Shown here piece by piece: positions 1 to 64,000 of a stretch of 64,000 nucleotides of DNA (positions are counted from its first letter, which is position 1; the number at the start of each line of letters is the position of its first letter). Source of the stretch: Phycisphaerae bacterium (GTDB lineage Bacteria > Planctomycetota > Phycisphaerae > SM23-33); NCBI GenBank assembly GCA_049975485.1, contig JBNGDC010000001.1, forward strand, positions 144,996 through 208,995. Reading direction: 5' to 3'. Both the position numbers and the translations under genes were made by a program. Under the pieces are notes generated by a model that was not told where the DNA came from, did no database searches, and saw nothing but the letters and a program-made list of their open reading frames with translations.

Positions 1-278
1 TCGTTGACCTCCTCGGTGCCGGTAGCAAGGAACTTGTCCTCCTCCGGGTCGAGGATGCTTATCAGCCGCTGGAACTCGCCGAGGTGCTCCCGCTCCTCGT
101 TGGCGATGTCGATGAGCACCTTCTTCGCCAACGGGTTGTCGGTGGCATCGGCGTGGGACATGTACAGGTGGATCGCTTCCTCCTCGGCGGCCACGTTCAG
201 CCGGAGGGCGCGAACCAGTTCGGAGTCCGACAGCTTGCGGGGCACGTTGCCACTGAATGGATTCGGGAAATCAGGCAT
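1..278 (-). CDS. rubrerythrin/ferritin-like diiron protein (partial; C-terminus runs off the window start)
   Basis: The reverse strand reads MPDFPNPFSGNVPRKLSDSELVRALRLNVAAEEEAIHLYMSHADATDNPLAKKVLIDIANEEREHLGEF, with two ExxH diiron motifs. The start ATG is at 278 with an AGGAAAGGA RBS upstream. No stop occurs before coordinate 1. This ORF is missing from the track because it is open-ended. Confidence 0.6.
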   Translation of the reverse strand, partial: MPDFPNPFSGNVPRKLSDSELVRALRLNVAAEEEAIHLYMSHADATDNPLAKKVLIDIANEEREHLGEFQRLISILDPEEDKFLATGTEEVN

Positions 279-331
279 CGTTGCGTAATCCTTTCCTCAT
301 CTGATGGGACAGTTGCCTATGGCCACGTCGT

Positions 332-832
332 TCAGGAGCCGACCTTTCGTCGTGCCTCCGAGAGCGTTACCAGGTGGGTCTGCTCTTCACGTATAAGCTC
401 ATCCACGGTGCCGCGGTCCTTTTCGCCCACCAACGGTCGCATCTCGTTCATCAGCATCAGGGTATCCCGCTCGTATCGGGATGCAAGCTCGACGGCCTCT
501 GCGTCCGAGCCGCAATTCTCGGCCGCCCGCTCTGCGGCGGCCGGGTCCGGGAACGCCCGCCCGGAAGTCAGAGCCGAAAGGTAGGCCATGTACTGACCGG
601 GGTATTCCTCCGGCGTCTTGACTCCGCCGAGGCGCTCGAGCATGTCCTCGAACCGCTTCTGGTGGAATTTTTCCTGCTCGGCGAGGTCCGCGAAGATGCT
701 CCGCAGCCCGCTGTCTTTGGCGCTGTCGGCGAGGCGACTGTAGAAGGCCACGCCGCTGCGCTCGTCCTCCACGCCTATCTTGACCAGCTCCGCGACTTCG
801 AACTGCTCGGGCATATTCGTCTCCTGTGGCAA
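332..832 (-). CDS. rubrerythrin-family ferritin-like protein
   Basis: 166 aa with two E-x-x-H motifs (EQEKFHQ and EEQTHL) typical of rubrerythrin/ferritin-like four-helix diiron domains. It is a paralog of the adjacent partial gene. Confidence 0.55.
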   Translation of the reverse strand: MPQETNMPEQFEVAELVKIGVEDERSGVAFYSRLADSAKDSGLRSIFADLAEQEKFHQKRFEDMLERLGGVKTPEEYPGQYMAYLSALTSGRAFPDPAAAERAAENCGSDAEAVELASRYERDTLMLMNEMRPLVGEKDRGTVDELIREEQTHLVTLSEARRKVGS

Positions 833-1208
833 TGCAGCAGTGTTCGTTCTCGGAGGCCCACGTTTTCGTTCGCTCGGGGTGGGTCCTCTAACTACTGTTC
901 CGGACAGTCCATCCTGATTTCACAGAAGTATAGCAGCCATTTTGGGGGCAGTCCCAGAACGCGCAGATGATTTTTCCCCGGCTCGGGCGGCAGCTCAGGC
1001 GGTCGAGCCAAGGGCACCGAGATAAAAAAATTTCGCGGCGGGGCGAAAAAGCTGTTCGTGCAGATATGGAGGTGGCGATAATCTTTCTAAAGCTGTGGTG
1101 CTCTCATAGATAGCAAGGTTCGGCCCGCAGCGTGCCGAGGGAGGCACGCATCCGACGGGTCGAGGCATACGTCGCGGCCTGCGTGGTCGCGAACAAGGAG
1201 CCACGGCA

Positions 1209-1310
1209 ATGGCCAAGAAGATGGTCAAGAAGGCGGCCAAGCCCGCCGCGAAGTCCGGCAAGGCGAAGTCGAAGCCGGTCGCCAGAAAGGCGAAGAGCGC
1301 GAAGAAGTAA
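1209..1310 (+). CDS. 33-aa Lys/Ala-rich basic protein (histone H1-like / KAAK-repeat micro-protein)
   Basis: ATG at 1209 is preceded by AAGGAG (1195-1200) with an 8-nt spacer. It encodes MAKKMVKKAAKPAAKSGKAKSKPVARKAKSAKK and ends at TAA 1308-1310. A strong intrinsic terminator follows at 1347-1378. The ORF is too short for the ORF track. Confidence 0.55.
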   Translation: MAKKMVKKAAKPAAKSGKAKSKPVARKAKSAKK

Positions 1311-1346
1311 TTGCTTCGCGTCGCCAAGGCAGCAAAACAGCAGTCT

Positions 1347-1378
1347 CGGGTCGGCCACTCAGCCGACCCGTGTTTTTG
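1347..1378 (+). terminator. Rho-independent terminator after the small basic protein gene
   Basis: Stem CGGGTCGGC, loop CACTCA, stem GCCGACCCG, followed by GTGTTTTTG. Confidence 0.6.
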
Positions 1379-1462
1379 CGCTGCGACCGGCAGTTGAAAG
1401 TGCCCGCCGCTTGTGGTCTGCTTAAGCGGACTTGCCCCCACACAGAAGCGGAGGTTTCTTGC

Positions 1463-2812
1463 ATGAGCGGTGAGCAGACTCCCAAGCGGCTGAATGTCAT
1501 CTGGATATTCGGCGACCAGCATCGCGGTCAGGCGCTGGGCTGTGCCGGAGACCCCAACGTTACCACCCCCAATGTTGACCGCATGGCCGCCGAGGGCGTG
1601 CATTTCACCGGCGCCGTCTCGGGCTTTCCGCTGTGCTGCCCGTACCGCGGTTCGCTCATCACCAGTCGATACCCGCACAAGTGCGTTCCGGGTCACGAGT
1701 ATCCGCTGGACGCCGACCTGCCGACAGTTGCGACCGCATTCAAGGATGCGGGCTACCACACGGCCTACTTCGGCAAGTGGCACCTCGGCGGCTGGAAGGA
1801 GCGCGACGGGCGTGCGGCGATGTATATTATCCCGCCCCAGCAGCGGGGCGGCTTCGACGTCTGGGCCGGCTACGACAACAACAACCGTCAATGGGACTCC
1901 TGGGTCCACGGCGGCGTCGGCGAAGAGGCGTTCCACCGGCGGCTCGACGGTTACGAGACCGACGCATTGACCGACATGCTTATCGACTACCTCCGCTCCC
2001 GTAGCGACGGGGGCGAACACAGGGAGCCCTTCTTCGCGTCACTGTCCGTCCAGCCGCCGCACGACCCCTACGTCGCCCCCGAAAGGTGGATGGGCCGTCA
2101 CAGGAGCGGTGACCTGGTTCTGCGGCCGAACGTGCCGAACGTCGAGCGTGTGGTCGCACAGGCCCGCCGCGAGCTGGCGGGTTACTACGCCCAGATTGAG
2201 AACATCGACTGGAACATCGGGCGTATCCGTCAGGCGCTTGAGCAGACGGGGCTGGCCGAGAACACACTGCTGATGTTCTTCTCCGACCACGGCGACCAGC
2301 ACGGCTCGCACGGGCAGTTCCGCAAGATGAGCCCCTACGAAGAGGCGATCCGTATACCCATGATCATAGCGCCGGCCCGGGCGGACTATCGCTTCAAGAC
2401 CGCCGCCACCGACGTGCCGGTCAACCACGTGGACATGGCCCCGACAACGCTGGGGCTTTGCGGTATTGACACACCTGAGTGGATGTCCGGCACGGATTAC
2501 TCCGGGCACTTCATCCGGGGCCGTGAGGCGGCCCGGCCGCCGCGCGAGTCGGCCTATCTGCAGGTGGTCGTGCCGACCGGGCACGGCAACAGCGTGGACA
2601 GGCCATGGCGCGGCGTGGTCACGAGCGACGGCTGGAAATACGCCGTCCTGCCGGGGCAGCCGTTCATGATGTTCAACCTGAACGAGGATCCCTACGAGCA
2701 GGTGAACCTGGCCTACAACACCCGCTTCCGTGCGGAGCGGCGGCGGCTGCAGGAGATGCTGGCCGGGTGGATTGCCGATACCGACGACGAGTTCGAGCTG
2801 CCGGAGGTATAG
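1463..2812 (+). CDS. sulfatase (arylsulfatase family, formylglycine-dependent)
   Basis: CCPYRGSLITSRYPH carries the CxPxR FGly motif, together with GKWHLG and FFSDHGD motifs. ATG 1463 has a GGAGG RBS (1449-1453). The track start at 1370 (GTG) lies inside the upstream terminator hairpin and is rejected. There is no signal peptide. Confidence 0.8.
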   Translation: MSGEQTPKRLNVIWIFGDQHRGQALGCAGDPNVTTPNVDRMAAEGVHFTGAVSGFPLCCPYRGSLITSRYPHKCVPGHEYPLDADLPTVATAFKDAGYHTAYFGKWHLGGWKERDGRAAMYIIPPQQRGGFDVWAGYDNNNRQWDSWVHGGVGEEAFHRRLDGYETDALTDMLIDYLRSRSDGGEHREPFFASLSVQPPHDPYVAPERWMGRHRSGDLVLRPNVPNVERVVAQARRELAGYYAQIENIDWNIGRIRQALEQTGLAENTLLMFFSDHGDQHGSHGQFRKMSPYEEAIRIPMIIAPARADYRFKTAATDVPVNHVDMAPTTLGLCGIDTPEWMSGTDYSGHFIRGREAARPPRESAYLQVVVPTGHGNSVDRPWRGVVTSDGWKYAVLPGQPFMMFNLNEDPYEQVNLAYNTRFRAERRRLQEMLAGWIADTDDEFELPEV

Positions 2813-2818
2813 CGGGCG

Positions 2819-3024
2819 TGACCGCGGGCGACGTGTCAATCTGGGCCTTGTATCTGGGGTTGCTGCTGCTGCCGCTGACGGCCGGCGTGCTGGCGGCGGA
2901 GTCCGTGGCGGGCGGTCGGTCCATGCCGCGTGCGGCGCGGGTCTGGTCGTATATCGGACGGGGGCTGGCGATTGTCGCGGCAGTGTGTTTTGCGGCGGCA
3001 GCTCTGCTGTACCTGCTGGGATAG
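2819..3024 (+). CDS. possible small two-TM membrane protein (hypothetical)
   Basis: A GTG start gives VTAGDVSIWALYLGLLLLPLTAGVLAAE...AIVAAVCFAAAALLYLLG, with two hydrophobic helices. There is no homology call; this could be an artifact. Confidence 0.2.
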
Positions 3025-3076
3025 ACCGCGCCGACAAGCGCGTTGCTACGCCTGTTTCATTACCCGCTCACTGGCG

Positions 3077-3120
3077 TTCGCGGCCAGCCGCGAGCGGCAG
3101 CGAGCGGAAATGCCGGCTTG
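3077..3120. repeat. 34-bp intergenic repeat with nested hairpin, copy 1 (family shared with 26780-26840)
   Basis: TTCGCGGCCAGCCGCGAGCGGCAGCGAGCGGAAA matches 26797-26830 at 31 of 34 positions. The inner palindrome is CGCGGC-CA-GCCGCG and the outer arms are CCGCTC and GAGCGG. It sits between convergent genes. Confidence 0.6.
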
Positions 3121-3232
3121 TTAATTGGTTAGCCAGTCATCCTCGCGAGGCGAGCAAACAAGTTGCTCGCCCTGCGGCCTATCACGATTGTTCGATAACT
3201 TGTCGGGCAAGTATGACCGACCGACGAGCTAT

Positions 3233-3270
3233 CTATTGCCTATTGCCTATTGCCTGCTGCCTACTGCCTA
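3233..3270. repeat. tandem heptanucleotide repeat (CTATTGC/CTRCTGC) x5.5, equal to (AGGCARY)n on the thuA sense strand
   Basis: CTATTGC CTATTGC CTATTGC CTGCTGC CTACTGC CTAC. It abuts the thuA stop codon. It is the reverse complement of the 20021-20097 array. Confidence 0.7.
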
Positions 3271-3996
3271 CTCTTCGAACCAGCCCATGGGTTTGTTGGG
3301 CGCGCCCAGCGGCATGGTGCCGGTCGGTGCTATCCAGCGGACGGCGTTGGTAATCACACGCAGCACCTCCGGCTGCTTGTAGATGGGGAAGGTCTCGTGC
3401 CCGGGCCGGAAGTAGAACACCTTGCCCGCGCCTCGCGTCCACACACAGCCGCTGCGGAATACCTCTCCGCCGGCGAAGCTGGAGATGAATATCTGTTCGT
3501 CCGGCTGGGGGATGTCGAAGTGCTCACCGTACATCTCGGTGTGCTCGATGATTATGCACTCGCCGATGCCCTCGACGATCGGATGCCCCGGCCGCGTGAC
3601 CCACAGCACCTCGCGCTCGCCGACCTCGCGCCACTTGAGCTGACAGGTGGTGCCCATCAAGCGCTTGAACGGCTTGGAGAAGTGCCCGCTGTGCAGCACT
3701 ATCAGCCCCATGCCCTGAAGCACCCGCTTCTGCACGCGGTCCACGATTTCGTCGGACACTTCCCCGTGTGCCATGTGGGCCCACCAAAGCAGCACGTCGG
3801 TGTCGTCGAGCTTGTCGTCCGTAAGGCCGTGCTCCGGTTCGTCGAGCGTAGCGGTGCCGGCCGTGATGCCTTCCTGCGCATTCAGATGCTCGGCGAGGCA
3901 GGCGTGGATGCCGTCGGGGTAAACCTTCCTTACGGCCTCGTCCTTCTTCTCGTGGCGAAATTCATTCCAGACTGTGACGCGAATGTCCTTACCCAT
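3268..3996 (-). CDS. ThuA-like (trehalose utilisation / class-I glutamine amidotransferase-like) protein
   Basis: 242 aa. The N-terminus [27 protein letters not shown] and overall length fit the ThuA family. Confidence 0.55.
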
Positions 3997-4342
3997 GTCT
4001 TATGTTTCCTTATGAGGAGTTTCGGCAAACGGTTTTCTGCGGATGTCCGGCAAAGTTACCGCGCGGCCGGGGCGGTTCAAGGCAAAACCGGACTTTTAGT
4101 CCCTGTTCGCCGCCCTGGTTGGCGTCTGGGCGCTTGAAACGCTGAAATTTACGAAACTTTCGCACCATCGACGTGTCGAAGTAGTAGTAACGGCTGAAGG
4201 CGGCTACGCGGCCAAAGCGACCTGCGCGCATAGTCGCCGATGGAGTATAATAGAAAAAGTTGCGGCCCCGGCCGCGGATGAAACGCCCTCATGGCTCCTG
4301 ACCAATCCCGTTACAGAGACGGGGCCTGTTGAAACTCAGCAA

Positions 4343-6892
4343 ATGGAGAGACCCTTGAACCGAAACGGCCTTTTTACCCGGTATGCCTGCATAGTAGCCG
4401 TTGTGCTCGTGACCGTATCGGTGTCCTGGACGCAGAACGCGTCACCCGTTGAGGTCGAAGACGGCTTTGCCCAACGTTTCGAGGCCGGCAAGCTCTGGCG
4501 CGACGGCGTCGATATGGCGATGGAGGGGGACTTCTCCGCCGCCTTGCAGAAGGTGCGCAGGGCGGCCGAGATAGACCCCGACGACGAGTACATCGCCGCC
4601 GGCGTGGAGTGCCTGGATGAGTATGTATCCCGGCGGGAGCGGTTCGAGACCGAGCGACGGCTGGAATACTCCGATGCCGTCCGTCGCGTTCGCAGGGGCA
4701 TGCTTGCCCAGGAGTATCTGCCCAAGCTTGCCGCCGCCGAGCTGCATGAGCCCCTGCGCAAGAAGGTCGAGCAGGCCATCATCGAGCAGTACAACTCCGT
4801 CAACAGCGCTTCATCGCTTGATGAGCTTTCCGAGCAGGAGGCGCTGGATCTCAGGTCCGAAGTCATCGCCGTAACGGAGAAGATGTCGGCCGGTGTGGAC
4901 CAGGCCGTCGCCATGCTCGACGGCGACGACAGTGAATACGCCCGTCAGTTCGCCGAGGCCGCCGAAGAAGTCTCCTACTACATTCGGGTGTACCGCAACG
5001 GCTGGCGGGGCGTGCGGCTTGAATCCGCCGACGACCGCGCAAAGGCCGCCGATGTCCTGGCGGAGGTGGAGGACAAACTGGCAGACGCTATCTCCGAGCT
5101 GGAGATGATGGTGGATAAAAAGCCCTGGCGGCGGGCGCTGTCGCAGGGAATCCTGGCGAGAGAGCTGCACCGCAAGGACAACGGCCCGCTTGACGGGAAG
5201 GATTGGTACAACGAGTTGATAGCCCTTGCGGAGGAGCACGCCGAGCAGGCCGTCGCCGACGCCGAGTGGTACGACGCAGCCGCCGCGTACAGCGGCCTGG
5301 AGGAGTTGACCGGCGGCAACGGTCTCTACGAGCAGCAGATGGATCAGGGCCGCAGGCACGTTAGGGTGCTGGGGCTGTATGGCGAGGGCAACCCCGAGAG
5401 CGATACCCAGCCGGTGGATAACACCTGGCAGGAACTGGTAGCCGGCGCCGACGCGAACATGGTTCGCGAGGCCATCCAGCGCCTGGACCAGTATTACGTT
5501 GAGGCGGTGGACTATCGGGACCTGGCGAACGGCGCGCTGCTGGCGATGGAGGTGCTCGCGGATACGCCGCAAGCGGCCGAGAGCTTCGAGACGCTCAACG
5601 ATGAGGAGAAACGTCAGCAGTTCCTCAGCGCCATAAGGAGCATGCGGGAGAACATCGCCGACAAGCAGCAGGTAGGCACGCTGGACCTGCTGTTCATGCT
5701 GAATCACGTGCTGAGGGAATCCGACCGCAGCGTAAAGCTTCCGGCCGAGGTCATCGCCGTGGAGTTCGCCGACGGGATGCTCAACGAACTGGACAAGTTC
5801 AGCTCGATGATCTGGCCGCACGACCTGGCCGACTTCGAAAAGCACACGCGCGGGCATTTCTACGGCGTCGGCATCCAGATTACCAAGGAGATCGGCGAGC
5901 CGCTGGAAGTGGTGACCCCGCTGGCGGGCACGCCGGCGTATCGGGCCGGCATCAAGCCGGGCGACGTCATCATCGCCGTGGACGGCCGCCGCACCGAGGA
6001 CCTGGGCATAGACAAGCTCGTGAGAATGATCATGGGCGAGGAGGGCACGCGAGTGACGCTGAGAATAGAGCGTCCCGGGCGTGTCAAGCCGTTCGACGTG
6101 ACACTCACGCGCGACAAGATCACCATCCGGACGGTCAAGGGCTGGCAGCGTGTGAACGACGAGGGCTGGCAGTACCTGGTGGGCCAGACCGACGGTGTCG
6201 GCTACGTGCGGTGCAGCCAGTTCAGCGAGCAGACGGTAGAGGAGCTTACCGAGGCGCTGGAGCAGGTCAACGGCGACGAAGTGGACGCCCTGGTGCTTGA
6301 CTTGCGGTGGAACCCCGGCGGGCTGCTCAGCTCGGCCGTCGAGGTCGCCGACGAGTTCCTCAATGACCACCGCAGGATAGTCTCCACCAAAGGTCGCCAG
6401 GCGCGCTACGAGGAGCGGTCGGCCAGCCCAAGGGGCGAGTATCTCGACAAACCGCTGGTGGTGCTGGTGAACGACGCCAGTGCATCGGCCGCCGAGATCG
6501 TCGCCGGCGCCCTGCAGGACTGGGACCGGGCCATCGTGGTCGGCGAGCGGACCTACGGAAAGGGCAGCGTCCAGCACGTAATCCGCATACGTCCCGAACG
6601 GTCCATGCTGAAGCTGACCACCGCCTACTACTACCTGCCGCATGGCCGGCTGCTGCACAGGGTCAACGGCAAGGACGAGTGGGGCGTGGCCCCGGATATC
6701 GAGGTCCTGATGACTCCCGAGCAGACCCGCCGCTGGCTGGAGCTGCGACGGGAGACCGACCTTATTCAGGATATCGAGCCGGAAGAACTGAACCGCGAGC
6801 TGTCCAGGCAGTACGAGGCCGACCTGCAGCTACAGACCGCCGTCGTGCTGCTGAAGCTGATGCGACTGGACGAGCAACGCTCCGCGGCTTAG
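4343..6892 (+). CDS. S41 family C-terminal processing peptidase with PDZ domain and a long N-terminal extension
   Basis: The C-terminal half has a PDZ (GIKPGDVIIAVDG) and an S41 core (LDLRWNPGGLL, VVLVNDASASAAEIVAGALQD, GERTYGKGSVQ). There is an N-terminal signal/TM segment, and about 450 aa of Ala/Glu-rich helical sequence precede the protease. Confidence 0.8.
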   Translation: MERPLNRNGLFTRYACIVAVVLVTVSVSWTQNASPVEVEDGFAQRFEAGKLWRDGVDMAMEGDFSAALQKVRRAAEIDPDDEYIAAGVECLDEYVSRRERFETERRLEYSDAVRRVRRGMLAQEYLPKLAAAELHEPLRKKVEQAIIEQYNSVNSASSLDELSEQEALDLRSEVIAVTEKMSAGVDQAVAMLDGDDSEYARQFAEAAEEVSYYIRVYRNGWRGVRLESADDRAKAADVLAEVEDKLADAISELEMMVDKKPWRRALSQGILARELHRKDNGPLDGKDWYNELIALAEEHAEQAVADAEWYDAAAAYSGLEELTGGNGLYEQQMDQGRRHVRVLGLYGEGNPESDTQPVDNTWQELVAGADANMVREAIQRLDQYYVEAVDYRDLANGALLAMEVLADTPQAAESFETLNDEEKRQQFLSAIRSMRENIADKQQVGTLDLLFMLNHVLRESDRSVKLPAEVIAVEFADGMLNELDKFSSMIWPHDLADFEKHTRGHFYGVGIQITKEIGEPLEVVTPLAGTPAYRAGIKPGDVIIAVDGRRTEDLGIDKLVRMIMGEEGTRVTLRIERPGRVKPFDVTLTRDKITIRTVKGWQRVNDEGWQYLVGQTDGVGYVRCSQFSEQTVEELTEALEQVNGDEVDALVLDLRWNPGGLLSSAVEVADEFLNDHRRIVSTKGRQARYEERSASPRGEYLDKPLVVLVNDASASAAEIVAGALQDWDRAIVVGERTYGKGSVQHVIRIRPERSMLKLTTAYYYLPHGRLLHRVNGKDEWGVAPDIEVLMTPEQTRRWLELRRETDLIQDIEPEELNRELSRQYEADLQLQTAVVLLKLMRLDEQRSAA

Positions 6893-7017
6893 AAGCGGAC
6901 GACGACGAAACTATTGAGGGTGCCCAATAATTCGTGGCAAGTGTCTTGAATACCTGTGACAGTACTGGAGAACTATTTGGGGGCGATAGGTATATTCCGG
7001 TGCCGCACAACACTGTC

Positions 7018-7099
7018 GCCCCTTCGGGGCTGAGTGCATTATTGCCCCGGACTTCCGGGGGCTGACGCCCCCGGCTATTTCCTGTCGGCCCTTCGGGCC
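7018..7099. other. cluster of GC-rich tetraloop hairpins between convergent genes
   Basis: GCCCC-TTCG-GGGC (7018-7030), CCCCGG-ACTT-CCGGGG (7045-7060), GGGGGC-TGAC-GCCCCC (7057-7072, overlapping the previous one) and GGCCC-TTCG-GGCC (7087-7099). No U-tracts follow. Confidence 0.4.
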
Positions 7100-7182
7100 T
7101 GTTGTGATGCACATGCACTGACTGTCAGCCGGCTCAAGTATGCGTTCGAAGTATTGGGCATCCTCAAACTATTAATCGCAAG

Positions 7183-7869
7183 CTACGGTCCCTCCGCCTC
7201 CCTCAGTGCGCGGGCGAAGTCGGCGTTCTCGGGTTTCTTCAGGAGTTGCTGGAATTCGTCTTCGGACACGCGGTCCGTGCTGCCGTCGGAGGTCAGCACA
7301 TTGCGATAGTCCTCGTGGTTGCCTCGCAGGTCGCACATCACCAAAGTGTGGGGTGGCGCATCCGGCGCGGGCGGATGATAGAAATAGTCGCTCCGGCGGT
7401 CGGACACGGCCGAGGGACATCGAAAAATATCCCGATCGTAAAGGTAACGCTCCTCTACCAGGATGTCCAGGTCCGCCGGGAAGTGGTCGTCATATTCGAA
7501 TGAGTATTCATCCATGGCCCTGGCTATGGCCGACAGGTTCGTCAGGCAAACTATTCTCCGGGCCTGTTCTCTGGTTCGCGAAAGCACAGGTAGCATGAGG
7601 GCAGGCATAACCACGGTGGGCAGCAGAAGACCCAGCACGATACCGGCAACGGCCATGCCTGTCCTGGGGCGCTTCTGCACCAGTGAGACGATTCCCAGGA
7701 CCACGGCCGTCAGCCCCAGAGCCGCACCGAGTATCGGGATGACGGCGGTAATGCCGAAGATCAGGGCCGCCAGGGGCAGCCCACGGCCCGTGTTGCGTCT
7801 GTAGGACGGTGTTCCGTGTATCGGTGGTGGCGTCTGCTGCGGGGGCTGTTGAGGTGGAATCTGCGACAT
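7183..7869 (-). CDS. membrane protein: Pro/Gln-rich N-terminus, DUF4190-like two-TM anchor, DUF1559-like (planctomycete pseudopilin-type) C-domain
   Basis: LAALIFGITAVIPILGAALGLTAVVLGIVSLVQKRPRTGMAVAGIVLGLLLP is the DUF4190 pattern. RIVCLTNLSAIARAMDEY and RGNHEDYRNVLTSDGS resemble DUF1559 core motifs. The C-terminal 24 aa (EFQQLLKKPENADFARALREAEGP) are identical to the downstream paralog. Confidence 0.55.
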   Translation of the reverse strand: MSQIPPQQPPQQTPPPIHGTPSYRRNTGRGLPLAALIFGITAVIPILGAALGLTAVVLGIVSLVQKRPRTGMAVAGIVLGLLLPTVVMPALMLPVLSRTREQARRIVCLTNLSAIARAMDEYSFEYDDHFPADLDILVEERYLYDRDIFRCPSAVSDRRSDYFYHPPAPDAPPHTLVMCDLRGNHEDYRNVLTSDGSTDRVSEDEFQQLLKKPENADFARALREAEGP

Positions 7870-7907
7870 TGCTGTTCTCCCATTCTGTTTGTCCGGCCGC
7901 TGGGAAG

Positions 7908-8573
7908 CTACGGTCCTTCCGCTTCTCTCAGCGCGCGGGCGAAGTCGGCGTTCTCCGGTTTCTTCAGCAGCTGCTGGAACTCCTGCTCGCTGACCATACG
8001 GACTTTGCCGTTGGCGTGGACCACATTGCGTCCGCTACGGTGGTTGCCTCGCCAGTCGCATGCCAGAAGTGTCATCGGCGAAGCGTCGTCGGCAGGCGGA
8101 TGGTAGAAGTAATCCGACTCTCTCGGGCTTTGTGACAGAGGGCAGCGAATGCTGTCCGGCCCCAGAAGATCCTCATCGATGAGGACCTGCAGGTTGCCTG
8201 GCCAGACGTCCGAATAATCAGTCCTATAGATGTTCGCCGCTTCGGCGATGGTACGAAGGTTGGCACCACAGGTTATTTCTTTCGCAAGCTCTTTGGCTTC
8301 CTGCCTGGCCTGGTATATCTCAACCGTAACGGTTGTCGTCAGAGTGGGCAGTGCGAAGCCCAACACAAGCCCAGCTATGGCCATGCCCCGTCTTGGTCGC
8401 TTCTGCACCAGCGAGACGATACCCAGTGCGATTGCTGCCAGACCCGGTAATACGCCTGCGAAAGGAATGACCGCAAAGATTCCGAGAATAAGTGCCGCCT
8501 TGGGTGGCCCCTTGCCCTTCTTAAGCCGGTAATGCGAAGGGCCCCGCGCAGGTTGAGGCGGAGTCCGGCTCAT
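7908..8573 (-). CDS. paralog of 7183-7869 (DUF4190 anchor plus DUF1559-like domain)
   Basis: It has the same architecture (ALILGIFAVIPFAGVLPGLAAIALGIVSLVQKRPRRGMAIAGLVLG; ITCGANLRTIAEAANIY; RGNHRSGRNVVHANGKV). The 3-prime 80 nt are nearly identical in DNA to 7183-7262. Confidence 0.55.
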   Translation of the reverse strand: MSRTPPQPARGPSHYRLKKGKGPPKAALILGIFAVIPFAGVLPGLAAIALGIVSLVQKRPRRGMAIAGLVLGFALPTLTTTVTVEIYQARQEAKELAKEITCGANLRTIAEAANIYRTDYSDVWPGNLQVLIDEDLLGPDSIRCPLSQSPRESDYFYHPPADDASPMTLLACDWRGNHRSGRNVVHANGKVRMVSEQEFQQLLKKPENADFARALREAEGP

Positions 8574-8701
8574 GTCAGTTCTCCCATAGGTCAGATTCGT
8601 CAGCCCTGCGTCCGGAAACGCGCTACCAGACTTGGCCCGCGGCGCGAAATCAGCCCCATGTGCCGCACATACAAATAAGTACCAAGTTCGGTGGGGCTTG
8701 T

Positions 8702-10513
8702 CTATCCGCGTTTCTCGTCGTCGCGCTGCTCATCCGGTGGTGGCGGCGGAGGTGTTTGCGGTCCCTGCTCATGGGGCGAAGACTCGCTTTGCTGTTCGCC
8801 GCCTTGTTGTGCAGGTGGAGGGGGAACCCGCCGGGCGTCCACGACGGCGGTCCGCCCGAGCACGTCGCCTATCCGCTGGCGGTAGGGGTTGAACAGCGGC
8901 CAGAGCAGCAGCACCGGGATCGGCAGCAGCCAGAGCGTCTCGATGACCTTCGAGATGTTCCGCAGCAGCACCCCCCGCAGGTCGGGGCGCCGGCCGTTGT
9001 TGCCGCAGACGCGCAGCCCCAGCGCCATCTTGCCCAGCGTCGCCGAGAAGCGAAGCTCCATGAACACGCAGTAGGCGATGAACAGCAGGATCACCGAAAT
9101 CAGCACGTACGCGGACTCCGCCGTCATGGAGTATTCCTGCGCGGTGGTCCATATGTTCTCCACGTCGCGCATCTGTTCCAGCGGAACCTGTGTCACCATC
9201 AGCACCCCGCCGAGAAGATGGAAGGGCAGGGCGTCGATGGCGGCGGCCGCCAGACGCTTCGTCAGCGCCCCCGGCCGGAGTGTCTGGGGCAGCGTGAAGA
9301 TCCTGTCCGTCGATTTCGGCCTGAGGAATAGCAGCGGCACGAACATCGCGATTGCGATGCCCCACATGAAATACTCCATGATGGCCTGACCGCTGGTGTC
9401 CGGCGGCTGCCGGGCGAAGATGTCCAACTCGCCCCGCAAGACGGACCGGCCGCTGGTGTCGGACGTAATCAGCACGTACTTGCCGTCGATGCCGGCAACC
9501 ACGGCCACCTGGTCGCCGAGTCGCGACGCCAGGGGCGTTCTGTCGGCGTCGATGGTGAGTTCCTGCTCATCCATCCGCAGCGGCTGGACGCTCATCTGCT
9601 CATCCGCCCGCCAGGTGGCAAGGAGCAGCCGTTTCTTGCCGGTCTGTTCGTCGTCAACGGTCAGTACTATGCGCGGCCGCCCGGTGAGAGTGAGCATGCC
9701 GGCGACGTGGGCGGCGGAGGCCGTTTCGCCCAGCGGCAGCTCCCGCCAGTCTTCCTGCTGCGCTGAAACGAAGAGGCGATTCGGCCGGCCGTCGGTCGGC
9801 GCCAGCAGGACGTACATCAGCCCGTCGGCGACCGTGGCGAAGACACGGCCGTTCTCCGTAGCGATATCACCCAGCCAGTGCCACTGACTGCCGCGACTCT
9901 GAAAGACACCCAGCCGGATGTGTGTCGGCTCCCGGGGTTCGGCAGGGGCGGTTGTCGTAGTCGGGTGCTCGTCGGCGGGGGCCGTCGCGGTGGTGGTGTC
10001 CGCCCCGGCAGGGGCGGTGGAGGAGGTGGTGGGTTCTCTGACCGGCAGCGCGACCACGGCGGCCACCGAGCCGGAGTTACCGCCGTGCAGTCCCTCCGCC
10101 CGGCACATCGCCAGCGGGCGAGCGTCTTCGTCCCATCGCTCGTGCGACGGATATGGCAGTATGGTCCGCTCGCCGTCGATGGTGTAAAGCTGATAAGCGC
10201 GAGGGTCCGCCAGCAGCAGCTGCAACTGCGGGCCTGTCGCCACACCGGCGGCCGGCGGCTCGGTGAGTTTTTCACGCGCAACATAACGTGCGGCCCACTC
10301 CCACTTTTCGCCGGCGGGCCGGACTACCACGCCATAGCGGCCTTCGCTGTCGGGGTGGACAAGCCAGAGGGCATGCTCATTGCCGGTGAGTATGCTCGGT
10401 CGCTCAGCCGCGGCGGTAGTGGTGGCGTCTTCACCGTCGGAGGCGGCCACACACGCACCGGCGGCCGCGATGCACAGCAGCGTCGATATGGTACGAACAC
10501 GCCGCAAGCTCAC
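8702..10513 (-). CDS. RDD-family membrane protein with a large N-terminal extracytoplasmic domain
   Basis: N-terminal signal peptide. The C-terminal region has a multi-TM RDD signature (RLAAAAIDALPF...YRQRIGDVLGRTAVVD) and a Pro/Gln/Glu-rich tail. Its start overlaps the upstream gene stop by 4 nt. Confidence 0.6.
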   Translation of the reverse strand: MSLRRVRTISTLLCIAAAGACVAASDGEDATTTAAAERPSILTGNEHALWLVHPDSEGRYGVVVRPAGEKWEWAARYVAREKLTEPPAAGVATGPQLQLLLADPRAYQLYTIDGERTILPYPSHERWDEDARPLAMCRAEGLHGGNSGSVAAVVALPVREPTTSSTAPAGADTTTATAPADEHPTTTTAPAEPREPTHIRLGVFQSRGSQWHWLGDIATENGRVFATVADGLMYVLLAPTDGRPNRLFVSAQQEDWRELPLGETASAAHVAGMLTLTGRPRIVLTVDDEQTGKKRLLLATWRADEQMSVQPLRMDEQELTIDADRTPLASRLGDQVAVVAGIDGKYVLITSDTSGRSVLRGELDIFARQPPDTSGQAIMEYFMWGIAIAMFVPLLFLRPKSTDRIFTLPQTLRPGALTKRLAAAAIDALPFHLLGGVLMVTQVPLEQMRDVENIWTTAQEYSMTAESAYVLISVILLFIAYCVFMELRFSATLGKMALGLRVCGNNGRRPDLRGVLLRNISKVIETLWLLPIPVLLLWPLFNPYRQRIGDVLGRTAVVDARRVPPPPAQQGGEQQSESSPHEQGPQTPPPPPPDEQRDDEKRG

Positions 10514-11448
10514 GGATCAACCCCTCGGGCCTCAAGCTCGGCATCCACCTGGAACACCGGGATATCGCCGGGCAGGAATCTGCGGAAACCCGTCGCCGCC
10601 CGCGACCAGCGGTCCTCGGCGGTCATGTCGCTGAGCACGAGGTGCACGCTGCTGCGCCGCCGCGGCCAGCTTATGCGGATGTCCGTGGGCATTTCCGGCG
10701 GCGTCTGGCGCCCGGTATCGGCGATGGGGCGGTAGCGGTCCAGCTCCGCCGTCATTACTCGTTCGCCGTTGTTGTCGAAGAGGTTCACGCGGAAAGGCCG
10801 GCGCGGCTCCTCGTCCGACCAGCGGAAATACATCTCGCGTCTGAACAGGATCTTCCCGGTAACCGCCTGGCGGTCGATGTAGCTTACCACGTACGCGCAC
10901 GGGTCGCGGGACAGCGTCACGGCGGCCACCGGCAGCGTGGTGAAGTCGTCGGGAAGCTCCGAGATGCTCAGGACGCTGACAAGCTGGTTGGGGTCCAGCG
11001 GAAGCTGCTCCACGCCGGGGGCGCCGGCGTATTCGTGCCGGCCGAACCACGCCTGGCCGTGCTCGCCGAAGCGGTACCACAGGTAGTACACGCCCTCCTC
11101 GACGTTGCTGCCGAGTCGGAACAGCTCGACGGCCGCCGTCTCGCGCCCGATGAGGACAAAGTCGTGCGGACCGGTCGCCTCGGGACCCTTGCCCAGCAGC
11201 AGCAGGGCGTTGGGTGACGCCAGCGGGCTTGTGGAGCCCCAACTGAAGCTCCGCCCGTCCTCGTCGGTGAGCGTTACGGCCAGTCTGGCTCGCGCCCAGA
11301 GCCGCGGGACGGCCGATGCGTTGCCGTTGTATTCGGCGACGAGCGTCTCGACGGGCACGGCCGTCTCCGGGCAGGTCGGCGGGCAGCCGCACAGCGCCAC
11401 GGCCAGGCCGTAAAGCGGAAGCAGGGCGATTCTGCGGGAGGCGATCAC
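10510..11448 (-). CDS. lipoprotein, function unknown
   Basis: Signal peptide with lipobox (LAVALCGC). 312 aa with no recognizable catalytic motif. It is translationally coupled (4-nt overlaps) to both neighbours. Confidence 0.5.
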   Translation of the reverse strand: MIASRRIALLPLYGLAVALCGCPPTCPETAVPVETLVAEYNGNASAVPRLWARARLAVTLTDEDGRSFSWGSTSPLASPNALLLLGKGPEATGPHDFVLIGRETAAVELFRLGSNVEEGVYYLWYRFGEHGQAWFGRHEYAGAPGVEQLPLDPNQLVSVLSISELPDDFTTLPVAAVTLSRDPCAYVVSYIDRQAVTGKILFRREMYFRWSDEEPRRPFRVNLFDNNGERVMTAELDRYRPIADTGRQTPPEMPTDIRISWPRRRSSVHLVLSDMTAEDRWSRAATGFRRFLPGDIPVFQVDAELEARGVDP

Positions 11449-11948
11449 AGGTCGGTCTCCAGTATCTGGTTCAGTTGCTCGCTTACCTCGGCGATTTTCT
11501 CTTCGTCCATGTGCGGGTCGAGGACGCGGCAGGTTTCGTCGGCGCCTTTGTAACGCATCGTCCAGACTTCCCGCCCGTCGTCGAGTTTTTCGCTGCCTTC
11601 ATAGACCAGCAGCTTCTTGCGCATCAGCACCAGCGCCAGCACAAAGCGGAAGTTCACGCGCGAGTCGCTCTCGTCGCCGTCGAGGCGGCGGAAGAAGTTC
11701 ATCAATACGTCGTCGTCCACGAAGAGCTTGCGCTTCTGCTTCGGCTCGGGCGCCCGCGCCCGCCAGACGGCCACCACCGATTCGTCCTCGTCGGCGCCGT
11801 CGTAGCAGGACGGGCAGTAGTCGCGTCGCTCGAACTGCTCGTCCTGTTCGCGGACGGTCGCCACGTACTCGTTGCCCGGCTCGAAGCACCGCCGGCACAG
11901 CGAGCAGACGCCCGTGGGCCTGGATATATTCTCGTAGTCTCTGGCCAT
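11445..11948 (-). CDS. cytoplasmic zinc-ribbon protein, function unknown (first gene of a 3-gene operon)
   Basis: CSLCRRC...CPSCY gives two CxxC pairs, with an acidic-basic C-terminal half. No family assigned. Confidence 0.45.
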   Translation of the reverse strand: MARDYENISRPTGVCSLCRRCFEPGNEYVATVREQDEQFERRDYCPSCYDGADEDESVVAVWRARAPEPKQKRKLFVDDDVLMNFFRRLDGDESDSRVNFRFVLALVLMRKKLLVYEGSEKLDDGREVWTMRYKGADETCRVLDPHMDEEKIAEVSEQLNQILETDL

Positions 11949-12013
11949 GGTTCTCGCCTTCCGTGCGGCTACAGGTTAACCGCAAAGGGCGGACGAATCG
12001 AGCGTTTGGAGTG

Positions 12014-12631
12014 TCAGTCGAGACCGGCGGTGGATTCGATTTTGTCGCGGAGCCGCTCGGCGCGGGCGAGGTCGTCCGCGGATGAGGACCGCAGGTCGTC
12101 GCCCTCGGAGGCGGGCAGTTGCCGGGCGTTTATACGGACGTTGTAGTCGCTGAGCCGCACGGCCACCGCGGACAGGGCGGCCGCGGCAAGCAGGTCGCTG
12201 AGCAGGTAGCGGTTGCACTTGCCAGAAAGCTCCTTCAGGTCCTCCAGCACAGCAATCGCGACCTTGGTAAGCTCGCGTGGCACGTCGATGGCCGCCGCCA
12301 GAGCCAGGGACATGCGCTCGGTCTTTTCCGGCGAGTCGGCCATCGCCGTCGTCTCGCGGAAAAACTCATAGGCCGCGGCGTCGTCACCGGCAAGGGCCTT
12401 GAACATGTGTCTGGCCCGTGTCAGCCGCGGGCCTATGCGGTCGTACAGCTCCTGGTGCTCGGCGTATTTCTTCTTGCCGGAGGTGAAGTTAAGAGCCATT
12501 TCCCCCAGCGCCGCGGCCAGGGCGGCTACGACGGCCGCCACCGACCCGCCGCCGGGAGTGGGCGTTTTGGCGGCGGCGGCGTCGAGAAACTCCCGCACCG
12601 TCATCGAAAGCATGTCTTTGGTCTTTGCCAT
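12014..12631 (-). CDS. formiminotransferase-cyclodeaminase C-domain-like protein (methenyl-THF cyclohydrolase / cyclodeaminase family)
   Basis: TPTPGGGSVAAVVAALAAALGEMALNFTSGKKKY is the hallmark Gly-rich motif of the FTCD_C / FchA family. 205 aa. Confidence 0.65.
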   Translation of the reverse strand: MAKTKDMLSMTVREFLDAAAAKTPTPGGGSVAAVVAALAAALGEMALNFTSGKKKYAEHQELYDRIGPRLTRARHMFKALAGDDAAAYEFFRETTAMADSPEKTERMSLALAAAIDVPRELTKVAIAVLEDLKELSGKCNRYLLSDLLAAAALSAVAVRLSDYNVRINARQLPASEGDDLRSSSADDLARAERLRDKIESTAGLD

Positions 12632-12646
12632 TCTCGCATCCGGTAT

Positions 12647-12678
12647 CTGGTTGTCTGGTTAATCGGTTAACTGGTCAA
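12647..12678. repeat. tandem octanucleotide repeat (CTGGTTRA-like) x4
   Basis: CTGGTTGT CTGGTTAA TCGGTTAA CTGGTCAA, sitting between the M16 peptidase gene and the cyclodeaminase gene. The same family occurs at 21601-21633 and shares the GGTTAACTGGT core. Confidence 0.6.
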
Positions 12679-12682
12679 CCGG

Positions 12683-15484
12683 CTACGGCTCTACGTCCTC
12701 CGGCGCCGGCGTGGTGATTACGGTGGTGTAGCCGCCGCCGAGATACTTCTCGCCGGCGCGGAGCACGTCCTCGGGTGTAACGTCGCGGTACACTTCCTGC
12801 AAGCGGCTGTGGAAGTCGTACCCAAGCCCGTAAAGCTCGTTCAGGGCCGCGTTCATGGAAAGCGCGTCCATGGACTGCTTGCCCAGAAGCTCGGCCGTGA
12901 GAATGATGTTGACCGCCTCCTCGACTTCCTGCGGGGTGGGCTTGTACTGCGACGCTCGTCGCAGGTTGCGGCGGATGGTCTCAGCGACCTCCTGCGCCTC
13001 GGAGGGTTGGCAGACCGCGTAGGTCATGAACGCCCCCGGCAGCAGACCGGGCCAGTTGTACGCGTGCACAACGTACACCAGCTCGCGGCCGCGAAGCTCC
13101 TCGTGCAGCCAGCCGCTGGGAAGGCGGTATCCGCTGATGATGGTGTCAAGAACGTCGATGGCGGCCCGGTCTTCGATGTTGGTGAACACCATTCCGGCAG
13201 CGCCCACCACCACGGCCGAAACCTGTTTCTCAGTCTCCTTGACGAACGTCCTGTCCTCTTGTGGCACGTCCGGGCCGGAAACGTTGGGCAAACTGACCTC
13301 GCCCTCGGGCAGGTCCGCGAACAGGCCGGTTATCAGCTCTCGGGCCTCGTCCGCATCGAAGTTGCCGTACACCGCCAACACACTGGAGCCGGCTTTGACG
13401 TGCTGTTCGTGCCAGTCGGCGAGTTTTTCGGCGGTTGCTTCGGCGAGCACCTCCTGGCGGCCCGGGGACAGGAGCCGGTAGGGGGAATCCTCGAAAAAGC
13501 TGCCACGGAAGAACTTCTGCCCCTCCGCGAGGACGTTCTCGTCGATTTGGCGCGAGGCCGCTATCGCGCGCGGTCGAAGGATCTCCAGCTCCTCTTCGGG
13601 GAACGTCGGGTGCTGCACCACGTCCGCCAGGACGGCGACGGCCTCGGAGAATTCGCTCTCCAGCACGCTCGCCTGCCAGTAGAAGGTGTTGTTTCCGCAC
13701 TGGGCGTCAAGCTCGCCGCCGGCGGCGTCGAAGAACTCGGCGATATCCTCGGCCGTCCTGTCCGCGGTGCCCTTGGTGGTGAGGTTGGTCATCAGCGTGC
13801 CGAAGCCGTTGGTGGATTCATCCTCCAGCAGCACGCCACCGGCCGAAACGAAAGTCATGGACACCAGCCCCACGGCCGGATTCGGGCCGAGCACCACCCG
13901 CATACCGTTGTCCAGAGTGAACATTCGCGGCTCGCCGGCACGGGTCTGCCGGTCGGCGGTATCGGCGTCCAGCTCGGCGGCCGGGTCGGCAGGCAGCATC
14001 CGCGTGACCACCATGCGCTGCGGGTCGAGGTACTTCCGCGCGACATCGCGCACCTGCTCGGCCGTCACCTGCTGTATCCGGTCGGTATACCGGCGGGAGA
14101 AGTCCGTCTCGCCGGTGGACAGGTAGTCTCCGGCCAGGGTCGCCGAGATGGACTCGACCGTCTGCAGCGAACGGACGTAGTCGGCGACCTTCTGGCGCTT
14201 GGCGCGGTCCAGCTCATCCTGCGAGACGCCTTCTTCCCGGATGCGGGCCAGTTCGTCGAGGATGGCCTGCTCGGCGGCGTCGGCCTTCTCCGGCTGGGTG
14301 CGGAAATCTATCGAGAACGGTCCTTTCCCCCACGCCGGCGTCCAGGAGAACGAATCCACGCTCGTGACGAGCTGTTTCTCGCGGCGGATGGTTCTCTCAA
14401 GAAGACTGGCCTCGCCGCGGGTCAGCACGAACGACAGCACGTCCAGCGCGTAGAGGTCGTCGTGGATGAGGGGGATCGTCAGAAAGCTCATCGTCTGCTG
14501 GGCCTCGGTCAGCTCCGCATGCGTGCGGACAACCCGCCGCTCGCCGGCGATTGGCTGAACGTCCGGCAGCGTCAGGTCCGGCTGGCGACCGGCCGAGGCA
14601 CCGGCGAACTGCTTCTGCACCTGCCTGAGCGCCTCGGACACGTCGATATCGCCGACGATGCTCACCACCATATTCTGCGGAACGTACATCCGCCGGTGAT
14701 ACTCGCGGACGTCGTCGATGGTCAGCTCCCGCAGCGGCCGCTCGTATCCGATTACCGGCACGGCCGCGGGGTGCTGGCGGTAGAGGTTCTCCATGTGGGC
14801 CTGCCAGAGCTGCCGGTCGGGGTCGTCGTAGCGCATCTCCAGTTCGCGCTGTACCACGCCGTGCTCGCGGCGGAAGGCGTCTTCGGTGATCTCCGCCCGC
14901 GCGAGCCAGTCCGCCAGCAGCTCTATGCACTGGTCGGTCTTAGCGGCTGTTGCCGAGATGTAATAGCACGTATGGTCGAGAGTGGTGTAGGCGTTGGCCT
15001 GGGCGCCGATTCGCCGGACCCTGTCCACCGGTTCGCGGGTCTCTGTGGCGGCCCCGCCTCCGTCGGGCGAGTCATGCTCGGCCTCGTCGGCCACCAGGTG
15101 CTCCAGCAGGTGGCTTACACCGCAGCCGAGCCACTCGCCTTCGTAAAGTCCGCCCGCCCGCACGTACCCGCGTACGCAGACCACCGGGCTGGTGCGCACG
15201 GACTGCAGTATGACCGTCAGCCCGTTTTCGAGCGTCACGACGGTCACATCGTCTCCGGTATCCATCCGCTCGACGACGGCCGGCGGCTGCGGCTGAGTTT
15301 CTGCTCCGGCCGGCTCGGGCTTGACGGTCTGTGTGGTCGGTGTGCTCTGCTGCCGCGAATCGGCCTCCGCGGCGCCGCTGGTCGCGCAGCCGAAGCTGAA
15401 GACAGCGACCAATACGCCGAACAGCAACACGGGCAGGTTCACAGAGACACTCCGTCCCAAACGTGCGAAGGCATCGGTACTCAT
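12683..15484 (-). CDS. M16 family zinc peptidase, duplicated (pitrilysin-like) fused two-module protein
   Basis: 933 aa with a signal peptide and the inverted zinc motif HLLEHLV...E. It shows M16 N- and C-domain repeats twice along its length. Confidence 0.75.
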   Translation of the reverse strand: MSTDAFARLGRSVSVNLPVLLFGVLVAVFSFGCATSGAAEADSRQQSTPTTQTVKPEPAGAETQPQPPAVVERMDTGDDVTVVTLENGLTVILQSVRTSPVVCVRGYVRAGGLYEGEWLGCGVSHLLEHLVADEAEHDSPDGGGAATETREPVDRVRRIGAQANAYTTLDHTCYYISATAAKTDQCIELLADWLARAEITEDAFRREHGVVQRELEMRYDDPDRQLWQAHMENLYRQHPAAVPVIGYERPLRELTIDDVREYHRRMYVPQNMVVSIVGDIDVSEALRQVQKQFAGASAGRQPDLTLPDVQPIAGERRVVRTHAELTEAQQTMSFLTIPLIHDDLYALDVLSFVLTRGEASLLERTIRREKQLVTSVDSFSWTPAWGKGPFSIDFRTQPEKADAAEQAILDELARIREEGVSQDELDRAKRQKVADYVRSLQTVESISATLAGDYLSTGETDFSRRYTDRIQQVTAEQVRDVARKYLDPQRMVVTRMLPADPAAELDADTADRQTRAGEPRMFTLDNGMRVVLGPNPAVGLVSMTFVSAGGVLLEDESTNGFGTLMTNLTTKGTADRTAEDIAEFFDAAGGELDAQCGNNTFYWQASVLESEFSEAVAVLADVVQHPTFPEEELEILRPRAIAASRQIDENVLAEGQKFFRGSFFEDSPYRLLSPGRQEVLAEATAEKLADWHEQHVKAGSSVLAVYGNFDADEARELITGLFADLPEGEVSLPNVSGPDVPQEDRTFVKETEKQVSAVVVGAAGMVFTNIEDRAAIDVLDTIISGYRLPSGWLHEELRGRELVYVVHAYNWPGLLPGAFMTYAVCQPSEAQEVAETIRRNLRRASQYKPTPQEVEEAVNIILTAELLGKQSMDALSMNAALNELYGLGYDFHSRLQEVYRDVTPEDVLRAGEKYLGGGYTTVITTPAPEDVEP

Positions 15485-15522
15485 GAAAGAATCCTCCCGG
15501 GGTCGTCCGTAATGGTGCGCCG

Positions 15523-16020
15523 TCAGCTTTCGGCGCGTGTGCGGTTTTCCAGCTCACTGAGGTAGGCGAGTGTGCGGTCCAGCTCGGTCTTGAGGTGCCT
15601 CACCCGCAGAAGGCTGCGCACGCGTGTCAGCAGTTCCAGCCGGTTGACGGGCTTGGAGATGAAATCGTCCGTGCCGCTTTCCACGCCGCGTTCGATGTCG
15701 CCCAGCTCGTGCAGCGCGGTCACCATGATCACCGGCACGTCGCGTGTGCCGGGGGCGCTTTTGAGCTTGCGGCAGACCTCAAAGCCGCTCATGCGCGGCA
15801 TCATGATATCCAGCAGGATAAGGTCCGGCAGTTCCTCCTCCACGGCCTCCATTGCCTCGATGCCGTCGCGGGCTGTGCGGATGGTGCAGCCCGTCGGCTC
15901 CAGATAGGCCACCAGAAGCTCGAGGTTCTGCTCGTTGTCGTCAACGACCAGGATAGTGCTGCCGGTGAACAGGTCCTTCTCTTCCTCACTCGGCGCGCCG
16001 TTGGCGGGGGTCTGTGACAT
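15523..16020 (-). CDS. single-domain response regulator (CheY-like receiver)
   Basis: ILVVDDNEQNLELL, LILLDIMMPRMSGFEV and VIMVTA with a conserved Asp pocket. 165 aa with no output domain. Confidence 0.8.
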   Translation of the reverse strand: MSQTPANGAPSEEEKDLFTGSTILVVDDNEQNLELLVAYLEPTGCTIRTARDGIEAMEAVEEELPDLILLDIMMPRMSGFEVCRKLKSAPGTRDVPVIMVTALHELGDIERGVESGTDDFISKPVNRLELLTRVRSLLRVRHLKTELDRTLAYLSELENRTRAES

Positions 16021-16254
16021 TTGCCTTCTCCTTGGCGATGCGCGTACATCACGCCTCTACAGCAGCGTACCGGCCGGAGGACGCCGAAGCAACATCCTTG
16101 ACGGCCTCGGTTGCCGGCAGCACGGAGACACCTGCTTTCGTATGGAGTCGCAGGACCTGAATTTTTCATCTCCCAACCCCCAAGTCTATCGCCGTGGGGA
16201 AGGTAGCGGGCTAACATATATAGGTTCGCTCAACTCTCTGAAAGGACAGATCCA

Positions 16255-17640
16255 ATGAGAGCACGACAGATTCTGATGGTCCTGTGGGCCGGTCTGTGCG
16301 TCCTGGTGGTGCTGGCGTGCGAGTCCGGCTCCGACGCCCAGGAGTCCGGTTCTTCGACGGAAGGCGTATCGGCCGATGCGCCCGTGGTCGCGACACCGGC
16401 CGCGCCCGTTGCCGGGCGACGCATTGAGCCGCAGCAACTGGTCTACCAGGGCGCTTTCCGTCTGCCCGACGGTCCGGATGAGTACGCCTGGGGCTGGAGC
16501 GGGCAGGGACTCGCCTATCGCCCCGACGGCGACGCCGAAGGCGAAGACGACGGCTACGGCGGATCGCTGTTCGGCACGGGACACAACTGGAATACGTGGG
16601 TTTCGGAGGTCTCCATACCCCGGCCGATCGTTTCGCCGACCAGGAACCTCGATGAGCTTAACACCGCGGCGACCCTCCAGCCCTTTGCGGACATCCGCGG
16701 CGGACTCTATGAGGGCAGAGACCTGGAGCAACCCCGAGTGGGCCTGGCGTATCTGCCCGCACAGGGCGAGCAGACTTCCGCCAAGCTCTACTTCTCCTGG
16801 GCGGCCCACATGGGACAGGGCGAGAAGGAGCCGACGCACGGCTGGTGCGAGCCGGATCTCTCGGACCCTAAACCGGCGGGGTTGTGGAGCATCGCGGGGC
16901 TGGACCAGTATCTGACCTGCGATTACATCACGACGGTTCCGCGAAGCTGGGCCGATGCGAACACCCCCGGCATGTACCTGGCGACCGGGCGGATGCGCGA
17001 CGGCGGCCAGGCCTCGCAGGGTCCGACGCTGATCGCCTATGGGCCCTGGAATCAGGGCAACCCGCCGGCGGCCGGCGCGGAACTGCCCGGCACGGTGCTG
17101 CTGAGATACTCCGCGATCACGGATGAGCAGCAGCACACGCTGAACGGTTACGCACACAGCGACGACTGGTCCGGCGTCGCCTGGCTCGATGTCGGCGGAC
17201 GCTCGGCCGTTGTGTTCGTCGGCACCAAGGGCGTCGGCAAGTGCTGGTACGGCTTCGCCAACGGTGTGGTCTGGCCGGAGGAAGGCCCGTACCCGCCCGT
17301 GCCGGAATATCCCAACGACCAGCGTGGCTGGTGGTCCGAGCGGTTCGTGCCGCAGATAATGCTGTACGACCCGGCGGATCTGGCCGCCGTCGCAGCCGGC
17401 AAAGCCCAGCCGCGCGAGCCGCAGCCCTATGCGGTGATAGACATCGAGGAGCTTATGTACCGCCGCCCCGAGAGGCCCGACATGCACCGGGTCGGAGCGG
17501 CGGCGGCCGACAACGAGCGGGGCCTGTTGTACGTGCTGGAGCTGCGTGGCGACGGCGACAAATCCCTCGTACACGTCTGGAAATTCGTCGGCGGGCGGCA
17601 GGGCGGCCAGGCGGATACGCCGGACGTCCCGGAGCTTTGA
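16255..17640 (+). CDS. lipoprotein, function unknown
   Basis: MRARQILMVLWAGLCVLVVLAC lipobox signal. 461 aa with no family assigned. Confidence 0.45.
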   Translation: MRARQILMVLWAGLCVLVVLACESGSDAQESGSSTEGVSADAPVVATPAAPVAGRRIEPQQLVYQGAFRLPDGPDEYAWGWSGQGLAYRPDGDAEGEDDGYGGSLFGTGHNWNTWVSEVSIPRPIVSPTRNLDELNTAATLQPFADIRGGLYEGRDLEQPRVGLAYLPAQGEQTSAKLYFSWAAHMGQGEKEPTHGWCEPDLSDPKPAGLWSIAGLDQYLTCDYITTVPRSWADANTPGMYLATGRMRDGGQASQGPTLIAYGPWNQGNPPAAGAELPGTVLLRYSAITDEQQHTLNGYAHSDDWSGVAWLDVGGRSAVVFVGTKGVGKCWYGFANGVVWPEEGPYPPVPEYPNDQRGWWSERFVPQIMLYDPADLAAVAAGKAQPREPQPYAVIDIEELMYRRPERPDMHRVGAAAADNERGLLYVLELRGDGDKSLVHVWKFVGGRQGGQADTPDVPEL

Positions 17641-17702
17641 CCCGCCCGGGCACCCGGCGCGGCCCGTTGGAAAAGCGCGCCGCGGCCGGGTAACATCGCC
17701 GC

Positions 17703-19949
17703 ATGCAGCTTTTCGAGGATGGGCAATCTGTCTCCGCGGTCGGGCGGCGCGTGGTCGGCGTGGCCGTCAACGCGCACGTCTGGGGCGACTTCGACTATGT
17801 CTGGCCGGATGCTCTCGGCGAGCCACAGCGCGGGCAGCGCGTGCGCGTGCCCTTCGGCCGGGGGGACCGCCGGACGCTGGGCTTTGTCGTGGACCCGTCG
17901 CGGGAAGACCAACGCACGGGCGAGAAGCCCCGCAAGCTCAAAGCGGTAGCCGAGGTCCTGGATGAAGAGAGCCGGCTGACGACAAAACTCTGGGACCTGG
18001 CACACTGGATAAGCCACTACTACCTCGCACCGCTTGGCGTGACGCTGGCGGCTATGGTCCCCTCGGCCGTCGGCCGACGCGGCGAGCGGACCGAGCAGGT
18101 AGCCATTCTCACCAGCGGTCGTTCGGATTGGCCCTCGGCGCTGGGGGCTCGTCAGCGGCGCGTGCTGGATGAGCTTTTCGAGGCCCGCAGACAAGGGGTC
18201 GAGGAGCTTCCGCTCCGCGAGGTACTCCGCAAGAGCGGCGCCACCCGCGACAGCGTCAATCGGCTGGTGGGGCGGGGGCTGCTGCGGCTGGAGAGCCGTG
18301 AGGTCCGCCTGCCGGATATCACCGGCGAGCAGCACGAGCCGCAATTCGAGCTGAACGACGACCAGAAAAGCGTCCTTTCGGAGGTGCAGTCCGTCCTGGG
18401 CGGCGGCTTCCGCGCCATGCTGCTGCACGGAGTCACCGGCAGCGGCAAGACGGAAATCTACGTCCGCGCCATACGCCAGGTGATCGCCGCGGGCAAACAG
18501 GCAATCCTGCTTGTCCCGGAGATTGCCTTGGCGACGCAGACTCTGCATCGGCTGCTGGAACGCCTGCCCCGGGTGGCGGTTCTGCACAGCGGGCTGACCG
18601 ACGCCGAGCGGGCCTTTCACTACGAGCAGATACGCGGCGGAAACGCCGACGTGGTGGTGGGTCCACGCAGCGCCGTGTTCGCACCCACGCCGAATCCGGG
18701 GCTCATCGTGGTGGATGAGGAGCACGAGCCGTCTTACAAGCAGGACACCGCTCCCCGCTACCACGGCCGCGACACCGCCGTTAAGCGCGCCTCGCTGGAG
18801 GACGTTCCTATCCTGCTCGGCTCGGCGACTCCGTCGCTGGAGTCGCTGCACAATGCCCGTCGCGGCCGCTACAAGCTGCTCCGCCTGCCGAACCGCGTCC
18901 GTGGGTTGCCCATGCCGCATCTGGAAGTGGTCCACCTGCGCAAGGAGCTTGAGCCGGGCCGTATAGAGCTTATCGGGCGGACGCTTACGCAGAAGATGGC
19001 GGCCGCCCTGGACCGCCGCGAACAGATTATCCTGCTGATGAATCGCCGGGGTTACGCCAGTCACGTATTCTGTCCGTCGTGCGGGTGGATCATGACATGT
19101 CGTCACTGTACGCGGACGATGGTGTTCCATCAGGCGACGCAGATGGCGGTCTGTCATTACTGTCAGCAGTCGGCGCCTTTGCCGGAGGTCTGCCCGGCGT
19201 GCAGGGGCAAATTGCTGCTGTTCGGCTACGGTATCCAGAGGATAGAGAGCGAACTGGCAAGGAAGTTCCCCGAGGCGGCCTCGGCGAGGATGGACAGCGA
19301 CACGATGACCTCGCCTAAGCAGTTCCGCAAGGTCTTCGACGCCTTCGCTGCGGGGGAGATTGACATACTTCTGGGCACGCAGATGGTCGCCAAGGGGCTG
19401 GATTTCCCACGCGTGTCGCTGGTGGGCGTGGTCTCGGCCGACACTTCACTGGCGATACCGGACTTCCGGGCCGCGGAGCGGACTTTCCAGCTTATCGTGC
19501 AGGTGGCCGGCAGGGCGGGGCGGTCCGACAGGCCCGGCGAGGTGGTAGTCCAGACACTGAACGAAGACGAGCCGGCGATACACTTCGCCATCGGGCATGA
19601 CTACGAGGGCTTTGCCGACCAGGAGCTGCCGCTGCGGGAGGAGACGAATCTGCCGCCTTTCTCGCGTCTGGTGCGTTTCCTCATCAGGCACAGGGACGTC
19701 TCAAAGGCCGAAGCCGGCGCCACTGAGCTTGCCAGACGGCTGCGGGGGGTCCTGACGGCGCACGTGGGCATGCTGGGTCCGCAGCCGGCCGGTGTGAAGA
19801 AGATTCGCGACCGCTTCCGCTTCGAGCTGCTGCTGTTCTGCGACCGGCCAGGCTACGTTCAGGACCTGCTCGGCGGGCACATGGGCGAGCTGACAAAGGG
19901 CATAGCGGCCGAGATCGTCGCCGAGCCGGACCCGGTGAACCTGATGTGA
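17703..19949 (+). CDS. priA: primosomal protein N-prime (replication restart helicase PriA)
   Basis: Walker A GVTGSGKTE, DEEHE box, LGSATPS, and a Cys-rich zinc module (CPSCGW...CRHC...CHYC...CPAC). 748 aa. Confidence 0.9.
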   Translation: MQLFEDGQSVSAVGRRVVGVAVNAHVWGDFDYVWPDALGEPQRGQRVRVPFGRGDRRTLGFVVDPSREDQRTGEKPRKLKAVAEVLDEESRLTTKLWDLAHWISHYYLAPLGVTLAAMVPSAVGRRGERTEQVAILTSGRSDWPSALGARQRRVLDELFEARRQGVEELPLREVLRKSGATRDSVNRLVGRGLLRLESREVRLPDITGEQHEPQFELNDDQKSVLSEVQSVLGGGFRAMLLHGVTGSGKTEIYVRAIRQVIAAGKQAILLVPEIALATQTLHRLLERLPRVAVLHSGLTDAERAFHYEQIRGGNADVVVGPRSAVFAPTPNPGLIVVDEEHEPSYKQDTAPRYHGRDTAVKRASLEDVPILLGSATPSLESLHNARRGRYKLLRLPNRVRGLPMPHLEVVHLRKELEPGRIELIGRTLTQKMAAALDRREQIILLMNRRGYASHVFCPSCGWIMTCRHCTRTMVFHQATQMAVCHYCQQSAPLPEVCPACRGKLLLFGYGIQRIESELARKFPEAASARMDSDTMTSPKQFRKVFDAFAAGEIDILLGTQMVAKGLDFPRVSLVGVVSADTSLAIPDFRAAERTFQLIVQVAGRAGRSDRPGEVVVQTLNEDEPAIHFAIGHDYEGFADQELPLREETNLPPFSRLVRFLIRHRDVSKAEAGATELARRLRGVLTAHVGMLGPQPAGVKKIRDRFRFELLLFCDRPGYVQDLLGGHMGELTKGIAAEIVAEPDPVNLM

Positions 19950-20020
19950 CGGGTGTTGGTGAACTCGCGCATTCGTCCATTCGCCGCCTGGCCGCTCAGC
20001 GGCAATGGAACGCGGGGATT

Positions 20021-20097
20021 AGGCAATAGGCAGCAGGCAATAGGCAGCAGGCAGCAGGCATTAGGCAGCAGGCAAAAGGCAATAGACAGCAGGCATT
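20021..20097 (+). repeat. tandem heptanucleotide array (AGGCARY) x11 downstream of priA
   Basis: AGGCAAT AGGCAGC AGGCAAT AGGCAGC AGGCAGC AGGCATT AGGCAGC AGGCAAA AGGCAAT AGACAGC AGGCATT. It has the same family and orientation relative to the upstream gene as 3233-3270. Confidence 0.75.
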
Positions 20098-20100
20098 AGG

Positions 20101-20245
20101 CCATGGCTTCAGCCATGGTAGTGGTTGGCCTGTGCCTATTCACGGTCTTAGCCCGTTTCAACGGGCTTACCGCGGCATGAGGAAGGGCGTTGAAACGCCC
20201 TCAGGCATTTGAAGCGGCAGCATGATACCACGGCTAAAGCCGTGG
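20101..20245 (+). other. array of four short stem-loops (candidate structured RNA) between priA and pheA
   Basis: CCATGGC-TTCA-GCCATGG (20101-20118), AGCCCG-TTTCAA-CGGGCT (20150-20167), GGGCGT-TGAA-ACGCCC (20185-20200) and CCACGGC-TAAA-GCCGTGG (20228-20245). None is followed by a U-tract. Confidence 0.35.
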
Positions 20246-20448
20246 CATCAGGGACTTGCTCGTGAGGCAGGCAGCAAGCCGGTAGGCAATTGGCAGTGGT
20301 CAATAGGAAACCCCGGTTCGACACGAAGCTTACTGACGAGCGGACTGCTCAACGACTCAACTGATCGACTGCTTGACCGCAAGGGCCAACGGGGGCATCA
20401 AAAAACCTTGACCCTGACGGGGGCGGCCGTTACAAGGAACGGTCTTAA

Positions 20449-21588
20449 TTGAGCGGTCCGCTTATGCGCCGGGACCGCTTCGCGGCTTCCATGGTGAAAC
20501 AGAACTCCAACGAGCCAAGGGACCTGGAGTCTCTTCGTAAGCGGATCGACGAGCTTGACCGGAAAATCGTCGAGCTGCTCAACGAGCGCGCCGCGGTCGT
20601 GGTGGAGGTCGGCCGGACCAAGCTTCAGGACGGCACGCCCATTTACGCCCCGGACCGCGAGCAGAGCGTCCTGAGGCGGGTCTCGGAGCTGAACGCAGGC
20701 CCGTTGCCGCAGAGGACGCTACAGGCGATCTACCGCGAGTTGATGAGCGGTTCGTTCGCCCTGGAGAAACCACTGAGGGTGGGCTACCTGGGACCGCAGG
20801 GCACCTTTTCCCACATGGCCGCCCAGCGCAAGTTCGGCGGTTCGGTGGAGTACCGGGACCTTGCGGACATTCGGGCGGTGTTCCACGAGGTCATTCGCGG
20901 CCACTGCGACCTTGGGCTGGTGCCGATTGAGAACTCACTCGGCGGCGGCGTGATAGACACGATGGACTGCTTCATAGACGCAGACGTGAGCATCTGTGCG
21001 GAAGTTGTGGTGGAGATACACCACAACCTGCTGGCAAACTGCCCGCCGGAGCAGATAAAGGTTATCGCCTCCAAGCCGGAGGTCTTTGCCCAGTGCCGTG
21101 ACTGGCTTTCCAGCAGTTTCAACGACGCACAGCTCCTGCCGGTGGCCAGTACGTCCAAGGCCGCCGAAATGGCGGCTTCCGAGACGGGGCTTGCGGCCAT
21201 CGGGTCGGAGCTGGCGGCGGAGCTTTACGACCTGAAGATTGTCTTCGCCAACATCGAGGACAACCCGAACAACCAGACGCGGTTCTACGTGATCTCGCGC
21301 ACGCCGGCCAAACGGACCGGAAACGACAAGACGACGCTGCTTTTTACCACCGCCCACCGCTCCGGCGCGCTGGCGGAGGTGCTGAACGTACTGGCGAAGC
21401 ACGGTATCAACCTTACAAACATAGACACCCGTCCCTCCAAGCGGCGGAACTGGGAGTATTACTTCTTCGCGGACGCCGAAGGGCACTGCGAGGAGGATAG
21501 CTTCGCGGCCGCTCTGGAGGAGGTTCGGGAGCACTGCGGTATGTTGCACGTTTTGGGTAGCTACCCCAAGGCCACCGAGCCGGTATAG
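20449..21588 (+). CDS. pheA: bifunctional chorismate mutase / prephenate dehydratase
   Basis: N-terminal CM (LRKRIDELDRKIVELLNERAAVVVEVGRTK), a PDT domain (VGYLGPQGTFSH, ENSLGGGV, TRFYVISR) and a C-terminal ACT domain. An alternative start at 20491 is possible. Confidence 0.85.
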   Translation: MSGPLMRRDRFAASMVKQNSNEPRDLESLRKRIDELDRKIVELLNERAAVVVEVGRTKLQDGTPIYAPDREQSVLRRVSELNAGPLPQRTLQAIYRELMSGSFALEKPLRVGYLGPQGTFSHMAAQRKFGGSVEYRDLADIRAVFHEVIRGHCDLGLVPIENSLGGGVIDTMDCFIDADVSICAEVVVEIHHNLLANCPPEQIKVIASKPEVFAQCRDWLSSSFNDAQLLPVASTSKAAEMAASETGLAAIGSELAAELYDLKIVFANIEDNPNNQTRFYVISRTPAKRTGNDKTTLLFTTAHRSGALAEVLNVLAKHGINLTNIDTRPSKRRNWEYYFFADAEGHCEEDSFAAALEEVREHCGMLHVLGSYPKATEPV

Positions 21589-21600
21589 GTGAAAAGGTAG

Positions 21601-21633
21601 TTGGTTGACTGGTTGATTGGTTAACTGGTTGAT
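21601..21633 (+). repeat. tandem octanucleotide repeat (TGGTTRAY) x4 after pheA
   Basis: TTGGTTGAC TGGTTGAT TGGTTAAC TGGTTGAT. This is the same family as 12647-12678. Confidence 0.6.
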
Positions 21634-21651
21634 CGGCAGTCTTCGTGAGCG

Positions 21652-21671
21652 GGTCCCGGTGTTCCGGGACC
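21652..21671 (+). terminator. hairpin after pheA (possible terminator, no U-tract)
   Basis: GGTCCCGG-TGTT-CCGGGACC, an 8-bp stem. Confidence 0.3.
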
Positions 21672-21754
21672 TGCCCTGGTGACTACCGGCTACTGACCGG
21701 GCGGCGGGTTTTGTGGAAGAGTAACCGAAAAGGCATTCATGAAAGGAGCAGCAC

Positions 21755-22513
21755 GTGGCTCGTAAGCTGTTTATTGCCGGAAACTGGAAGATGAACCTCA
21801 ACCGCGCCGAGGCCGGTGAACTGGCCGGCGCGCTTAAGAGCAAAATCGGCGATGTTGACGCGGTGGACCTGGCCGTCTGCCCGCCGATGGTGCACCTGGA
21901 GACGGTGGGCAAGGCCGTCGCGGGCAGCAAAATCGCACTCGGCGCGCAGAACATGTTCTATGAGGACAACGGGGCGTTCACCGGGGAGACATCGTCGGCG
22001 ATGCTTCTCGATGCCGGTTGCCGGTATGTGATACTCGGCCACAGCGAGCGGCGGCACGTAATCGGGGAGTCCGACGAGCTTATCAATCGCAAGGTCCTCA
22101 AGGCGCTGAGTGACGGACTCGAGCCGATTCTGTGCGTGGGCGAGCTGCTGGAGCAGCGCGAGGCGAACGAGACCATGGAAGTCGTCCGCCGCCAGGTCGA
22201 GGTCGGCCTGGAAGGTGTCTCGTCCGCCGACGCCAAGCGTGTTACCATCGCGTACGAGCCGGTCTGGGCCATCGGCACCGGCAAGACCGCCACGCCGGAC
22301 CAGGCGCAGGAAGTGCACGCGATGATTCGCAAGCTGCTGAGCGAGCGTTTCGACGGGCCTGTGGCCGATACAATCAGGATACAGTACGGCGGGTCGGTGA
22401 AGCCGTCCAACGCGGGCGAGCTTCTGGGACAGCCCGATATCGACGGCGCCCTGGTGGGCGGGGCGAGTCTCAAGGCCGACGACTTTGCGGGAATCGTGGA
22501 AGCCGGTCAATGA
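21755..22513 (+). CDS. tpiA: triosephosphate isomerase
   Basis: GTG start with an AAAGGAG RBS. GNWKMN, GHSERR and AYEPVWAIGTG motifs. Confidence 0.95.
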   Translation: MARKLFIAGNWKMNLNRAEAGELAGALKSKIGDVDAVDLAVCPPMVHLETVGKAVAGSKIALGAQNMFYEDNGAFTGETSSAMLLDAGCRYVILGHSERRHVIGESDELINRKVLKALSDGLEPILCVGELLEQREANETMEVVRRQVEVGLEGVSSADAKRVTIAYEPVWAIGTGKTATPDQAQEVHAMIRKLLSERFDGPVADTIRIQYGGSVKPSNAGELLGQPDIDGALVGGASLKADDFAGIVEAGQ

Positions 22514-22559
22514 GTCGCGCCGCCCAGAAAGCAGCGCGGTATTAACGGAGAGCTGGCAG

Positions 22560-23210
22560 ATGGACATCTTTCTCGGAGTTCTGTTCCTTATAGTCTGCAT
22601 ATTGCTGATCGCGGTAATCCTGCTTCAGCGGGGCCGTGGCGGTGGTCTTGGCTCCGCTTTCGGGGGCGGCGCGGGCAGCAGCGCCTTCGGTACGCGGACC
22701 GGCGATGTGTTCACGTGGGTCACGATCGTGCTGACGGCCGCTTTTCTGCTGCTGGCCGTCGGGACGGTTATCGCCCACAAGCAGGAGCCGGACCAGGTGG
22801 CGACGCCCGAGTTCAGCCCCGCGCCGGGTCCCATAGATGAGCCGGTTAACGTCACCATAAGCTCGGAAACGCGGGGAGCGGAAATCTGGTACACGGTTGA
22901 CGGCGGCGAGCCGAAGCAAAATGAGTCCATGCCGTATGAGAAGAACCCCGTTCCGATCGAGCCGGGCATGACTCTCAGGGCGAAGGCCTACCGCCCCGGC
23001 TGGCAGGACAGCGAGGTGGCCGTGGGCGCCTACCTGGAACCGGTGCCGCCTGAGACGCCCGAAACAGAGGAGCCGGAAGCGCCGGCTGTTGACGCCGAAG
23101 ATGATGAGCAGTCGCAGACGGCGCCGGCGGGGGAGTCGGAGACCAAAAACACCGAGGAACCGACCACCCGGCCGGTAGAGGAAGCAACTACTCAACCGGT
23201 TGGGAGTTAG
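22560..23210 (+). CDS. secG: preprotein translocase subunit SecG with a roughly 140-aa C-terminal extension
   Basis: The conserved tpiA-secG pair is present. Two TM helices and a Gly-rich loop (LLQRGRGGGLGSAFGGGAGSSAFGTRTGD). The extension contains EIWYTVDGGEP...TLRAKAYRPGWQDSEV, resembling the chitobiase/hexosaminidase C-terminal (CHB_HEX_C) motif, and then an acidic Pro/Glu/Thr tail. Confidence 0.75.
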   Translation: MDIFLGVLFLIVCILLIAVILLQRGRGGGLGSAFGGGAGSSAFGTRTGDVFTWVTIVLTAAFLLLAVGTVIAHKQEPDQVATPEFSPAPGPIDEPVNVTISSETRGAEIWYTVDGGEPKQNESMPYEKNPVPIEPGMTLRAKAYRPGWQDSEVAVGAYLEPVPPETPETEEPEAPAVDAEDDEQSQTAPAGESETKNTEEPTTRPVEEATTQPVGS

Positions 23211-23220
23211 GGAATCTACA

Positions 23221-24105
23221 ATGGCGGTTCATTCCATGACGGGCTACGGCAGCGCCGCGGGCGTTGTGGACCGGATCGAGTATTCGGTGGAGGTCCGCAG
23301 CGTCAATAATCGCTACTTCAAGCCCAGCATACGTCTGCCGGACGTCTGGTCGCGGGCCGAGCCGGAGATAGAAAAGCTGCTGCGGTCGCAGATACGTCGC
23401 GGAACGGTGTCTGTCTCAGTGCAGATGAAGGTGCACGACGCCGAGGCCGCCTGGGACGTTAACGTGCCGGCCCTGAACCGCTACATCGAGCAGCTCCGTC
23501 CGCTGGAGGTGGAGGCGAACCCCATGCTGCATGTGGATATCGCCTCTATGATGCAGCTTCCCGGCGTGTGCGAGCCGCCCGACAGCGAGAAGATAATCGA
23601 GGCCTCGCGTGACAAGCTTTTTGCGCTTATCAACGAGGCCCTGGATGCGCTGGTGCGTATGCGTGCCCGCGAGGGTGAGTCCATCGAGCAGGACCTGAGG
23701 GAGAACTGCGACCTGATAGAGCAGCAGTTGGCCACGGTGCAGAAGCGCTCGCCGGTCGTGGTGGAGGAATACCGCCGGCGACTGACGGAAAGAATACGGG
23801 AGCTGACTGAGAACTCCGACCCGTCGCTCGCCGAGCAGACCCTCTCGCGCGAGGTGGCGGTCTTCGCCGACCGATGCGACATAGCCGAGGAGGTCTCGCG
23901 CCTCAGCGCCCACGTGGAGCAGTTCCGCAAGGCGCTTGGCGAGCGGGAGCCGTCCGGGCGTAAACTGGAGTTCATCGCCCAGGAGATGCTCCGCGAGGCC
24001 AACACCATCGCCTCGAAATCGGGCGATATGGAGATCTCGCGGGCGGTCGTGGAGATAAAGACCGGCGTGGACCGGATCAAGGAACAGGTTCAGAACGTTC
24101 AGTGA
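23221..24105 (+). CDS. yicC: YicC-family stress-induced protein
   Basis: N-terminal MAVHSMTGYG and a C-terminal DUF1732-like region. The yicC-gmk-rpoZ arrangement is conserved. Confidence 0.8.
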   Translation: MAVHSMTGYGSAAGVVDRIEYSVEVRSVNNRYFKPSIRLPDVWSRAEPEIEKLLRSQIRRGTVSVSVQMKVHDAEAAWDVNVPALNRYIEQLRPLEVEANPMLHVDIASMMQLPGVCEPPDSEKIIEASRDKLFALINEALDALVRMRAREGESIEQDLRENCDLIEQQLATVQKRSPVVVEEYRRRLTERIRELTENSDPSLAEQTLSREVAVFADRCDIAEEVSRLSAHVEQFRKALGEREPSGRKLEFIAQEMLREANTIASKSGDMEISRAVVEIKTGVDRIKEQVQNVQ

Positions 24106-24124
24106 GTATCGGCGGGCCGGCGGC

Positions 24125-24706
24125 GTGAGCGAAGACAGCGGGCATCTTGTGGTGATCAGCGGACCCAGCGGGGTCGGCAAGAGCACCATCGCCCACGAGG
24201 TGGTTCAGCGGACGGGCGCCGAATTCAGCGTCTCGGCGACGACGCGTTCGCCCCGACCTCACGAGCGGGACGGGCGGGATTACCACTTTGTGGACCGCGA
24301 GAAGTTTGAGAAGATGATCGCCGACGGCGAGTTGCTGGAATGGGCGGAGGTTTTCGGCGAGCTTTACGGCACGCCCGCCGGGCCGGTCCGCGAGGCGCTG
24401 CGGCAGGGACGCAATATACTGCTGGACGTGGACGTGCAGGGAGGCCGACAGGTGCACGAGTCCATGCCCGGCGCGACGTTCGTGCTTATCCTGCCGCCCA
24501 GCGACGAGGAGCTGGCCAGGCGTCTGCGGGGCAGGGGCAGTGAATCCGAGGAGCAGATCCGTCGGCGGCTGTCGAAGGCCCGCGAGGAAATCGCCGCCGC
24601 CGAGGCGCAGGGCATATATAATCACCGCGTGGTGAACGATCGCCTCGAAGACGCGATCGAGGCCGTTATGCGTATAGTCAATCAACCGGAGACTTCGAAA
24701 CAATGA
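24125..24706 (+). CDS. gmk: guanylate kinase
   Basis: GTG start. P-loop GPSGVGKST. The SATTR and EVFGELYGT regions are typical of Gmk. Confidence 0.9.
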   Translation: MSEDSGHLVVISGPSGVGKSTIAHEVVQRTGAEFSVSATTRSPRPHERDGRDYHFVDREKFEKMIADGELLEWAEVFGELYGTPAGPVREALRQGRNILLDVDVQGGRQVHESMPGATFVLILPPSDEELARRLRGRGSESEEQIRRRLSKAREEIAAAEAQGIYNHRVVNDRLEDAIEAVMRIVNQPETSKQ

Positions 24707-24933
24707 TCGAGGCCCTCAAGAGCGAAGAAATCGTCGAGAAGGTCGGTGGCCGCTTCAAGCTTACCGCACTGATGCAGAAGCGACTGGTGGAGCTTATGCA
24801 GGGCGCCCGCCCGCTGGTGGAGCGCAAGCGCGGCATGACCGACATGGAGGTCGTCGTCCAGGAGATTCTCGAGGACAAGATCGCCATCGACTACGACAAG
24901 TCCGATATCGACAGCCCCGAGGAATCGGACTGA
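24703..24933 (+). CDS. rpoZ: DNA-directed RNA polymerase subunit omega
   Basis: 76 aa with a GGRFKLTALMQKRLVEL core. It has a 4-nt ATGA overlap with gmk. Confidence 0.8.
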   Translation: MIEALKSEEIVEKVGGRFKLTALMQKRLVELMQGARPLVERKRGMTDMEVVVQEILEDKIAIDYDKSDIDSPEESD

Positions 24934-24959
24934 CCGCACAGCTTCAGCGGGAGTCGCAC

Positions 24960-25532
24960 ATGACCGGACAGCCCGACACGCCGTCGCCGCAGCACGAGGT
25001 GCTGCTGTGCGTTACGGGGGGTATTGCGTGCTACAAGTCGGCGGACCTGGCGAGCAAGCTGGTGGCCGACGGCTTTGGCGTGACGGTGGCGATGAGTGAG
25101 GCGGCCGAGAGGTTTGTCGCGCCGCTTACGTTCCAGACGCTCACGCGGCGACGGGTTTACACCTCGCTGTGGCAGTCCACGGAGCAGTATGAATCCACGC
25201 ATATCTCAACGTCGGACCTTGCGGAGCTGATGATAGTCGCGCCGGCGACGGCGGACACTATCGCCAAGCTGGCGACAGGCCTGGCCGACGATATTGTCTC
25301 CACGCTGCTGCTGGCCCGCCCGGCCGATTGCCCGCTGCTGCTGGCGCCGGCCATGAACACGCGCATGTGGCAGGCGCCGCCGACCCAGGCCAACATCGAA
25401 AAGCTCAAGGGCTGGGGCGTGCATACGGTAGGCCCGGCCGAGGGGCGGCTTGCATGCGGCGACACGGGACCCGGCAGAATGGCCGAGCCGGCGGACATAC
25501 TCGCCGCAGCCAAAAAGCTTCTGAGCGGGTAG
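24960..25532 (+). CDS. coaC: phosphopantothenoylcysteine decarboxylase (flavoprotein, CoaC half of CoaBC)
   Basis: LLCVTGGIACYK, MIVAPATADTIAKLATGLADD and PAMNTRMW motifs. It is encoded separately from coaB. Confidence 0.85.
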   Translation: MTGQPDTPSPQHEVLLCVTGGIACYKSADLASKLVADGFGVTVAMSEAAERFVAPLTFQTLTRRRVYTSLWQSTEQYESTHISTSDLAELMIVAPATADTIAKLATGLADDIVSTLLLARPADCPLLLAPAMNTRMWQAPPTQANIEKLKGWGVHTVGPAEGRLACGDTGPGRMAEPADILAAAKKLLSG

Positions 25533-25563
25533 AATGTCGTCGCCGTGATCGGGAACCAGGGGA

Positions 25564-25761
25564 ATGAAGGTCCGAGAAGTGATAAAATGGCTTCAGGATG
25601 ATGGATGGGTGCAGGTCGTGCAGCGAGGAAGCCATCGCCAGTTCAAGCATCCTGTGAAGCCCGGGAGAGTAACGGTTGCCGGTAATCCCTCCCACGACCT
25701 TGCCCCTGGAACACTGAACAGCATCGTGAAGCAGGCCGGACTTAAGGGTCGCAAGCCATGA
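25564..25761 (+). CDS. hicA: HicA-family mRNA interferase toxin
   Basis: 65 aa: MKVREVIKWLQDDGWVQVVQRGSHRQFKHP...GTLNSIVKQAGL, matching the YcfA/HicA fold signature. It overlaps hicB by 4 nt. Confidence 0.8.
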   Translation: MKVREVIKWLQDDGWVQVVQRGSHRQFKHPVKPGRVTVAGNPSHDLAPGTLNSIVKQAGLKGRKP

Positions 25762-25976
25762 ACTACCTCGTGGTCATCGAGAAGGCGGACGGGAATTACT
25801 CGGCCTATGTACCCGACCTGCCCGGATGCGTCGCCACAGGGGAGACGCTGGAGGAGGTCCGTTCGGCCGTCCGCGACGCGGTGGAGATGCACCTTGCCGG
25901 GCTTCGCGAGGATGGTCAGGAAATTCCGCCGGCACGGGCCATGGGCGAAGTGATCGAAGCCGGCTCCGGTCAATAA
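25758..25976 (+). CDS. hicB: HicB-family antitoxin (UPF0150)
   Basis: 72 aa: YLVVIEKADGNYSAYVPDLPGCVATGETLEEVRSAVRDAVEMHL. Confidence 0.8.
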   Translation: MNYLVVIEKADGNYSAYVPDLPGCVATGETLEEVRSAVRDAVEMHLAGLREDGQEIPPARAMGEVIEAGSGQ

Positions 25977-26130
25977 ACCGAGGGTTGGAAAATTCGGCCG
26001 ATTGTGCACTTTTCCAACGCGCCGGGGCTCCATCGCCAAGGTATGGGTAGCTCGGACCAGTCGGAACTGTGCGACGTCACCCGTACGGCACGGCCTTTAC
26101 CGCCACAGCGGCAATCGGTAAGCTCCGACC

Positions 26131-26763
26131 ATGCGGATACTCGTAACAGCCGGTCCCACGCGCGAGCCGATCGACTCGGTTCGGTTCATCACCAACGCCT
26201 CCAGCGGACGCATGGGCTGCGCGGTGGCGTCGGCCGCTGTCGAAGCGGGTCACGACGTGACGCTTCTGCTCGGTCCGTGCCCGGCCGAGCCGCCCGCCGG
26301 CTGCGAGGTGCTACGCTTTATGACGGCCGCGGAACTGAAGCGACTGCTTGAAGAGCACTTCCCCGCCTGCGACGCGCTGGTGATGGCGGCGGCCGTTGGA
26401 GACTTCACGCCCGAAAGACCGGCCGTTGGCAAGCTGCGGCGTTCGTCGGGACCGGTGGAGCTTCGACTGCTGCCTACCGACGACCTGCTCGCCGGCGTTG
26501 CCGCAGGCAAACGACCGGGTCAGAGAATCGTCGCCTTTGCCGTGGAAGCCGGCGACGAGGACGCGATGTCCGCCGCGGCCAGGCGCAAGCTCACCGCCAA
26601 GGGGGCCGATTTCATCGTGGTCAACTCTCCGGAGGCAATGAGCGCCGAGACCAGCCGTGCAGCCATCCTCACCGCCGACGATGTCCTGCTGCCCTGGGGC
26701 GAGCGGACCAAAACGGAGCTGGCGGCGGAGATAGTCAAACTACCGGCGACGGGCGGGAATTGA
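26131..26763 (+). CDS. coaB: phosphopantothenate--cysteine ligase (CoaB half of CoaBC)
   Basis: ILVTAGPTREPIDSVRFITNASSGRMG, AAAVGDF, KADFIV-type motifs. It sits 600 bp downstream of coaC, with hicAB in between. Confidence 0.8.
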   Translation: MRILVTAGPTREPIDSVRFITNASSGRMGCAVASAAVEAGHDVTLLLGPCPAEPPAGCEVLRFMTAAELKRLLEEHFPACDALVMAAAVGDFTPERPAVGKLRRSSGPVELRLLPTDDLLAGVAAGKRPGQRIVAFAVEAGDEDAMSAAARRKLTAKGADFIVVNSPEAMSAETSRAAILTADDVLLPWGERTKTELAAEIVKLPATGGN

Positions 26764-26779
26764 CTCTATGCGCACAAAC

Positions 26780-26840
26780 TTTCCGCTCCCTTCCAGTCGC
26801 GGCTAGCCGCGAGCGACAGCGAGCGGAAACGAGCAAGATT
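26780..26840. repeat. 34-bp intergenic repeat with nested hairpin, copy 2
   Basis: Outer perfect 9-bp inverted repeat TTTCCGCTC ... GAGCGGAAA, with an inner CGCGGC-TA-GCCGCG palindrome. The core 26797-26830 matches 3077-3110 at 31 of 34 positions. It lies directly after the coaB stop and the convergent thyA-like stop. Confidence 0.6.
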
Positions 26841-26844
26841 CGGC

Positions 26845-27675
26845 TTACTGACCCACAAGCTCTTCGCGGCGCTGTCTCAGCAGGGGCTTTTTATCCTCGG
26901 GCATGTCCGGCTCGGCCAGGAGCTTGTCCAGCCCTTCGACGAAGAAGTCCCTGGCGAAATCGGTGCTGAAGACGCGCTGGTCCTCGGGCCTGGTTTCGAT
27001 GGTCTTGAGAAAACCCTCGAAGTCCTGAAAGTAGCTGCCGTAGATGTGAAAGCTGTCGGCGATGTGTATGTACTCGCCCGGCTCTACGCCCACCTGGCGG
27101 GCGATATCCTCCTGAAGCTCGGTGAAGGCGTACATGTTCATGAAGGCGGCCTTGAAGGCGTCGTTGCTGCGCATGTGCGCGTTCATGTGCAGCCGCCCGT
27201 CGGAAATGCGGAACCACAGCCGCTGGAGGCACGCGGGGTCGTTGATGTTCAGGTCGTTCCACACCTGCCAGGTAACCGCCTGGGCGCGGCGGGTGTGTCC
27301 GACGCTCTTGAGTTTCTCAACGACGGCCGCGAGCTGGTCGATACGCTCGCCGTCCGGCAGGGCGTAGCTGCGCAGGCGCTCGTGGTAGGTGTATTCCCAC
27401 TTGCCGGCGGCGGGGTCTATCCAGTGGTCGTGCACGCCGTAGAGGACTTCGGCGCGGTATTTTTCCAGGTCGTCCAGTCCGCCGGGGAACGCCCGGTGTA
27501 CGCGCGGCTCCCGGAAGGGGTGGGTCACATGAACCACGGCCGTCACGTCCCGACTGTTCGGGTCATCCGGACGGTCGTACTCGGTGGGGAAGCTCTCGCC
27601 CTCGCGCCAGCAGGCGACGACGGCCCGCTCCCAGCCGACGGGGAGCGTCTCGGCGACGACGTGTATCGACTTCAT
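26845..27675 (-). CDS. thymidylate synthase (ThyA) superfamily protein, divergent
   Basis: The C-terminal 170 aa align to the ThyA core: the catalytic Cys is in NDPACLQRLWF (PCH becomes ACL), and HMRSNDAF, FMNMYAFTEL and IHIADSFHIY correspond to YQRSCDVF, FNIASYALL and HTLGDAHLY. The N-terminal 110 aa are unlike canonical ThyA. The start is set at 27675 (GGAGG RBS). Confidence 0.6.
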   Translation of the reverse strand: MKSIHVVAETLPVGWERAVVACWREGESFPTEYDRPDDPNSRDVTAVVHVTHPFREPRVHRAFPGGLDDLEKYRAEVLYGVHDHWIDPAAGKWEYTYHERLRSYALPDGERIDQLAAVVEKLKSVGHTRRAQAVTWQVWNDLNINDPACLQRLWFRISDGRLHMNAHMRSNDAFKAAFMNMYAFTELQEDIARQVGVEPGEYIHIADSFHIYGSYFQDFEGFLKTIETRPEDQRVFSTDFARDFFVEGLDKLLAEPDMPEDKKPLLRQRREELVGQ

Positions 27676-27749
27676 CCTGCCTCCATGCTCGGCGGCACAG
27701 ACCGCAGACATCCTTGTACGCGCGGCGACGGCGTCGGTCAAGCCGTCGT

Positions 27750-28628
27750 TTACAACTTCAGCGATTTGATGATGGAACCGACCGGCTCGGCCCGGTTGAG
27801 GCAGTAGAAATGCAGTCCGGGCGCGCCGCGGTCCAGCAGGTCCTGCGCCTGGCTGACGGCGTAGTCCGTGCCGCGGGCGATCGTCGCGTCGGCGTCGCCC
27901 TTTATAGGATCGAAGATTTCGTGGATGGTATGCGGCACGGTTGCGCCGCAGTTGGCCGCGAAATCCACCAGCTTCTCATAGTCCGTCACGGGCAGCAGGC
28001 CCGGGATAATACGAAGCGTCACGCCCGCCTCACGCACGCGCTGCAGGTACTCCCAGTACAGCATGTTCTCGAAGAAGAACTGCGTGATGCAGTAGTCGGC
28101 CCCGGCGTCCTGTTTCATCTTCAGGAAGTGACTGTCCACGTCCAGGTTCGGCGCCAGGGGGTGGCTTTCGGGAAAGCCCGCCACGCCGATGGAGAAGTGG
28201 TCGTCATGCTCGGAGCGGGTCATCTCCACGAGCTGGTAAGCGTAACGGGGCTGGTCCGGACGGAACTGGTAATCGCGTTCGTGTTGCGGCGGGTCGCCCC
28301 GCAGCGCCATGAGGTTCCGAACGCCGGCGTTTTTCATGCGGTCCAGCTCCCGGCGGATGGAATCCCAAGTGTGCTTGATGCAGGTAAAATGGTGCACCAC
28401 GGGTATGTCAAATTGCTGGATAAGTTCCTCGGCCGTCCGCAGTGTGTTCTCCGCGGTCGTACCGCCGGCTCCGTAGGTGACGCTGAACCAGTCGGCGCCC
28501 AGGTCCACGAGCTTCTCGGCCGTATCGAACAGCCGATCCCGACCCTTGTCGGTCTTGGGCGGGAAGAACTCGAACGAAAGCGTTCGCTGCTTTTGTGCGA
28601 ATACGTCGGTTATCTTGTCCTGCGGCAT
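27750..28628 (-). CDS. metF: 5,10-methylenetetrahydrofolate reductase
   Basis: FEFFPPKT, VTYGAGG, ALRGDPP, ITQFFF and HFYCLNRAE match E. coli MetF along the full length. Confidence 0.9.
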   Translation of the reverse strand: MPQDKITDVFAQKQRTLSFEFFPPKTDKGRDRLFDTAEKLVDLGADWFSVTYGAGGTTAENTLRTAEELIQQFDIPVVHHFTCIKHTWDSIRRELDRMKNAGVRNLMALRGDPPQHERDYQFRPDQPRYAYQLVEMTRSEHDDHFSIGVAGFPESHPLAPNLDVDSHFLKMKQDAGADYCITQFFFENMLYWEYLQRVREAGVTLRIIPGLLPVTDYEKLVDFAANCGATVPHTIHEIFDPIKGDADATIARGTDYAVSQAQDLLDRGAPGLHFYCLNRAEPVGSIIKSLKL

Positions 28629-28782
28629 ATGGCTATGACTCCTTGTGATCGCGAAATCGATGCGAATCGCCGGGCGTTTTCCGTCCGGTCACGCCTGAGG
28701 CCCACGAAGATCGGCCGGCGATACCGGGCACGGACACCCCGCTATCTGGACTGGAGCGACCCGAAAGTATATAGCCCGACGG

Positions 28783-29526
28783 TCAGTACTCGCAAGGTGG
28801 TTCTTTGCCCACCTCCCGGAGCAGGGCGTCGGCCGCTGAGATCTGCTGTTCGGTGCCTTCCACGCCCACCCATAGTGCCCCCTCGGCCCCATGTACGCCG
28901 CCCGCGGCCAGCAGTCGCAGGCACGCGCCGGTGAGCAGTTCGACTGCTTCGAACTCGGTGAACGCCTCGCCGGGCAGAGGCAGCAGGCCCGGGCCCTCAC
29001 CCCGGCCGGGGTCGATCTCGGCGGCCAGCGAGTCCACGTCCTCGAATATGCGCTTTTCCAGCCCGACCGGCACGATGAGCTTTGTACCGCGACCCGCCAC
29101 GGCCGCGATTACGGCGCCGGCGGTGCCGGCCTGTGGGTGGCCTATCAGCACGGCGGGACGGCCCCTGGGGTCCAGGGCGTTCGCTCCCTTGAGGATCAGA
29201 TCGTCCGGGCCGAGATCGTCGGCGACGTCGAATATCTGCTTGCCCTTGAGCCACTTGCCGTCGCGTATGATTACGTCGCCGGCGAATTCGCCCCCGTCGG
29301 CCTTGACGTGGGGCGGGCAGACCACCCCGCGCCGGAAACCCTTTGCAGAGAACCCATCGGCCTCCCCGAGGGTGGCAAGCACCTCCTGTGCGACGTAAGC
29401 GTTTGTTGTGCCGGCTACTATGGCGAGCGTTCCGGATCGCAGCGCGGCCGTGACTTGCGGGTGCTCTGCCAGGGCCTTCGCAATGAGCCGCTTTCCCGCC
29501 GCAGGTGTTATGACGTACTGCTTCAT
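28783..29526 (-). CDS. hypothetical protein (248 aa, Gly/Ala-rich, no family assigned)
   Basis: MKQYVITPAAGKRLIAKALAEHPQVTAALRSGTLAIVAGTTNAYV.... The start is chosen at an internal ATG with an AAGGCGAAGGA RBS. It lies between the BMC shell gene and metF. Confidence 0.4.
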   Translation of the reverse strand: MKQYVITPAAGKRLIAKALAEHPQVTAALRSGTLAIVAGTTNAYVAQEVLATLGEADGFSAKGFRRGVVCPPHVKADGGEFAGDVIIRDGKWLKGKQIFDVADDLGPDDLILKGANALDPRGRPAVLIGHPQAGTAGAVIAAVAGRGTKLIVPVGLEKRIFEDVDSLAAEIDPGRGEGPGLLPLPGEAFTEFEAVELLTGACLRLLAAGGVHGAEGALWVGVEGTEQQISAADALLREVGKEPPCEY

Positions 29527-29676
29527 ATCTTCGGTCCTTCGCCTTTGATATTGGGACGAATGTGGAACGGCATTCCTCAAAACGCGGCCGGGATGAACAC
29601 GGGTAACCGCAGTTCTTACTGCTTATAGCTGTTGTCATCAACCACGTTCCTGCTGCCGCAGGAGCGTGGCAGCAGG

Positions 29677-30264
29677 CTAGATGAATTCGCTGAACAACTC
29701 GCGGTTCGGTCTGGCGATGACCACTTCCGAGACCAGCAGGCCTCGCTCACGGGCCTCGGCGGCGCCGGCGCGTACGCCCGATTCGCAGTCCGCGATGGTC
29801 CCGGTCATCAGGCAGTAGCCCTTCCCGCCCAATGCCATCGCCACGTGTATGCGGAACAGCGTCACGCGTGCCGCCTTGGCGGCAGCGTCGGCGGCCGCGA
29901 CTACGCTCACGCCGCTGAACGTCTCCAGCACTCCCATCGCTTCGACTCTCTCGTCCTCGAGCACCACGGATTGGCCAAGTGCCGGAAACACGCCCGGATG
30001 GACGTTGGGGATCACGAGCTGGTCTATGATGGACTCTCCGGCGGCCTCCACGCCGGCGTTGACCGCCGCCCGGACGTCGCTGACGCCGCCGCCGATGACG
30101 ATGAAGTACTTGCCCGAGCAGATGGTCCTTGCCAGCAGTATCTCGACGTTGGCGGCGTCCAGCATTGTGTCCTGTACGCGGTATCCGATGCCGATGCTGG
30201 TAAGCTCCACCGCTCCTATGCTGCGGGGTGCCCCGGATGCGTGGTTTTGGCTTGCCTCGGCCAT
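29677..30264 (-). CDS. bacterial microcompartment shell protein, tandem BMC-domain (BMC-T, PduT-like)
   Basis: Two canonical BMC (Pfam00936-type) domains: IGAVELTSIGIGYRVQDTMLDAANVEILL...VIGGGVSDVRAAVNAGVEAAGESIIDQLVIPNVHPG, and MGVLETFSGVSVVAAADAAAKAARVTLF...LMTGTIADCESGVRAGAAEARERGLLVSEVVIARPN. Both align residue-by-residue to PduA/CcmK. 195 aa, like PduT. Confidence 0.8.
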   Translation of the reverse strand: MAEASQNHASGAPRSIGAVELTSIGIGYRVQDTMLDAANVEILLARTICSGKYFIVIGGGVSDVRAAVNAGVEAAGESIIDQLVIPNVHPGVFPALGQSVVLEDERVEAMGVLETFSGVSVVAAADAAAKAARVTLFRIHVAMALGGKGYCLMTGTIADCESGVRAGAAEARERGLLVSEVVIARPNRELFSEFI

Positions 30265-30285
30265 GATTATCCTCGAATGCTCTGG

Positions 30286-31614
30286 TTAGCTCTCGATCGT
30301 GACGGTCGATTCATCCACTGCCGTTACCGTGCCGCCGATGGAAGCGTGTATGGGCGCGCCCAGGGCGGGCTTGCCGTCCTTTATGGGCGGGCTTGCGATA
30401 AGGTCGCCCACCGACACCTTCTGTCCGCTCTTGACCTTCGGCTCGCAGGGGGCGCCCACGTGCTGTTTCAGCGGCAGCTTGACCGAAGCCGGCTGCGGGG
30501 ACTCATCCAGCAGGGGACCGACGTTGTGGAAGCCGTCAAGCCCCAGCTTGGTCATCAGTCGTCGCATGGGGGCCTTGCGGTTGCTCATGTGCAGCTCCGG
30601 CCGTCGCGGGTTGAACGGCGGGTCCGTCCACTTGCGCCCTTCTTCGGCGAGGCGACGCTTGTTGACCGCGCAGACGTCCTTGGGGTCGAGGTCCTCCGGG
30701 CAGGCGTACATGCTGCACAGGTTGCATTCGCAGCAGAAGCTCGTGCCGATGACGTTCGGCTCACCGACGAGGTTGAACTCCAGCGAACGCATTGCCTTGT
30801 GCGGCTCGATGGGATGCCCCAGCAGATAACGCGGGCAAAGCTCGGTGCAGAAACTGCACTGGTCGCAGGCGCTGCGGCCGATGCGTTCGCGCTGACTGGC
30901 CGTGCGGGTGTAGCGCCTCGTTACAGTGTGCTCGCCGCCGAGCACAATCACCGCGCCGGTGGTCTTGAGCACCGGCTCGTCGTGGTCCTCGGACAACCGG
31001 CCCATCATCACGCCCCCGACGATGTAATGCGGGTCGGGTACCGTCGCTCCGCCGGCGGCCGCGACGCAGGCCGAAAGCGGGGTGCCCACAGGCACTCGCA
31101 GGGTGCAGGGGTTCTCCACAGCCCCGGCGACGGATATGAACTTCTCCGTCACGGGCCTTTGGGGTGAGGCGGCCACATTAAGCGCGGTCTCGACGTTCAC
31201 GACCACCGCGCCGACGTTCAGCGGAATGCCGCCAGGCGGAACCACCCGTCCGAGCACCTCGTAAACCAGTATGAACTCATCCCCGGCGGGGTAGGCGTCG
31301 CTCAGCGGGGCGATCTCCATGCCTTCGGGAAGCTTGCCCCGCAGGTGGTCTATGACGTCGGTGTACTTGGCCTTTATGCCGATTACTGCCCGCTCGGCTC
31401 CGACCATATCTTTCACTGCGGCAAAACCGGCAAGCACTTCGTCGGCAAAGTGGTGCAGAACCTGTTTGTCCTTATGCAGCAGGGGTTCGCACTCGGCGGC
31501 GTTCAGCAGGACCGTATCGGCCTTTGCCGAGACTTTTACGTGGGTGGGAAACCCCGCGCCTCCGGCGCCGACGACGCCTGCGGAGAATACCGTTTCAACT
31601 GTAACCGGTTGCAT
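30286..31614 (-). CDS. RnfC/PduS-like NADH-binding Fe-S flavoprotein
   Basis: GAGGAGFPTHVK (SLBB/FMN site of NuoF/RnfC) and two 4Fe-4S ferredoxin motifs (CDQCSFCTELCP and CCECNLCSMYACP). The start is at the second ATG (AGGAG RBS). The C-terminal roughly 70 aa form a barrel-sandwich-like domain. Confidence 0.75.
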   Translation of the reverse strand: MQPVTVETVFSAGVVGAGGAGFPTHVKVSAKADTVLLNAAECEPLLHKDKQVLHHFADEVLAGFAAVKDMVGAERAVIGIKAKYTDVIDHLRGKLPEGMEIAPLSDAYPAGDEFILVYEVLGRVVPPGGIPLNVGAVVVNVETALNVAASPQRPVTEKFISVAGAVENPCTLRVPVGTPLSACVAAAGGATVPDPHYIVGGVMMGRLSEDHDEPVLKTTGAVIVLGGEHTVTRRYTRTASQRERIGRSACDQCSFCTELCPRYLLGHPIEPHKAMRSLEFNLVGEPNVIGTSFCCECNLCSMYACPEDLDPKDVCAVNKRRLAEEGRKWTDPPFNPRRPELHMSNRKAPMRRLMTKLGLDGFHNVGPLLDESPQPASVKLPLKQHVGAPCEPKVKSGQKVSVGDLIASPPIKDGKPALGAPIHASIGGTVTAVDESTVTIES

Positions 31615-31778
31615 GGGAACTCCTGGTGAAAGCTGCCGCGCATGGCGGGGCTGCATGAGGGAGGATACTGAATTGAAGGGACCCAGACAAGCGACCGGGC
31701 CGACATATTCGACGACCCGGACGCCCGGTTATCCGGCGACAGGAAAGCTGTGACCGCCTGGTTGTTATCGATGGGTTT

Positions 31779-32087
31779 TCAGGCCTGCGAAGACCGCTCC
31801 ATGCCCTGCTGGAGCTTATCTTTCATCAGCCGTCCGACCTTGAACTTGACCGTCCGTTTCGGCGGCACGTGGACGCGCTGGAGCGTCTTTGGGTTCTGGG
31901 CAATTCGCGCGGCGCGGTCCTTGGTCTCAAAGACGCCGAAGTCGCGGAACTCAAGTCGGTTGCCACGACCCAGCTCGTTGATTATCTCGTCCAGAAAGCT
32001 CTGGACGACCTGCTTGACCGCAACTCGCTTGATGCCGGTCTCGTCGGCAATGCGGTCAACCAACTCTTTCTTGGTCACCGTATGCAT
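31779..32087 (-). CDS. HU/IHF-family DNA-binding protein
   Basis: 102 aa: TKKELVDRIADETGIKRVAVKQVVQSFLDEI...RDFGVFETKDRAAR...NPKT, the bacterial histone-like fold. Confidence 0.8.
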   Translation of the reverse strand: MHTVTKKELVDRIADETGIKRVAVKQVVQSFLDEIINELGRGNRLEFRDFGVFETKDRAARIAQNPKTLQRVHVPPKRTVKFKVGRLMKDKLQQGMERSSQA

Positions 32088-32468
32088 GTAAGTCCCTTTC
32101 GCTGGTTATCAGCAACTGCTTGGCTTCCAGCGCCAACTCCGTGCCTGGCGGCACCCGGACCTGAATTAACAAGAAATGCGTGAGCTTCGTGCCGCAAGTT
32201 ATCCTAAGCACCAGACTTCGCGGAAACAAGCAAATTCCCTCGCGACAGTGTTGTTGCGCCGGGTGCCGCTTCCACCGCCGCCGGGCGGTTCGCCGCCCGA
32301 TTCTGCGACGTTCGTATCTCTATCATAGGCGTGCACATGGCTGCTTACCACTGTGACGAAGAGACTTCCGCAACTTTTATCCTGCTAACCGAGTCCCCTG
32401 ATGACTGTCTGCTTTCGGTGGAGACCATCCAAGGTGGACGGTCGAGGCCCTTTGAGGAGGTCGCAGCC

Positions 32469-32957
32469 ATGAGAGAAACACTGAGAAAACCGGTGCTCTG
32501 GGGGCTGGTCGGCCTGTTGGTGGTGTTGGTATCAGCGGTCGGTCAGGCCCGCGCCGACGACAGGGGACGTGGGCGTGAGCGGGAGATGGACCGTCGCGAC
32601 CGTGACGACAGAATCGTCATTTTCCGCGACAGAGACCGCTCGAGGCACCATGATGACGGTGACAGGGATCGCTTCAGGCGCTCGGATGATCACAGCCGCC
32701 GTCCGCCGTTCGTGCGGCACGACCGCCGGCCCGATCGGTCATCTCTGTACCATCGTCCGGTACCGCGCGACCGGGACGAGCGGCGACGCGTGACGTATCC
32801 GCACCATAGAACACAGCGGCGCATCACGACGAGGTACCTGGCGTATCCCCGCTTCCAGGTTTACACGCATCAGCCCGTATTCGTCCGCCATCGGATACTG
32901 AGGCCGCATCCGGTGCGCTCGGGTCTGAACTTCAGCATCATCATAGACCTGAGGTGA
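32469..32957 (+). CDS. secreted Arg/Asp-rich low-complexity protein
   Basis: GAGGAGG RBS 8 nt upstream. Signal peptide MRETLRKPVLWGLVGLLVVLVSAVGQARA. The body is dominated by RD/RDR repeats (DRGRGREREMDRRDRDDR...RDRDRSRHHDDGDRDRFRR). The longer track ORF start (32331) is rejected. Confidence 0.5.
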   Translation: MRETLRKPVLWGLVGLLVVLVSAVGQARADDRGRGREREMDRRDRDDRIVIFRDRDRSRHHDDGDRDRFRRSDDHSRRPPFVRHDRRPDRSSLYHRPVPRDRDERRRVTYPHHRTQRRITTRYLAYPRFQVYTHQPVFVRHRILRPHPVRSGLNFSIIIDLR

Positions 32958-33012
32958 AGCTCCGCTGAGGGCGGTTCCGCCGTATGCCCGGCGGCGGGAC
33001 CGCCCGGGGGAG

Positions 33013-35679
33013 TCAGTCGCGGAAGGGGCCCAGGTCGCGATACAGCAGTCGCGAACCTGTCGGAATGTTCCCGTACTCCTCGAATAGCAGCAGTTCGTTC
33101 TCTTCCTCGAACAGGCAGCCGGGCAGATAGTAATCCTCCTGCGGGCCGACGGTCCAGAACCGCCCGACGTTGTGCCCGTTGAGCAGAATCTGCCCTTTCC
33201 TGGCGCCAACGATGTGCAGAAACAGCGGACGGTCCGGCTCTGAACACTTGAACGTGGCGCGGTACCACGCCGGCATGTCCTTGCCCACGACGCGTCCCGC
33301 TTCCTGGGGCACGCTCCAGGGGCGGTAGGACCACTTGGCGCCGGCCGTTATGTCCTCCTGAAGCTCGTGCAGTTCGATACCCTTCAGTGCGGTCTCGGTC
33401 ACGTCGCCCCACAGCAGTATGGTCAGGCGGTTCTTGCCCTTGCGAAGCTCCGAGCCGAGCGTTACGTCGGCGAAATTCCGTCCTGTAGAGGGGAAGAAGC
33501 CCACCGTCCTGTCGTTGCAGAGAATGGCGAAATGGTGGGGCACGTCCCGCAGGCAGAGGTGCACGGGCGTAACGGTCTTCAGAGAAATATCCAGCTCTGC
33601 GGAGTAAACCGGCATTTTGAGAAGCTCATCAAGATAGCTACTCAAGGCCCGTGGTATGATCCTTCTGCTGAAGCTCTCCTGCTGCTTGATGCGCAGTTTG
33701 CCGGTTCGCATCGAACGGGCGTCCCAGATGGGACCGAAAAGCCCTTTCTGCTCGCCAAGTGTAGGCCCGTCCGCGAAACGCCCCATGTTATCGACCAGCA
33801 GCGTAAGGACGTTCATGCCCCGCTTGAACGAAACGTCTATGGGTGAGCGGGTAGCGCCGTCGCCGCGGCCCCAGACGCCGGCAAGTTCGCCATTGTGGAA
33901 TATGATGGCCCTGTCTTCGCAGTCCGGCAGAAGCAGTTTGCGCTTCTTGGCGCGGGGTTGCTCGACCTCCGCCCGGTACCACACATACCCGTAATGCACG
34001 CCCAGGCGGTCTGCGTCACGGGGCCTGTCGAGCTTCTCCCACGGAAGCTCCTCGTCCAGTGGCTCGTTGCACACCAGTATCCGCGTCCACTTGCCCAGGC
34101 GGGGTGGCTGGCTCTTGCGCTCCGCGGGCGGCTTGGACTTCCTGCGGCTGATTTTGCCGTCGATCAATGAGAGCGTCGTGACCTGCCTGGCCTTGCCCCA
34201 GGTAAGGTCCTCCGCCGTCTCGCCGACGAACTCCGGACCGAAGATGATGCTGTCCTCTATCGGCCAGGTGCGCATGGCCAGTTCGCTTGACAGCAGCACT
34301 ATGGTCACACCCTCATGCTCAATGAGCTTCGGTTCATCGCCGGACGGGACCTTTGCGGAAACTTCCCTGGTGTTGATGCTGATGCGGGCCTCGAAGCCCG
34401 CCGGGCCGTGTAGCAGCAGATACTTCTCCGCGAAAAGTCCCAGGGGTGTCAGGTTTGCATAGTCCAGCTCGGCCTGTTCGTTCAGCAGCAGGTCCATGGG
34501 CACCAACACCGCCCCCAGCGGCTCCAGCGGCACGGTGAGCTTCGTACCGTCCGGCAGTGTCAGCCCGGCCTGTTCGGTGTGGCGGGAGCCGTTGCTGGTA
34601 ACCACGGCCCAGGCGCCGGCGTGCCCGGCGGTGTTGAGCACGTCGGTTCCGTCGGTAATCCTGGCGCCGGCCTCGGGCATGACGCTGCCGGCAAGGAACC
34701 TTCCCATGTGCGTGGCGGTGAGGTTCACCAGTCGGGTGGTGTAGAACTTTTCGGTCAGTCCGCCGCCCTCTGACACGGGGGAGTCCAGGTCGTAGCTGGT
34801 GGCACAGAAGGCGTCGTCGCCGTCGGCGAGGCGTCCGCCGCGGAAGTCGAAGTTCGTCCCGCCGCAGTAGGTGTAGTAGTTCACCTGGGCGCCGCAGCCG
34901 ATCGCCTCCAGCATCAGCCGGGCCACGTCCGCCGGTTCATGCGAGAAGTGCTTGCGTCCCCACGCATCCGCCCACGTCGGACAGAATTGCGAGAGTATCA
35001 GCGGGCGGTTGGGTTGTCGGCGTCGCAGTTGGTTCAGTCGGCTGACCACATCTTCGCCGGCGGCCGCACATTCGATGCTGTTGGACGCCGGGGGGTCGGT
35101 GAAGTCGTTGCAGTTGATTATCGGAATATCGAAGCCCGACCGGCGGAACAACTGGTTGATGAATTCCAGATAGTTCTGCCTGTCCGGCATCGTGGTCATC
35201 CAGTAGCGATGCTCATTCTGGATGAGAATTATGTTCCCGCCGCGTGTTACCTGCAGCTCCGCCAGGCGGGGCAGAACCTGGCCGAGGTACTTGTCGCTGT
35301 AGTGCATGAACGCGGCGTTGCTGGTGCGATAGCTGATCCCGCCCTTGGTGGTCAGCCACGCCGGAAGCCCGCCGAAGTCTAGGTCCGCCCCGATATAAGG
35401 ACCGGCCCGAAGTATCACGTACAGCCCCAACTCCGCGGCGAGGCGGACGAACTCCACTATGTCCCTGTCGCCGGAGAATCGCCACTTGCCCTCATGCGGC
35501 TCGTGGAAGTTCCAGGCGATCGGCGTGGCGACGCAGTTTAGCCCCCCGCGACGCGCCTTCAGCAGACGGTCGGGCCAGCATTCCGCGGGTATGCGGAAGT
35601 AGTGCACCTCGCCGCTGGACAGCCAGACTGGCTTGCCATCGACAAGGAAACAACGGTCGTCATTTGTGACAGTCGGCAT
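33013..35679 (-). CDS. glycoside hydrolase family 35 beta-galactosidase
   Basis: GPYIGADLDFGGLPAWL is the GH35 signature, with catalytic-region IQNEHRY. 888 aa with no signal peptide. Confidence 0.8.
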   Translation of the reverse strand: MPTVTNDDRCFLVDGKPVWLSSGEVHYFRIPAECWPDRLLKARRGGLNCVATPIAWNFHEPHEGKWRFSGDRDIVEFVRLAAELGLYVILRAGPYIGADLDFGGLPAWLTTKGGISYRTSNAAFMHYSDKYLGQVLPRLAELQVTRGGNIILIQNEHRYWMTTMPDRQNYLEFINQLFRRSGFDIPIINCNDFTDPPASNSIECAAAGEDVVSRLNQLRRRQPNRPLILSQFCPTWADAWGRKHFSHEPADVARLMLEAIGCGAQVNYYTYCGGTNFDFRGGRLADGDDAFCATSYDLDSPVSEGGGLTEKFYTTRLVNLTATHMGRFLAGSVMPEAGARITDGTDVLNTAGHAGAWAVVTSNGSRHTEQAGLTLPDGTKLTVPLEPLGAVLVPMDLLLNEQAELDYANLTPLGLFAEKYLLLHGPAGFEARISINTREVSAKVPSGDEPKLIEHEGVTIVLLSSELAMRTWPIEDSIIFGPEFVGETAEDLTWGKARQVTTLSLIDGKISRRKSKPPAERKSQPPRLGKWTRILVCNEPLDEELPWEKLDRPRDADRLGVHYGYVWYRAEVEQPRAKKRKLLLPDCEDRAIIFHNGELAGVWGRGDGATRSPIDVSFKRGMNVLTLLVDNMGRFADGPTLGEQKGLFGPIWDARSMRTGKLRIKQQESFSRRIIPRALSSYLDELLKMPVYSAELDISLKTVTPVHLCLRDVPHHFAILCNDRTVGFFPSTGRNFADVTLGSELRKGKNRLTILLWGDVTETALKGIELHELQEDITAGAKWSYRPWSVPQEAGRVVGKDMPAWYRATFKCSEPDRPLFLHIVGARKGQILLNGHNVGRFWTVGPQEDYYLPGCLFEEENELLLFEEYGNIPTGSRLLYRDLGPFRD

Positions 35680-36092
35680 CGTTCGGCCCCTGTCAACACC
35701 GGAGATAGCTAAGTTTTACGAAGTGCTTAGATTGCAGAGAGTGTATGCATCGGCTGCTCCCATGCAATAAAAAACGCCCGCGTCCGCGGGTTTATCACCG
35801 GCGAGATGAGGGCCGGCTGTGCCGTTAGTCGCAGTTACTAGCTTATGTCATAAGGGTTTAGGTCAGGCCACAGGCCGCTATCCAGTTAGCTGAGGAATAT
35901 CAGTCTTTTGGTGTAACATCTGTTTGCAGCAGCGCTTAATATGGAGTGGATGTGTTGTGCTGGGTTATTGCAGATACTGGTGGTATATGCTCGACGGATT
36001 TCTTTTACACTTGACAGGCATGTAAGGGTCAGGTTAGGAAAGGCATTGATGACACTTTCAGTGGCGGCAAGGCCAGGTAGAGGGGTCTGCGA

Positions 36093-37520
36093 ATGAGCGT
36101 ACTGACAAACGGCAGACGTGGCGTGGCTCGTAAGAAGCTGTACGATTTTTATAAGGAAGTCATTACGCCCAATGAGCACCTGAACCGGGGTATCGTCAGC
36201 TTTCAGGGGAATAAGCGGGAGCCGTTTTACCGGTGGTTTAAGTACAAGGAGGGGTTTTCCTCTCATCTAGTAGCGTATTTCCTTCAGTCCACAGGTTTAT
36301 CCGAAGGGACATTACTCGATCCGTTCGCCGGCGCGGGTACGTCGTTGTTCGCAGCTCGGGATTCCGGATGGCGGGCCTTGGGAATCGAATTGCATCCTGT
36401 GCCGCTTTTCGCGATAGAGGCACGTCTTGCTGGAGAATCCCTCGACGGGGCCCGCTTCAACCTGGCGGTCGAGAGGGTGGAGAACAGGGCGTACGAGAGA
36501 CAGCCGGAAGATAAACCGGGTTTTCCGCACCTTAACATCACCAGTGGCGCTTTCCCGCCCTTAAACGAGCAACGTCTTATGGCCTACTGGCATTACTGCC
36601 TGAGTCATGTGAAAGACCCGAGTGTGCGGAAGGTCCTGCAGTTTGCCGCGCTTTGTGTACTGGAGGATATAAGCTATACGAGGAAGGACGGTCAGTACTT
36701 GCGATGGGATGCTCGAAGTCCGAAAAAACGCGGTAAAGGCGCGTTTATCAAAGGGCAGATCGCTGATTTTCACGACGCAATCACGGCAAAGCTACGGATT
36801 ATCAGCTCGGACCTGAGGACCTTGTCCGGCAGCGGGCATTTGTTCAGGCCGACCAGACTGACACGCGGTCCGGTGGATATGTGGGAGGGGTCCTGCCTGA
36901 ATGTGCTTCCCGAAATGTCTTCGGATTCGGTGGACCTGGTTGTCACTTCGCCTCCTTACTGCAACCGCTATGACTATACGCGGACCTACGCCCTGGAGCT
37001 TGCATTACTCGGGCGAAACGAAGAGCAGGTGAAAGGGCTGAGGCAATCCCTTCTTTCCTGCACCGTTGAGAATCGCGCCAAGCGCGAGCAGATTAAGACG
37101 GCTTACGAAGCCCGGTCGGGGCGTGAGGCGTTTGATTTTGTAGAGCAATGCTTTGATTCGGTGGATGCATTGCATGAAGTGCTGGAGATTCTCGAAAGTT
37201 TCGGAAGGGACAATGCTCTCAATAACACAAATATCCCGCGAATGGTGCGGAATTATTTCTACGAGATGAGCTTCGTTATCTACGAGCTTGCTCGTGTTAT
37301 GCGGGCTGAAGGAAAGGTAGTTATGGTTAACGACAACGTTCGCTACGCCGGCGAGGAGGTGCCGGTTGACCTGATTCTGAGCGAACTTGCTCGACAGATG
37401 GGCTTTACCGTGGATAAGATATGGGTTCTGTCCAGAGGTAAGGGTAATAGCAGTCAACAGATGGGAATACATGGGCGAAGAGAGCTGCGAAAGTGCGTAT
37501 ATGTGTGGCAAAAGGAGTAA
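36093..37520 (+). CDS. site-specific DNA amino-methyltransferase (N6-A or N4-C), alpha-class motif order
   Basis: Motif I DPFAGAGTSLFAA (aa 77) and motif IV VVTSPPYCNRYDY (aa 289), with about 200 aa between them (candidate TRD). It lies in a low-GC island. Confidence 0.75.
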   Translation: MSVLTNGRRGVARKKLYDFYKEVITPNEHLNRGIVSFQGNKREPFYRWFKYKEGFSSHLVAYFLQSTGLSEGTLLDPFAGAGTSLFAARDSGWRALGIELHPVPLFAIEARLAGESLDGARFNLAVERVENRAYERQPEDKPGFPHLNITSGAFPPLNEQRLMAYWHYCLSHVKDPSVRKVLQFAALCVLEDISYTRKDGQYLRWDARSPKKRGKGAFIKGQIADFHDAITAKLRIISSDLRTLSGSGHLFRPTRLTRGPVDMWEGSCLNVLPEMSSDSVDLVVTSPPYCNRYDYTRTYALELALLGRNEEQVKGLRQSLLSCTVENRAKREQIKTAYEARSGREAFDFVEQCFDSVDALHEVLEILESFGRDNALNNTNIPRMVRNYFYEMSFVIYELARVMRAEGKVVMVNDNVRYAGEEVPVDLILSELARQMGFTVDKIWVLSRGKGNSSQQMGIHGRRELRKCVYVWQKE

Positions 37521-37560
37521 GCACACCCGTGCAACTATGGACGGCGGAGAGAGGTAAAGG

Positions 37561-38532
37561 ATGAGTAACGGGCCCCCCGGCTGCGATGACCAGTTGATTA
37601 AGGCGTTAACCGCTGCCTATACGGCTCGATCCAAACTTTTTCACGAAGGCGTGAGAAGCTGCAATATTGACCTGCTGATAGCGGAGATCGACGCTCTGGA
37701 TTCAGAGAGCTTGTGCTGGGATTTGGGTACTGTGGGAATCTCGGCGACGTCATGGAAGAAAGTGAAGGAAAGTGGAGCCGTTCCGGAGCAGGTCTTTGTT
37801 CATCCGGATGTGATCGTGAAGAACCCGTCCCTGATCGCCTACTACCGGAACATGGCGACCATATCAAACAAGGGGATGGGTCAGCTATTGTTCTCGACCA
37901 TCGGGTATGAGAAGGGCTCGGGTCGGCAGATCGGGCGGGACCGTGCCGAGGAGTTAAGCCGCGTGCTTAACGGAATCATATCCAACGTAATAGACTCGGT
38001 GGCCGACTACGACGTGCAGGTTAGCCGTAAGGCAATCCTAGCCGAAATCGGCGCCCAGCTTCAGGGCACTTGGGCGAATTTGATAGGTCAGGGGGCGACA
38101 AACCAAGTGGAGCAGATAATTCGGGATCACATCGAGCGGCAGGATCGCGGCAGTCGCATCGAATCAGGTAGGTATCATCTGTCAAACGAATGGAAAATCA
38201 TCTTTGGTACCGAACCGGACGTTGCGTTCTTTGACAAAGATGGTCTATTGCGAATGGCAATCGAGATAAAAGGCAGCCTCGACAAGGCCGGTGCACAAAC
38301 GCGCTATGGAGAAGCCAAAAAGTCGTTTGCCAAGGCAATCAAAGAGAACCCGCGCTGCCATACGATTTATCTTGCTTCTTGTTTCACAGAGGCCGTCGTG
38401 GAGCAAATCAAGGCGGATGGGCAGGTCCGTGAGTGGTTCAACCTGACGTCGATTCTATACGACGATGGCGAGCGAGCCCATTTTCTCGAATCGGTTTTTC
38501 ATGTTGTTGATGCGCCATATCGTACCGGCTGA
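37561..38532 (+). CDS. putative type II restriction endonuclease (PD-(D/E)xK-like), partner of the upstream MTase
   Basis: 323 aa. VAFFDKDGLLRMAIEIKGS contains a D...EIK catalytic-like motif. There is no other homology. It is co-directional with the MTase, 40 bp downstream, and has the same low GC. Confidence 0.45.
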   Translation: MSNGPPGCDDQLIKALTAAYTARSKLFHEGVRSCNIDLLIAEIDALDSESLCWDLGTVGISATSWKKVKESGAVPEQVFVHPDVIVKNPSLIAYYRNMATISNKGMGQLLFSTIGYEKGSGRQIGRDRAEELSRVLNGIISNVIDSVADYDVQVSRKAILAEIGAQLQGTWANLIGQGATNQVEQIIRDHIERQDRGSRIESGRYHLSNEWKIIFGTEPDVAFFDKDGLLRMAIEIKGSLDKAGAQTRYGEAKKSFAKAIKENPRCHTIYLASCFTEAVVEQIKADGQVREWFNLTSILYDDGERAHFLESVFHVVDAPYRTG

Positions 38533-38566
38533 GCCAACGGCCTCCCATTCGCGGGCCCACAAGTCC

Positions 38567-39946
38567 TTATTGCGCTAACGGCTCAAGCTTGCACAGAAAA
38601 CTTGCCGAGGCATATGAGCCGCGGTAGAGCTGATCAAGACGGAAATGCTCGTTCGGGCCGTGGATGTTGTCGTCGCTGAGTCCGAAGCCCATCATTGCCG
38701 CGTCTATGCCCAGCAGTCGCTGTATAAGCTCCGCTATGGGCACGGAGCCGCCCGTGCGGATCATCGCGGGCTTGCGGCCGAACGCTTCCGAAAGCGCCGC
38801 CGCGGCCGCCTGGAGGGCGGGTGACTGCCGCGACAGCAGCACCGGACGGGCCGTCGAATACACCTTCAGTTCCGAACGGATGCCCGCGGGCGTGTTGTCG
38901 GCGATGAAACTCCGAAAACCCTCAAGTATCTTCTCCGGGTCCTGGTCGGGCACCAGACGAGTGGAGACCTTCGCCATGGCGCGTGCGGGGATGATGGTCT
39001 TGGCGCCGGGTTCGATGTAGCCCGAGACCAGGCCGTTGACGTCCAGTGTCGGTCTGGACCAGCGTCGTTCGAGCAAGTCCCGGCCGCTTTCACCGCCGGC
39101 AAGCTCCTTCACGCCCAGCCAGCGGGCGTATTCCGCCTCATCCAGCGGCAGTTCGCTCCAGAGACGCCGCTCGTCTTCGTCAAGCTCTCGTACGTCGTCG
39201 TAGAAGCACGGCAGGGTCACCCGGCCGTTCTCGTCGTGCATGCGGCCTATCAGCTTTGCCAGCGCGTTGGCGGGGTTGACCACGGCGCCGCCGTGCGAGC
39301 CGCTGTGCAGGTCGGCGGATGGTCCGTGAAAGGTGATTTCCACGTAAACGATGCCCCGCAGCCCGTACACCAGGCAGGGCAGGTCTGGGGCGAAGAACTC
39401 CGAGTCGCTTATCACGGCGGCGTCGGCCGAGAGCCGGTGTGCGTTCTCGGCGACGTAGGGTTCAAGGTTGGGCGAGGATACCTCCTCCTCGCCTTCCAGG
39501 AGCATCTTCACGTTCACCGGCAGCCCGCCGCCGGCATTCTGCCAGGCCTCCATCGCCATTATGTGCGTGTAGAGCTGGCCCTTGTCGTCGTTGGCGCCGC
39601 GTGCATAGACCGCCCCGTCGCGGATGGACGGCTCGAACGGAGGCGTGTCCCACTCATCCAGAGGATCCGCGGGCTGGACGTCGTAATGGCCGTAGATAAG
39701 CACGGTGGGGGCGTTCTCGTGCGTGCGGGCCTCGGCGAAAACGACCGGCCTGCCGCCGGTCGGCTCGATGCTCGCCGAAAGTCCGATGCGCTGCAGGCGT
39801 GCGACGAGCCACTCGGCCGCCTGCCTGCAGCGGTCCGGCTCGCGACGGACGTTGGCGATACTGGGTATCCGCAGCAGCTCACACAACTCCGAAAGATGCC
39901 TCTCACGATTGGCATCCAGGTACTCCCTGACGGGTGTGGGCAGCAT
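38567..39946 (-). CDS. M20 family metallopeptidase (dipeptidase / ArgE-DapE-CPG2-like)
   Basis: IYGHYDVQPADPLDEWDTPPFEP, GANDDKGQ and dimerisation-domain features. 459 aa. Confidence 0.75.
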   Translation of the reverse strand: MLPTPVREYLDANRERHLSELCELLRIPSIANVRREPDRCRQAAEWLVARLQRIGLSASIEPTGGRPVVFAEARTHENAPTVLIYGHYDVQPADPLDEWDTPPFEPSIRDGAVYARGANDDKGQLYTHIMAMEAWQNAGGGLPVNVKMLLEGEEEVSSPNLEPYVAENAHRLSADAAVISDSEFFAPDLPCLVYGLRGIVYVEITFHGPSADLHSGSHGGAVVNPANALAKLIGRMHDENGRVTLPCFYDDVRELDEDERRLWSELPLDEAEYARWLGVKELAGGESGRDLLERRWSRPTLDVNGLVSGYIEPGAKTIIPARAMAKVSTRLVPDQDPEKILEGFRSFIADNTPAGIRSELKVYSTARPVLLSRQSPALQAAAAALSEAFGRKPAMIRTGGSVPIAELIQRLLGIDAAMMGFGLSDDNIHGPNEHFRLDQLYRGSYASASFLCKLEPLAQ

Positions 39947-40033
39947 TCCAGGACTCCTTTAAGCGCTGCAAAGCCGGTCGGACGCACCGGGGGCATGCAG
40001 ACCTCTCTGCCACAAGTCAGGTGAACCGGGCCG

Positions 40034-40633
40034 CTATTTCCGCCGGGACCACCATCGCTTCTTTGACTTTTTCCGGTCGGCCTGGACCGACTTTGCCATC
40101 GTATTGAGCTTGGGCAGTTTTGACCGCATGTCCAGGAGCTTCCGGCGGGCGAAGCTTTCGGGGTGTTGGTGGAAGGCCTCGCGACTGGACTCGGTAAAGA
40201 ATGCCGAAGGGTCCGGCAGCTCGTCGTCTTCGCCGTAGAACTTAAGGGCCTCCCGCAGGCAAAGTGCCGCCCGGTAGCCCAGCAGCCGACGTTCGCGAGG
40301 CGGGGTATTGTCGTCGGCCGCCTTCTCCAGATGCCGGTAAAACAAGCTCAGCCATTGTGCCACGTCGATGAGTCCGCTGGGGGCGTCCGAGGCGCTGATG
40401 AGTTCGGCGTCCTCCTCTCTGCCGCTGCTGTCGCAGACGAATTCAAAGGTCTTCTCATGCCCGCACGACTTGCATCGCGCCTTAATGCTCAGCTTGTCGC
40501 CGGCCTCGGCGACTTCGGTGGTGTCGTCCAGCAGCCACGGGCCTTTCCCGCAGTTCGGGCAGGGCGTGACCATCAGGAAATACTTGGCCTCGTTCTCCGT
40601 TGCCGCATGGGGAAGGTCAGTCATCATCGCCAC
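40034..40633 (-). CDS. hypothetical zinc-ribbon protein
   Basis: CPNCGKG...CKSCGH four-Cys knuckle pair, then a helical acidic region and a basic tail (KKSKKRWWSRRK). Confidence 0.4.
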   Translation of the reverse strand: MAMMTDLPHAATENEAKYFLMVTPCPNCGKGPWLLDDTTEVAEAGDKLSIKARCKSCGHEKTFEFVCDSSGREEDAELISASDAPSGLIDVAQWLSLFYRHLEKAADDNTPPRERRLLGYRAALCLREALKFYGEDDELPDPSAFFTESSREAFHQHPESFARRKLLDMRSKLPKLNTMAKSVQADRKKSKKRWWSRRK

Positions 40634-40879
40634 TCCGGCCTATTGCTTACGCTCGCGTCCGACTTCCTCGACGGCCCGGCACCGGTCTGCGGGCAAGCCG
40701 GCGTCCGGGTCGGCTTCCGCCGGCGGCGGAGTCGCGAGCGGGGATTTTTCGTGTCACTTTCGACCACCTGCTGAATCAACCCCGCCGTAACCGCCGACAA
40801 GCAGCACCCATATCACCACGGACCGTGGGACGCGCCGGCGCAACATGGCTGTTGCTTTCCCCTCCTCCAAAAGTGTGCA

Positions 40880-41806
40880 TCAGTTCGGGGTTTCCAGCTC
40901 GTCGTCCTCTACATCCTCGGCGGTCGGCGCCGGCTCGGACTCCTCCGGCGGTTCGTGCTCGTCCGCACGGGCTATGCCGAGCTGCTCGAGGGCATTGCCT
41001 TCCACCATCGCCCGGAGCTTCTCCCGCGGGACCGACGGAAGATTTGTGCCCTGCGTAACCTCGTAGAGCCGATAGACGCTCTCGATTGCCTCGGCCGCCC
41101 GCATGTAGGGGAAGTCGCTGCCGAACAGCACCTTGTCCATTACGTTGTATTGGTGCGCCAGCACCAGCGCGTTGTACGCCTGCCAGGGGCGGTGTATAAG
41201 CCCGGCTATGCCCGCGAAGACGCGCTCGTGCTTGCCGATAAGGGCTATGCACTCCTCCACCCACGGATGGCCCATCGACGCCACAACGATGGTCAGCGAC
41301 GGAAACTCCCGGGCGATTTCGTCCAGCAGCAACGGCCGGGCGTACTCCATACGGTCCTCGCTGCGAAAGTGCGTGCCCTGGTGCAGGAAGATGGGCGCTT
41401 TGAGCCGGTCGGCCAGTTCGTAGAGTTTCATGGCCCGGCTGTCGGCGGGGTGGAAGTGCTGCGAAGCGGGGCTGATGGTGATGGCGCGAAATTCATCCTT
41501 TGCGAGCAGTTCCTCGGCCGTCTCGACCGAGCCGTCCTCCAGGGGGTCGATCCCGGCGACCCCGACCATGGTGTCGCTGTGCGCGGCGACGTGCCTGGCG
41601 ATAAGCTCGTTGGGCACGCCCGCGTTCAGCGACGCGCTGCGGTAGCCCAGCACCAGCGTTTTATCGACGCACTCGGCGGCCGTGGCGTGGGTTTGGGGAT
41701 CGGCGGGCATATTCTCCCTGCCGCTCTGGCGACGCAGGTATTTTTGCGCATCGCGCCCGAGCTGGTCGGGACTTGTCCAGATATGCGTGTGACAGTCGCA
41801 AATCAT
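40880..41806 (-). CDS. amidohydrolase-2 family metal-dependent hydrolase (TIM barrel)
   Basis: MICDCHTHIW is the N-terminal metal-binding HxH signature. 308 aa from the chosen start, with an acidic C-terminal tail. Confidence 0.6.
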   Translation of the reverse strand: MICDCHTHIWTSPDQLGRDAQKYLRRQSGRENMPADPQTHATAAECVDKTLVLGYRSASLNAGVPNELIARHVAAHSDTMVGVAGIDPLEDGSVETAEELLAKDEFRAITISPASQHFHPADSRAMKLYELADRLKAPIFLHQGTHFRSEDRMEYARPLLLDEIAREFPSLTIVVASMGHPWVEECIALIGKHERVFAGIAGLIHRPWQAYNALVLAHQYNVMDKVLFGSDFPYMRAAEAIESVYRLYEVTQGTNLPSVPREKLRAMVEGNALEQLGIARADEHEPPEESEPAPTAEDVEDDELETPN

Positions 41807-41972
41807 CGGCTGCTTGTTCCTTCTGCCGCAGCGGAGCACAACGCTCCGCACAGGACGGGTATTTTAGGAACGTCCATACCGTTACGCAACGGCCCGCCGG
41901 CACCGGATGGCGGGTGGAACAACCCGCTTGCCGCCGCAGCGGGCCGAACGTATCATCCCGCCGGCACGAAAC

Positions 41973-42674
41973 ATGGTCATTTCACACAAGTACCGGTTCA
42001 TCTTCATAAAGACCCGCAAGACGGCGGGGACCAGCATAGAGAGCTATCTGTCCACATTGTGCGACGAGACGGACGTCTTCGCACCCATAAAGGACGCAGA
42101 CCCCGGCGAACACCGCGCCAGGAATTTTGCGGGTTTTTTCAACCCGCTGCCGGAGATACTCGCCTCGCTGCGGCGTTTCAGCCGCGCGATGCGGCACCTT
42201 CGGCACCGCAACCGCTACTACAACCACATGGACGCCTACGTCGTTCGCGCTCGGACACCCCGCAGGATATGGCGGAGCTACCTCAAATTCTGCGTGGAGC
42301 GCAACCCCTGGGACAAGACGCTTTCCCATTACCACTTCATAGCTACGGTGAGAAAAGACCGCTTCGGCGTCATGTCGCTGGATGAGTACTTTCAGCGGGG
42401 TTTCAACTGTGTGAATTACCCCAAGTACACCGAGCCGGGCGAACCGTCCCGCCTCATTGTGGACCGCGTGCTCAGGTACGAGTCGCTCAACGAGGAACTG
42501 GCCGAAGTGTTCGCAGACCTGGGCGTTCCGTTCGAAGGGCGGCTTGGCGTTCGCGCCAAAGGAGACCTGCGCAAAGACAGGCGGCCCTACCAGGAGGTGT
42601 TGACGGAGGAACAGGCGGCGACCATCGCGCGGTTGCATCGGCCGGAAATCGAGTTGATGGGCTACGAGTTCTGA
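41973..42674 (+). CDS. sulfotransferase family protein
   Basis: HKYRFIFIKTRKTAGTSIESYL is a PAPS 5-prime-phosphosulfate binding loop, as in the Sulfotransfer_3-type family. The start is uncertain (41907 or 41973). Confidence 0.55.
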   Translation: MVISHKYRFIFIKTRKTAGTSIESYLSTLCDETDVFAPIKDADPGEHRARNFAGFFNPLPEILASLRRFSRAMRHLRHRNRYYNHMDAYVVRARTPRRIWRSYLKFCVERNPWDKTLSHYHFIATVRKDRFGVMSLDEYFQRGFNCVNYPKYTEPGEPSRLIVDRVLRYESLNEELAEVFADLGVPFEGRLGVRAKGDLRKDRRPYQEVLTEEQAATIARLHRPEIELMGYEF

Positions 42675-42698
42675 CCGGGGCCGCGGCCGACAGGGCGT

Positions 42699-42989
42699 TC
42701 AGGCGTCTTCCTGCTCATCGGCGTCTGCCGGTTCGGGAAGCTCGCCCGATTTGCTCAGCTCGCCGCTTTCGGTTTCTGAGAGTAGCTGTATTTTCCGCTC
42801 GGCTTCGTCCAGTATCGAGCGGCACTGCTTGATGAGCTTGATGCCTTGGGCGTATTTGTCTATGGATTCCTCCAGCGATACCTCGCCGGATTCGATCTGC
42901 TCAACGATCTTCTCAAGCTGTTCGAGGGCCTGCTCGAAGGTGACCTTTTGTTCGGCGTCGCCGGTCTGGTCCTGTTGCTTTCTAGCCAT
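42699..42989 (-). CDS. xseB: exodeoxyribonuclease VII small subunit
   Basis: FEQALEQLEKIVEQIESGEVSLEESIDKYAQGIKLIKQCRSIL, located immediately downstream of xseA. Confidence 0.85.
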   Translation of the reverse strand: MARKQQDQTGDAEQKVTFEQALEQLEKIVEQIESGEVSLEESIDKYAQGIKLIKQCRSILDEAERKIQLLSETESGELSKSGELPEPADADEQEDA

Positions 42990-43137
42990 TTTGCGACTCT
43001 CCCTGTATGGGGCGTCGGAGATCACGGATTACACGGATGGAAACACGATTGCACCGATTCCTGTAAAATGCAATTCTCTGAGTAATCCTTCTCAATCTGT
43101 GTAATCTGCGGTCTCCACGTTCGACTACTGCACGTCG

Positions 43138-44685
43138 TTATCTGTCCGTATGCTCCCGCTTTTTCCCGTTGACGGTGCTTCGCAGTTTGCCGTCGGACAG
43201 TTCCGTCAGCAGGGCATCGCCTGCCGACACGTCCTGGATGCTGCGGAGGATTTTGCCGTCGCGGCCGCGGGTTATGCTGAATCCGCGCCGCAGCACATTG
43301 CGGTGGCTCATCGATTCGAGCTGTCTTGCCAGAGCGTCGATTTTCTGGCGGTGCAGCTTCAGCCGCTGTCGTGGGTCCGCGCGATGCAGTTGAGCTTCGG
43401 TCCGGGCGAGGCGGTCGCCGCTGCGCTTGGCCCGGGCGCCCAGCGCCCAACGCAGCCGGGCTACCGCCCGCTCGAGTCGCCCGGTCGCCTGCTCCCGCCG
43501 TCGGGCCGGGTGCAGCTCCGCCAGTCTCTGTGCGGGCTGTTCGAGCTTGCGCCGGTCGCGGTTCAGTAGGGCGGCCGTCCCGGATCGGAGGCGTATGGAC
43601 AACTCGTCCACCTCCCGGCTGTGGGTTCGCAGACGCACCGTGGGGTCGCGGAAAGCGACGCTGCGGAGCACGCTCTTCAGCGACGCCCGCGCAGTGGCGA
43701 CCTTCTCTGCGAGTCGTCTGCGGGCACGTCCGGCGAGCTGGGCAAGATACTGGCGCATTTCCCGCCGGTCGGGTACGGCCAGAGCTGCGGCGGCCGTCGG
43801 CGTGGCCGCTCGCGCGTCGGCCACCATATCTGCGATGGTCACATCCACCTCGTGCCCGACGCCGCTGATTACCGGTGTCTCGGCGGCGAATATCGCCCGC
43901 GCGACGGCCTCTTCGTTGAACGACCAGAGGTCCTCCAGCGACCCGCCGCCACGCGCGACGATGATAGTCTCTATTCCCAGCCGGACCGCGTTGGCGTCCA
44001 ACAGGGCGACGGCACGGGCTATCTGCTCGGCCGATCCCTCGCCTTGGACCGCCACCGGCAGCAGGTACGCCCTCACCGCAGGCCACCGGGCCGAGAGCGT
44101 GCGACGGATGTCGCGGATGGCCGCCCCGGCGGCGCTTGTTACTATGCCGATTGCCCGGGGTATCCGCGGTATGGGCTTCTTGTGGCGGTCGTCGAAAAGC
44201 CCCTCGGTCTGGAGTTTTTCGCGAAGCTGACGGAACGCCAGCTCCAGCGCGCCGGCACCTTTGGGCGTAATTTGGCGAACATAGAGCTGCAACTGCCCTC
44301 GGCGGTCGTAAACGTCCACGCGTCCCTCGGCCACCACTTCCAGCCCGTCGCTCGGCGAGAATTTCAGCTTGGCGGCGTCGCGGCGGAACATGACCGCATC
44401 AATGGCGCAGCGATCGTCCTTCAGGCGGAAATACAGGTGCCCGCTGCTGGGGTGCCGCTTGAAGTTGCTGATTTCGCCGACGACATAAACGGACTGCGGG
44501 AAGGCCTCGTCCAGAGCGTTCTTGATCCGCCCGACCAGAAGCGACACCGACCAGGGCCGTTCTGCACCTGAGGAAGAGCCGGTAATCTCGTCGGTTACGT
44601 CCTTTCCCACGTCGGGGCGCATATCGGCGCCGCGTGCATTGTCGGGGTCGAAAAGGGGATATCCGCTGTCAGTCATCGCCGGCAT
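43138..44685 (-). CDS. xseA: exodeoxyribonuclease VII large subunit
   Basis: N-terminal OB fold (VYVVGEISNFKRHPSSGHLYFRLKD), a catalytic middle region, and a long coiled C-terminus. 515 aa. Confidence 0.85.
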   Translation of the reverse strand: MPAMTDSGYPLFDPDNARGADMRPDVGKDVTDEITGSSSGAERPWSVSLLVGRIKNALDEAFPQSVYVVGEISNFKRHPSSGHLYFRLKDDRCAIDAVMFRRDAAKLKFSPSDGLEVVAEGRVDVYDRRGQLQLYVRQITPKGAGALELAFRQLREKLQTEGLFDDRHKKPIPRIPRAIGIVTSAAGAAIRDIRRTLSARWPAVRAYLLPVAVQGEGSAEQIARAVALLDANAVRLGIETIIVARGGGSLEDLWSFNEEAVARAIFAAETPVISGVGHEVDVTIADMVADARAATPTAAAALAVPDRREMRQYLAQLAGRARRRLAEKVATARASLKSVLRSVAFRDPTVRLRTHSREVDELSIRLRSGTAALLNRDRRKLEQPAQRLAELHPARRREQATGRLERAVARLRWALGARAKRSGDRLARTEAQLHRADPRQRLKLHRQKIDALARQLESMSHRNVLRRGFSITRGRDGKILRSIQDVSAGDALLTELSDGKLRSTVNGKKREHTDR

Positions 44686-44766
44686 TGTACATCCCTCGCA
44701 GGCGGTGTGCCATGCGTCTAAAACGTGGCGGAAAATGACGGATTATTGCGGAAAATCCGACACATG

Positions 44767-44795
44767 CGACACGCCGTCGGATAATTCGCTATAAT
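44767..44795 (+). promoter_or_regulatory. candidate sigma-70 promoter for the ABC transporter, with an upstream direct repeat
   Basis: -35 GCGACA, a 17-nt spacer, and -10 TATAAT (44790-44795). The direct repeat GCGGAAAAT is at 44728-44736 and 44748-44756 (20-bp phasing). Confidence 0.3.
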
Positions 44796-44813
44796 GCAGA
44801 GTTTTGCGGAGGT

Positions 44814-46616
44814 GTGTTGCAGAGCGTGAGTAGCAGCAGAAGACATCCCTTGTGGCGGTATCTTTCCTACGCGGCACCATATAAGTGGTGGATAGTGCTG
44901 ATGTGTGTCGGTGGCGTGGCGAAGTTTACGCTACCGATGATTCCGGCGGCGTTGAGCAGGACCATCGTCGATGACGTGATCAATAACATCCGGGGGCTTG
45001 CCGAGCCGCGGCGGGTGGAACTGCTGTGGTGGATAGCCGGCGGAATGGGCGTGGTGGCGGTCGGCGAGGCCGTCGCGATTTTTGTCCGCGGCTATTACAC
45101 GGTCAAGGTCAGTTCGTCGGTTGCGTTCGACATCCGTCGGGACCTGTGGCGGCACATGCAGCGTCTGAGCTTGGGCTATCACCAGTCACGTCCCACGGGC
45201 ACGCTCCTGACGCGGCTGATGAACGACATCGCAGTCAGCCAGCAGATGGTCCAGGGAGGCATCGGCAATGTCGTCATAGACTCCGGCAGCGGCATCATCG
45301 CGCTGATAGTCCTGTTGAGCATATCCTGGGAGCTTACGCTGATAGTCCTGGGCGTTATGCCGCTGTACGCCATTCTCTATCGGAAGCTGAACCCGCGACT
45401 GCGGCAGGCCAGCTACGACGTGCAGGAGCAGCGCTCCGTGATGAGCGGTTCGGCCGTGGAGCGGCTCAACGGCATCGCGCTTATTCAGAGCTTCGCCCAG
45501 GAAAAGTCTGAGCAGCGCCACTTCCGCGACCACGCCGGCGAGCTGCGCGGCCGGAGTATCCGCCGGGGACGTCTGCACCAGAGCATAAGCTCGCTGAGCA
45601 ACCTGCTGGTGGCGTTCGGGTCGGCGGGCGTCTGGGTGGTGGGAGGATACCTGGCGGTTCGCGGGCGGCTGACGTCGGGGGAGATAATCCAGTTCACCGC
45701 CACGGCGGCACTGCTGTACCTGCCGATCCGCAGGTTCAGCGAGATAAACAACGTTTACCAGATGTCGATAGCGGCGATTGAGCGTGTGTTCGAGGTTTTC
45801 GACGACGTCCCCGCCGTCCAGGACAAGCCGGACGTCCGGCGGCGAAGCGTCGAGCGGGGCGAAATAGAGTTCGACCATGTCAGTTTCTCCTATCGCCGGG
45901 ACAAGCCGCCCGTGCTGCACGACGTGTCGTTCCACATCGAGCCGGGTCGGCGCGTCGCGGTCGTGGGTGAGAGCGGGGCCGGCAAGAGCACGCTGGTTAC
46001 GCTGATTCCGCGTTTGTTCGACGTTACCGAGGGCGCCATCCGTATCGACGGCGTGGACGTACGCGATTACCGCTTGCGCGACCTGCGCCGCAGCATCGGC
46101 ATCGTATTGCAGGAGACCATACTGTTCTCCGGAACCATTCGAGAGAACCTGCGGTATGGACGGAAGGACGCCACCGAGGATGAGATAGTCGAGGCGGCGA
46201 AGGTCGCCAACGCTCACCGGTTCATCGTGGAGCTTCCCGATGGGTACGACACCGAGGTGGGCGAGCACGGCGTGAGCTTGTCCGGAGGGCAGAGGCAGCG
46301 GGTCTCGCTGGCCAGGGCTATCCTGCAGGACCCGAAGGTGCTCATACTCGACGAGGCCACCAGCAGTCTCGACAGCGAGAGTGAGAACCTCATCGTCGAG
46401 GCGATGCAGCGGGTGATGGCCGGTCGGACGTCGCTGGTGATAGCTCACCGCCTGAGCACCATACTCGATGCCGATCGGATTCTGGTCCTCAGCAAGGGTC
46501 GGCTCGTTGAGGACGGGCCGCACGATGAACTGCTCGCCCGCAACGGGGCCTACCGCCACCTGTTTGAGCAGCAGTTCGGACCATTGCAGAGGATGCTCTC
46601 GGACGGCGGACGGTGA
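44814..46616 (+). CDS. ABC transporter, fused permease/ATPase (exporter type, MsbA-like)
   Basis: Six-TM N-half, Walker A GESGAGKST, signature LSGGQRQRVSLARA, and Walker B ILILDEATS. Confidence 0.85.
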   Translation: MLQSVSSSRRHPLWRYLSYAAPYKWWIVLMCVGGVAKFTLPMIPAALSRTIVDDVINNIRGLAEPRRVELLWWIAGGMGVVAVGEAVAIFVRGYYTVKVSSSVAFDIRRDLWRHMQRLSLGYHQSRPTGTLLTRLMNDIAVSQQMVQGGIGNVVIDSGSGIIALIVLLSISWELTLIVLGVMPLYAILYRKLNPRLRQASYDVQEQRSVMSGSAVERLNGIALIQSFAQEKSEQRHFRDHAGELRGRSIRRGRLHQSISSLSNLLVAFGSAGVWVVGGYLAVRGRLTSGEIIQFTATAALLYLPIRRFSEINNVYQMSIAAIERVFEVFDDVPAVQDKPDVRRRSVERGEIEFDHVSFSYRRDKPPVLHDVSFHIEPGRRVAVVGESGAGKSTLVTLIPRLFDVTEGAIRIDGVDVRDYRLRDLRRSIGIVLQETILFSGTIRENLRYGRKDATEDEIVEAAKVANAHRFIVELPDGYDTEVGEHGVSLSGGQRQRVSLARAILQDPKVLILDEATSSLDSESENLIVEAMQRVMAGRTSLVIAHRLSTILDADRILVLSKGRLVEDGPHDELLARNGAYRHLFEQQFGPLQRMLSDGGR

Positions 46617-46654
46617 GTGGGTCGGGTTTCCATATCCCCACTGGAACAGCACAA

Positions 46655-46830
46655 ACGGCACAGGGCTGGGGTAAGCACGAAATACGAAAACTGAAATCCG
46701 AAACAAGCACGAAGCATCCAAATCCGAATGCTCCAAACCGCGCATCGGCGGCCCCGCTGTTTAGAACATTCGTATTTCGGCTTCAGGATTTGCTTCGGAT
46801 TTAGAGTTTTCGTCTCGCCGGGCGGTTTGC
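46655..46830. other. low-GC intergenic segment rich in CGAAA/TTTCG inverted repeats (candidate sRNA or terminator region)
   Basis: CGAAATACGAA (46678-46688) pairs with TTCGTATTTCG (46765-46775). AAATCCGAA occurs twice and its complement TTCGGATTT occurs once. The local GC is far below the flanks. Confidence 0.35.
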
Positions 46831-46837
46831 GTTGCGG

Positions 46838-47164
46838 TCACATCCCCAGCGAGAGTCTTTGCGTGAACCTGACGGCCACTTCGCACTGGTCGGTATTACC
46901 GGGATCTGTCCGAACGACCTTTCCCTCTCCGCTGACGCGGCAGGGCGATACGGAGTATCCCTCGCCTGGAGGAACGGTCAGCTCGAACCGCACGCTCTGA
47001 CCATTTTGCGGAGCCGAGTCGGCCGGCATTCGCAGAAGCATCCCGCCCGGTGAGACGTTGGTTGTGAACAGCTCCGATGTTGCGTGGTCGCAGCCGTTCA
47101 GCGCTCTTACCGGCAGGTGAAGGGCCACTCGCCGGTACGACCTTCTGTCCGGACGGTCTGTCAT
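46838..47164 (-). CDS. PilZ domain protein (c-di-GMP binding)
   Basis: RRSYRRV...ELFTTNVSPGGMLL is the RxxxR and DxSxGG PilZ signature. The start is chosen at 47164 (AAGGGG RBS). Confidence 0.7.
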   Translation of the reverse strand: MTDRPDRRSYRRVALHLPVRALNGCDHATSELFTTNVSPGGMLLRMPADSAPQNGQSVRFELTVPPGEGYSVSPCRVSGEGKVVRTDPGNTDQCEVAVRFTQRLSLGM

Positions 47165-47382
47165 CGCGGACCCCTTACTGGCACGTGCATCCCGCCATAC
47201 GGACATGAGGCAATCTCCATACCGCAGCCGGCTGCCCGGCGAGCGTTCCCTCAGGACGGCTGCGTATGAGTTTCATCGGCAGGAAGCAACGAACAGCATG
47301 AGCCGTTTGCCAACAGTAGCTCACAGCCAGCGGAATGGGGGCATCGCGTTGCGTCTCGGCAACATCGTGTTGCCTGAACGCA

Positions 47383-48213
47383 TCATTGGTACTGCATGCC
47401 GACCTCTTCCAGCAGCCCCTTCAATCCGGCGACGGCCTTTGCGAACAGGTCCGGTCCGCTGAAGCCGGAGAACTGACCCGCGGCCTTCATATGCGGTTCC
47501 AGCGTCATCACACCTGAGTACCCCCGTTGTTTCGCGTCAGTGAATGTTTCGCGGATCTGGCCGTGTCCCTCGCCGGCCGGCACGCATGTTTGGGCGCCGG
47601 GGACCTTGTCCTTGATGTGGAAGTAGTCGGTAAGCTCGGCCAGGCCCTTGCTCCAGCCGTCGTCGTAGGGCGCCACGCCTTCCTCGACGTAATTGGCCGG
47701 GTCGAATATGCCCTTGAAGCTCTCGGACTTGATGGTTGCGAACAGGTCCTTCACGCCCTCGGGCTTGGCGCCGTAGATGCCTTTCTCGTTCTCGTGCAGC
47801 AGGACGCACCCGGCCTCCTCGGCGGCGGCGACCATCTGCCGCATCCGGTCCATGACGGAATCGCGCTGCTCGGCGATGTCTTTACCGGCGGACGGATAGA
47901 AGCTGAACATGCGTATCTGGTCGGTCCCGAAGGCATGGGCGACGTCGAAGCAGTGCTTCAACAGTTCCAGGTGCTCGGCGAAGTCATCGTCCATCTTGAT
48001 TTTGCCGATGGGCGAGCCGATGCAGGGCACGGAGAAGCCACGGTCGTCCATCTGCTTTTTGTACTCGCGGGCCTGTTCGACCGACATTTTTGAGACGTTC
48101 GTCCCGTCGATGCCGCGCACGTCGATGCATCTGACGCCGTTGGCCTCGCAGACGTCCATCTGGGTCTTCAGATCGTCGGCGATTTCGTCGGCAAATGCGC
48201 TGATGGTGATCAT
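47383..48213 (-). CDS. sugar phosphate isomerase/epimerase (xylose-isomerase-like TIM barrel)
   Basis: 276 aa with the overall AP-endonuclease-2/XylA-like TIM pattern (HENEKG, TLEPH). No signal peptide. Confidence 0.6.
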   Translation of the reverse strand: MITISAFADEIADDLKTQMDVCEANGVRCIDVRGIDGTNVSKMSVEQAREYKKQMDDRGFSVPCIGSPIGKIKMDDDFAEHLELLKHCFDVAHAFGTDQIRMFSFYPSAGKDIAEQRDSVMDRMRQMVAAAEEAGCVLLHENEKGIYGAKPEGVKDLFATIKSESFKGIFDPANYVEEGVAPYDDGWSKGLAELTDYFHIKDKVPGAQTCVPAGEGHGQIRETFTDAKQRGYSGVMTLEPHMKAAGQFSGFSGPDLFAKAVAGLKGLLEEVGMQYQ

Positions 48214-48378
48214 TCTGCTGCTGTCCTTTCTGTTTGGGATCAGGCGGGCATACTATCAGCGGCGCCGGTCCGCGGCAAGCGGCGCCTGCGCCTGGGCCGG
48301 CGGATTAGACGTTGACGCGGCGGTCGGCGGGTGGAGAATACGGCCTCTTGCGGCTCGAGAATGCGAAGGAGGCAGGTC

Positions 48379-51300
48379 ATGCGATCCGCCAAGGACCTTT
48401 TGGAAATATGGAACGCGCCGCCGGCGGAGTTCCGCAGCGCGCCGTTCTGGTCGTGGAACGACGAGCTGGACCCTCTGCGCCTTTGCCGTCAGATAGACAG
48501 CATGCACGCCGCCGGGATGGGCGGCTTTTTCATGCACAGCCGCTACGGGTTGAAGACGCCGTACCTCTCCGACGACTGGTTCGCATGCGTGACGGTTTGC
48601 ATAGAACGGGCCGCCGAATTGGGCATGAAAGCATATCTCTACGACGAGGACCGTTGGCCTTCCGGACCGGCCGGCGGAATCGTTACCCGCGACAACCCGG
48701 AGTACGCCAAGCACGTGCTTACCGCCGGTCCGCCCGCGGAGGAAGGCGAAGCTGTCGTCCGCCAGGGCGTCTTCGCGGTAAATCTGGACGAGCAGGGGCG
48801 GCTTGTTGACTATCAGCCGGTCGAAGACCCGGCCGGGGACACCTCCGAAAAGCAGGTGCTTGCCTTTGACGTGTTCGTCGCCGGTCCCGCCGGGCAGCAT
48901 AACGACGCAGCGTATCTGGACACGATGAACGGCGAGGCCGTCGAGGAATTCATCCACGTTACCCACCAGGCGTACGCGGACCGGTACTCCAAGCACTTCG
49001 GCGGCGTAATCCCGGCGATATTCACCGACGAGCCGAACTATGGCGGATGGGGTTCCAGTCGCTCCAGGCCGCACCTGCAGTGGACGCCCAACCTGCCGCG
49101 CGAGTTTCGCCGCCGTCGCGGGTACGATCTGCGCGACCACCTGCCGGAACTGGTCTATCCCACAGCCGCCGGGTTTTCGAAGGTGCGCTACGACTACCGC
49201 CGGACGCTGACGGAGCTGTTCGTGGAGAGCTTCACCCGGCAGATCGGGATATGGTGCGGCAAGCATAATATCTCGCTGACCGGGCACATGCTGGAAGAGC
49301 CGACGCTCAGCTCTCAGGTCAAGGTCGTGGGCGCATGCATGCCTCACTACGAGCACATGCAGTGGCCCGGTATCGACATGCTCACCGACCAGGCGGACGA
49401 GCTGACCACGGCCAAGCAGTGTTCCTCCGTGGCGGACCAGCTCGGCCGGGACCGTGTGCTCAGCGAGCTGTATGGCTGCACGGGCTGGGATTGGCCGCTG
49501 GAGGGGCACAAGTTCGTCGGCGACTGGCAGTTCGCCTGCGGCGTGAACTTCCGCTGCCCCCACCTTACGCACTATTCGCTCGCCGGCGGCGCCAAGCGCG
49601 ACTACCCCGCGAGCATCTTCGCCCACAGTCCGTGGTGGGACTACTACAACGTGGTGGAGGACTATTTCGCACGGCTGGGCTTCATGCTCACCCGCGGCAA
49701 GCCCATACGCGACGTGCTGGTCGTCCATCCGGTCGAAAGCGCCTGGGGTCTGATGGCGCCTGGGGAGGACGGCACGGCGGGGGTCCGGCCCCTGGAGGAG
49801 TCGCTGGAGCGGCTCATACGCACGCTGTCGGGCCGGCACTGGGACTGGGATTTCGGCGACGAGTCGCTGTTGGAGAAGTACTCGAAGGTCTCCGGCGATA
49901 CCCTTTCAGTCGGCGAGATGAGCTACAAGCTGGTCGTGGTTCCGCCGTGCGAGACGCTGCGGTCCTCCACGGTGGAACTGCTGAAGCGTTTCGCCGCCCA
50001 GGGCGGGGCGGTGATGTTCATCGGTGAGGCGCCGCGTCGCGTGGACGCGGTTGAGAGCCGCGATGCACTGGAACTGGCGGCGGACGTTGACGGCTGCCAG
50101 GACGATACCGAGCAGATATCGCTTACCCTGGGTAAGCTGTTGGACCGCCGTGTGTCGCTGCGAGAGGGGGAGAACGAGGCCGAGTTTGTCTGGTCGATGC
50201 TGCGGGATATCAAAGGTGGTCGGGTGCTGTTCTGCCAGTCGCACGACCGCAAGCAAGGGCATCGTCTGACGGCGGAGGTCGAGGGTGCCCAGCCGGTGCT
50301 GTTGTGGGACCCGCGGACCGGCCGCATAAGCCAGGTGGAATCGGAGCAGTCGGGCAATCGGGTGCGGTTCGAGCTGGATCTTCCGCCGACCGGGTCGGCC
50401 CTGGTGACGTTGGGTGTCTCGCACCGCGACGCCGAGGAAGCGGTGCCCGAGCCGACAATCGCGGACAGCCGGAGTCTGTCGGGGCCTTTCCCCGTGGAGC
50501 TGGTCGAGCCGAACACGATGCCGCTGGACTACTGCCGCTTCCGCACGGGTGACGGGCAGTGGTCGCAGCCGGTACCAACACTCAAGGCCGACACCATGAT
50601 CCGTGAGCACTTCGGGTTGGGCGAACGCGGCAACAAGGGGCCGCAGCCGTGGTATTTGTATCGCACCGGGGTGTTGGATACCGCACCTCGGGGACGCTGC
50701 GAGATGGCATGGGATTTTCACGTAACCACGCTGCCGCCGCGGTGCATGCTGGCGCTGGAACGGCCGGGCGACTTTAAGGTCAGCGTCAACGGCAAGGCGG
50801 CCGGCGGGGCGAAGGGTTTCTGGGTGGATGAGGACATCCGCACCATCGACATCACCGCTCTGCTGGTCGAGGGCGACAACGAGGTGCGCCTGACGTTCGA
50901 CTATCGGCCCGACATGGAGCTGGAGGACATGTACCTGGTCGGCGAGTTCGGCGTCCGCCCGCTGGCTGGAGAAACGTTTGAGCCGGGCAACCTTACGCTT
51001 GTCGAGCAGCCCACAGAGCTGTCAACCGGCTCCTGGTTGAGTCAGGGCCTGCCGTTCTATGGCGGCGCCGTCAGGTACCGCATTGGCGTCGAGAAGCCGG
51101 CCAGTGGCCGCGTCCGGCTCCGTCTGGACAAACCGGCCGCTACGGCAGTGGCCGTACACGCCGGCGGGCGGACGTGGGCTTTGCCCTGGCCGCCGTTTGT
51201 GGTGGACATTACCGACGGTCTGTCGGAAGGGGAAAACGAGGTGGTAGTGGAGGCAATCGCCGGCCGCAAGAACATACTCGGTCCGCTGCATACGCCGTGG

Positions 51301-51414
51301 GAACGGTGGACCGGGCCAGGGGAGTTCCACCCGGACAACCCGAAATGGAGCAGGCAGTACCGGTTGAACGATCATGGATTGATGGGCCCGCCGGTCGTGG
51401 AAGTTGCCGGCTGA
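48379..51414 (+). CDS. large cytoplasmic glycoside-hydrolase-like protein (family not assigned)
   Basis: The N-terminal region FWSWNDELDP...MGGFFMHSRYGLKTPYLSDDWF resembles the catalytic-barrel openings of several GH families. 1011 aa from ATG 48379 (AAGGAGG RBS). Confidence 0.4.
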   Translation: MRSAKDLLEIWNAPPAEFRSAPFWSWNDELDPLRLCRQIDSMHAAGMGGFFMHSRYGLKTPYLSDDWFACVTVCIERAAELGMKAYLYDEDRWPSGPAGGIVTRDNPEYAKHVLTAGPPAEEGEAVVRQGVFAVNLDEQGRLVDYQPVEDPAGDTSEKQVLAFDVFVAGPAGQHNDAAYLDTMNGEAVEEFIHVTHQAYADRYSKHFGGVIPAIFTDEPNYGGWGSSRSRPHLQWTPNLPREFRRRRGYDLRDHLPELVYPTAAGFSKVRYDYRRTLTELFVESFTRQIGIWCGKHNISLTGHMLEEPTLSSQVKVVGACMPHYEHMQWPGIDMLTDQADELTTAKQCSSVADQLGRDRVLSELYGCTGWDWPLEGHKFVGDWQFACGVNFRCPHLTHYSLAGGAKRDYPASIFAHSPWWDYYNVVEDYFARLGFMLTRGKPIRDVLVVHPVESAWGLMAPGEDGTAGVRPLEESLERLIRTLSGRHWDWDFGDESLLEKYSKVSGDTLSVGEMSYKLVVVPPCETLRSSTVELLKRFAAQGGAVMFIGEAPRRVDAVESRDALELAADVDGCQDDTEQISLTLGKLLDRRVSLREGENEAEFVWSMLRDIKGGRVLFCQSHDRKQGHRLTAEVEGAQPVLLWDPRTGRISQVESEQSGNRVRFELDLPPTGSALVTLGVSHRDAEEAVPEPTIADSRSLSGPFPVELVEPNTMPLDYCRFRTGDGQWSQPVPTLKADTMIREHFGLGERGNKGPQPWYLYRTGVLDTAPRGRCEMAWDFHVTTLPPRCMLALERPGDFKVSVNGKAAGGAKGFWVDEDIRTIDITALLVEGDNEVRLTFDYRPDMELEDMYLVGEFGVRPLAGETFEPGNLTLVEQPTELSTGSWLSQGLPFYGGAVRYRIGVEKPASGRVRLRLDKPAATAVAVHAGGRTWALPWPPFVVDITDGLSEGENEVVVEAIAGRKNILGPLHTPWERWTGPGEFHPDNPKWSRQYRLNDHGLMGPPVVEVAG

Positions 51415-51448
51415 CCGCAAGAAGCGAAAATTGCCGGATGTAATTAGC

Positions 51449-51693
51449 TTGACAAAGTATTCGGTTGTGGTAATCATCTAATACTTGGAAAGGCGGCGGG
51501 CGAAGCCGGGGAAGCGTTTCCCTAACCCACTGCCGACGGTCCGGGTGGCAACCGGGCTACTTTGCGAGGTGCACAGGGCAGTGGCAAGTTTCTGTGAGAG
51601 TAACGCACATCTGCAGCTCTCTAACGTCGTGACTGCTCACGCCTGCTAACTTTCGCAAATCCACCGTTGCCGCATAGCAGAAGGAGCCGAGGT
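51449..51693 (+). promoter_or_regulatory. csp gene 1 promoter plus conserved roughly 210-nt 5-prime leader
   Basis: -35 TTGACA (51449-51454), a 17-nt spacer, then AATCAT. The leader 51484-51693 is about 80% identical to 52061-52275 upstream of the second csp gene. Confidence 0.45.
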
Positions 51694-51894
51694 ATGGCTA
51701 CCGGAAAAGTGAAGTGGTTCAACGACGCAAAGGGTTACGGGTTCATCACGGCGGACGACGGCACAGATGCCTTTGTCCATCACGGCGACATCGAAGGCGA
51801 GGGTTTCAAGACCCTCAACGAAGGTGAAACCGTCGAGTTCGAAATGACCCAGGGCGAAAAAGGTCCCAAGGCCGTCCGCGTTCGTAGGGCATAA
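51694..51894 (+). CDS. cold-shock protein (CspA family)
   Basis: [63 protein letters not shown], with RNP1/RNP2 motifs. AAGGAG RBS. Confidence 0.95.
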
Positions 51895-51926
51895 CTGCCG
51901 ACGAGGACGGATGCGTTGATACCGAA

Positions 51927-51958
51927 GGCGCCGCCGGGAGGCGGCGCTTTCATTATTT
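51927..51958 (+). terminator. Rho-independent terminator after csp gene 1
   Basis: GGCGCCGCC-GGGA-GGCGGCGC followed by TTTCATTATTT. Confidence 0.6.
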
Positions 51959-52025
51959 ATGCTTGCAGCGTTCCGCCCATGGCGTCGGCAGCCGCCTGCG
52001 GGCGTCTTGGCGCTGAAACGTTTTC

Positions 52026-52275
52026 TTGACAACGGCGCCCCGTGGCGGGACAATAACATGCGTAGAAGGGCGGCGGGTGAAGATGACGAGGAAGCGTTTC
52101 CTCAACCCGTTGCCGAGGGCCCGGGTGGCAGCCGGGCTTGTTTGCGAGATGCACAGGGCTGTGACAAGTCTTAGTAAGAGCAACGCACATCCGAAGTTCT
52201 CTTGCAGCCGTGACTGCTCACGCCTGTCGGCTTTCGCAAATCCATAGTTGCCGCATTAGCAGAAGGAGCCGAGGT
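52026..52275 (+). promoter_or_regulatory. csp gene 2 promoter plus conserved 5-prime leader
   Basis: -35 TTGACA (52026-52031), spacer, then GACAAT. The leader is a paralog of 51484-51693. Confidence 0.45.
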
Positions 52276-52476
52276 ATGGCTACCGGAACAGTCAAGTGGT
52301 TCAACGACGCCAAGGGATACGGGTTCATTACCGCCGACGACGGCACCGACGCCTTCGTGCACCACAGCGATATCGAGGGCGAGGGCTTCAAGACCCTCAA
52401 CGAGGGCGAGACCGTCGAATTCGAGCTGACGCAGGGCGAGAAAGGCCCGAAGGCCTTGAGCGTTCGCCGCGCCTAA
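52276..52476 (+). CDS. cold-shock protein (CspA family), paralog
   Basis: [63 protein letters not shown]. Confidence 0.95.
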
Positions 52477-52517
52477 GCTCAGCCGGAAACGGCTGCAGTC
52501 AGACAATCTGGAAAACT

Positions 52518-52553
52518 GGAAGCGTCGGTCCGGCGGATCGACGCTTCTTTTTT
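52518..52553 (+). terminator. Rho-independent terminator after csp gene 2 (bidirectional with the convergent pilin-like gene)
   Basis: GGAAGCGTCG, an 11-nt loop, CGACGCTTC, then TTTTTTG. Confidence 0.65.
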
Positions 52554-52558
52554 GCCGC

Positions 52559-53350
52559 TTACCAGAAGAAACGGGCCCCGCGATGGGTAAAGCGGTGCTC
52601 CAGGTCTTCGGGCTCGGTCCAGATGACCCCGCCGGTGATCAGTCCCACGTGTGAGCCGGTAGGCCAGAGCCGGTCGTAAAGGTGATTGGCGCCCCAGCGG
52701 TCGGCGTCCCAGGTGGTAATCCAGTTGCCGTCGCCGAGCTGACGGTTCATGTCCGTCCAGAGGAAATCGTAATAGCTGTCGTCGTACAGGTTCACAGGGA
52801 ACAGCGGCTTGCCGGTGTTCGGGGGGTCGAACATCCAGTTCTTCAGGTCGTGCTGGAGCCGTGGATCTCCACCCCAGCAGAAATACCCGATTACGGTGGA
52901 CCATCCCTCGGAATCGTTTTCCGGTTCCCAGAAGTCGTCCCGATTCCATGCCGGGTTCGTGGGCGAGTAGAACATCTTCCGCTGGACGTTGTAGTTCTCG
53001 ATCATCAGGTCGCGGTAGTACGTGCTGATCCAGTAAACGACCTGGTGTTCATTGACGTCCACTTCCGGATTATGCGACATCTGCGGCAGACGGCCGTCGT
53101 GGCTGTCGGCATACATGTGAAAGGCCGTCACCAGGTTCCTGATGTTGGTGGCGCAGATGGTCTCCCGGGCGATTCGCTTGGCCTGTCCCAGAGCGGGCAT
53201 GAGTATGCTCATCAACAGCGCGATAATGGCTATGACGACCAGAAGCTCGATAAGCGTAAAGGCCCCGGCCATCCGTCTTCTCCGGAGGGCATTTCCCGGC
53301 TTCGCGGCGGCTGTATGGCTACGCACGTTGGATGACTGATAATCTGACAT
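52559..53350 (-). CDS. prepilin-type N-terminal cleavage/methylation domain protein (DUF1559-like pseudopilin)
   Basis: GAFTLIELLVVIAIIALLMSILMPAL is a class III signal. The C-terminal HVGLITGGVIW resembles the DUF1559 terminal motif. The leader may start at an internal Met (MAGAF). Confidence 0.7.
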   Translation of the reverse strand: MSDYQSSNVRSHTAAAKPGNALRRRRMAGAFTLIELLVVIAIIALLMSILMPALGQAKRIARETICATNIRNLVTAFHMYADSHDGRLPQMSHNPEVDVNEHQVVYWISTYYRDLMIENYNVQRKMFYSPTNPAWNRDDFWEPENDSEGWSTVIGYFCWGGDPRLQHDLKNWMFDPPNTGKPLFPVNLYDDSYYDFLWTDMNRQLGDGNWITTWDADRWGANHLYDRLWPTGSHVGLITGGVIWTEPEDLEHRFTHRGARFFW

Positions 53351-53519
53351 GGTTGCCTCCGGAAAATCCTTGCACAGTCAGACAGACATGAGCTGCTGAA
53401 CCACAAAGTATATTCGCAGGAATCGACTCGTCATGCAAGCCGAAAAGTATATCTGAGGTGTGACTTTCCGACGCGTAAGAGTCGCCAGTGCCCGAAACGC
53501 GGGCCTTCGCCGGCAGGTG

Positions 53520-54641
53520 TCAGGACGCCTTGACGAAAGGCAGTTCGGCCACCTCACCCGGAATCAGGTCGTCCCTGGAGGGCAGGCATAGCTTCGTGCC
53601 GGCCTCGGCCGATTCAGGCGTTACGTATGCCAGAAGAAGCAGTTTTTCCAGGTTGGGGCTGTAAGTCCCACTCGTGACCGAGCCGGCGTGGTTGCCGTCC
53701 GCCCGCAGAACGGACGTACCCATCCGCGGTATCGCCGCCTCCGCCGGGCTTTCTGATGGAAGCTTGGCGGCTATGCCGACCAATTGCCTCTGAGAACCCT
53801 TGTCCCTCAGCTTGGCTACTGCCTCGGCCCCGAGGAAGTCCTTCCCGTCGTGCACCAGGTGCATCAGCCCGGCCATCGCCGGGTTGACCGTCTCGTCTAT
53901 CTCATGGCCGTAGGCGGGCAGACCGGCCTCAACCCGCAGTATCTCCCTGGCGGCCTCGCCGATCGGCGGTATGGCGCGCTCGCCGGCCTTGCGGGTAGCG
54001 AAGTCCCAGGCCCGTCCGGCGAACATGTTGGGCAGAATCACCTCGATACCCCAGCCGCCGGTGCAGCCGGTTCGCATAGCAATATAGCGTGCCAGCATCA
54101 GCGAGCCGACATACACCTGCCGGCGCGACATCTGCGACACCGGCTCGGGAAGTACCGCATCCAGCAGGGCGCCCGCCTCCGGACCTGCGACGGCAACCTG
54201 GCAGGTGATTTCCGTCTGGTCGTCAACGCGGGCGCCAAAATCCTCCGCGTGCGCGGTGAGGTGCTGGAGTATCTTTTCCCGGTTGCAGGGGCTTGTGGTC
54301 AGGACCCAGAAGCTCTCCAGCCGCAGCAGCATGCATATGTCCAGTATGCCGCCGCTTTCATCGCACAGCAGCGTAAGGGCGGCCGTGTTGTCCGGTTGCG
54401 TCTCAACGTCGTGTGTGCACAGGTGTGAGAGGAGGTCCACAGCCCCGTCACCTCTGATGCGGAGCCGCCCGATAGGGGTGACGTCGAACAGCCCGGCCCG
54501 GCGGCGGACCTCGGCGGCCTCCTCAAAAGCGCCGCGGAACGACAGCGGCACCTGCCAGCCGGCCAGCTCGCCCATACGGGCTTCCATCGCAACGTGCCTG
54601 TCGTGGAAGGGCGTCTTGCGGAGTTCCTGTTGGTCGGGCAT
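53520..54641 (-). CDS. gcvT: aminomethyltransferase, glycine cleavage system T protein family
   Basis: TPFHDRHVAMEARMGELAGWQVPLSF...RRRAGLFDVTPIGRLRIRG aligns to the GcvT N-terminus. 373 aa. Confidence 0.7.
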   Translation of the reverse strand: MPDQQELRKTPFHDRHVAMEARMGELAGWQVPLSFRGAFEEAAEVRRRAGLFDVTPIGRLRIRGDGAVDLLSHLCTHDVETQPDNTAALTLLCDESGGILDICMLLRLESFWVLTTSPCNREKILQHLTAHAEDFGARVDDQTEITCQVAVAGPEAGALLDAVLPEPVSQMSRRQVYVGSLMLARYIAMRTGCTGGWGIEVILPNMFAGRAWDFATRKAGERAIPPIGEAAREILRVEAGLPAYGHEIDETVNPAMAGLMHLVHDGKDFLGAEAVAKLRDKGSQRQLVGIAAKLPSESPAEAAIPRMGTSVLRADGNHAGSVTSGTYSPNLEKLLLLAYVTPESAEAGTKLCLPSRDDLIPGEVAELPFVKAS

Positions 54642-55043
54642 TGTGGCTCCCTCGGTCAGCGGGACACCTTTATCCTACAGCATAGCGCAACTGCCCGCCA
54701 CCGGTCAGAATGTCATTGCCGCGGGCTTTTGCAGCTCGTGCGTCTCTGCGAGGCCGTCCGGACCGTCCTGCGTAAGAGCTGATATTTAAAAGCTTAAAGT
54801 CAATAGAGATAAAAACTGTACTATTTTTGAAATTACTCCTTGAAAAGTGGTACCTCTTACGTACTATATAAGCACTGAGGCAAAGGGCCGCCGCTGAGGG
54901 CGGCCACTTTAAGGGCTTGCAATAATAAAAGGCGTACGTGTTTTGCACGAACTCCCAGGCAGAACGATGGGCTGCCGGATGGATCGGCCAGGGCGCTTGG
55001 GAGGCCAACACGGTGTCTGGATGTACAGAGAAGGGAGACGACG

Positions 55044-55982
55044 ATGACCACCGCAACGGCTCACAGACGGCGGAATGCTTCACAAGCCGACATGGCGGAC
55101 GGAGAACTGACCGCCCGGGAATGGGATATCTACGGCCGTATTCCGGAGGAAGTGGATTACGTTGATAACCCCATGTTCCGGAAGCCGGACGCCGAGGAGC
55201 GTCTCTTTGGCGACGAATCGATGGACATCGACGTGCCCGCCTGGACGTACTTCCCGGAGATAGACGACGAACCGCAACCGATGCGGGCCAAGCGACGCAA
55301 GCTCACACGCCAGGAAGAGGCGGAGCTGTTTCTCCGCTACAACTACGCGTGCTACCGCCTCAGCCGCCTGATCGAGGCCCAGCGCCGCCGGTTCTCGCAG
55401 CACCGCGCCAAGGAGATGGTCCGCTGGTACTGCCACGTCAAGAGCACGCAGTCGGAGCTGGTGCGGGCGAACCTTCCGCTGGTGATATCGATGGCCAAGC
55501 GGACAAAGGTGGCGAACGTTGACTTTGGCGAGATGGTCTCGGAGGGGAACATGGCCCTGCTGCGGGCGGTCGAGAAGTTCGACGTGTCCCGCGGGTTCAA
55601 GTTCTCAACCTACGCCTGCCGGGCCATCCTGAAGAGTCTGAACCGACTGGCCACCAAGACGGGACGCTACCGCGAGCGTTTTCCCGCGGAGTATGACCCG
55701 TCGATGGAGCGCAGCGACTACGACATCAAGAAGCACCAGATGCAGCGGGACGACGCTGTGGACGCCTTGCGGGACCTGTTGGCCCGCAATCTGGCGCGGC
55801 TCAGCACCGTGGAACAGACGGTCCTGAGCGAGCGTTTCGCTCTCGGCGCCGGCGGCAAGGGCCGGACCCTCGCCCAGGTCGGCAAGACCGTTGGTCTGAC
55901 GACCGAGCGTGTCCGGCAGATACAGAACGCCGCGGTCCAGAAGGTCCGTGCGGCGATGGACAAGGAATATTTCTCCGGCTGA
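55044..55982 (+). CDS. RNA polymerase sigma factor, sigma-70 family (compact, group-3-like)
   Basis: Region 2 (LISMAKRT...FSTYACRAILKSL) and region 4 HTH (TLAQVGKTVGLTTERVRQIQNAAVQKVR). AAGGGAG RBS. It is a paralog of 62506-63438. Confidence 0.75.
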   Translation: MTTATAHRRRNASQADMADGELTAREWDIYGRIPEEVDYVDNPMFRKPDAEERLFGDESMDIDVPAWTYFPEIDDEPQPMRAKRRKLTRQEEAELFLRYNYACYRLSRLIEAQRRRFSQHRAKEMVRWYCHVKSTQSELVRANLPLVISMAKRTKVANVDFGEMVSEGNMALLRAVEKFDVSRGFKFSTYACRAILKSLNRLATKTGRYRERFPAEYDPSMERSDYDIKKHQMQRDDAVDALRDLLARNLARLSTVEQTVLSERFALGAGGKGRTLAQVGKTVGLTTERVRQIQNAAVQKVRAAMDKEYFSG

Positions 55983-56018
55983 GGCCGGTGTGAACGATCT
56001 TGCTCGAGGCCCATGGAA

Positions 56019-56047
56019 AGGCCCGCGTGGCTCGCGTGGGCCTTTCT
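56019..56047 (+). terminator. candidate terminator after the sigma factor gene
   Basis: AAAGGCCCGCG-TGGCTCG-CGTGGGCCTTT (one G-U pair) followed by a weak TTTCTC. Confidence 0.4.
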
Positions 56048-56124
56048 CGCGCGCAGGGGGGCGGTTGGCATGGAGGCGCCGGGACGCTATACTGCACACC
56101 CCAACGGTGCAGACCGTGGAATAA

Positions 56125-56198
56125 GGGCGCGTAGCTCAGATGGCCAGAGCGCATCCCTTACAAGGATGAAGTCGCAGGTTCGAGCCCTGCCGCGCCCA
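56125..56198 (+). tRNA. tRNA-Val (anticodon UAC)
   Basis: Acceptor stem GGGCGCG/CGCGCCC, D arm GCTC..GAGC, anticodon stem CATCC/GGATG with loop CTTACAA, T arm GCAGG-TTCGAGC-CCTGC, and discriminator A. CCA is not encoded. Confidence 0.9.
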
Positions 56199-56331
56199 GT
56201 TTTGCAGTTTCCGCGGGTACGTCTGGAGCGGAGTTCGCCGTAAGCGGGCTGAATCGCTGCTTATGAAGGTCGGGGTTGGAATCGGTCATTACGTGGGAAG
56301 GGACGGTACCGTGACGATTGGAAGCAGGGGT

Positions 56332-57663
56332 ATGCTCGTGGTTTGCGTGTTGGCGACATTTGCCTCGGCGGGGGCGTTGCATGCACAGCAGTCAGATGGT
56401 GGCGACACGCCCCAAAGGGTATATGCCAAACCGTTCGCGCCCGATTGGCAGGGCGACGACCCGGCCGCATACGCCCAGCTTGAGCTGCGGAAGCTGTCCA
56501 TGAAGCAGGACCTTCCGGCGGCCCAGGAGGCGCTGCAGGACAGTGTTGATGAGCTGGCAACCCAGGAGCTCCCGACTGAGCAGCATGTGCAGGCGGTTGT
56601 CGAGCACGCCGAACGGGTGGCCGAGCTTAAGCGGGACATCCACCGGCTCACAGAGCAAATGGCGGCGATTGATCATGCCAACCTGCGTCCTCTCCGGTAC
56701 GTCCCCTGCGACATGAATCTGGCCGTCTGGCGTCGGCCGGCTCAGTTCATCAATTCCGAATGGTCGGACAGGTACCCCAACGCCGAATTCGCCGAGTTCT
56801 CCAGGCCGTCCGGCGAAGCGGGAACCGTGCATCCGTCCGCCTGGGTGGCATACTTTTCCTACGGCGGCCGGAGGATCGCACTTGCCGTGGACTCCGAGAA
56901 CGCCGAGTCCGATGTGCTTACCGGCGTACGTCTGGACATGAGCGGCCGGGGAGACTTCAGCGATCTGCCCCTGCTGCCGTTCCGGGATGATGACGCGGGT
57001 CGGTTCGGGCCTGCCGTGACCATGATGGAGATCGACGGGGAGCTTGTTCCCTTCCTCGCCTGGGGTGGTCCGTCATACAGCGGCCGGGACCCGTTCGCCA
57101 TCAGATTCGACGGCTACCTGGCCGCCGAGGGACTCGTCGAGATCGCCGGCAAGGAATGCCCGGTCCGCATAATCGACAGCAGCAGGAACTGGAAGCTCGG
57201 CGACAGGCCCCAGCCGGAATGGGACTTCCAGCCATACTTCAGCGGCGACTCGCTGGCGATTGAGACCGGCGACGGGCACTTCGAGAACCCGGAGACGGTC
57301 CTGGAGATCTGGTACGGCCAGCCCGTGGAAATGGACGGCCGACTTTACGACATCCGCCTGAGAGAAGACGGCAAAGAGCTTCGTGCCCGTGAACTGCCGG
57401 CGGACAGCGTGGGGACGGTCCGCGTCGCCGGCGCGACGAGCTTCTGGGGCATACTAATCAGCAAGGATTATGTTCTTAACATCAGCAGCGGCGATGACGC
57501 GGCCGCGATGGTTCCGGCGGGGGAGTACATAGTCGTGGCTGTAGGCGCAACTACCTCCGAAGGCGAATCGTCGATGAAGATGCAGACCGGGAGCGAGCCG
57601 GAGACCATCGTCGTCCCGTCGGCAGGCACGTTCGAACTGGAACCGCCGCCGCAGCAGCAGTGA
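56332..57663 (+). CDS. secreted protein, function unknown
   Basis: Signal peptide MLVVCVLATFASAGALHA. 443 aa with no family assigned. The track ORF start at 56263 overlaps the tRNA flank and is rejected. Confidence 0.4.
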   Translation: MLVVCVLATFASAGALHAQQSDGGDTPQRVYAKPFAPDWQGDDPAAYAQLELRKLSMKQDLPAAQEALQDSVDELATQELPTEQHVQAVVEHAERVAELKRDIHRLTEQMAAIDHANLRPLRYVPCDMNLAVWRRPAQFINSEWSDRYPNAEFAEFSRPSGEAGTVHPSAWVAYFSYGGRRIALAVDSENAESDVLTGVRLDMSGRGDFSDLPLLPFRDDDAGRFGPAVTMMEIDGELVPFLAWGGPSYSGRDPFAIRFDGYLAAEGLVEIAGKECPVRIIDSSRNWKLGDRPQPEWDFQPYFSGDSLAIETGDGHFENPETVLEIWYGQPVEMDGRLYDIRLREDGKELRARELPADSVGTVRVAGATSFWGILISKDYVLNISSGDDAAAMVPAGEYIVVAVGATTSEGESSMKMQTGSEPETIVVPSAGTFELEPPPQQQ

Positions 57664-57730
57664 AAGCGTAGCCACGGCGACCGGGCCTGTCGGACGCTCA
57701 ACCGCCGCGCCGCACGGCGCTACGCCGCTG

Positions 57731-58735
57731 TTACGAGACGCCGCGCAGTCGTCCGACCTCCTGGAGGCACTGGACGTCCACGTCCCGCAGCAGACCGCGC
57801 GTGTCCGGAGGCGCGTTGACGACGAAGTTCGCGCCACGGTCGTTGGCCTGGGCGATCATGTCCACCACCCACTGCGGGTCCTGACAGGTATCGTCGTCTT
57901 CGTGGTAGAACCACTTGCCGCCGGCGAACTGGCCCTTGCCGGTTCCGCGGCTGAGCGTGTAGCAGCACTCGCCGGGGAGGTAGTCGCCGATGCCGCCGCA
58001 GTAGTAGATCTTCTTGTCGTCCTCGGACGGCAGTCCCTTCTCGAAGATGCGGAAATCGGACGGGTACATGATTATCTCGCCGCGCCGGGCGCCGGTGCCG
58101 TTGTCGGAGACCAGGCAGTCCGGCTGGATCGTCCGTACGTGCTCGTAAATCTCCCGCCAGTACCAGCGGCCGGGGTCCTGGTAGTCCACGCCGCCTTTCT
58201 TCCAGCCGCCGTCGAACCACAGCTCGACTATCTCGCCGTAGCCGGTCAGCAGCTCGGCGAGCTGGCGCTTCATGTAGATGGCGTAGCCGTGGTCGTTTTC
58301 GTAGCTCGGCTCGTGGCGGTCCCAGAGCGAGTAGTAAAGCCCCAGCTTAAGCCCGTGTCGGCGGCACGCATCGGCCGCCAGAGCTACCACGTCCTGTCCG
58401 CCCGGCGAGGCGGCGACGGAGTAGTCCGTCCACCGGCTCGGCCAGAGGCAGAATCCGTCGTGGTGCTTGGTTACCAGCAACAGGTACCCTGCGCCGGCTG
58501 CCTTTGCGGCGCGGCACCACTGGTCGCAGTCCAGCTCGGACGGCGCAAAACTCTCGGCCGGCAGCGTCCCGTCGGACCACTCGGCATCGTTGAACGTGTT
58601 CACGCCGAAGTGGAGGAACACGCCGAATTTAAGCTCCAGCCAGGCCTTCTGGGCGTCGGTGGGGACTACCTCGGCCTTGCCTGTCTGTTGGGCACGTCGG
58701 ACTTCCTGCTCATTACGGTACGGGTCGAATGACAT
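57731..58735 (-). CDS. alpha-L-fucosidase (GH29)
   Basis: LLLVTKHHDGFCLWPS is the GH29 signature, with LWFDGGW and YYSLWD. The start is at 58735 (AAGGAAAG RBS). No signal peptide. Confidence 0.8.
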   Translation of the reverse strand: MSFDPYRNEQEVRRAQQTGKAEVVPTDAQKAWLELKFGVFLHFGVNTFNDAEWSDGTLPAESFAPSELDCDQWCRAAKAAGAGYLLLVTKHHDGFCLWPSRWTDYSVAASPGGQDVVALAADACRRHGLKLGLYYSLWDRHEPSYENDHGYAIYMKRQLAELLTGYGEIVELWFDGGWKKGGVDYQDPGRWYWREIYEHVRTIQPDCLVSDNGTGARRGEIIMYPSDFRIFEKGLPSEDDKKIYYCGGIGDYLPGECCYTLSRGTGKGQFAGGKWFYHEDDDTCQDPQWVVDMIAQANDRGANFVVNAPPDTRGLLRDVDVQCLQEVGRLRGVS

Positions 58736-58835
58736 CTGCTTTCCTTTCGCACTTGAGCGTGCAGGTATGCGCCACCGGCGACTGGCAGTCAAGAGCGCTG
58801 GGTGAAACTTGGCTGTGAGCGGCTGCAGAGGTAAA

Positions 58836-61142
58836 ATGACGACATTGCCGCTTGGCCGCTTAGGAAGGCGCCGCATGTATGTACGGAAGCCCATAAGCAT
58901 AGCAGTGATAGTCGGTCTATGGGCGATAGCCGCCGCGGTGCTGTATATCGCCGAGCAGACGAACTATCTGCTATACCACGCGCTGGCGGAGCTGTTCAGC
59001 ATAGCGGTGGCGGGAAGCATATTCCTGATCGTCTGGAATGCCCGCCGGTTCATCGATTCCGGATACATGCTGCTGGTGGGGGTGGCGTACCTGTTCGTTG
59101 CGGGAATGGATTTGCTGCATACCCTTTCCTACAAGGGGATGGGCATCTTCGAGGGGTACGGGGTGAACCTGGCGTCGCAACTCTGGATTTCGGCACGGTA
59201 CATGGAGGCGGGTTCGCTCCTGCTGGCATTCCTGTTCGTACGACGCAAGTTCAATATCGTACCCGCTATCGCCGCCTATGGGGCAGTGTTCCTGCTGGTA
59301 ATGCTGAGCATCTTCGTCTGGGACATTTTCCCGCTCTGCTACGATGACGCGGCCGGTGCACAGACTCCCTTCAAGATAATCAGCGAGTATGCCATCGCCG
59401 GAATGTGCGTGGTGGCGGCCTTGTTGCTTCATCGCTTCCGCCGCCATTTCAGCAGGTCGGTGCTCTGGCTGCTGACGGCGTCGCTGTTGATAACGGCAGT
59501 TTCGGAAGTGGCTTTTACGCTTTACAGGGATCCATTCGGTCCCGCCAACCTGGTCGGGCATCTGCTGAAGATACTATCGTTCTATCTTGTTTACCGTGCC
59601 CTGGTGAGCACCGCGCTGGTGGACCCGTACGGTTCGCTTTGGCGGAACCTCAAGAAGAGCGAACAGGCACTTCAGCGTGCCCGTGACAGTCTCGAGATAC
59701 GGGTCCGTGAACGGACGACCGACCTGGAGCGGACGGTCGATGCGCTTCAGGGCGAGATCGCCGAACGCAGGGAAGCCGAACAGAACCTCGAAAATGCGAG
59801 GGTATATGCCGAGAGCATCGTCAAGACGGTGCATGAGCCGCTGTTGGTCATGGACGCCGAGCTGCGGGTGCAATCCTGCAACCCGGCATTCTACGACCTG
59901 TTCCGCACAAGCCCGTCAGAGACCGAAGGCAGAGGATTGTACGAGCTGGGCGCGGGGCAATGGGACATACCCCCCTTGCACGACCGGCTCAAGGAGGTTG
60001 TCTTCCGCGGTACACCCCTGAACGATTTCGAGGTCCACCACGAACTGCCCGGCATCGGGCAACGGATAATGCTGCTCAATGCCCGGCGCATAGACTGCGG
60101 CGAGGGGCACGCGCCGCTGATTCTGCTGGCTGTTCGGGATATTACCGAGCAACGCCGTGCCCAGGAGGCCGCCCGGGCGGAGAGGCATCGGCTGTTCTCG
60201 TTGCTGAACGTCCTGCCCGGCTACGTGGCGCTGAAAAGCCGGGACTACCGCATACGCTTCGCCAACCGCACATTCATAGACACGTTCGGTCGGCCGGGCG
60301 ATACGCCCTGTTACAAGCTTCAGTTCGGCAGAAACACCCCCTGCGAGGACTGCGGGCTGCCCGAGGTGCTGGCCAGACAGGAACTGGACGACTGGGAGCG
60401 CACCTATCCGGACGGGCAGTGCTGGCACGTCTGGGTATATCCGTTTACGGACACCGACGGGACTGAGCTGATGTTGGAGTTGGGCATCAACGTAACCGAG
60501 CGTCGCCGACTGGAAGCGGAAGTAGTCGAGACAAGCGAGATGCAGCGCCGCCGTATCGGCCGCGACCTGCATGATTCATTGGGCCAGAATCTCACAGGGC
60601 TGGGATACCTCTTCCAGAGCGTGGCCGGCAAGCTGAGCAACCGGTCCGACAGCGACGCCAGGGTCGTGCGTCAGATAGGCGACCTGATCAACAAGTGCGT
60701 CGCCCAGGTTCGCGCGCTTGCCCATGGTCTGGATCCGGTCGGTCTGCACGAGGACGGCATAGCGGCCGGTCTGCGGGAGCTGGCAAGCAACGTCGAGTCC
60801 TACTTCGGTGTTCCCTGTAAACTCCATTGCGACGGAGCCATTCAGGTCTCGGGTGATCTGCAGGCGACGCAGATATATCACATTGCCCGGGAGGCCGTTA
60901 ACAACGCCGCAAAGCACGCCGGGGCCTCGAAGATAGACGTTTATCTCGAGGACGGAGGCGACGAGGTGGTTGTAAGGGTTATCGACGACGGGAAAGGCAT
61001 CCCCGACGATGCCCGCAAAGGTGACGGCATGGGGTTGCGGGTCATGACGCATCGTGCCGCGTCCATTGGAGCGACACTGACCATCGCCCAACGCAACGGC
61101 GGCGGGACCGCCGTGACCTGCACACTTCCCAAGTACCGCTGA
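58836..61142 (+). CDS. sensor histidine kinase (multi-TM N-domain, two PAS-like domains, HisKA_3 plus HATPase)
   Basis: About 7 TM helices (aa 15-260), then PAS regions, the H-box RIGRDLHDSLGQNLTGL (NarX/HisKA_3 type), and the ATPase NNAAKHA...DDGKGIP...GMGLRVM. AGAGG RBS before ATG 58836. Confidence 0.8.
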   Translation: MTTLPLGRLGRRRMYVRKPISIAVIVGLWAIAAAVLYIAEQTNYLLYHALAELFSIAVAGSIFLIVWNARRFIDSGYMLLVGVAYLFVAGMDLLHTLSYKGMGIFEGYGVNLASQLWISARYMEAGSLLLAFLFVRRKFNIVPAIAAYGAVFLLVMLSIFVWDIFPLCYDDAAGAQTPFKIISEYAIAGMCVVAALLLHRFRRHFSRSVLWLLTASLLITAVSEVAFTLYRDPFGPANLVGHLLKILSFYLVYRALVSTALVDPYGSLWRNLKKSEQALQRARDSLEIRVRERTTDLERTVDALQGEIAERREAEQNLENARVYAESIVKTVHEPLLVMDAELRVQSCNPAFYDLFRTSPSETEGRGLYELGAGQWDIPPLHDRLKEVVFRGTPLNDFEVHHELPGIGQRIMLLNARRIDCGEGHAPLILLAVRDITEQRRAQEAARAERHRLFSLLNVLPGYVALKSRDYRIRFANRTFIDTFGRPGDTPCYKLQFGRNTPCEDCGLPEVLARQELDDWERTYPDGQCWHVWVYPFTDTDGTELMLELGINVTERRRLEAEVVETSEMQRRRIGRDLHDSLGQNLTGLGYLFQSVAGKLSNRSDSDARVVRQIGDLINKCVAQVRALAHGLDPVGLHEDGIAAGLRELASNVESYFGVPCKLHCDGAIQVSGDLQATQIYHIAREAVNNAAKHAGASKIDVYLEDGGDEVVVRVIDDGKGIPDDARKGDGMGLRVMTHRAASIGATLTIAQRNGGGTAVTCTLPKYR

Positions 61143-61164
61143 TTGAGGTTACCATATCGACACC

Positions 61165-61842
61165 ATGGCCAGGGAAGACCACAAGAAAGGGGTGACCAGG
61201 GTCGTCATAGTTGACGACCATCCCATCGTGCGCCAGGGCATCAAGATGCTCGCCGACCAGGAGCCGGACATGGAGGTCTGCGGAGAGGCCGAAGATGCGG
61301 CCGACGCACTGCGGGTTATCGAGCGCACAAACCCGGATGTGGCGATCGTGGATCTGACTCTCAAGGACAGCTTCGGGCTTCAGCTCATCAAGGATATCCG
61401 CAGGGACTGCCCGCGGACGCGTGTGCTCGTACTGTCTATGCGGGATGAATCGCTCTACGCCGAGCGCGCCCTTCGCGCCGGGGCGCGGGGGTACATTACC
61501 AAGGAGGAAGGGCCTGCCAAGGTGATTGAGGGTATTCGCAGAGTCCTGGCCGGGGAGGTGTACGTCAGCGCGAAAATGGCGTCGAAAGTGCTCAGCAGGT
61601 TCGCCGAAGGCGGCGAACCGGGGCAGTCGCCGGTGGAGACGCTTACCGACCGCGAGATGGAAGTGTTTCGCATGATAGGTCAGGGACTGCCCGCGCGGGA
61701 GATCGCCGAGAAGCTGCATGTCAGTGTGAAGACGGTTGACTCCCATCGCGAGCATATCAAGGAGAAGCTGGGGGTCGGAAGTGCGTCCGAGCTTCTGCGG
61801 CACGCTGTGCAGTGGTTCCAGGGGGCAGAGCCACAGCAGTAA
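61165..61842 (+). CDS. NarL/FixJ (LuxR) family response regulator
   Basis: Receiver (VVIVDDHPIVRQGI...VAIVDLTLKD) plus a LuxR HTH (LTDREMEVFRMIGQGLPAREIAEKLHVSVKTVDSHR). It is cognate to the upstream kinase. Confidence 0.85.
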   Translation: MAREDHKKGVTRVVIVDDHPIVRQGIKMLADQEPDMEVCGEAEDAADALRVIERTNPDVAIVDLTLKDSFGLQLIKDIRRDCPRTRVLVLSMRDESLYAERALRAGARGYITKEEGPAKVIEGIRRVLAGEVYVSAKMASKVLSRFAEGGEPGQSPVETLTDREMEVFRMIGQGLPAREIAEKLHVSVKTVDSHREHIKEKLGVGSASELLRHAVQWFQGAEPQQ

Positions 61843-62267
61843 CGCAACCTCCCTTCACGTTGTGCAGTTCGCCCAGATTGCCCAAGTCCACGCGCGAGTT
61901 CCGGCCGCGCTTCGTCGTCCTTGACAGGCGAAAGTGGAGTGTTATCCACAACATCGACCTGGGCATAGGTGGTGCGAACAGGGCGTTATTTCAACGCAAT
62001 CATGCCTTTCACGCTGAATCAGCTCCGCAGGTTTGCACAACACACTCCGCGCCGGCATAGGTGAAACCCCCAGGGGGCTGTAGGGGATATTCCTAAGCGT
62101 AAAAGCAGTACGCACCCCGATTTACAACGCATCGACTCCTCTTGAGAATGTCAGGCAGTTGATGAGGGAGGCATGGCGGAGTCGCTCACCGCCGTTTGCG
62201 GCATGTCGGTTGGATGTTTTGAGAACGCTCACCCGGCCGGCATGCGGAAGTTTGCAGGAGGTCGAAA

Positions 62268-62480
62268 GTGAAGGTCGCAATCAGGATCAATGAGACGCAC
62301 GAGGGCTTTCAAGCTTCCTGCCCCGCGCTGCCGGGCTGTGTCGAGTACGGCCGGACGCGAGAGGAAGCGATCGAACGCATTGCACAAGCAGTAAACGGCT
62401 ACTTTGCGAGCATGAACTCGCAGCAGCCGGTCAAAATCATCTCGGCTGACAAACAGGAAGTTTTCGCGCAAAGCTCATAG
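62268..62480 (+). CDS. orphan HicB-like / UPF0150 family protein
   Basis: MKVAIRINETHEGFQASCPALPGCVEYGRTREEAIERIAQAV. There is no hicA partner within 200 bp. It lies directly upstream of the second sigma factor gene. Confidence 0.55.
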   Translation: MKVAIRINETHEGFQASCPALPGCVEYGRTREEAIERIAQAVNGYFASMNSQQPVKIISADKQEVFAQSS

Positions 62481-62505
62481 CAGTGCTGAAGGGAGGCACA
62501 CGAAC

Positions 62506-63438
62506 ATGACTGCCACGACAGAGCAGCACCGCAGTACGGACGCCCCGCGATGGTGGACGAGTCTGGACCTGGGTCAGAAAGAGCTTTACCGCCGGATTCC
62601 CGACGAGATGGAATACGTTTACCATCCGAGCTTTTCTCTGCCGCAGGCGGAGGAGCGGTTGTTCGGCGAACAGGCCGAGCACATCCCGGTGCCCCGATGG
62701 ACTTATTTCCCAGAGGGAACGGACGAATCGCCGCCGCAGACCGTCGAGCGGACCACGCTTACCAGGGAGCACGAACAGACGCTGTTCCTGCGCTACAACT
62801 ACGCCCGCTACCGGCTGAGCAAGCTCATCGAAGCCCAGAACCGTCGCCGGTCGGGCAACCGCGCCCAGGCGATGGTCCTGTGGTACCGGCGGGTGCGGAA
62901 ATGCCGCAGCGACCTGGTAAGGGCGAACATGGCGCTGGTGCTGGCGATGGCCAAGCGCGCCAGGGTTACCAACGTGGAGTTCACCGAGCTGGTCTCGGAG
63001 GGCAACATGGCGTTGCTCCGCGCGATAAACAAGTTCGACGTCTCCCGCGGCTACAAATTCTCGACGTATGCCTGCCGGGCGATTCTCAAGAGCTTCAACC
63101 GCCTCGGCAAGAAGGCCGGCAGATACCGGCAGTTCTTCCCTGTGGAATTCGAGCCGGAGTTTGAGAAGTCCGACGAGGCCGAGCGCAATCATGAGCGGCA
63201 TTGGTCGGATTCGGTCGAGGCGGTTCAGGATATCCTGGCGAGCAACGGGGCGCGGCTCAGCGAGCTGGAGCGGACGGTGGTTACCGAACGGTTCGCAATC
63301 GGCTCAGGCGGAAAAGGCCGCACGCTCGCGCAGATAGGCGATATGGTCGGTCTGACCAATGAGCGCATCCGCCAGATACAGAACGCCGCGCTGGACAAGA
63401 TCCGCCTGGCGCTTACGGAGGACTACCTGGCCGCGTGA
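62506..63438 (+). CDS. RNA polymerase sigma factor, sigma-70 family (paralog of 55044-55982)
   Basis: LVLAMAKRARVTNVEFTELVSEGNMALLRAINKFDVSRGYKFSTYACRAILKSF and TLAQIGDMVGLTNERIRQIQNAALDKIR. AAGGGAGG RBS. Confidence 0.75.
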   Translation: MTATTEQHRSTDAPRWWTSLDLGQKELYRRIPDEMEYVYHPSFSLPQAEERLFGEQAEHIPVPRWTYFPEGTDESPPQTVERTTLTREHEQTLFLRYNYARYRLSKLIEAQNRRRSGNRAQAMVLWYRRVRKCRSDLVRANMALVLAMAKRARVTNVEFTELVSEGNMALLRAINKFDVSRGYKFSTYACRAILKSFNRLGKKAGRYRQFFPVEFEPEFEKSDEAERNHERHWSDSVEAVQDILASNGARLSELERTVVTERFAIGSGGKGRTLAQIGDMVGLTNERIRQIQNAALDKIRLALTEDYLAA

Positions 63439-63520
63439 TGACCTTGCCGCCCGGGCGCTGACCGGACGGATAACCATAACAGGCCCGTCGCCGAGTGCGG
63501 CGGGCCTGTGCTTTTATGGG

Positions 63521-64000
63521 TCAGAGATGCGGTTCCCCATCGTCCATCAGGTTGAGCCATTCAGCCAGACGCCGGCGCCGCAGACGGTAGGCCTCCAGTA
63601 ATGCATCAGCGGTTTCTTCGATGGTTCGATTGTTGTTGGTGTACGGATCCCGGCGGGTCGCATCGTTGACCGTCTCCACCCATTTCCCTGGTACACGAGC
63701 GATTCCCGCGAGCGCACCGGCCAGTCCGCCGGCGACGGCCGCTATGCAGTCCGTGTCTCGTCCGAAGTTTACCGCCGCGACTATGGTTTCCTCGGGATCG
63801 CCACCAGCCACCGCAAAAATCGCCACTCCCTTGCAGACAACCTCGTTTGCCTGCGACATGCCGTAAGTTACGTGGGGGCCTCCGTAGTAGTGCTCGGCGA
63901 AGCGGTCTCGCAGCGCCCGCCAGTCGGTACACTCCCGGGACCATTCCAGGGCCCGGCCGAGTTCATCGCTGATAGTGTCGTAACGGGCGTAGAGCCCGCC
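63521..64000 (-). CDS. ADP-ribosylglycohydrolase family protein (partial; N-terminus beyond the window end)
   Basis: NFGRDTDCIAAVAGGLAGALAG is the hallmark motif. The reading frame stays open to coordinate 64000 (YYGGPHVTYGMSQANE...). Confidence 0.6.
   Translation of the reverse strand, partial: GGLYARYDTISDELGRALEWSRECTDWRALRDRFAEHYYGGPHVTYGMSQANEVVCKGVAIFAVAGGDPEETIVAAVNFGRDTDCIAAVAGGLAGALAGIARVPGKWVETVNDATRRDPYTNNNRTIEETADALLEAYRLRRRRLAEWLNLMDDGEPHL

Follow-up and report, generated by a model that had tools for sequence, protein, structure and literature searches.

Does the short stretch of DNA upstream of a sulfatase gene in a Phycisphaerae bacterium hold a gene of its own, and what might a peptide of only 33 residues encoded there do? 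A sequence-only reading of the 64,000-nt stretch analyzed here (hereafter, the window) had proposed that this position carries a self-contained micro-gene for a Lys/Ala-rich, histone H1-like peptide, complete with its own ribosome-binding site and intrinsic terminator. The neighbourhood comprises a rubrerythrin-like gene (332–832, − strand), which is divergent from the micro-gene, the sulfatase gene (1463–2812, + strand), which has its own GGAGG, a ThuA gene (3268–3996, − strand) and a gene for an S41/PDZ peptidase (4343–6892).

The AAGGAG ribosome-binding site, the 8-nt spacing and the ATG-initiated ORF that the sequence-only reading had described are all present. The Shine–Dalgarno (SD) motif occupies positions 1195–1200 of the + strand and is separated by a spacer (1201–1208) from the ATG at 1209, which opens a micro-ORF of 33 codons plus TAA (1209–1310, + strand). 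The peptide quoted for it, MAKKMVKKAAKPAAKSGKAKSKPVARKAKSAKK, is the exact translation of this ORF, and no in-frame start codon was found 5′ of ATG 1209. Within the window, 7 of 26 AAGGAG sites have an ATG 5–10 nt downstream, and the six besides the micro-ORF open ORFs of 66–1011 aa, indicating that this combination marks real gene starts here. With regard to composition, the micro-ORF is the only one of the 838 window ORFs of at least 20 aa to encode at least 20% Lys. Likewise, among the 2869 ORFs in 231 kb of high-GC sequence, only the micro-ORF and its orthologues combine Lys richness with an absence of acidic residues. The G+C content at the three codon positions is 0.42/0.48/0.97, compared to about 0.66/0.42/0.84 in the neighbouring genes. 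The third position is G+C-rich (0.97, and 0.85 in the orthologue of lineage L019, see below) and the first two are low, as in the neighbouring genes. All 13 Lys codons are AAG, the preferred codon. This arrangement of signal and ORF exceeds chance expectation. The view that most annotators would miss so short an ORF was too strong, as the gene caller of the collection that we searched had called it in four assemblies. We also considered an 84-aa ORF on the opposite strand (1104–1358, − strand) and rejected it: it is a Leu/Arg-rich mirror of the Lys/Ala frame, it starts inside the terminator hairpin and lacks an SD motif, and its GC-rich codon position would be the first.

The encoded peptide contains 13 Lys (39%), 27% Ala, two Pro, a single Arg and neither Asp nor Glu, giving a pI of 11.6 at a mass of 3.45 kDa. 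Two tetrapeptide units stand out, KPAA at residues 11–14 and KPVA at residues 22–25. Bulky hydrophobic residues are absent (GRAVY −1.0 to −1.3), and the peptide is predicted to be disordered; AF2 returned no fold (pTM 0.20), with residues 1–22 as coil. Neither Pfam-A nor NCBIfam (hmmscan, E ≤ 10) contained a family matching the peptide, Hc1, HC2 and Linker_histone included, and a sequence profile search of the PDB, ribosome structure chains included, gave no match. PADLOC and PHROGs likewise yielded no significant match, the PHROGs value of E = 0.33 for the L019 peptide being at chance level. The composition correction of HMMER lowers the power of such searches for peptides of this kind.

Comparison across genomes was more informative. 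Searches anchored on the neighbouring genes assign the window to uncultured Phycisphaerae of the phylum Planctomycetota. The neighbourhood is common to four lineages, related as (((window, L002/L021), L050), L019/L020) on the basis of four neighbouring proteins. In three of the four, a cassette of ∼370 nt, consisting of upstream blocks, leader, SD motif, ORF and terminator, is located 5′ of the orthologous sulfatase gene. The arrangement in L050 is the same as in the window, with a 39-aa gene (MAKKMVKKAVKPAAKAKPAAKSGKVSKPVARKSQSAKKK) and with sulfatase and ThuA proteins that are 87% and 90% identical, respectively. In L019/L020, a 34-aa gene (MAKKMAKKAGKPAAKAGKPVKPAGKKPQGAKKKK) lies directly 5′ of a sulfatase gene whose product is 82% identical, and the left-hand neighbour differs from that of the window, being another sulfatase. 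The L019 and L050 orthologues surfaced via the sulfatase and ThuA anchors. In the sister lineage of the window, L002/L021, the ∼370 nt corresponding to window positions ∼1022–1394 are cleanly missing in two independent assemblies, and rubrerythrin, sulfatase, ThuA and S41 genes are all retained. The micro-gene has thus been deleted in L002/L021, a lineage that can do without it, and the sulfatase does not require it. The cassette therefore dates back to the ancestor of the clade and has undergone a single loss. Conservation of ORF and terminator, which had been suggested as a check of the micro-gene, came out in its favour: both are kept in two further lineages, albeit not universally, as they are absent from the sister. 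Conservation of the whole cassette in L050 and L019/L020 nonetheless bears out the idea of a self-contained unit with its own SD motif, ORF and terminator. The possibility that the region is transcribed only as the 5′ UTR of the sulfatase gene had been raised as well. In L002/L021, the sulfatase gene has retained its position and sequence, and since it is intact in a lineage without the cassette, the latter is not merely its 5′ UTR. Scanning with a cassette profile revealed no further copy, neither elsewhere in the window nor among the 47 remaining loci; no Lys-rich ORF was found nearby in the ten Planctomycete loci of the rubrerythrin-anchored set, and non-syntenic sulfatases of ∼70% identity were without the cassette. 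A Logan contig that encodes the very same peptide (L001) matches the window at 100% identity across 1.2 kb and so provides no comparative information.

Conservation differs strongly between the parts of the cassette. In a three-way alignment of the window, L050 and L019, the stretch AAGGAGCCACGGCAATGGCCAAGAA, which spans the SD motif, the spacer, the ATG and the first codons, is invariant, as are the first five codons of the ORF. Identity between the window and L019 is 95.5% from SD to ATG, 87.5% in the terminator, 87% in the first half of the ORF, 70% in the leader, 65% in the second half of the ORF and 37–58% at the cassette edges. The ORF has indels of 3, 15 and 18 nt, each of which preserves the frame, whereas those in the flanks measure 1, 2, 4 and 20 nt, and both other forward frames of L019 contain stop codons. 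Based on 19 substitutions among three independent sequences, codons 2–18 show a dN of 0.08 and a dS of 0.48 (dN/dS about 0.17, compared to 0.14 for the sulfatase), and codons 19 to the end show a dN/dS of ∼0.9, with replacements confined to A/P/G/S/V/K/Q/R. The dS of the ORF is 0.44, versus 0.85 for the sulfatase.

At the protein level, all three lineages share the N-terminal motif MAKKM(V/A)KKA, followed by a variable count of KPAA-type units and a Lys-rich C-terminus. The units are KPAA and KPVA in the window, two KPAA and KPVA in L050, where the second KPAA was added by one of the in-frame indels, and KPAA, KPVK and KPAG in L019. All three peptides contain 13–14 or more Lys and no acidic residue. 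These patterns fit selection for the N-terminal motif and, further along the peptide, for charge and composition instead of an exact sequence; the near-neutral C-terminal half appears to be under weak sequence constraint.

Downstream of the ORF, a spacer of 36 nt (1311–1346), which can hardly be aligned between lineages (49% identity to L019, with 1- and 4-nt indels), leads to the intrinsic terminator (1347–1378, + strand). Its hairpin consists of a 9-bp stem with eight G-C pairs, formed by CGGGTCGGC (1347–1355) and GCCGACCCG (1362–1370) around the 6-nt loop CACTCA, and is followed by TGTTTTTG, in which TG precedes a T5 run (1373–1377). The hairpin and T5 run reported by the sequence-only reading are therefore real, whereas the gap between stop codon and stem is 36 nt instead of 37. 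Terminator-like sites are not rare in the first 6 kb (6 found versus 4.0 ± 2.0 expected), but with nine pairs, eight of them G-C, this is the strongest one. The terminator scan detected it independently in the window, L050 and L019. Its stem pairing survives changes from U-A to U·G and from C-G to U·G, and the loop is different in each lineage. The site thus combines the G+C-rich hairpin, the U-tract and the conservation in orthologues expected of a Rho-independent terminator. The right edge of the cassette (1379–1401) ends in a conserved GTTGAAA (1395–1401), the point at which homology to the cassette-less L002 resumes.

Upstream of the SD motif, a GC-rich leader (1117–1194, + strand) is predicted to form two stem-loops, at about 1118–1168 (inner hairpin 1131–1148) and 1172–1192. 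RNAalifold on the three lineages showed that the leader stems are invariant or carry one-sided changes to G-U, and that loops and linkers vary; double compensatory changes were found in neither leader nor terminator pairs among these lineages. The transcript from 1117 to 1385 folds at z = −4.3, and nothing in 800–1600 came near threshold in Rfam. Further upstream, positions 1074–1116 (79% identity to L019) contain the blocks GGCGATAAT, AAAGCTGTG and TCATAGATAGCA, all invariant in the three lineages, and a hexamer, GATAAT (1077–1082), that matches a −10-like element at five of six positions. As no σ70 consensus promoter was called on the + strand of the window, L050 or L019, we infer, rather than recognize, a promoter/operator region in this segment. 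The left cassette edge (1022–1073) comprises an A7 run and the hairpin TTTCGCGGCGGGGCGAAA (1031–1048), which the terminator scan classed as a terminator-like site on the − strand. At this edge, homology to L002 stops and homology to L019 starts, the latter at 43% identity.

Taken together, the invariant SD and ATG, the frame-keeping indels and the substitution and stem patterns fit a small gene that is independently transcribed and translated. We are confident that the micro-ORF is a real protein-coding gene, whose translation in vivo we infer.

Beyond the clade, no homologue was found, in searches that have little power for such peptides. A phmmer search against 1.84 billion representatives produced 0 matches, and the window and L019 peptides are themselves absent from that collection; a word-index search with the ORF padded to 40 aa returned nothing. 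Patterns derived from the peptide alignment hit 275 viral and 600 metagenome stretches, none of which passed tblastn, probably due to low-complexity filtering, and the DNA pattern for MAKKM[AV]KKA gave 20 matches in metagenomes, all of them unrelated proteins or chance ORFs. Even the true orthologues are invisible to homology searches and were located only through synteny. In other bacteria, a Lys/Ala-rich extension starting with MAKKMVKKA is fused to the ribosome-silencing factor RsfS, and Lys/Ala-rich extensions also occur on ribosome- or chaperone-related proteins (RsfS, GroES). We also considered a mobile-element or phage/plasmid origin of the cassette. It is unsupported, as no terminal repeats flank the cassette and blastn against plasmids and phages gave short chance matches or none.

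How can these observations be explained? We lean towards a reading in which the locus is a stand-alone cassette for a polycationic micro-protein that binds polyanions non-specifically. Positions ∼1022–1401 would then constitute an expression unit made up of a conserved promoter/operator region, a structured leader of ∼90–120 nt, a consensus SD motif, the 33-codon ORF and a strong terminator, with a presumed transcription start and presumed translation of the micro-protein in vivo. The product would act as a minimal, free polycation and attach to cellular polyanions through its charge, in the same mode as the KPAA-repeat tails of AlgP and PhaF and the C-terminal tail of histone H1. By analogy to these tails, the chance that it works as a nucleic-acid or polyanion binder seems even or slightly better. 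Its likeliest target would be the chromosome, where it could contribute to nucleoid-associated charge neutralization and compaction, and RNA or polyphosphate are further candidates; composition alone does not separate DNA, rRNA and polyphosphate as targets. The number of units, and therefore the charge, would drift between lineages via in-frame gain and loss of repeats. A bolder version, which we regard as doubtful, sees in the peptide a free-standing minimal bacterial ‘H1-tail’ module: an abundant, unannotated micro-protein whose dosage and KPAA number would tune the condensation of nucleoid or polyphosphate in Phycisphaerae, and one case of a much wider hidden class of cationic micro-proteins of low complexity that escape homology searches and tryptic proteomics. 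In this version, the structured and conserved leader could make expression dependent on stress or growth phase.

The main rival is a lineage-specific micro-protein associated with the ribosome or rRNA, similar to bL37 (24 aa), bS22 or Thx. The peptide would then be a real gene product, but located in a pocket of the rRNA or at the ribosome surface and not on DNA. Tiny, very basic and lineage-restricted ribosomal proteins are known, and it took cryo-EM to reveal them (PMC5876184), the MAKKMVKKA-type extensions on RsfS hint in the same direction, and the strong SD motif, the exclusive use of AAG for all 13 Lys and the strong terminator would fit the high expression of such a protein. Nevertheless, no ribosomal family in Pfam or NCBIfam and no PDB chain matched the peptide, which has almost no Arg and none of the aromatic or bulky residues that make specific rRNA contacts. 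The almost neutral C-terminal half, the varying lengths (33, 34 and 39 aa) and the loss of the gene in L002/L021, untypical of structural ribosomal proteins, also speak against this explanation, and we consider it unlikely. Less probable again is a non-coding small RNA, or a peptide that is translated but functionless, in which case the Lys-rich frame would be incidental. Such an RNA could account for the strongly structured transcript (z = −4.3) with its conserved leader hairpins and terminator, for the C-terminal dN/dS of ∼0.9 and for the dispensability of the cassette in L002/L021, and the lower dS of the ORF (0.44 versus 0.85 in the sulfatase) hints at constraint on synonymous sites. It leaves unexplained, however, why SD motif, 8-nt spacing and ATG are perfectly conserved, why in-frame indels are restricted to the ORF, why the GC3 values of 0.97 and 0.85 are specific to this frame and why a Lys-rich, acid-free composition and the length persist where the nucleotides have diverged to 65%. 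Purifying selection on codons 2–18 and the lack of an Rfam family add to these difficulties.

Two further explanations carry far less weight. The ORF could be a cis-acting leader peptide, with ribosome progress through its 13 Lys codons setting the formation of the terminator and thereby the transcription of the sulfatase gene. A short ORF rich in one codon (13 AAG of 33), a terminator 36 nt further on and a gene on the same strand are the classical outline of an attenuator, and the cassette sits beside the same sulfatase orthologue in three lineages. Yet neither MFE nor centroid folds contain an antiterminator pairing, and the 36-nt spacer, which would have to provide the antiterminator site, shows the lowest conservation of all parts (49%, and indels that are not multiples of three). 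Furthermore, nothing connects the function of the sulfatase to the supply of lysine, L002/L021 keep an intact sulfatase gene, preceded by a conserved sequence and an SD motif of its own, in spite of having lost the cassette, and the ∼70% identical non-syntenic sulfatases do without it, making attenuation very improbable. We give slightly less credence still to a membrane-active or secreted cationic peptide of the antimicrobial type. The short length and high positive charge would suit this role, and by eye residues 2–18 might adopt a weakly amphipathic helix, with Lys on one side and Ala/Met/Val on the other. The non-polar side, though, consists almost entirely of Ala and lacks Leu, Ile, Phe and Trp (GRAVY −1.0 to −1.3), helix-breaking Pro residues occur at positions 12 and 23, and AF2 predicts coil for residues 1–22. 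In addition, the sequence lacks a signal peptide, no genes for export, immunity or modification lie next to it, and PADLOC and PHROGs gave no significant match.

If the polycation is indeed produced and does bind DNA or polyphosphate, it would rank as roughly the smallest free-standing bacterial ‘histone H1-tail-like’ protein described, and would offer a simple means to learn what amount of polycation suffices to affect the organization of the nucleoid or of polyphosphate. The case also shows what is easily overlooked: profile- and word-based searches fail to detect peptides of such short length and low complexity, even though real orthologues exist. Standard proteomics would destroy them with trypsin (the window peptide is 39% Lys), a problem with Lys-rich sequence that has also been noted for AlgP (PMC9239181). 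The practical importance is limited: the gene is restricted to a few uncultured lineages within one clade of Phycisphaerae, in one of which it is dispensable, and the functional class, Lys/Ala/Pro-rich binders of polyanions, is already known.

Several known systems resemble the micro-gene product in part. Coxiella burnetii makes small and basic proteins that bind DNA, ScvA and Hq1, which belong to its small-cell variant (PMC4766238). Both are a precedent for our peptide, with which they share a very small size, a strongly basic character and existence as stand-alone proteins of bacteria, and their host is an unrelated gammaproteobacterium. ScvA is about 30 aa long and Arg/Gln-rich rather than Lys/Ala/Pro-rich. 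The ribosomal proteins bL37, bS22 and Thx are similar in being 24–33 aa long, very basic, lineage-restricted and long unannotated (PMC5876184). They possess conserved, Arg-containing specific sequences that are buried in rRNA, whereas the peptide is of low complexity and variable length, dispensable in the sister lineage and without a match to a ribosomal family or the PDB.

The label ‘histone H1-like’ given by the sequence-only reading holds for composition, but not for a globular H1 domain, a database match or detectable homology to H1, Hc1/Hc2 or AlgP. The C-terminal tail of the eukaryotic linker histone H1 and the chlamydial proteins Hc1/Hc2 share with the peptide the Lys/Ala/Pro composition, a strongly positive charge and predicted disorder and, by analogy, presumably also electrostatic binding and condensation of DNA. 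At the same time, the peptide is 4–7 times shorter than these proteins, has no winged-helix globular domain like that of H1 and no Pfam match to H1, Hc1 or HC2, so that they are alike in composition and not through homology.

The peptide most closely resembles the KPAA-repeat tails of AlgP and PhaF from Pseudomonas, rather than the KAAK-type repeats that had originally been pointed out. The C-terminal domains of AlgP and PhaF are disordered, have an H1-tail-like composition and consist of KPAA repeats whose number changes and whose commonest variant unit is KPVA (PMC9239181). The AlgP C-terminal domain binds DNA, as isolated KPAA peptides do in vitro, and an association of AlgP with polyphosphate granules has been described too (PMC9239181). 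Both the tails and the peptide are Lys/Ala/Pro-rich, acid-free and disordered, by prediction in the case of the peptide, with KPAA and KPVA units, and in both the length shifts by in-frame gain or loss of units. AlgP, however, comprises 352 aa, of which 124 make up a helical N-terminal domain, and has about 25 perfect repeats of KPAA. At 33–39 aa, the peptide has 2–4 units instead of a long array, and the nine residues MAKKM(V/A)KKA precede its first unit in place of a structured N-terminal domain. The micro-gene also has its own putative promoter region, SD motif and terminator, and shares no statistically detectable homology with AlgP. As far as these sequences tell, the micro-gene product is a member of neither the H1, the Hc1/Hc2 nor the AlgP/PhaF family and would best be described as a stand-alone, 33–39-aa version of the Lys/Ala/Pro-rich ‘H1-like’ module.

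The rubrerythrin-like gene adjoining the micro-gene cassette is a member of a conserved cluster, in which, in the relatives, an encapsulin (Linocin_M18) gene comes after two rubrerythrin/ferritin-like genes. The locus corresponds to 1–832 of the window (minus strand), 1–1464 of L021, from the sister lineage that has lost the cassette, and 9165–10918 of L050, which carries an orthologous cassette. The encapsulin gene itself lies beyond the window and is known from the relatives; because the rubrerythrin/ferritin-like genes cluster with it there, the arrangement suggests an encapsulated ferritin-like cargo system. By aligning the window to L002, likewise of the sister lineage, we observed two conserved blocks 5′ of the rubrerythrin gene, within 900–1000: a 20-nt block, ATTTCACAGAAGTATAGCAG, at about 922–941, and GATTTTTCC at about 969–977. 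Both are common to the window, L002 and L050, in intergenic DNA that has otherwise diverged. The minus strand of the ATTTCACAGAAGTATAGCAG block contains TATACT, which is likely a −10 element or an operator of the rubrerythrin/encapsulin cluster.

In the upstream part of the cassette (1024–1116), the conserved blocks at 1074–1116 gave no sigma-70 promoter on the plus strand. Read on the minus strand, these blocks resemble such a promoter, with ATGAGA-18-GATTAT in the window and L050 and ATGACA-18-AATTAT in a further cassette-bearing lineage (L019 4637–4666, minus strand). Leftward of this element in the window, a terminator-like hairpin (1031–1048) is followed by T7 (minus strand, 1048–1021). 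As a pair, these promoter-like and terminator-like sequences could yield a divergent transcript of very small size, or could serve as an insulator or operator.

On the other side of the cassette, the reading frame of a small hydrophobic protein of ∼68 aa begins directly at the stop codon of the sulfatase gene (∼2815–3024, plus strand; L019 6351–6560, L050 6956–7159, L021 3088–3294). The protein is 65–79% conserved across the four lineages, among them the one that lost the micro-gene. It probably has two membrane helices, and its translation is probably coupled to that of the sulfatase.

Elsewhere in the window, two tandem 66-aa cold-shock-protein genes (51694–51894 and 52276–52476, plus strand) each open with AAGGAG-7-nt-ATG, a start signal matching that of the micro-gene. 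Further small stand-alone ORFs, at most candidate genes, start with MAKKM[AV]KKA in metagenome contigs of ∼50% GC. They are rich in Lys but include some Glu, are 55 aa (L036 1645–1809, plus strand) and 69 aa (L027 949–1155, plus strand) long, and showed no similarity to the cassette. In unrelated metagenome contigs, MAKKMVKKA also begins long Lys/Ala-rich N-terminal extensions (L024 43–750, minus strand, L033 4789–5514, plus strand, and L031; L022 252–650, minus strand). Their fusion partners are a ribosome-silencing factor RsfS domain, whose extension has GAKGF repeats and comes from a 74%-GC organism, and GroES/Cpn10. Polycationic extensions of this type seem to occur on diverse proteins.

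Follow-up and report, generated by a model that had tools for sequence, protein, structure and literature searches.

The closest described relatives of the genes considered here are proteins with a DUF1559/SBP_bac_10 domain (PF07596) and an H-X9-DG domain (TIGR04294), which occur in Planctomycetota, Verrucomicrobiota and Lentisphaerota. DUF1559 proteins rank among the largest paralogous families of the Planctomycetota and, to our knowledge, have so far been regarded solely as prepilin-type. In Planctopirus limnophila there are 68 DUF1559 copies, of which two are essential (PMC10632474). A search of the literature on DUF1559, DUF4190, H-X9-DG and planctomycete pseudopilins found no functional study. 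DUF4190 (PF13828) membrane proteins occur widely in Actinomycetota and frequently have N-termini that are Pro-rich and contain a zinc ribbon. A further point of reference is provided by the type IV pilins and T2SS pseudopilins, such as Thermus thermophilus PilA4 (6xxd), Vibrio cholerae EpsG (4lw9) and Klebsiella oxytoca PulG (5wda).

In the 64,000-nucleotide stretch of Phycisphaerae DNA analysed here (the window), two minus-strand ORFs, hereafter A and B, fill exactly positions 7183-8573 (Table 1). They are paralogs (54% identity, BLASTP E 9e-77), as a sequence-only reading of the window had proposed; the Pro/Gln-rich start which that reading described is seen in A (MSQIPPQQPPQQTPPP), with a shorter Pro-rich segment in B. 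In our preferred account both genes are real and go back to an old duplication, and each probably encodes a cytoplasmic-membrane protein whose small head, with a type IV pilin fold and belonging to the DUF1559/H-X9-DG superfamily, faces the periplasm. As such, the proteins are most likely non-cleaved, non-polymerising, membrane-tethered periplasmic pilin-fold modules.

Table 1. Features of the A/B gene pair (positions in the window).
Feature	Position	Strand	Description or basis
Gene A	7183-7869	minus	228 aa; Pro/Gln-rich N-terminus, DUF4190-type hairpin, TM3/alpha1 helix, minimal DUF1559/H-X9-DG head, two-helix tail
A residues 31-71: DUF4190-type hydrophobic hairpin and basic loop QKRPRTG	7657-7779	minus	Pfam, hydropathy, K/R counts, AF2, hhalign
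A residues 70-125: unbroken helix, TM3 into amphipathic alpha1-C, with MLPVLSRTREQARRIVCLTNL	7495-7662	minus	AF2, Pfam DUF1559
A residues 185-196: H-X9-DG (H EDYRNVLTS DG), beta3-beta4 hairpin	7282-7317	minus	Sequence reading, P0009 alignment
A residues 203-228: two-helix C-terminal tail (SEDEFQQLLKKPENADFARALREAEGP)	7186-7263	minus	AF2, family conservation
Shine-Dalgarno-like box ATGGGAGAAC of A	7874-7883	minus	4 nt upstream of A's ATG
Gene B	7908-8573	minus	221 aa; paralog of A, same architecture
B residues 23-63: DUF4190-type hairpin and basic loop	8385-8507	minus	Pfam DUF4190, AF2
B residues 62-119: unbroken TM3/alpha1 helix	8217-8390	minus	AF2
B residues 178-189: H-X9-NG variant (H RSGRNVVHA NG)	8007-8042	minus	Sequence reading, Pfam DUF1559
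B residues 196-221: two-helix C-terminal tail, last 24 residues as in A	7911-7988	minus	BLASTP, AF2, codon comparison
Shine-Dalgarno-like box ATGGGAGAAC of B	8578-8587	minus	4 nt upstream of B's ATG

Both domains named in the sequence-only reading, DUF4190 and DUF1559, were recovered by Pfam, with A and B falling just under each cut-off. For DUF4190 (cut-off 35) the scores are 24.1 bits in A (residues 33-83) and 33.3 bits in B (residues 26-75); matches occur in 8 of 10 close family members, and the cut-off is passed by the relatives P0046 (38.0 bits), P0050 (35.7), P0008 (50.8) and P0009 (45.6). The N-terminal profile A6 aligns with the actinobacterial DUF4190 proteins P0015 (hhalign 98.2%, E 5e-14) and P0016 (97.6%), values that membrane low-complexity may inflate. 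Hydropathy and charge counts reveal two hydrophobic stretches, an N-tail with 3-7 K/R and zero D/E, and a loop with 3 K/R in A, and AF2 places the anchor helices at residues 30-41, 45-64 and 70 onward in A and at 23-33, 41-56 and 62 onward in B. Both proteins have the DUF4190 layout, in which a hydrophobic helical hairpin is followed by a basic loop and then by another hydrophobic helix that starts with G-x-A-x-x-G. This module, which comprises the Pro-rich N-terminus, hairpin, basic loop and third span, takes the place of the initial portion of a pilin's transmembrane helix. The third span passes unbroken into the pilin alpha1-C helix, after which come a four-stranded sheet and a family-specific two-helix tail.

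For DUF1559 (cut-off 23.3) the scores are 21.2 bits in A and 18.6 bits in B, and the matches are co-linear but cover just both ends of the 268-position model: A residues 99-132 match positions 3-35, and B residues 166-196 match positions 233-263. The cut-off is passed by the relatives P0050 (24.8 bits), P0053 (83.5) and P0104 (69.4), the latter two matching the family profile at E <= 1e-39. P0009, with 38.6 bits, passes both the DUF1559 and the DUF4190 cut-off, and the C-terminal profile A3 aligns with it over 116 columns (hhalign 96.8%, E 2e-10), establishing homology to proteins above the DUF1559 cut-off. These profile alignments support the hybrid architecture that the earlier reading had proposed. 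NCBIfam TIGR04294 has no match in A or B even at E <= 10 and is matched by only 2 of 32 relatives (best 3e-7), and a PDB sequence search with A returns only chance membrane matches (E >= 0.18). The AF2 models of the two proteins agree (pLDDT >90), each having a helix 56-58 residues long, then four strands and finally a pair of tail helices; the predicted fold, a long alpha1 helix packed on a four-stranded antiparallel beta-sheet, is that of pilins.

The core motifs quoted in the earlier reading are present. C108 in A and C101 in B lie within 'C..NL..IA.A..Y', and RGNH opens the H-X9-DG of A (H185 to D195 G196), which aligns with that of P0009, and the H-X9-NG of B. Across the family the His of this motif is conserved at 96%, the Asp at 55% and the Gly at 63%. 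H185 is kept in 167 of 174 family domains, R189 in 169 and the pair C108 and C151 together in 162. C179 is replaced by Y, F, I or H only, as expected for a buried position; a catalytic or metal-binding role for it is unlikely, with Tyr or Phe in its place in 18 of the 174 domains.

The A/B type is a variant without prior description, though it is not rare. The family comprises at least 222 clusters at 50% identity (matches at E <= 1e-30), and at E <= 1e-10 there are 2,430 hits. Its genes frequently form tandem arrays with 2-5 members, and the hybrid architecture is already auto-annotated in databases. The 9 loci obtained from the genome collection underestimate the family, since that scan relied on a single peptide pattern. 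Relatives combining a zinc-ribbon, DUF4190 and a DUF1559-like region exist (P0008-P0014, P0050). In other relatives the same head and tail stand behind a single TM, behind anchors of 4-5 TM, or after TM-less soluble N-domains of about 300 aa, or occur as 2-3 internal copies within DUF3352 proteins.

Could the two ORFs be spurious, or pseudogenes in decay? GC3 is 0.72 in A and 0.65 in B, below the 0.81-0.88 of neighbouring genes, and the public NCBI record gives B in truncated form. Nevertheless, the conservation data refute this reading, to which we assign practically no probability: A and B differ with a dN/dS of about 0.24 (dN 0.44), homologs are as numerous as noted above, both structure models are confident, and the 10-nt ATGGGAGAAC box is identical 5' of the two genes in an upstream alignment. 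Its position before B's ATG supports the long, 221-aa start of B. Purifying selection, this common box and orthologous arrays in other Phycisphaerae MAGs are the reasons for taking the genes as real. The age of the pair is a separate matter. The last 24 residues, EFQQLLKKPENADFARALREAEGP, are identical in A and B as the sequence-only reading said, and it took them, together with near-identical 3' DNA, as pointing to recent duplication or gene conversion. The DNA similarity is real but not near-identical, at 87% over 85 nt (7180-7264 against 7905-7989), reaching about 6 nt beyond the stop codon. Synonymous sites are saturated over the whole gene (dS ~1.8), and even the 24 tail codons show 8 synonymous differences over about 16.5 sites and none that is non-synonymous over 55.5 sites (pS 0.48, dS ~0.78), so any conversion between A and B must be old; recent conversion in this pair is rejected on these grounds. 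The N-terminal part of A is closer to a 233-aa gene at locus L001 (61%) than to B (54%), so the two genes had probably already duplicated when these genomes diverged. Every member of the family conserves the tail, which is the most conserved segment across genomes (identity 0.58, against 0.32 for the core), with F206, L210, P213, N215, F218, A219 and L222 kept family-wide and the same 'KKPENADFARALREAEGP' found in proteins of other assemblies (P0032, P0039). Saturated synonymous sites, a tail with synonymous changes only and its family-wide conservation identify purifying selection as the main cause of the tail identity. Some of the likeness may also stem from old conversion or from co-evolution: tail variants are shared among the paralogs of a genome beyond expectation, and at equal core identity tails resemble each other more closely within genomes than between them. 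In favor of a recent event are also the lower pS of the tail relative to the remaining gene (0.60-0.79) and real conversion tracts in relatives: codons -60 to -25 have 97% DNA identity in the 185/174-aa pair of L001, and 91% of the codons there are identical in the L002 pair. On balance, a recent origin of the likeness between A and B is improbable.

Other alternatives concern processing and partners. A and B might be cryptic prepilins, in which the DUF4190 hairpin is an oversized leader cut after a conserved Gly (RTG|MAVAG), the product joining a fibre as a minor pilin or pseudopilin without E5, as in GspK or PilX. The loop 'K-R-P-R-T-G | M-A-V-A-G' does superficially resemble a class III signal, with a basic cytoplasmic leader, a Gly and a hydrophobic helix of about pilin alpha1-N length. 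The Pro-to-Cys spacing in A equals that of the window's prepilin-type gene (52559-53350, minus strand), the pilin fold is present, and some minor pilins lack Glu5. Yet a regular-expression scan for the motif [GAS][FM..][TSA][LIVM].E is negative throughout 32 members of the family and 176 relatives, while the same expression picks up AFTLIE in gene 52559-53350. The latter, put forward by the sequence-only reading as an ordinary DUF1559 protein with a prepilin leader, is accepted by the N_methyl prepilin model with 26.1 bits (AFTLIE at residue 30), whereas its DUF1559 match is weak (14.3 bits). Neither A nor B matches N_methyl in Pfam, and the prepilin signal (PF07963, TIGR02532) is absent. Several members have R, A, E or D in place of the loop Gly, indels vary the helix length, and 'G-x-G-[ML]-A-I-A-G' is a general DUF4190 signature, Actinobacteria included. 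The same head is joined to unrelated anchors or soluble domains, and no pilus or T2SS machinery occurs among the 28 window proteins scanned. We regard cryptic prepilins as very unlikely; by motif and profile scans the usual class III signal is absent from A and B, and the earlier statement that they begin otherwise than with the usual prepilin leader stands. The array also adjoins, convergently, a gene for a PDZ-containing S41 C-terminal-processing peptidase (4343-6892), and in Ctp/Tsp proteases the PDZ domain recognises protein C-termini. The strongly constrained tail could be a recognition tag for this enzyme, with A and B as its substrates or regulators. The peptidase gene and the array lie tail-to-tail in the window and at L001, L002 and L015, but these genomes are closely related and fully syntenic, and L003-L005 and L008-L014 have no S41 neighbor. 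Besides, the tail of A is predicted as two well-packed helices (203-210 and 213-226, pLDDT 94-98) rather than a free peptide, its last residues vary (GP, GE, GQ, GW, GR), and several members extend 5-30 residues past it, leaving a tag with a low probability. Somewhat less improbable, though still unlikely, is that A and B serve, in this lineage, as accessory subunits of a membrane complex made by the same-strand genes upstream of B, which encode a 603-aa RDD protein (8702-10513), a 167-aa zinc-ribbon-like protein and a 312-aa protein. The gap to the RDD gene is 128 nt with no promoter-like site in a scan limited to the sigma-70 consensus, the order of RDD protein and paralog array recurs at L001 and L002, and L002 has 201- and 311-aa genes matching those of 167 and 312 aa. 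This arrangement is not conserved beyond the close group, and the number of paralogs beside one RDD gene varies (2, 2, 4). No partner common to the whole family appears in the neighborhoods compared, L003-L005 and L008-L014 among them; since S41 and RDD adjacency is limited to near relatives, both are rejected as family-wide partners. The inverted repeat of a neighboring intergenic element has no match in the metagenome scan.

With membrane-tethered modules as the preferred reading, the positive-inside rule suggests a topology with the N-terminus in and the head out. In the absence of a G/F...E5 site, prepilin peptidase would not be expected to cut A and B, and extraction from the membrane into a fibre would be impossible, so the proteins would act as static periplasmic binding or scaffolding modules. 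A predicted C108-C151 disulfide probably pins the alpha-beta loop to alpha1, and a ligand or partner would probably bind at a conserved cluster of aromatic and polar residues (D161, Y162, Y164, D180, N184, H185, R189, N190). The tail, which is strictly conserved and stays similar between paralogs within a genome, may be a structural or partner-docking element. We tentatively entertain a broader possibility, that in a widespread planctomycete family the pilin fold has become independent of the pilus system, with leaderless DUF1559-type heads that DUF4190 or other anchors keep permanently at the cytoplasmic membrane. These heads might be periplasmic receptors, with glycans as one conceivable ligand, or immobile subunits on which the many cleavable DUF1559 pseudopilins dock or are anchored, the tail providing the interface to a shared partner. 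A compact leaderless subfamily in which the conserved core is retained, a tail has been added and several anchor types are used indicates that the head works alone at the membrane surface, independently of pilus assembly. The leaderless head offers a handle on the role of the H-X9-DG domain, and at about 130 aa it is a minimal construct for structural and binding studies. For annotation, the label "DUF4190 domain-containing protein" conceals a pilin-like domain.

Compared with type IV pilins and T2SS pseudopilins, A and B lack the G(-1)/F(+1)/E(+5) site and are hence not expected to be processed, methylated or polymerised. They have two additional membrane helices N-terminally, their C-terminal helices stand where the D-region would be, and assembly genes are absent nearby (28 window proteins scanned). 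With DUF4190 proteins they share the Pro-rich N-terminus, the Gly-rich hydrophobic hairpin, the basic loop and the 'G.A.AG..LG' start of the next helix, but in A and B the in-frame junction of this module with the alpha1 helix and head of pilin type lies within the membrane helix. Similarity to DUF1559 proteins extends to the alpha1-C motif 'LLPAL..ARE.ARR..C..NL..I..A...Y', the 'CPS' motif, the C-terminal hairpin with His-X9-(D/N)G, a periplasmic pilin-like fold and many paralogs per genome. Unlike those proteins, A and B lack the prepilin cleavage and methylation signal and the central ~200 positions of the model, which accounts for the small size of the head, whereas their family has an additional conserved Cys-Asp ahead of the His, an additional conserved two-helix tail, 'EFQ..L..P.NA.FA.AL..AEG', and an anchor formed by DUF4190 or other N-terminal modules.

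Genes A and B, minus-strand ORFs spaced by 38 nt, encode proteins with 54% identity (E 9e-77), both of which match DUF4190 and DUF1559 in Pfam slightly below the curated cut-offs. The DUF4190 scores are 24.1 bits in A and 33.3 bits in B (cut-off 35), and the DUF1559 scores are 21.2 bits in A (model positions 3-35) and 18.6 bits in B (model positions 233-263; cut-off 23.3). An NCBIfam scan of A and B returned no useful match. The assignment was settled by profile comparisons and by relatives that pass the cut-offs. The N-terminal family profile matches actinobacterial DUF4190 proteins (hhalign probability 98.2% and 97.6%). The C-terminal profile (133 residues) matches P0009, a related protein above both Pfam cut-offs (DUF4190 45.6, DUF1559 38.6), with a probability of 96.8% (E 2e-10) across 116 columns that take in the helix Cys, the CPS motif and H-X9-DG (H185...D195 G196 in A, the variant H-X9-NG in B). 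Among family-profile matches (E <= 1e-39), the DUF1559 cut-off is also passed by P0050 (24.8 bits, with DUF4190 at 35.7 bits), P0053 (83.5) and P0104 (69.4). The hybrid of DUF4190 and a DUF1559-like domain proposed in the sequence-only reading is therefore right.

Features of the window and of family arrays elsewhere (array coordinates are those of the respective loci)
Feature	Coordinates	Strand	Remarks
Gene A	7183-7869	minus	ORF, 228 aa
Gene B	7908-8573	minus	ORF, 221 aa
167-aa and 312-aa genes		minus	upstream of B, same strand as A/B
RDD-family protein	8702-10513	as A/B	603 aa, upstream
S41+PDZ peptidase	4343-6892		downstream, tail-to-tail with A
Acido-Lenti-1 RNA motif (RF01687)	7055-7100	plus	Rfam 57.7 bits, gathering score 37, E 8e-12
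Inverted repeat, 21 nt	6914-6934 / 7147-7167		flanks RNA motif region
Flavoprotein (CoaC-like)	24960-25532	plus	separate ORF
DFP (CoaB-like)	26131-26763	plus	separate ORF
DNA methylase fragment and endonuclease	36093-38532	plus	N6/N4 methylase; XcyI-like, 78.8 bits
Prepilin-type comparison gene	52559-53350	minus	N_methyl 26.1 bits; DUF1559 14.3 bits, E 0.043
Tandem array, L008	3975-8078		
Tandem array, L001	1703-4277		
Tandem arrays, L004, L005, L010, L014			

An exact match to A in NCBI is a Phycisphaerae MAG protein named "DUF4190 domain-containing protein". In the same annotation, B (ACP5HU_00640) is a 158-aa protein beginning at internal Met64, with the entire DUF4190 part missing. The longer predicted start of B is supported because a 10-nt, SD-like box (ATGGGAGAAC) lies 4 nt before the ATG as in A, residues 1-63 are homologous to A, and the DUF4190 match (residues 26-75) spans the annotated start. 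GC3 is 0.72 in A and 0.65 in B, against 0.81-0.88 in the flanking genes (window G+C 63%), a difference possibly due to weak expression or to relaxed selection on codons.

AlphaFold2 models of A and B, built on a 32-sequence alignment, have pLDDT values of 85 and 86, exceeding 90 all through the pilin-like head. In each, a short hairpin of helices, corresponding to DUF4190, is followed by one helix of 56-58 residues (70-125 in A, 62-119 in B) that is hydrophobic in its first third. Then come a loop containing two short helices, four beta-strands, and two C-terminal helices corresponding to the conserved tail. Pro-to-Cys spacing is the same in "MLPVLSRTREQARRIVC" and in "LMPALGQAKRIARETIC", the latter from the prepilin-type comparison gene. 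This implies that A and B keep the second half of pilin helix alpha1-N, and that the DUF4190 module replaces only the first half, cleavage site included. The N-tails carry three (A) and seven (B) Lys/Arg and no acidic residues, and the loop preceding the third helix has the sequence QKRPRTG (A) or QKRPRRG (B). The positive-inside rule would place the N-terminus and this basic loop in the cytoplasm and the head in the periplasm.

The best-supported reading is that A and B are non-cleaved, non-polymerising, membrane-tethered periplasmic pilin-fold modules. An unlikely rival is that they are cryptic prepilins with a giant leader. A regular expression for the site G|F-T-L-I-E detects AFTLIE in the comparison gene and finds no match in A, B, 30 relatives or the 176 relatives examined; the N_methyl Pfam model likewise has no match in A or B. 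The absence of a prepilin leader, noted from sequence earlier, is thus borne out. No pilus or T2SS machinery occurs among the 28 window proteins scanned. The comparison gene, previously cited as a canonical DUF1559 member, does have its leader (N_methyl passed) but only a weak DUF1559 match, and its product resembles the A/B head (hhalign 87%) in a part limited to alpha1-C to CPS.

The rivals drawn from gene context, that the tethered modules are substrates of the S41 peptidase or subunits of an RDD complex, rest on the neighbours of A and B. The close relatives L001/L007, L002 and L015 are the only ones to preserve this gene order. Neighbours of the distant members L003-L005 and L008-L014 are unrelated to those of the window, and context therefore indicates no family-wide partner. 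Recent conversion is a further rival, for the C-terminal likeness of A and B. The final 24 residues (EFQQLLKKPENADFARALREAEGP) are indeed identical, but the 3' repeat, claimed as about 80 nt of near-identical DNA, is 85 nt at 87% identity. DNA-level alignment (Nei-Gojobori) gives dN 0.44 and a saturated dS of ~1.8, so the duplication is not recent as had been suggested. Within the 24 tail codons there are eight synonymous and no non-synonymous differences (pS 0.48, dS ~0.78); selection therefore keeps the tails identical, and conversion, if there was any, is old.

Relatives carry syntenic arrays: L001 (GCA_003551645.1) has four genes and L002 has two, and in L015 a fragment lies at a contig end. 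The A/B duplication probably predates the split of the window, L001 and related genomes, since the best match of A's N-terminal part is the final gene of the array in L001 (61%). Conversion is nevertheless seen among family members. In L001, genes of 185 and 174 aa have lost the DUF4190 anchor, in place of which they have one or two different membrane helices, and they share 97% of nucleotides over codons -60 to -25 (36 codons), a clear tract of conversion or partial duplication; 91% of these codons are identical in the L002 pair. The family often forms tandem arrays of 2-5 copies. To illustrate, all five copies in L008, from a Planctomycetota MAG, end in PENA[AD]FAAALRAAEGP. At equal core identity (0.3-0.5), tail identity is 0.73-0.79 between same-genome paralogs versus 0.58-0.64 between genomes, with A/B the extreme case (core 0.48, tail 0.96). 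Such likeness within one genome would fit old concerted evolution or a shared partner.

A word-indexed search returned 35 close clusters, nearly all of them 190-235 aa long and alike in layout and tail. The exhaustive profile search (50% cluster representatives) returned 222 at E <= 1e-30, 2,430 at E <= 1e-10 and 38,412 at E <= 1e-3. Further members with the hybrid architecture were found: among 176 proteins surveyed (profile matches listed plus relatives from earlier searches), Pro-rich segment, DUF4190 and head is the commonest arrangement, and 63 proteins show it with three hydrophobic spans. The same head and tail are likewise found behind a zinc-ribbon plus DUF4190, a single TM, 4-5 TM anchors, or soluble ~300-aa N-domains without TM (P0068, P0144, P0155, P0174). 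This minimal head also occurs as 2-3 internal copies in 700-1,100-aa proteins (P0053, P0058, P0095, P0104), of which P0053 and P0104 also match DUF3352. Named sources are Phycisphaerae or Planctomycetota MAGs without exception.

Across 174 aligned domains, conserved positions (gene A numbering) are C108, Y122, C151-P152, Y162-F163-Y164, C179-D180, N184-H185 and R189 from the helix to the His region, and F206, L210, P213, N215, F218-A219 and L222 in the tail. Of these domains, 162 retain both C108 and C151, a pairing suggestive of a disulfide. At C179, Tyr or Phe stands in 18 domains and Ile or His in another two, which points to a buried structural position, not a catalytic or metal-binding one. 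In the best-supported reading, the conserved polar/aromatic cluster and the tail would bind a ligand or partner.

The Acido-Lenti-1 site lies inside the 290-nt gap between the S41 peptidase and gene A stops, and the first hairpin of the motif is also scored as terminator-like for the S41 strand. The inverted repeat has no other copy in the window, and the region 6914-7167 (folding z = -5.4) may be an inserted structured element; the motif was not found in syntenic L001 and L002, where the gap is 111 and 10 nt. Elsewhere in the window, the methylase-endonuclease pair is likely a type II restriction-modification system, and its GC3 (0.61-0.62), far below the ~0.8 of surrounding genes, suggests horizontal acquisition. 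Flavoprotein and DFP domains are usually joined in a single coaBC gene; here the two ORFs are ~600 nt apart with an opposite-strand ORF in between.

The literature searched held no paper on the function of DUF1559-type or related proteins. DUF1559 appears in it only as a large paralog family without an assigned function, numbering 68 copies in P. limnophila, where two of the genes are essential (PMC10632474). The DUF4190 and DUF1559 domains are each already known, and their combination in places already carries automatic names, namely "DUF4190 domain-containing protein", "prepilin-type processing-associated H-X9-DG protein" and "competence protein ComGC". As far as the searched literature shows, what is new is a coherent, fairly large leaderless DUF1559 subfamily, its conserved C-terminal helical tail and its recurrent tandem arrays.

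Follow-up and report, generated by a model that had tools for sequence, protein, structure and literature searches.

The 64-kb window (the whole stretch of 64,000 nt analysed here) carries two intergenic arrays of tandem AGGCARY heptamers, which are a further sequence family within the known and already partly described class of heptanucleotide long SSRs. The window itself is an ordinary instance of this class; across bacterial genomes and viral contigs, the family follows general rules that go beyond the published ones in sharpness and breadth. Replication slippage would make and resize such arrays, and selection would keep them nearly always in coding-strand orientation, at a stop codon or a little past it. 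The explanation that we prefer, tentatively and at less than even confidence, is that what keeps them is connected with the end of translation. The tract would serve either as an unstructured, UAG-containing buffer or, together with an inverted partner, as a hairpin at the stop codon resembling REP/BIME elements. The searchable literature yielded no paper in which the AGGCARY family is named.

Structure and class of the arrays in the window

A two-unit heptad pattern with at most one mismatch gave 14 matches in the window, compared with 0.34 expected from shuffled sequences; 13 of these fall inside the two arrays (hereafter A and B), and the remaining one lies in a degenerate remnant of the same AGGCA heptad family (GAGGCAGGCAGCAAGCCGGTAGGCAATTGGCAGTGGT, 20264–20300, forward strand). 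Array A (20021–20104, forward strand) follows priA (17703–19949, forward strand; Pfam PriA_3primeBD, DEAD, Helicase_C, and PriA_C), and the gene downstream of it codes for a chorismate mutase/prephenate dehydratase (Pfam). The sequence-only reading had counted eleven heptamers at this site; the array was confirmed, and in register it consists of 12 heptads of the form AGGCA+NN, with AT, GC, AT, GC, GC, TT, GC, AA, and AT as the last two bases of units 1–9 and with three degenerate units at its end (AGACAGC, AGGCATT, and AGGCCAT, units 10–12). TRF reported it at 20020–20101 with a period of 7 and 11.7 copies. It had also been placed immediately 3′ of priA, which is incorrect, as it begins 71 nt past the TGA stop (19947–19949). 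TAG occurs in all three frames within array A, and in two of the three frames the array supplies the first stop past priA; UAG stands ahead of six of the 12 units, and the part that is kept is AGGCA, not UAG.

Array B (3233–3270, minus strand; 5.4 heptads by TRF, period 7) lies at the end of a thuA-family gene (3268–3996, minus strand; Pfam ThuA, 8e−39). Read on the minus strand, it runs as a T followed by AGGCAGT, AGGCAGC, three units of AGGCAAT, and a final AG, again with TAG in all three frames. It belongs to the same family and is in sense orientation, as had been described earlier, and it does more than abut the thuA stop codon, since this TAG (3268–3270) is itself made of the T and the AG of the first unit. 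Both arrays are intergenic, both are in sense relative to the upstream gene, and both are predicted to be essentially unpaired.

A short decayed inverted copy past array A (GCCTGTGCCTATT, 20128–20140, forward strand, 13 nt) pairs with the first units of the array in the predicted fold. Four GC-rich hairpins with stems of 7–8 bp and without U tracts are located at 20099–20245 (forward strand), between array A and a promoter-like region of pheA: one overlaps the last array unit (GGCCATGGCTTCAGCCATGGT, 20099–20119), a second lies at 20150–20167 (AGCCCGTTTCAACGGGCT), and two further ones at 20179–20202 and 20228–20245. Array B is followed after ~60 nt by a GC-rich hairpin that likewise has no U tract (GGGCGAGCAACTTGTTTGCTCGCC, 3149–3172, minus strand). 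On the minus strand, the hairpin past array A (20084–20119) gave a weak sub-threshold match to the Rfam model of the Acido-Lenti-1 RNA motif. The same motif was called elsewhere in the window of this Phycisphaerae-like genome, at 7055–7100 (forward strand), with 57.7 bits against a gathering score of 37; the ORF of an S41/PDZ peptidase (4343–6892, forward strand) ends ~160 nt upstream of it.

The terminator scan called no terminator-like site in 19800–20600 or 2900–3400, and the promoter scan called no promoter-like site at either array. Rfam covariance models gave no match at either array, and over 19900–20500 only sub-threshold matches (E ≥ 0.5) were obtained. An intrinsic terminator was rejected, because the arrays have no structure and the hairpins close to them are without U tracts. 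The sequence-only reading had already set CRISPR aside, rightly so for both arrays, which consist of contiguous 7-nt units without spacers as opposed to repeats of 23–50 nt with unique spacers. A coding repeat was ruled out by stops in all frames, and an assembly artefact by the presence of arrays in independent assemblies.

With contiguous period-7 units, a non-coding location, several arrays per genome, and changes in copy number, the arrays have the features of heptanucleotide long SSRs of the STRR type; the 64-kb window holds two arrays and one remnant, and related genomes hold several arrays per contig. Like the heptamer "long SSRs" of Mrazek 2007 (as summarised in PMC4679880), which include the cyanobacterial STRR1–3 (Mazel 1990), they are tandem 7-nt repeats that are intergenic, dispersed, copy-variable, and phylogenetically patchy. 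They are not STRR1–3 in the strict sense, whose units are CCCCAGT, TTGGTCA, and CAACAGT in contrast to AGGCA+RY in a planctomycete host. The G-rich heptamers described from three genomes by Rehm 2015 (GGGAATC in Xanthomonas, GGGGAYT in Nostoc; PMC4692102), which form quadruplexes in vitro, share the sense placement after stops with the AGGCARY family (array B overlaps its stop, array A lies 71 nt away), but they contain G3–G4 tracts, whereas AGGCARY units have GG only and fall outside a definition based on G3. The TAACTGA repeats of Beggiatoaceae, Cyanobacteria, and Bacteroidetes, for which binders of the S1, Csp, and CsrA types have been proposed and in which forward-orientation stop codons restrict the overlap with ORF ends (MacGregor 2015, PMC4679880), are likewise cross-phylum heptamers with forward stop codons. 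Unlike the AGGCARY arrays, they are mostly located just upstream of start codons, have 2–6 copies, and differ in sequence.

Two other elements of the window were recorded. An inverted-repeat element rich in CGAAAT lies at 46673–46716 and 46765–46810, between an ABC-transporter gene and a PilZ gene that converge. Over a 43-nt core it shares 88% identity with an element at another locus (4274–4447 of L172, a relative treated below), between a response-regulator gene and priA, and it looks like a small dispersed repeat. The region 36093–38532 (forward strand) is an island of low GC content (53%, vs. ~63% for the window) that codes for an N6/N4 DNA methylase and an XcyI-like restriction endonuclease, and it is likely an acquired type II restriction-modification system.

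Orthologous sites and turnover

Look-ups of the exact PriA and ThuA proteins of the window gave no match; the best PriA homologs come from MAGs of Phycisphaerae and other Planctomycetota. In L170 (GCA_046538345.1; 91% PriA identity), an array occupies the same place, likewise 71 nt past the priA stop, with ~8 AGGCA units (spacers GA, GT, AA, AT, GT, AC, AC, and AA) followed by three AGGTCRT units, and both the unit number and the spacer bases differ from those in the window. The two hairpins that follow the array (20099–20119 and 20150–20167 in the window) are conserved in L170, and the 13-nt inverted copy is not. In L171 and L172 (80–81% PriA identity), the priA–pheA synteny is kept and there is no array; the promoter-like region of pheA (20407–20437 in the window) is conserved in both. 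A metagenome scan with PriA retrieved only relatives of at most 69% identity, none of them with arrays; over 292 kb of planctomycete priA loci that had not been selected for arrays, next to no heptad arrays occur.

At the thuA site, the window has 5.5 units, L451 (90% ThuA identity) has two at the same TAG, and L454 (89%) has none. Since the C-terminus of ThuA and the position of the TAG are conserved in orthologs with and without an array, array B grew out of the native stop. In L452 and L453 (86% ThuA identity), the AGGCA array is missing and a (GGAACNN)10 array begins 23 nt past the same TAG stop. This array (8041–8112 of L452, identical in L453) combines an almost perfect 5-nt core with almost random 2-nt spacers and contains no stop codon; eight distinct units occur among its ten, which plain slippage would hardly yield. 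In L451, thuA is followed by a GGCTTCAGCC-centred hairpin similar to those past array A.

Judged from these orthologous sites, the arrays grow from pre-existing gene ends, turn over in copy number in the manner of microsatellites, and are young on the genus scale. Array B would be a young, solitary, and stop-anchored array, and array A an older and degenerate one with only a decayed partner. The sequence-only reading had opposed an RNA-level function to random microsatellites, a contrast that proves false given the 5.5, two, or no units at the thuA site and the missing priA array in the relatives with 80–81% PriA identity.

Within array A, the mismatches per unit position are 0, 0, 1, 0, 1, 7, and 6 (p = 4.5e−5 naive; 0.057 counting distinct units). 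The same concentration of variation in positions 6–7 is seen in L170 (p = 0.004 naive; 0.14 counting distinct units) and in the (GGAACNN)10 array of L452 (p = 1.6e−4 naive; 6.7e−4 counting distinct units). In the lineage of the window, it provides the best argument for a periodic sequence reader. Across genomes, no core-specific constraint was detected, as the units outside the seed runs decay evenly over the seven positions; variation was concentrated in two positions in 5 of 42 unselected arrays, and the signature of a core and a spacer holds only for the Phycisphaerae arrays.

Stop anchoring and inverted pairs across genomes and viral contigs

The family was searched in a species-representative genome collection and in viral contigs with a pattern of four units (three times AGGCARY, then AGGCA). 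At least 120 loci were found in bacterial genomes of more than 10 phyla, the matches including Cyanobacteria, Bacteroidota, Planctomycetota, Acidobacteriota, Chloroflexota, Alphaproteobacteria (Mesorhizobium, Aestuariivirgaceae), and Nitrospirota, and the viral contigs gave 99 stretches. Many arrays are pure (AGGCAGT)n, (AGGCAAT)n, (AGGCAGC)n, or, in cyanobacteria, (AGGCAAC)n, and mixed R/Y arrays such as those of the window are also common. Array-rich isolates among the matches listed include Mesorhizobium loti DSM 2626, M. jarvisii LMG 28313, Orbus sasakiae, Aurantibacter aestuarii, and Terripilifer ovatus. Other heptamers abound at the loci that bear AGGCARY, where 331 of 617 TRF rows show a period of 7. 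A unique cross-phylum motif was rejected, as the viral contigs contain, beside the 99 AGGCARY stretches, 44 of AGCGARY and 19 of ACGGARY, both permutations of the same composition, and at least 120 of AGGGARY.

Anchoring was counted relative to ORFs of at least 100 aa, the genes at foreign loci being taken from our own ORF heuristics and not from annotation. An independent stop lies 0–10 nt upstream in sense for 21 genome arrays vs. one in the antisense mirror arrangement (among the matches listed), and for 22 vs. none in viral contigs; the stop falls inside the first three units in 30 (genomes, among the matches listed) and 51 (viral contigs) cases. The combined count among the matches listed is 43 sense vs. 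1 antisense, and ~80 more arrays supply the stop themselves. This bias is not an artefact of ORF calling, because a ratio of 28:1 within 10 nt holds among the matches listed from genomes with a GC content under 55%, in which long ORFs can be relied on. The fixed sense orientation noted earlier is thus no accident of two cases: over ~290 family arrays from genomes and viral contigs, arrays abut stops almost only in sense, an indication that a constraint specific to one strand acts on RNA or on translation. To this extent the earlier idea of an RNA-level element is supported, while its variant of a terminator substitute is not, given the unstructured arrays and the lack of a terminator-like site. 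The anchored share amounts to 37–49% among the matches listed, half or more of all arrays being unanchored. In convergent intergenic regions, according to our reading of the per-locus distance table, the array usually adjoins the gene with which it is in sense.

Sense anchoring is found for the control heptads AGCGARY (12:0) and AGGGARY (14:3, among the matches listed) too, and there is none in the 19 arrays of ACGGARY, a unit incapable of forming a stop. At the same loci, stop-adjacent arrays of other heptad families have more G than C on the sense strand in 27 cases vs. 5 with the reverse. In gene clusters of viral contigs (L220, L243, and L205), arrays follow the stops of successive co-directional genes. 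Units ending in T create UAG, over three units in all three frames; T-ending arrays stand to C-ending ones as 100:41 in genomes (among the matches listed) and as 109:40 in viral contigs (mean GC 64%), and T-ending units predominate even in the GC-rich genomes among the matches listed. In viral contigs, T-ending arrays are more often stop-anchored (odds ratio 10, p = 5e−4), and in the genome set there is no difference (8 of 40 C-ending vs. 13 of 70 T-ending arrays anchored, among the matches listed). Pure (AGGCAGC)n arrays are also anchored, usually with TAGC ahead.

The window contains a tandem family of another period as well: four TGGTTGAY octamers (21602–21632, forward strand) begin 13 nt past the pheA stop and are followed by a hairpin (21651–21671). 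This family occurs again in reversed orientation (AACCAGNN when read on the gene strand) at 12638–12675, between the stop of an M16 peptidase gene and the start of an FTCD_C gene, both on the minus strand, and is therefore not restricted to sense orientation.

An inverted copy is present within 200 nt downstream of 25–38 genome arrays (among the matches listed) and of 69 viral arrays, and never upstream (94 vs. 0). The same downstream-only polarity is seen in the pairs of AGCGARY (16:0) and AGGGARY (9:0, among the matches listed). As a pair looks identical on both strands, gene orientation alone cannot account for this polarity. Among the strict pairs listed for which both neighbouring genes were called, 24 of 32 lie between co-directional genes, as for example in L181 and L220, and 4 of 32 between convergent ones. 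The near arm starts a few bases from the stop of the upstream gene, and the loop has a median length of 33 nt; the pairs are therefore real long hairpins of 21–35 bp with their base at the stop codon. Behind solitary arrays, no excess of hairpins was found relative to control gene ends (z −0.16 vs. −0.63), so that a spacer before a terminator hairpin is unsupported as a general rule. In three Saprospiraceae loci (L025, L056, and L119) and one of Zoogloeaceae (L109), a canonical bidirectional terminator composed of A-tract, hairpin, and T-tract has (AGGCAGC)n on one side and the inverted copy of this array on the other; with this arrangement, the transcript of each strand would carry an array between stop codon and terminator.

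The analogy with REP/BIME (REPIN) elements, which are likewise hairpins in intergenic regions, either at the 3′ ends of genes or between genes that are transcribed together, is limited to the paired arrays. REPs are said, in work by Newbury from 1987 and by Liang, Rudd and Deutscher from 2015, to stabilise the upstream mRNA and, when located within ~15 nt of a stop, to affect the terminating ribosome. In enterobacteria and pseudomonads, they are imperfect palindromes of 20–40 nt that are spread by RAYT transposases, and not tandem heptamers. Membership of the window arrays in the REP/BIME-REPIN group was rejected, as they are not palindromic and have only the 13-nt decayed inverted copy; the likeness of the paired arrays elsewhere to REPINs is one of function alone. 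A tblastn search with a Y1 transposase found no homolog in the 64-kb window. The contig of L172, the relative with 80% PriA identity, carries a gene for a Y1 (IS200/RAYT-like) transposase at 13483–13944.

Explanations for the retention of the arrays

Slippage accounts for the origin and the variation of the arrays, but not for their anchoring within 10 nt of independent stops or for the polarity of the pairs. Since only the ribosome marks the stop codon, we infer that the selective agent most likely works via the end of translation. The heptad tract is purine-rich, C-poor, and unstructured, and it could act as a stop "trap" in all frames combined with an unstructured buffer, barring ribosomes from the 3′ region. 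Where an inverted partner is present, the array would supply the 5′ arm of a hairpin similar to REP/BIME elements, which would terminate or stabilise the message upstream. The fitness gain from backup stops is expected to be small, and array A, 71 nt away from its stop, and the stop-less (GGAACNN)10 array of L452 both speak against this explanation. So do the large unanchored share, the equal anchoring of C-ending and T-ending arrays in the genome set (among the matches listed), the lack of extra hairpins behind solitary arrays, and the scans that called no terminator-like site at either array of the window.

It is doubtful, in our view, that the arrays are functionless microsatellites which slippage generates everywhere and of which purifying selection removes the harmful ones (arrays in genes or promoters and stop-less orientations overlapping ORF ends), so that the remainder looks oriented. 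Such an origin fits the turnover at the thuA site (5.5, two, or no units) and the absence of the priA array at 80–81% PriA identity, the many families that follow the same rule, and the uniform decay of array edges; MacGregor 2015 (PMC4679880) argues in this way for TAACTGA, and Mrazek 2007, as cited in the same paper, ascribes the excess of heptamers to polymerase slippage. A filter of this kind, however, does not predict anchoring: the arrays with independent stops are 43:1 in sense (among the matches listed), those in convergent regions usually adjoin their sense gene, and ORF ends are too small a target for an anchored share of 37–49%. The dominance of T-ending units in GC-rich genomes, which runs against mutation pressure, and the single polarity of inverted pairs also disagree with it. 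We regard it as unlikely, too, that the arrays are periodic landing pads for a single-strand RNA-binding protein (TRAP-, HutP-, or cold-shock-domain-like), each 5-nt core being recognised by a single subunit or domain of a protein that is oligomeric or has several domains, with two free spacer bases, and this protein acting on the ribosome-free 3′ UTR through stability, antitermination, or localisation. TRAP targets are periodic (G/U)AG triplets and those of HutP are three UAG-N4 units; the UAG of T-ending units recurs every 7 nt, the spacing of HutP sites. Like the arrays, these targets consist of a short conserved core and non-conserved spacers in unstructured RNA; they lie in 5′ leaders and serve antitermination control, whereas the arrays conserve AGGCA, and half of the units of array A have no UAG. 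The variation in positions 6–7 with an intact core in the window's lineage, the (GGAACNN)10 array of L452 (p = 7e−4 even counting distinct units), the predicted lack of structure, and the strand-specific placement are all as a landing pad would have them. A landing pad is harder to reconcile with relatives that have different cores, AGGCA or GGAAC, in the same 3′ region, with several unrelated heptad and octad families in one genome, with array edges that decay evenly across the seven positions and concentrated variation in only 5 of 42 unselected arrays, and with the pure repeats, typical of slippage, that make up most arrays elsewhere.

Two further accounts invoke the base composition of the tract. 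A directional Rho element, which seems to us very unlikely, would consist of a G-rich, C-poor sense RNA that resists Rho loading after the ribosome has left, while the complementary (ACUGCCU)n, which is C-rich and unstructured, would be a rut site on antisense transcripts or on convergent ones that read through, and would protect the gene from invading transcription. The excess of G over C on the sense strand of stop-adjacent arrays of other families (27 vs. 5) and the absence of structure would agree with this. Cyanobacteria are not known to have Rho, and the mostly cyanobacterial arrays of the AAC type are the least anchored of the genome set (among the matches listed), which also counts in its favour. 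On the other hand, the action of Rho does not need a position within 10 nt of the stop codon, purine richness also follows from stop-containing units, and similar heptamers abound in cyanobacteria (our genome matches; Rehm 2015, PMC4692102). That (GG-N5)n folds into two-tetrad quadruplexes, in RNA or non-template DNA, and pauses polymerases or exonucleases is the least credible of these explanations and highly improbable. The arrays do share their period and the sense placement after stops with the quadruplex-forming heptamers of Rehm 2015 (PMC4692102), and GG recurs every 7 nt in AGGCA, GGAAC, and AGGTC units alike; against this, only GG runs are present where the published family is defined by G3–G4 tracts, two-tetrad structures with 5-nt loops are weak, and the lineage of the window keeps the entire 5-nt core and not GG alone.

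Retention through the end of translation thus stays our preferred, if tentative, reading. A far-reaching extension, which we think improbable, is that heptad arrays constitute a general and so far unrecognised 3′-end module of bacterial and phage genes, a purine-rich tract with a 7-nt period that sits at the stop codon and is read by the terminating ribosome or by a heptad-periodic ssRNA-binding protein, with the inverted pairs serving as factor-independent terminators or stabilisers. In that case the anchoring of ~43:1, the polarity of 94:0, and the 5-nt core with a free 2-nt spacer in Phycisphaerae would be the footprint of this machinery, and not of mutation and tolerance. The published rule of sense placement after stops is known from three genomes (Rehm 2015, PMC4692102), and our counts extend it to many phyla and to viral contigs.

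In many bacteria, heptamer repeats outnumber all other long microsatellites, and their role has been in question since 1990. If the arrays are merely tolerated microsatellites, they would offer a clean example of selection at ORF ends filtering the products of slippage. If the anchoring and the single-polarity hairpins reflect function, they would represent a simple, widespread means by which organisms without canonical U-tract terminators, such as planctomycetes, seal the end of translation and shape the 3′ ends of their mRNAs, and would allow a better annotation of operons and 3′ UTRs.

Follow-up and report, generated by a model that had tools for sequence, protein, structure and literature searches.

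A SecG Subunit Carrying a Conserved, Most Likely Periplasmic Beta-Sandwich in a Lineage of Phycisphaerae

The secG gene in the analysed window (the whole 64-kb stretch of DNA studied) almost certainly encodes a real, conserved and orthologous SecG that carries a periplasmic beta-sandwich. The original prediction of a two-TM SecG core followed by a chitobiase-C-like beta-sandwich and a tail was borne out, in frame and with a PF13290-type sandwich, by Pfam and NCBIfam matches above their cutoffs, with exact coordinates. The fuller statement, in which a canonical SecG has gained a periplasmic module that acts as a rigid spacer, is considered evenly balanced between right and wrong.

Gene Locus and Reading Frame

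The secG gene was located between tpiA and a yicC-like gene on the same strand.

21755..22513, plus strand: tpiA (triosephosphate isomerase), upstream neighbour; PF00121, E 6e-99
22545..22552, plus strand: Shine-Dalgarno-like ACGGAGAG, 7 nt 5' of the secG ATG, read directly from the sequence
22560..23210, plus strand: secG coding sequence, ATG at 22560 and stop at 23208-23210; 216 aa plus stop
23221..24105, plus strand: yicC-like gene, downstream neighbour; PF03755 and PF08340

The secG ATG lay 46 nt past the tpiA stop, and the yicC-like gene started 10 nt past the secG stop. The gene order tpiA-secG-yicC-gmk-rpoZ was conserved at the secG locus, with tpiA immediately 5' of secG in 69 of 73 related loci and yicC immediately 3' in 68 of 75. 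No second SecG and no further copy of the beta-sandwich was found in the 64-kb window. The synteny common to domain-bearing and tail-only relatives marks this secG as an orthologue, the housekeeping copy rather than a paralogue. NCBI contains a protein with the same 216-aa sequence (P0001), named 'MAG: preprotein translocase subunit SecG [Phycisphaerae bacterium]', which bears out the Planctomycetota origin guessed in the original prediction. Along secG, GC3 stood at 0.76 (core), 0.82 (domain) and 0.66 (tail); in the extension, the two alternative frames were interrupted by 4 and 9 stops.

Conservation and Distribution of the Fusion

A search of 5.8 billion clustered proteins gave 1715 matches, of which the best 120 were analysed. 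Scanning GTDB with a single genome for each species revealed relatives in 395 species, all Phycisphaerae or Planctomycetota MAGs. Orthologues in related bacteria, to which the original prediction had pointed for a check, carried the module: SecG and the PF13290/PF13287 domain occurred together in all of the best 120 of 1715 homologues, and SecG with at least one beta-sandwich was present at 68 of 80 loci (best 80 of 395 species). Every named match to the fusion was a MAG. As counted with our own HMMs, 102 of the 120 homologues had one copy of the module, 17 had two and 1 had three. Doubled or tripled beta-sandwiches were seen in P0008, P0009-P0014, L011 and L047, for example. No truncated or decayed module was found among the complete ORFs examined.

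The mean pairwise identity was 0.74 for the core and 0.44 for the domain. Omega was calculated by the Nei-Gojobori method, for which only the closest 5-8 locus pairs were usable; in these pairs the core gave 0-0.27, the domain 0.2-0.7 and the tail 0.3-0.8. A dN/dS calculation over all pairs was rejected, because strong GC3 bias compresses dS in divergent pairs and produces spurious omega values near or above 1. Omega below 1 in all reliable close pairs points to purifying selection on the module.

The probability that the fusion is an artefact (a frameshift, a missed stop or a chimeric assembly joining secG to a neighbouring ORF) is negligible. The same architecture was present in 120 protein clusters and at 68 of 80 MAG loci from many independent studies and assemblers. 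The same error cannot have arisen in so many assemblies made independently of one another, so this explanation was refuted; nothing was found in its favour. The coding signature was also continuous with the alternative frames closed, and the fixed junction between core and domain belonged to the first strand of the domain. The frameshift, stop or poor conservation against which the original prediction had cautioned was thus replaced by closed frames and conservation across genomes.

SecG Core and Membrane Topology

Residues 1-75 contained the usual two-helix hairpin.

22563..22640, plus strand: TM helix 1, residues 2-27; AF2 helix H2-27, Kyte-Doolittle window >1.6
22641..22694, plus strand: Gly-rich loop, predicted cytoplasmic, residues 28-45, GGLGSAFGGGAGSSAFGT; SecG signature, aligned to 3dl8_E, 2akh_X and E. 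coli SecG
22695..22775, plus strand: TM helix 2 (TM2), residues 46-72; AF2 helix H46-72

The Pfam family PF03840 (SecG) matched residues 4-70 with 60.5 bits (cutoff 29.2), and the NCBIfam secG equivalog TIGR00810 matched with 63.2 bits (cutoff 30.85). The family profile matched the PDB SecG chains 3dl8_E (1.5e-14), 2akh_X and 5nco_j, with values from 1.5e-14 to 7e-4. Identity to E. coli SecG was 38% over 73 aa. The motif LLQRGRGGGLGSAFGGG aligned with SecG of E. coli and A. aeolicus, and the class motif LLQxG[KR]G...FG was present. In the AF2 model, which was built on 23 homologues, the pLDDT of the loop (residues 28-45) was 51-64. Residues 1-75 presumably fulfil the normal SecG role at the SecYE periphery, where they would stimulate SecA-driven translocation.

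Two hydrophobic segments and no third were found in the 216-aa protein. The inter-helix loop had 3 K/R versus 1 D/E, and the N-terminus and the flank after TM2 were acidic. In SecG, the loop that connects the two TMs is known to be cytosolic (PMC8082313). Because these sequence rules agree with the established two-TM/cytosolic-loop topology, the whole extension was placed in the periplasm, where it most likely lies; it had been called extracytoplasmic from the start, and the charge bias, the two hydrophobic segments and the known cytosolic loop agreed with that. Signal-peptidase cleavage after TM2 (between VIA and HK here) was considered and rejected. Position -1 was A in just 48 of the 120 homologues and V, L, W or another residue in the others, so no conserved cleavage site follows TM2.

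Structure and Relatives of the Beta-Sandwich Module

The extension begins with a short junction and continues into the folded module.

22776..22799, plus strand: fixed-length junction, residues 73-80, HKQEPDQV; family consensus [FYH]-R-P...V
22800..23039, plus strand: Ig/FN3-like periplasmic beta-sandwich (location as predicted above), residues 81-160; PF13290 / PF13287

Two Pfam families matched the extension above their cutoffs, PF13290 (CHB_HEX_C_1) at residues 87-153 (48.4 bits, cutoff 22, E 9e-13) and PF13287 (Fn3_assoc) at residues 98-157 (43.2 bits, cutoff 23, E 4e-11); the fold similarity proposed for this region was therefore found. The motif EIWYTVDGGEP...TLRAKAYRPGWQDSEV was within residues 108-153. 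AF2 modelled residues ~81-160 as a six-strand beta-sandwich with a pLDDT of 97-98. Its fold was the same as that of the solved PF13290/PF13287 ('GH29D-like') members.

A constant stretch of about 8-10 residues separated the module from TM2 at its periplasmic end. In alignment A1 there were zero indels from TM2 to P83, though the junction sequence varied; P83 and P87 were invariant, and V80 and F85 were nearly so. The core-to-domain gap was identical in 116 of the 120 homologues. Within the junction, R occupied position 74 in 93/120 and P position 75 in 96/120.

The closest match of the module in both structure and sequence was AmGH29D aa 500-563, inside the linker domain (aa 490-571) of this enzyme. 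The next structural matches included Ig-like repeats of the GhpA grappling hook, PKD domains and FN3 domains. The AmGH29D linker domain (aa 490-571) of the Akkermansia fucosidase positions a separate CBM32 (PMC10067855), and glycan binding by AmGH29D has been assigned to the separate GBLD and CBM32 domains (PMC10067855). A family-profile search over 1.84 billion representative proteins gave 5240 matches at E <= 1e-30. Its best 150 matches were tandem-array proteins of 738-6828 aa with 8-73 module copies. These proteins (P0121-P0270) were giant beads-on-a-string chains of the PF13290-type module, and P0121 reached 6828 aa and 73 copies. Counting SecG fusions among the 5240 matches was abandoned, the top 150 and probably most of the others being giant tandem-repeat proteins.

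Conservation was then compared between the 120 SecG-attached copies and 2017 copies from tandem arrays. The column entropies of the two sets were correlated (r = 0.80). Eighteen conserved positions were common to both, including P83, F85, P87, V98, Y111, T112, D114, G115, P118, Y126, A141, A143, S151 and Y158. Four positions (P135, G136, R142 and R145) were conserved only on SecG-attached copies. R145-x-G-W148 was missing from the distal copies of multi-domain SecGs and had at first looked specific to the membrane-proximal copy; it was rejected as a SecG-specific motif, since the 2017 generic repeats have W in 49% and K/R in about 60% at these positions. W148 itself was conserved in 81% of SecG copies versus 49% of generic repeats. 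Because of the shared conserved positions, the tandem arrays and the missing CBM family match, the module, judged from sequence, behaves as a generic Ig-like structural repeat or spacer.

No recognised CBM family was matched at E <= 1 in the Pfam scan, in which only SecG, PF13290 and PF13287 matched. The description of the module as carbohydrate-binding-like was not upheld, given the absent CBM match, the homologous linker of AmGH29D and the tandem arrays of 8-73 copies; that label came from the family name, not from evidence. It is quite unlikely that the module is a glycan or cell-wall anchor, as the original prediction implied. Its ligand would be peptidoglycan, a different polysaccharide of the envelope or a glycolipid, and the translocon would thereby be tethered or positioned relative to the wall. 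The Pfam family owes its name to chitobiases and hexosaminidases and is common in glycoside hydrolases, and the organism appears to degrade polysaccharides, with sulfatase, GH35 and GH106 genes in the window. A remote lead is the E. coli glycolipid MPIase, which is reported to interact with SecYEG and to be needed for SecG inversion (PMC11413397). Against such an anchor, the one close relative with a solved structure uses the homologous domain as a linker, no aromatic platform was conserved specifically in SecG copies, and long tandem arrays are typical of structural Ig-like repeats. The name 'chitobiase/hexosaminidase C-terminal domain' calls for caution in annotation, as it invites an unsupported carbohydrate-binding reading.

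C-Terminal Tail

The module is followed by a low-complexity segment that runs to the stop codon.

23040..23207, plus strand: disordered Pro/Glu/Thr/Ala-rich tail, residues 161-216; net charge -14

The tail (PVPPETPETEEPEAPAVDAEDDEQSQ...) comprised 56 aa. Its pLDDT was 54-67 in the AF2 model, where it was without secondary structure, and it was the least conserved region of SecG. Among the 120 homologues the tails were 7-90 residues long and consisted of 21% P, 21% A, 14% T and 9% E, with net charges from -34 to +15 (median -2). The tail had been described as acidic, which is correct for this protein; acidity is peculiar to this tail and its closest relatives and is not a conserved property.

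The tail of P0058 consisted of PETQPAEEPE repeated four times, and the tails of some homologues were near-perfect Glu/Pro-rich decapeptide repeats. Such decapeptide tails recall the Pro-rich periplasmic rod of TonB. Because the SecGs of sister lineages and of E. coli also have tails, the tail was counted as an ordinary feature and the module as the novelty. From the sequences compared, the tail appears to be an expanded form of an ordinary SecG feature, and the novelty would be the folded module between TM2 and the tail.

Tail-Only SecGs of Sister Lineages and History of the Module

The lowest-scoring related loci were without the beta-sandwich and had 35-86 S/T/P/A/G-rich residues after TM2. 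A profile made for the tail-only form retrieved 120 more proteins (P0271-P0390), which matched PF03840 only and were 121-227 aa long (median 153). Named tail-only SecGs were labelled Sedimentisphaerales or Phycisphaerae. Two of them, on contigs of 4.2-4.6 Mb, had the same tpiA-secG-yicC-gmk-rpoZ order; owing to this common gene order, domain-bearing and tail-only SecGs were regarded as orthologues. Long tails, in SecGs of 121-227 aa and with no folded domain, were also seen in L058, L071, L073-L078 and L080-L082. Long SecG tails may be a trait of the whole class.

In a neighbour-joining tree of the 71-column SecG core, the two forms were split with 2 parsimony changes, and pure clades of 117 and 119 sequences were obtained; as the samples were picked by similarity to two queries, the tree shows the separation of the forms and not their full history. 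The pattern suggests that the module was inserted in one large Phycisphaerae lineage and that the fusion is the norm in this branch. The fusion had been called unusual, and it is so relative to model organisms. Within the branch it is the norm, and the SecGs of sister lineages are long as well (121-227 aa).

It is very unlikely that the module is a nearly neutral passenger, that is, an abundant mobile repeat captured once in the disordered SecG tail, harmless and without a translocon function. The tail is permissive, fast-evolving and of low complexity in all relatives, the module is extremely abundant and prone to repetition, the sister lineages are without it, and the omega of the domain reaches 0.4-0.7 in some close pairs. 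A passenger is nevertheless hard to reconcile with an intact fold signature in all 120 best homologues and at the 68 domain-bearing species loci, with omega below 1 in all reliable close pairs and with an invariant junction length.

Possible Function of the Module

The preferred reading is that a PF13290-family Ig/FN3-like sandwich was inserted between TM2 and the Pro/Ala/Thr-rich periplasmic tail. There it would serve the translocon as a rigid stalk or spacer on the periplasmic side, with neither catalytic nor lectin activity, and would carry the flexible tail further into the periplasm. A spacer was preferred over a lectin because of the AmGH29D linker match, the Ig-like, PKD and FN3 matches, the tandem arrays, and the variable copy number and tail length. 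Export of a folded segment of at least 140 residues would make SecG biogenesis reliant on working Sec/YidC, as in CyoA/CoxII. A folded beta-sandwich of 80-240 residues at the C-terminus of SecG would probably prevent topology inversion. With the C-terminus locked in the periplasm, a full inversion of SecG topology would fall outside the cycle in these bacteria.

Several points speak against a simple spacer. A defined docking geometry would also account for the four lineage-specific residues and for the fixed distance from TM2 to the domain. The variable tail, which bears no terminal binding module, leaves a spacer with no obvious target. Retention in at least 68 species under apparent purifying selection argues that the domain does something, and 'spacer' names no task.

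It is possible, though unlikely, that the module is an accessory of the exit site, docking either on SecY/SecE from the periplasmic side or on some partner within the periplasm. Its tasks could be those of a holdase, prevention of backsliding, recruitment of chaperones, SecDF or YidC, or modulation of plug movement, and it would resemble the periplasmic domains of PpiD/YfgM, SecDF P1 and YidC P1. Docking of this kind is consistent with the TM2-domain spacing, invariant despite the varying junction sequence, with the SecG-specific P135-G136 turn, R142 and R145, and with purifying selection on the domain. The P1 loop of E. coli YidC contacts SecG periplasmically, which makes that face of SecG an interaction site (PMC8082313). 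However, the other conserved residues are generic fold determinants common to tandem-repeat copies, and the domain evolves much faster than the core (identity 0.44 versus 0.74). Sister lineages also manage without the domain at the same locus, and duplication to 2-3 copies fits a stalk better than a module that docks precisely. A broader proposal is likewise doubtful: module and tail together would form a functional lineage-specific Sec accessory, an exit-site platform contacting SecY, substrates or the envelope, and, with the SecG C-terminus locked outside, they would show from nature that SecG can work without inversion.

Other Features of the Window

Further features were observed elsewhere in the window.

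7055-7100, plus strand: Acido-Lenti-1 RNA (RF01687), full-length match; Rfam 57.7 bits, gathering score 37
10510-11448, minus strand: ORF of 312 aa, high GC3, no Pfam match
11445-11948, minus strand: ORF of 167 aa, high GC3, no Pfam match
25564-25761, same strand as coaC/coaB: HicA; PF07927, 4.8e-22
25758-25976, same strand as coaC/coaB: HicB; PF15919, 7e-14

The coaBC function was split over window positions 24960-26763, with coaC (Flavoprotein, 24960-25532) and coaB (DFP, 26131-26763) as separate genes. The hicA/hicB toxin-antitoxin pair was located between them on the same strand. The Acido-Lenti-1 RNA, a motif of unknown function, lay just downstream of an S41 peptidase gene (4343-6892). 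The two adjacent high-GC3 ORFs (10510-11948, minus strand) had no Pfam match at E <= 1e-5; they were flanked by genes for an RDD-family protein and an FTCD_C-domain protein. The window also encoded a sulfatase (1370-2812), a GH35 beta-galactosidase (33013-35679, minus strand), a GH106 rhamnosidase-like protein (48331-51414) and a protein with a prepilin-type N-terminal methylation motif (52559-53350, minus strand). Taken together, these four suggest a polysaccharide-degrading lifestyle.

Significance

No paper describing or discussing a fusion of SecG with a beta-sandwich was found by full-text searching on SecG with Planctomycetes, Phycisphaerae, PF13290 and fixed topology. Automatic Pfam annotation already reveals the architecture in public databases, where one UniRef entry bears the name 'GH29D-like beta-sandwich...'. 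The fusion would provide a natural 'topology-fixed' SecG in a whole lineage, present as the orthologous housekeeping copy, and so a test case for the dispute on inversion. It also suggests that domains can become built into the bacterial translocon on its periplasmic side. If the module does act at the exit site, this bacterial translocon would have a domain of its own on the lumenal side, in a way that recalls the lumenal domains of eukaryotic TRAP.

Comparison with Known Systems

The common view of SecG is that of a minimal subunit of two helices that the cell can do without. The two-TM hairpin of the present protein is common to canonical SecG (E. coli b3175, A. aeolicus 3DL8 chain E and T. 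maritima 3DIN chain E). The Gly-rich loop with LLQ-G-[KR]-G...FG is also shared; its cytoplasmic location and that of both termini outside, as in canonical SecG, are predicted from sequence here. E. coli SecG ends in ...SAPAKTEQTQPAAPAKPTSDIPN, a short P/A/T/Q-rich tail after TM2 that occurs here in a longer form. Unlike canonical SecG (75-110 aa; 110 aa in E. coli), the present protein has an added folded module of ~80 residues and a longer tail, giving 216 aa in total. The tail-only SecGs of sister Phycisphaerae have the same locus, a very similar core and a long low-complexity periplasmic tail, but are without the beta-sandwich.

Domains equivalent to the module are found in AmGH29D of Akkermansia muciniphila (PDB 8AYR) and in the Bacteroides GH20 enzyme BT0459 (PDB 6Q63, aa ~546-615). 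In these secreted enzymes the domain joins catalytic and carbohydrate-binding domains, whereas in the present protein it is joined to a subunit of the translocon, with only a disordered tail after it. The giant tandem-repeat proteins (e.g., P0121) have the same domain with the same conserved positions as the SecG module. Their arrays are long and mostly without the P-G turn and the two Arg residues, whereas SecG has 1-3 copies with these residues. CyoA (cytochrome oxidase subunit II) has the same plan of two TMs and a periplasmic beta-domain, and is an analogue rather than a homologue; the CyoA/CoxII domain is a cupredoxin with a redox function and is unrelated to the translocon.

The most debated property of SecG is the proposed flip of its whole topology in each SecA cycle, which has been disputed for about 30 years. 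Topology-fixed or cross-linked SecG was reportedly studied in E. coli by van der Sluis et al. in 2006. The inversion of SecG topology was proposed by Nishiyama et al. (1996), as cited in PMC8082313 and PMC9437254, and topology-fixed SecG was the subject of work by Sugai et al. (2007), as cited in PMC9437254. SecG-PhoA and the present SecG both have a folded periplasmic domain at the C-terminus, which should prevent topology inversion. The topology-fixed E. coli forms (SecG-PhoA and cross-linked SecG) are engineered and artificial, whereas the present form is natural and has been kept across a lineage.
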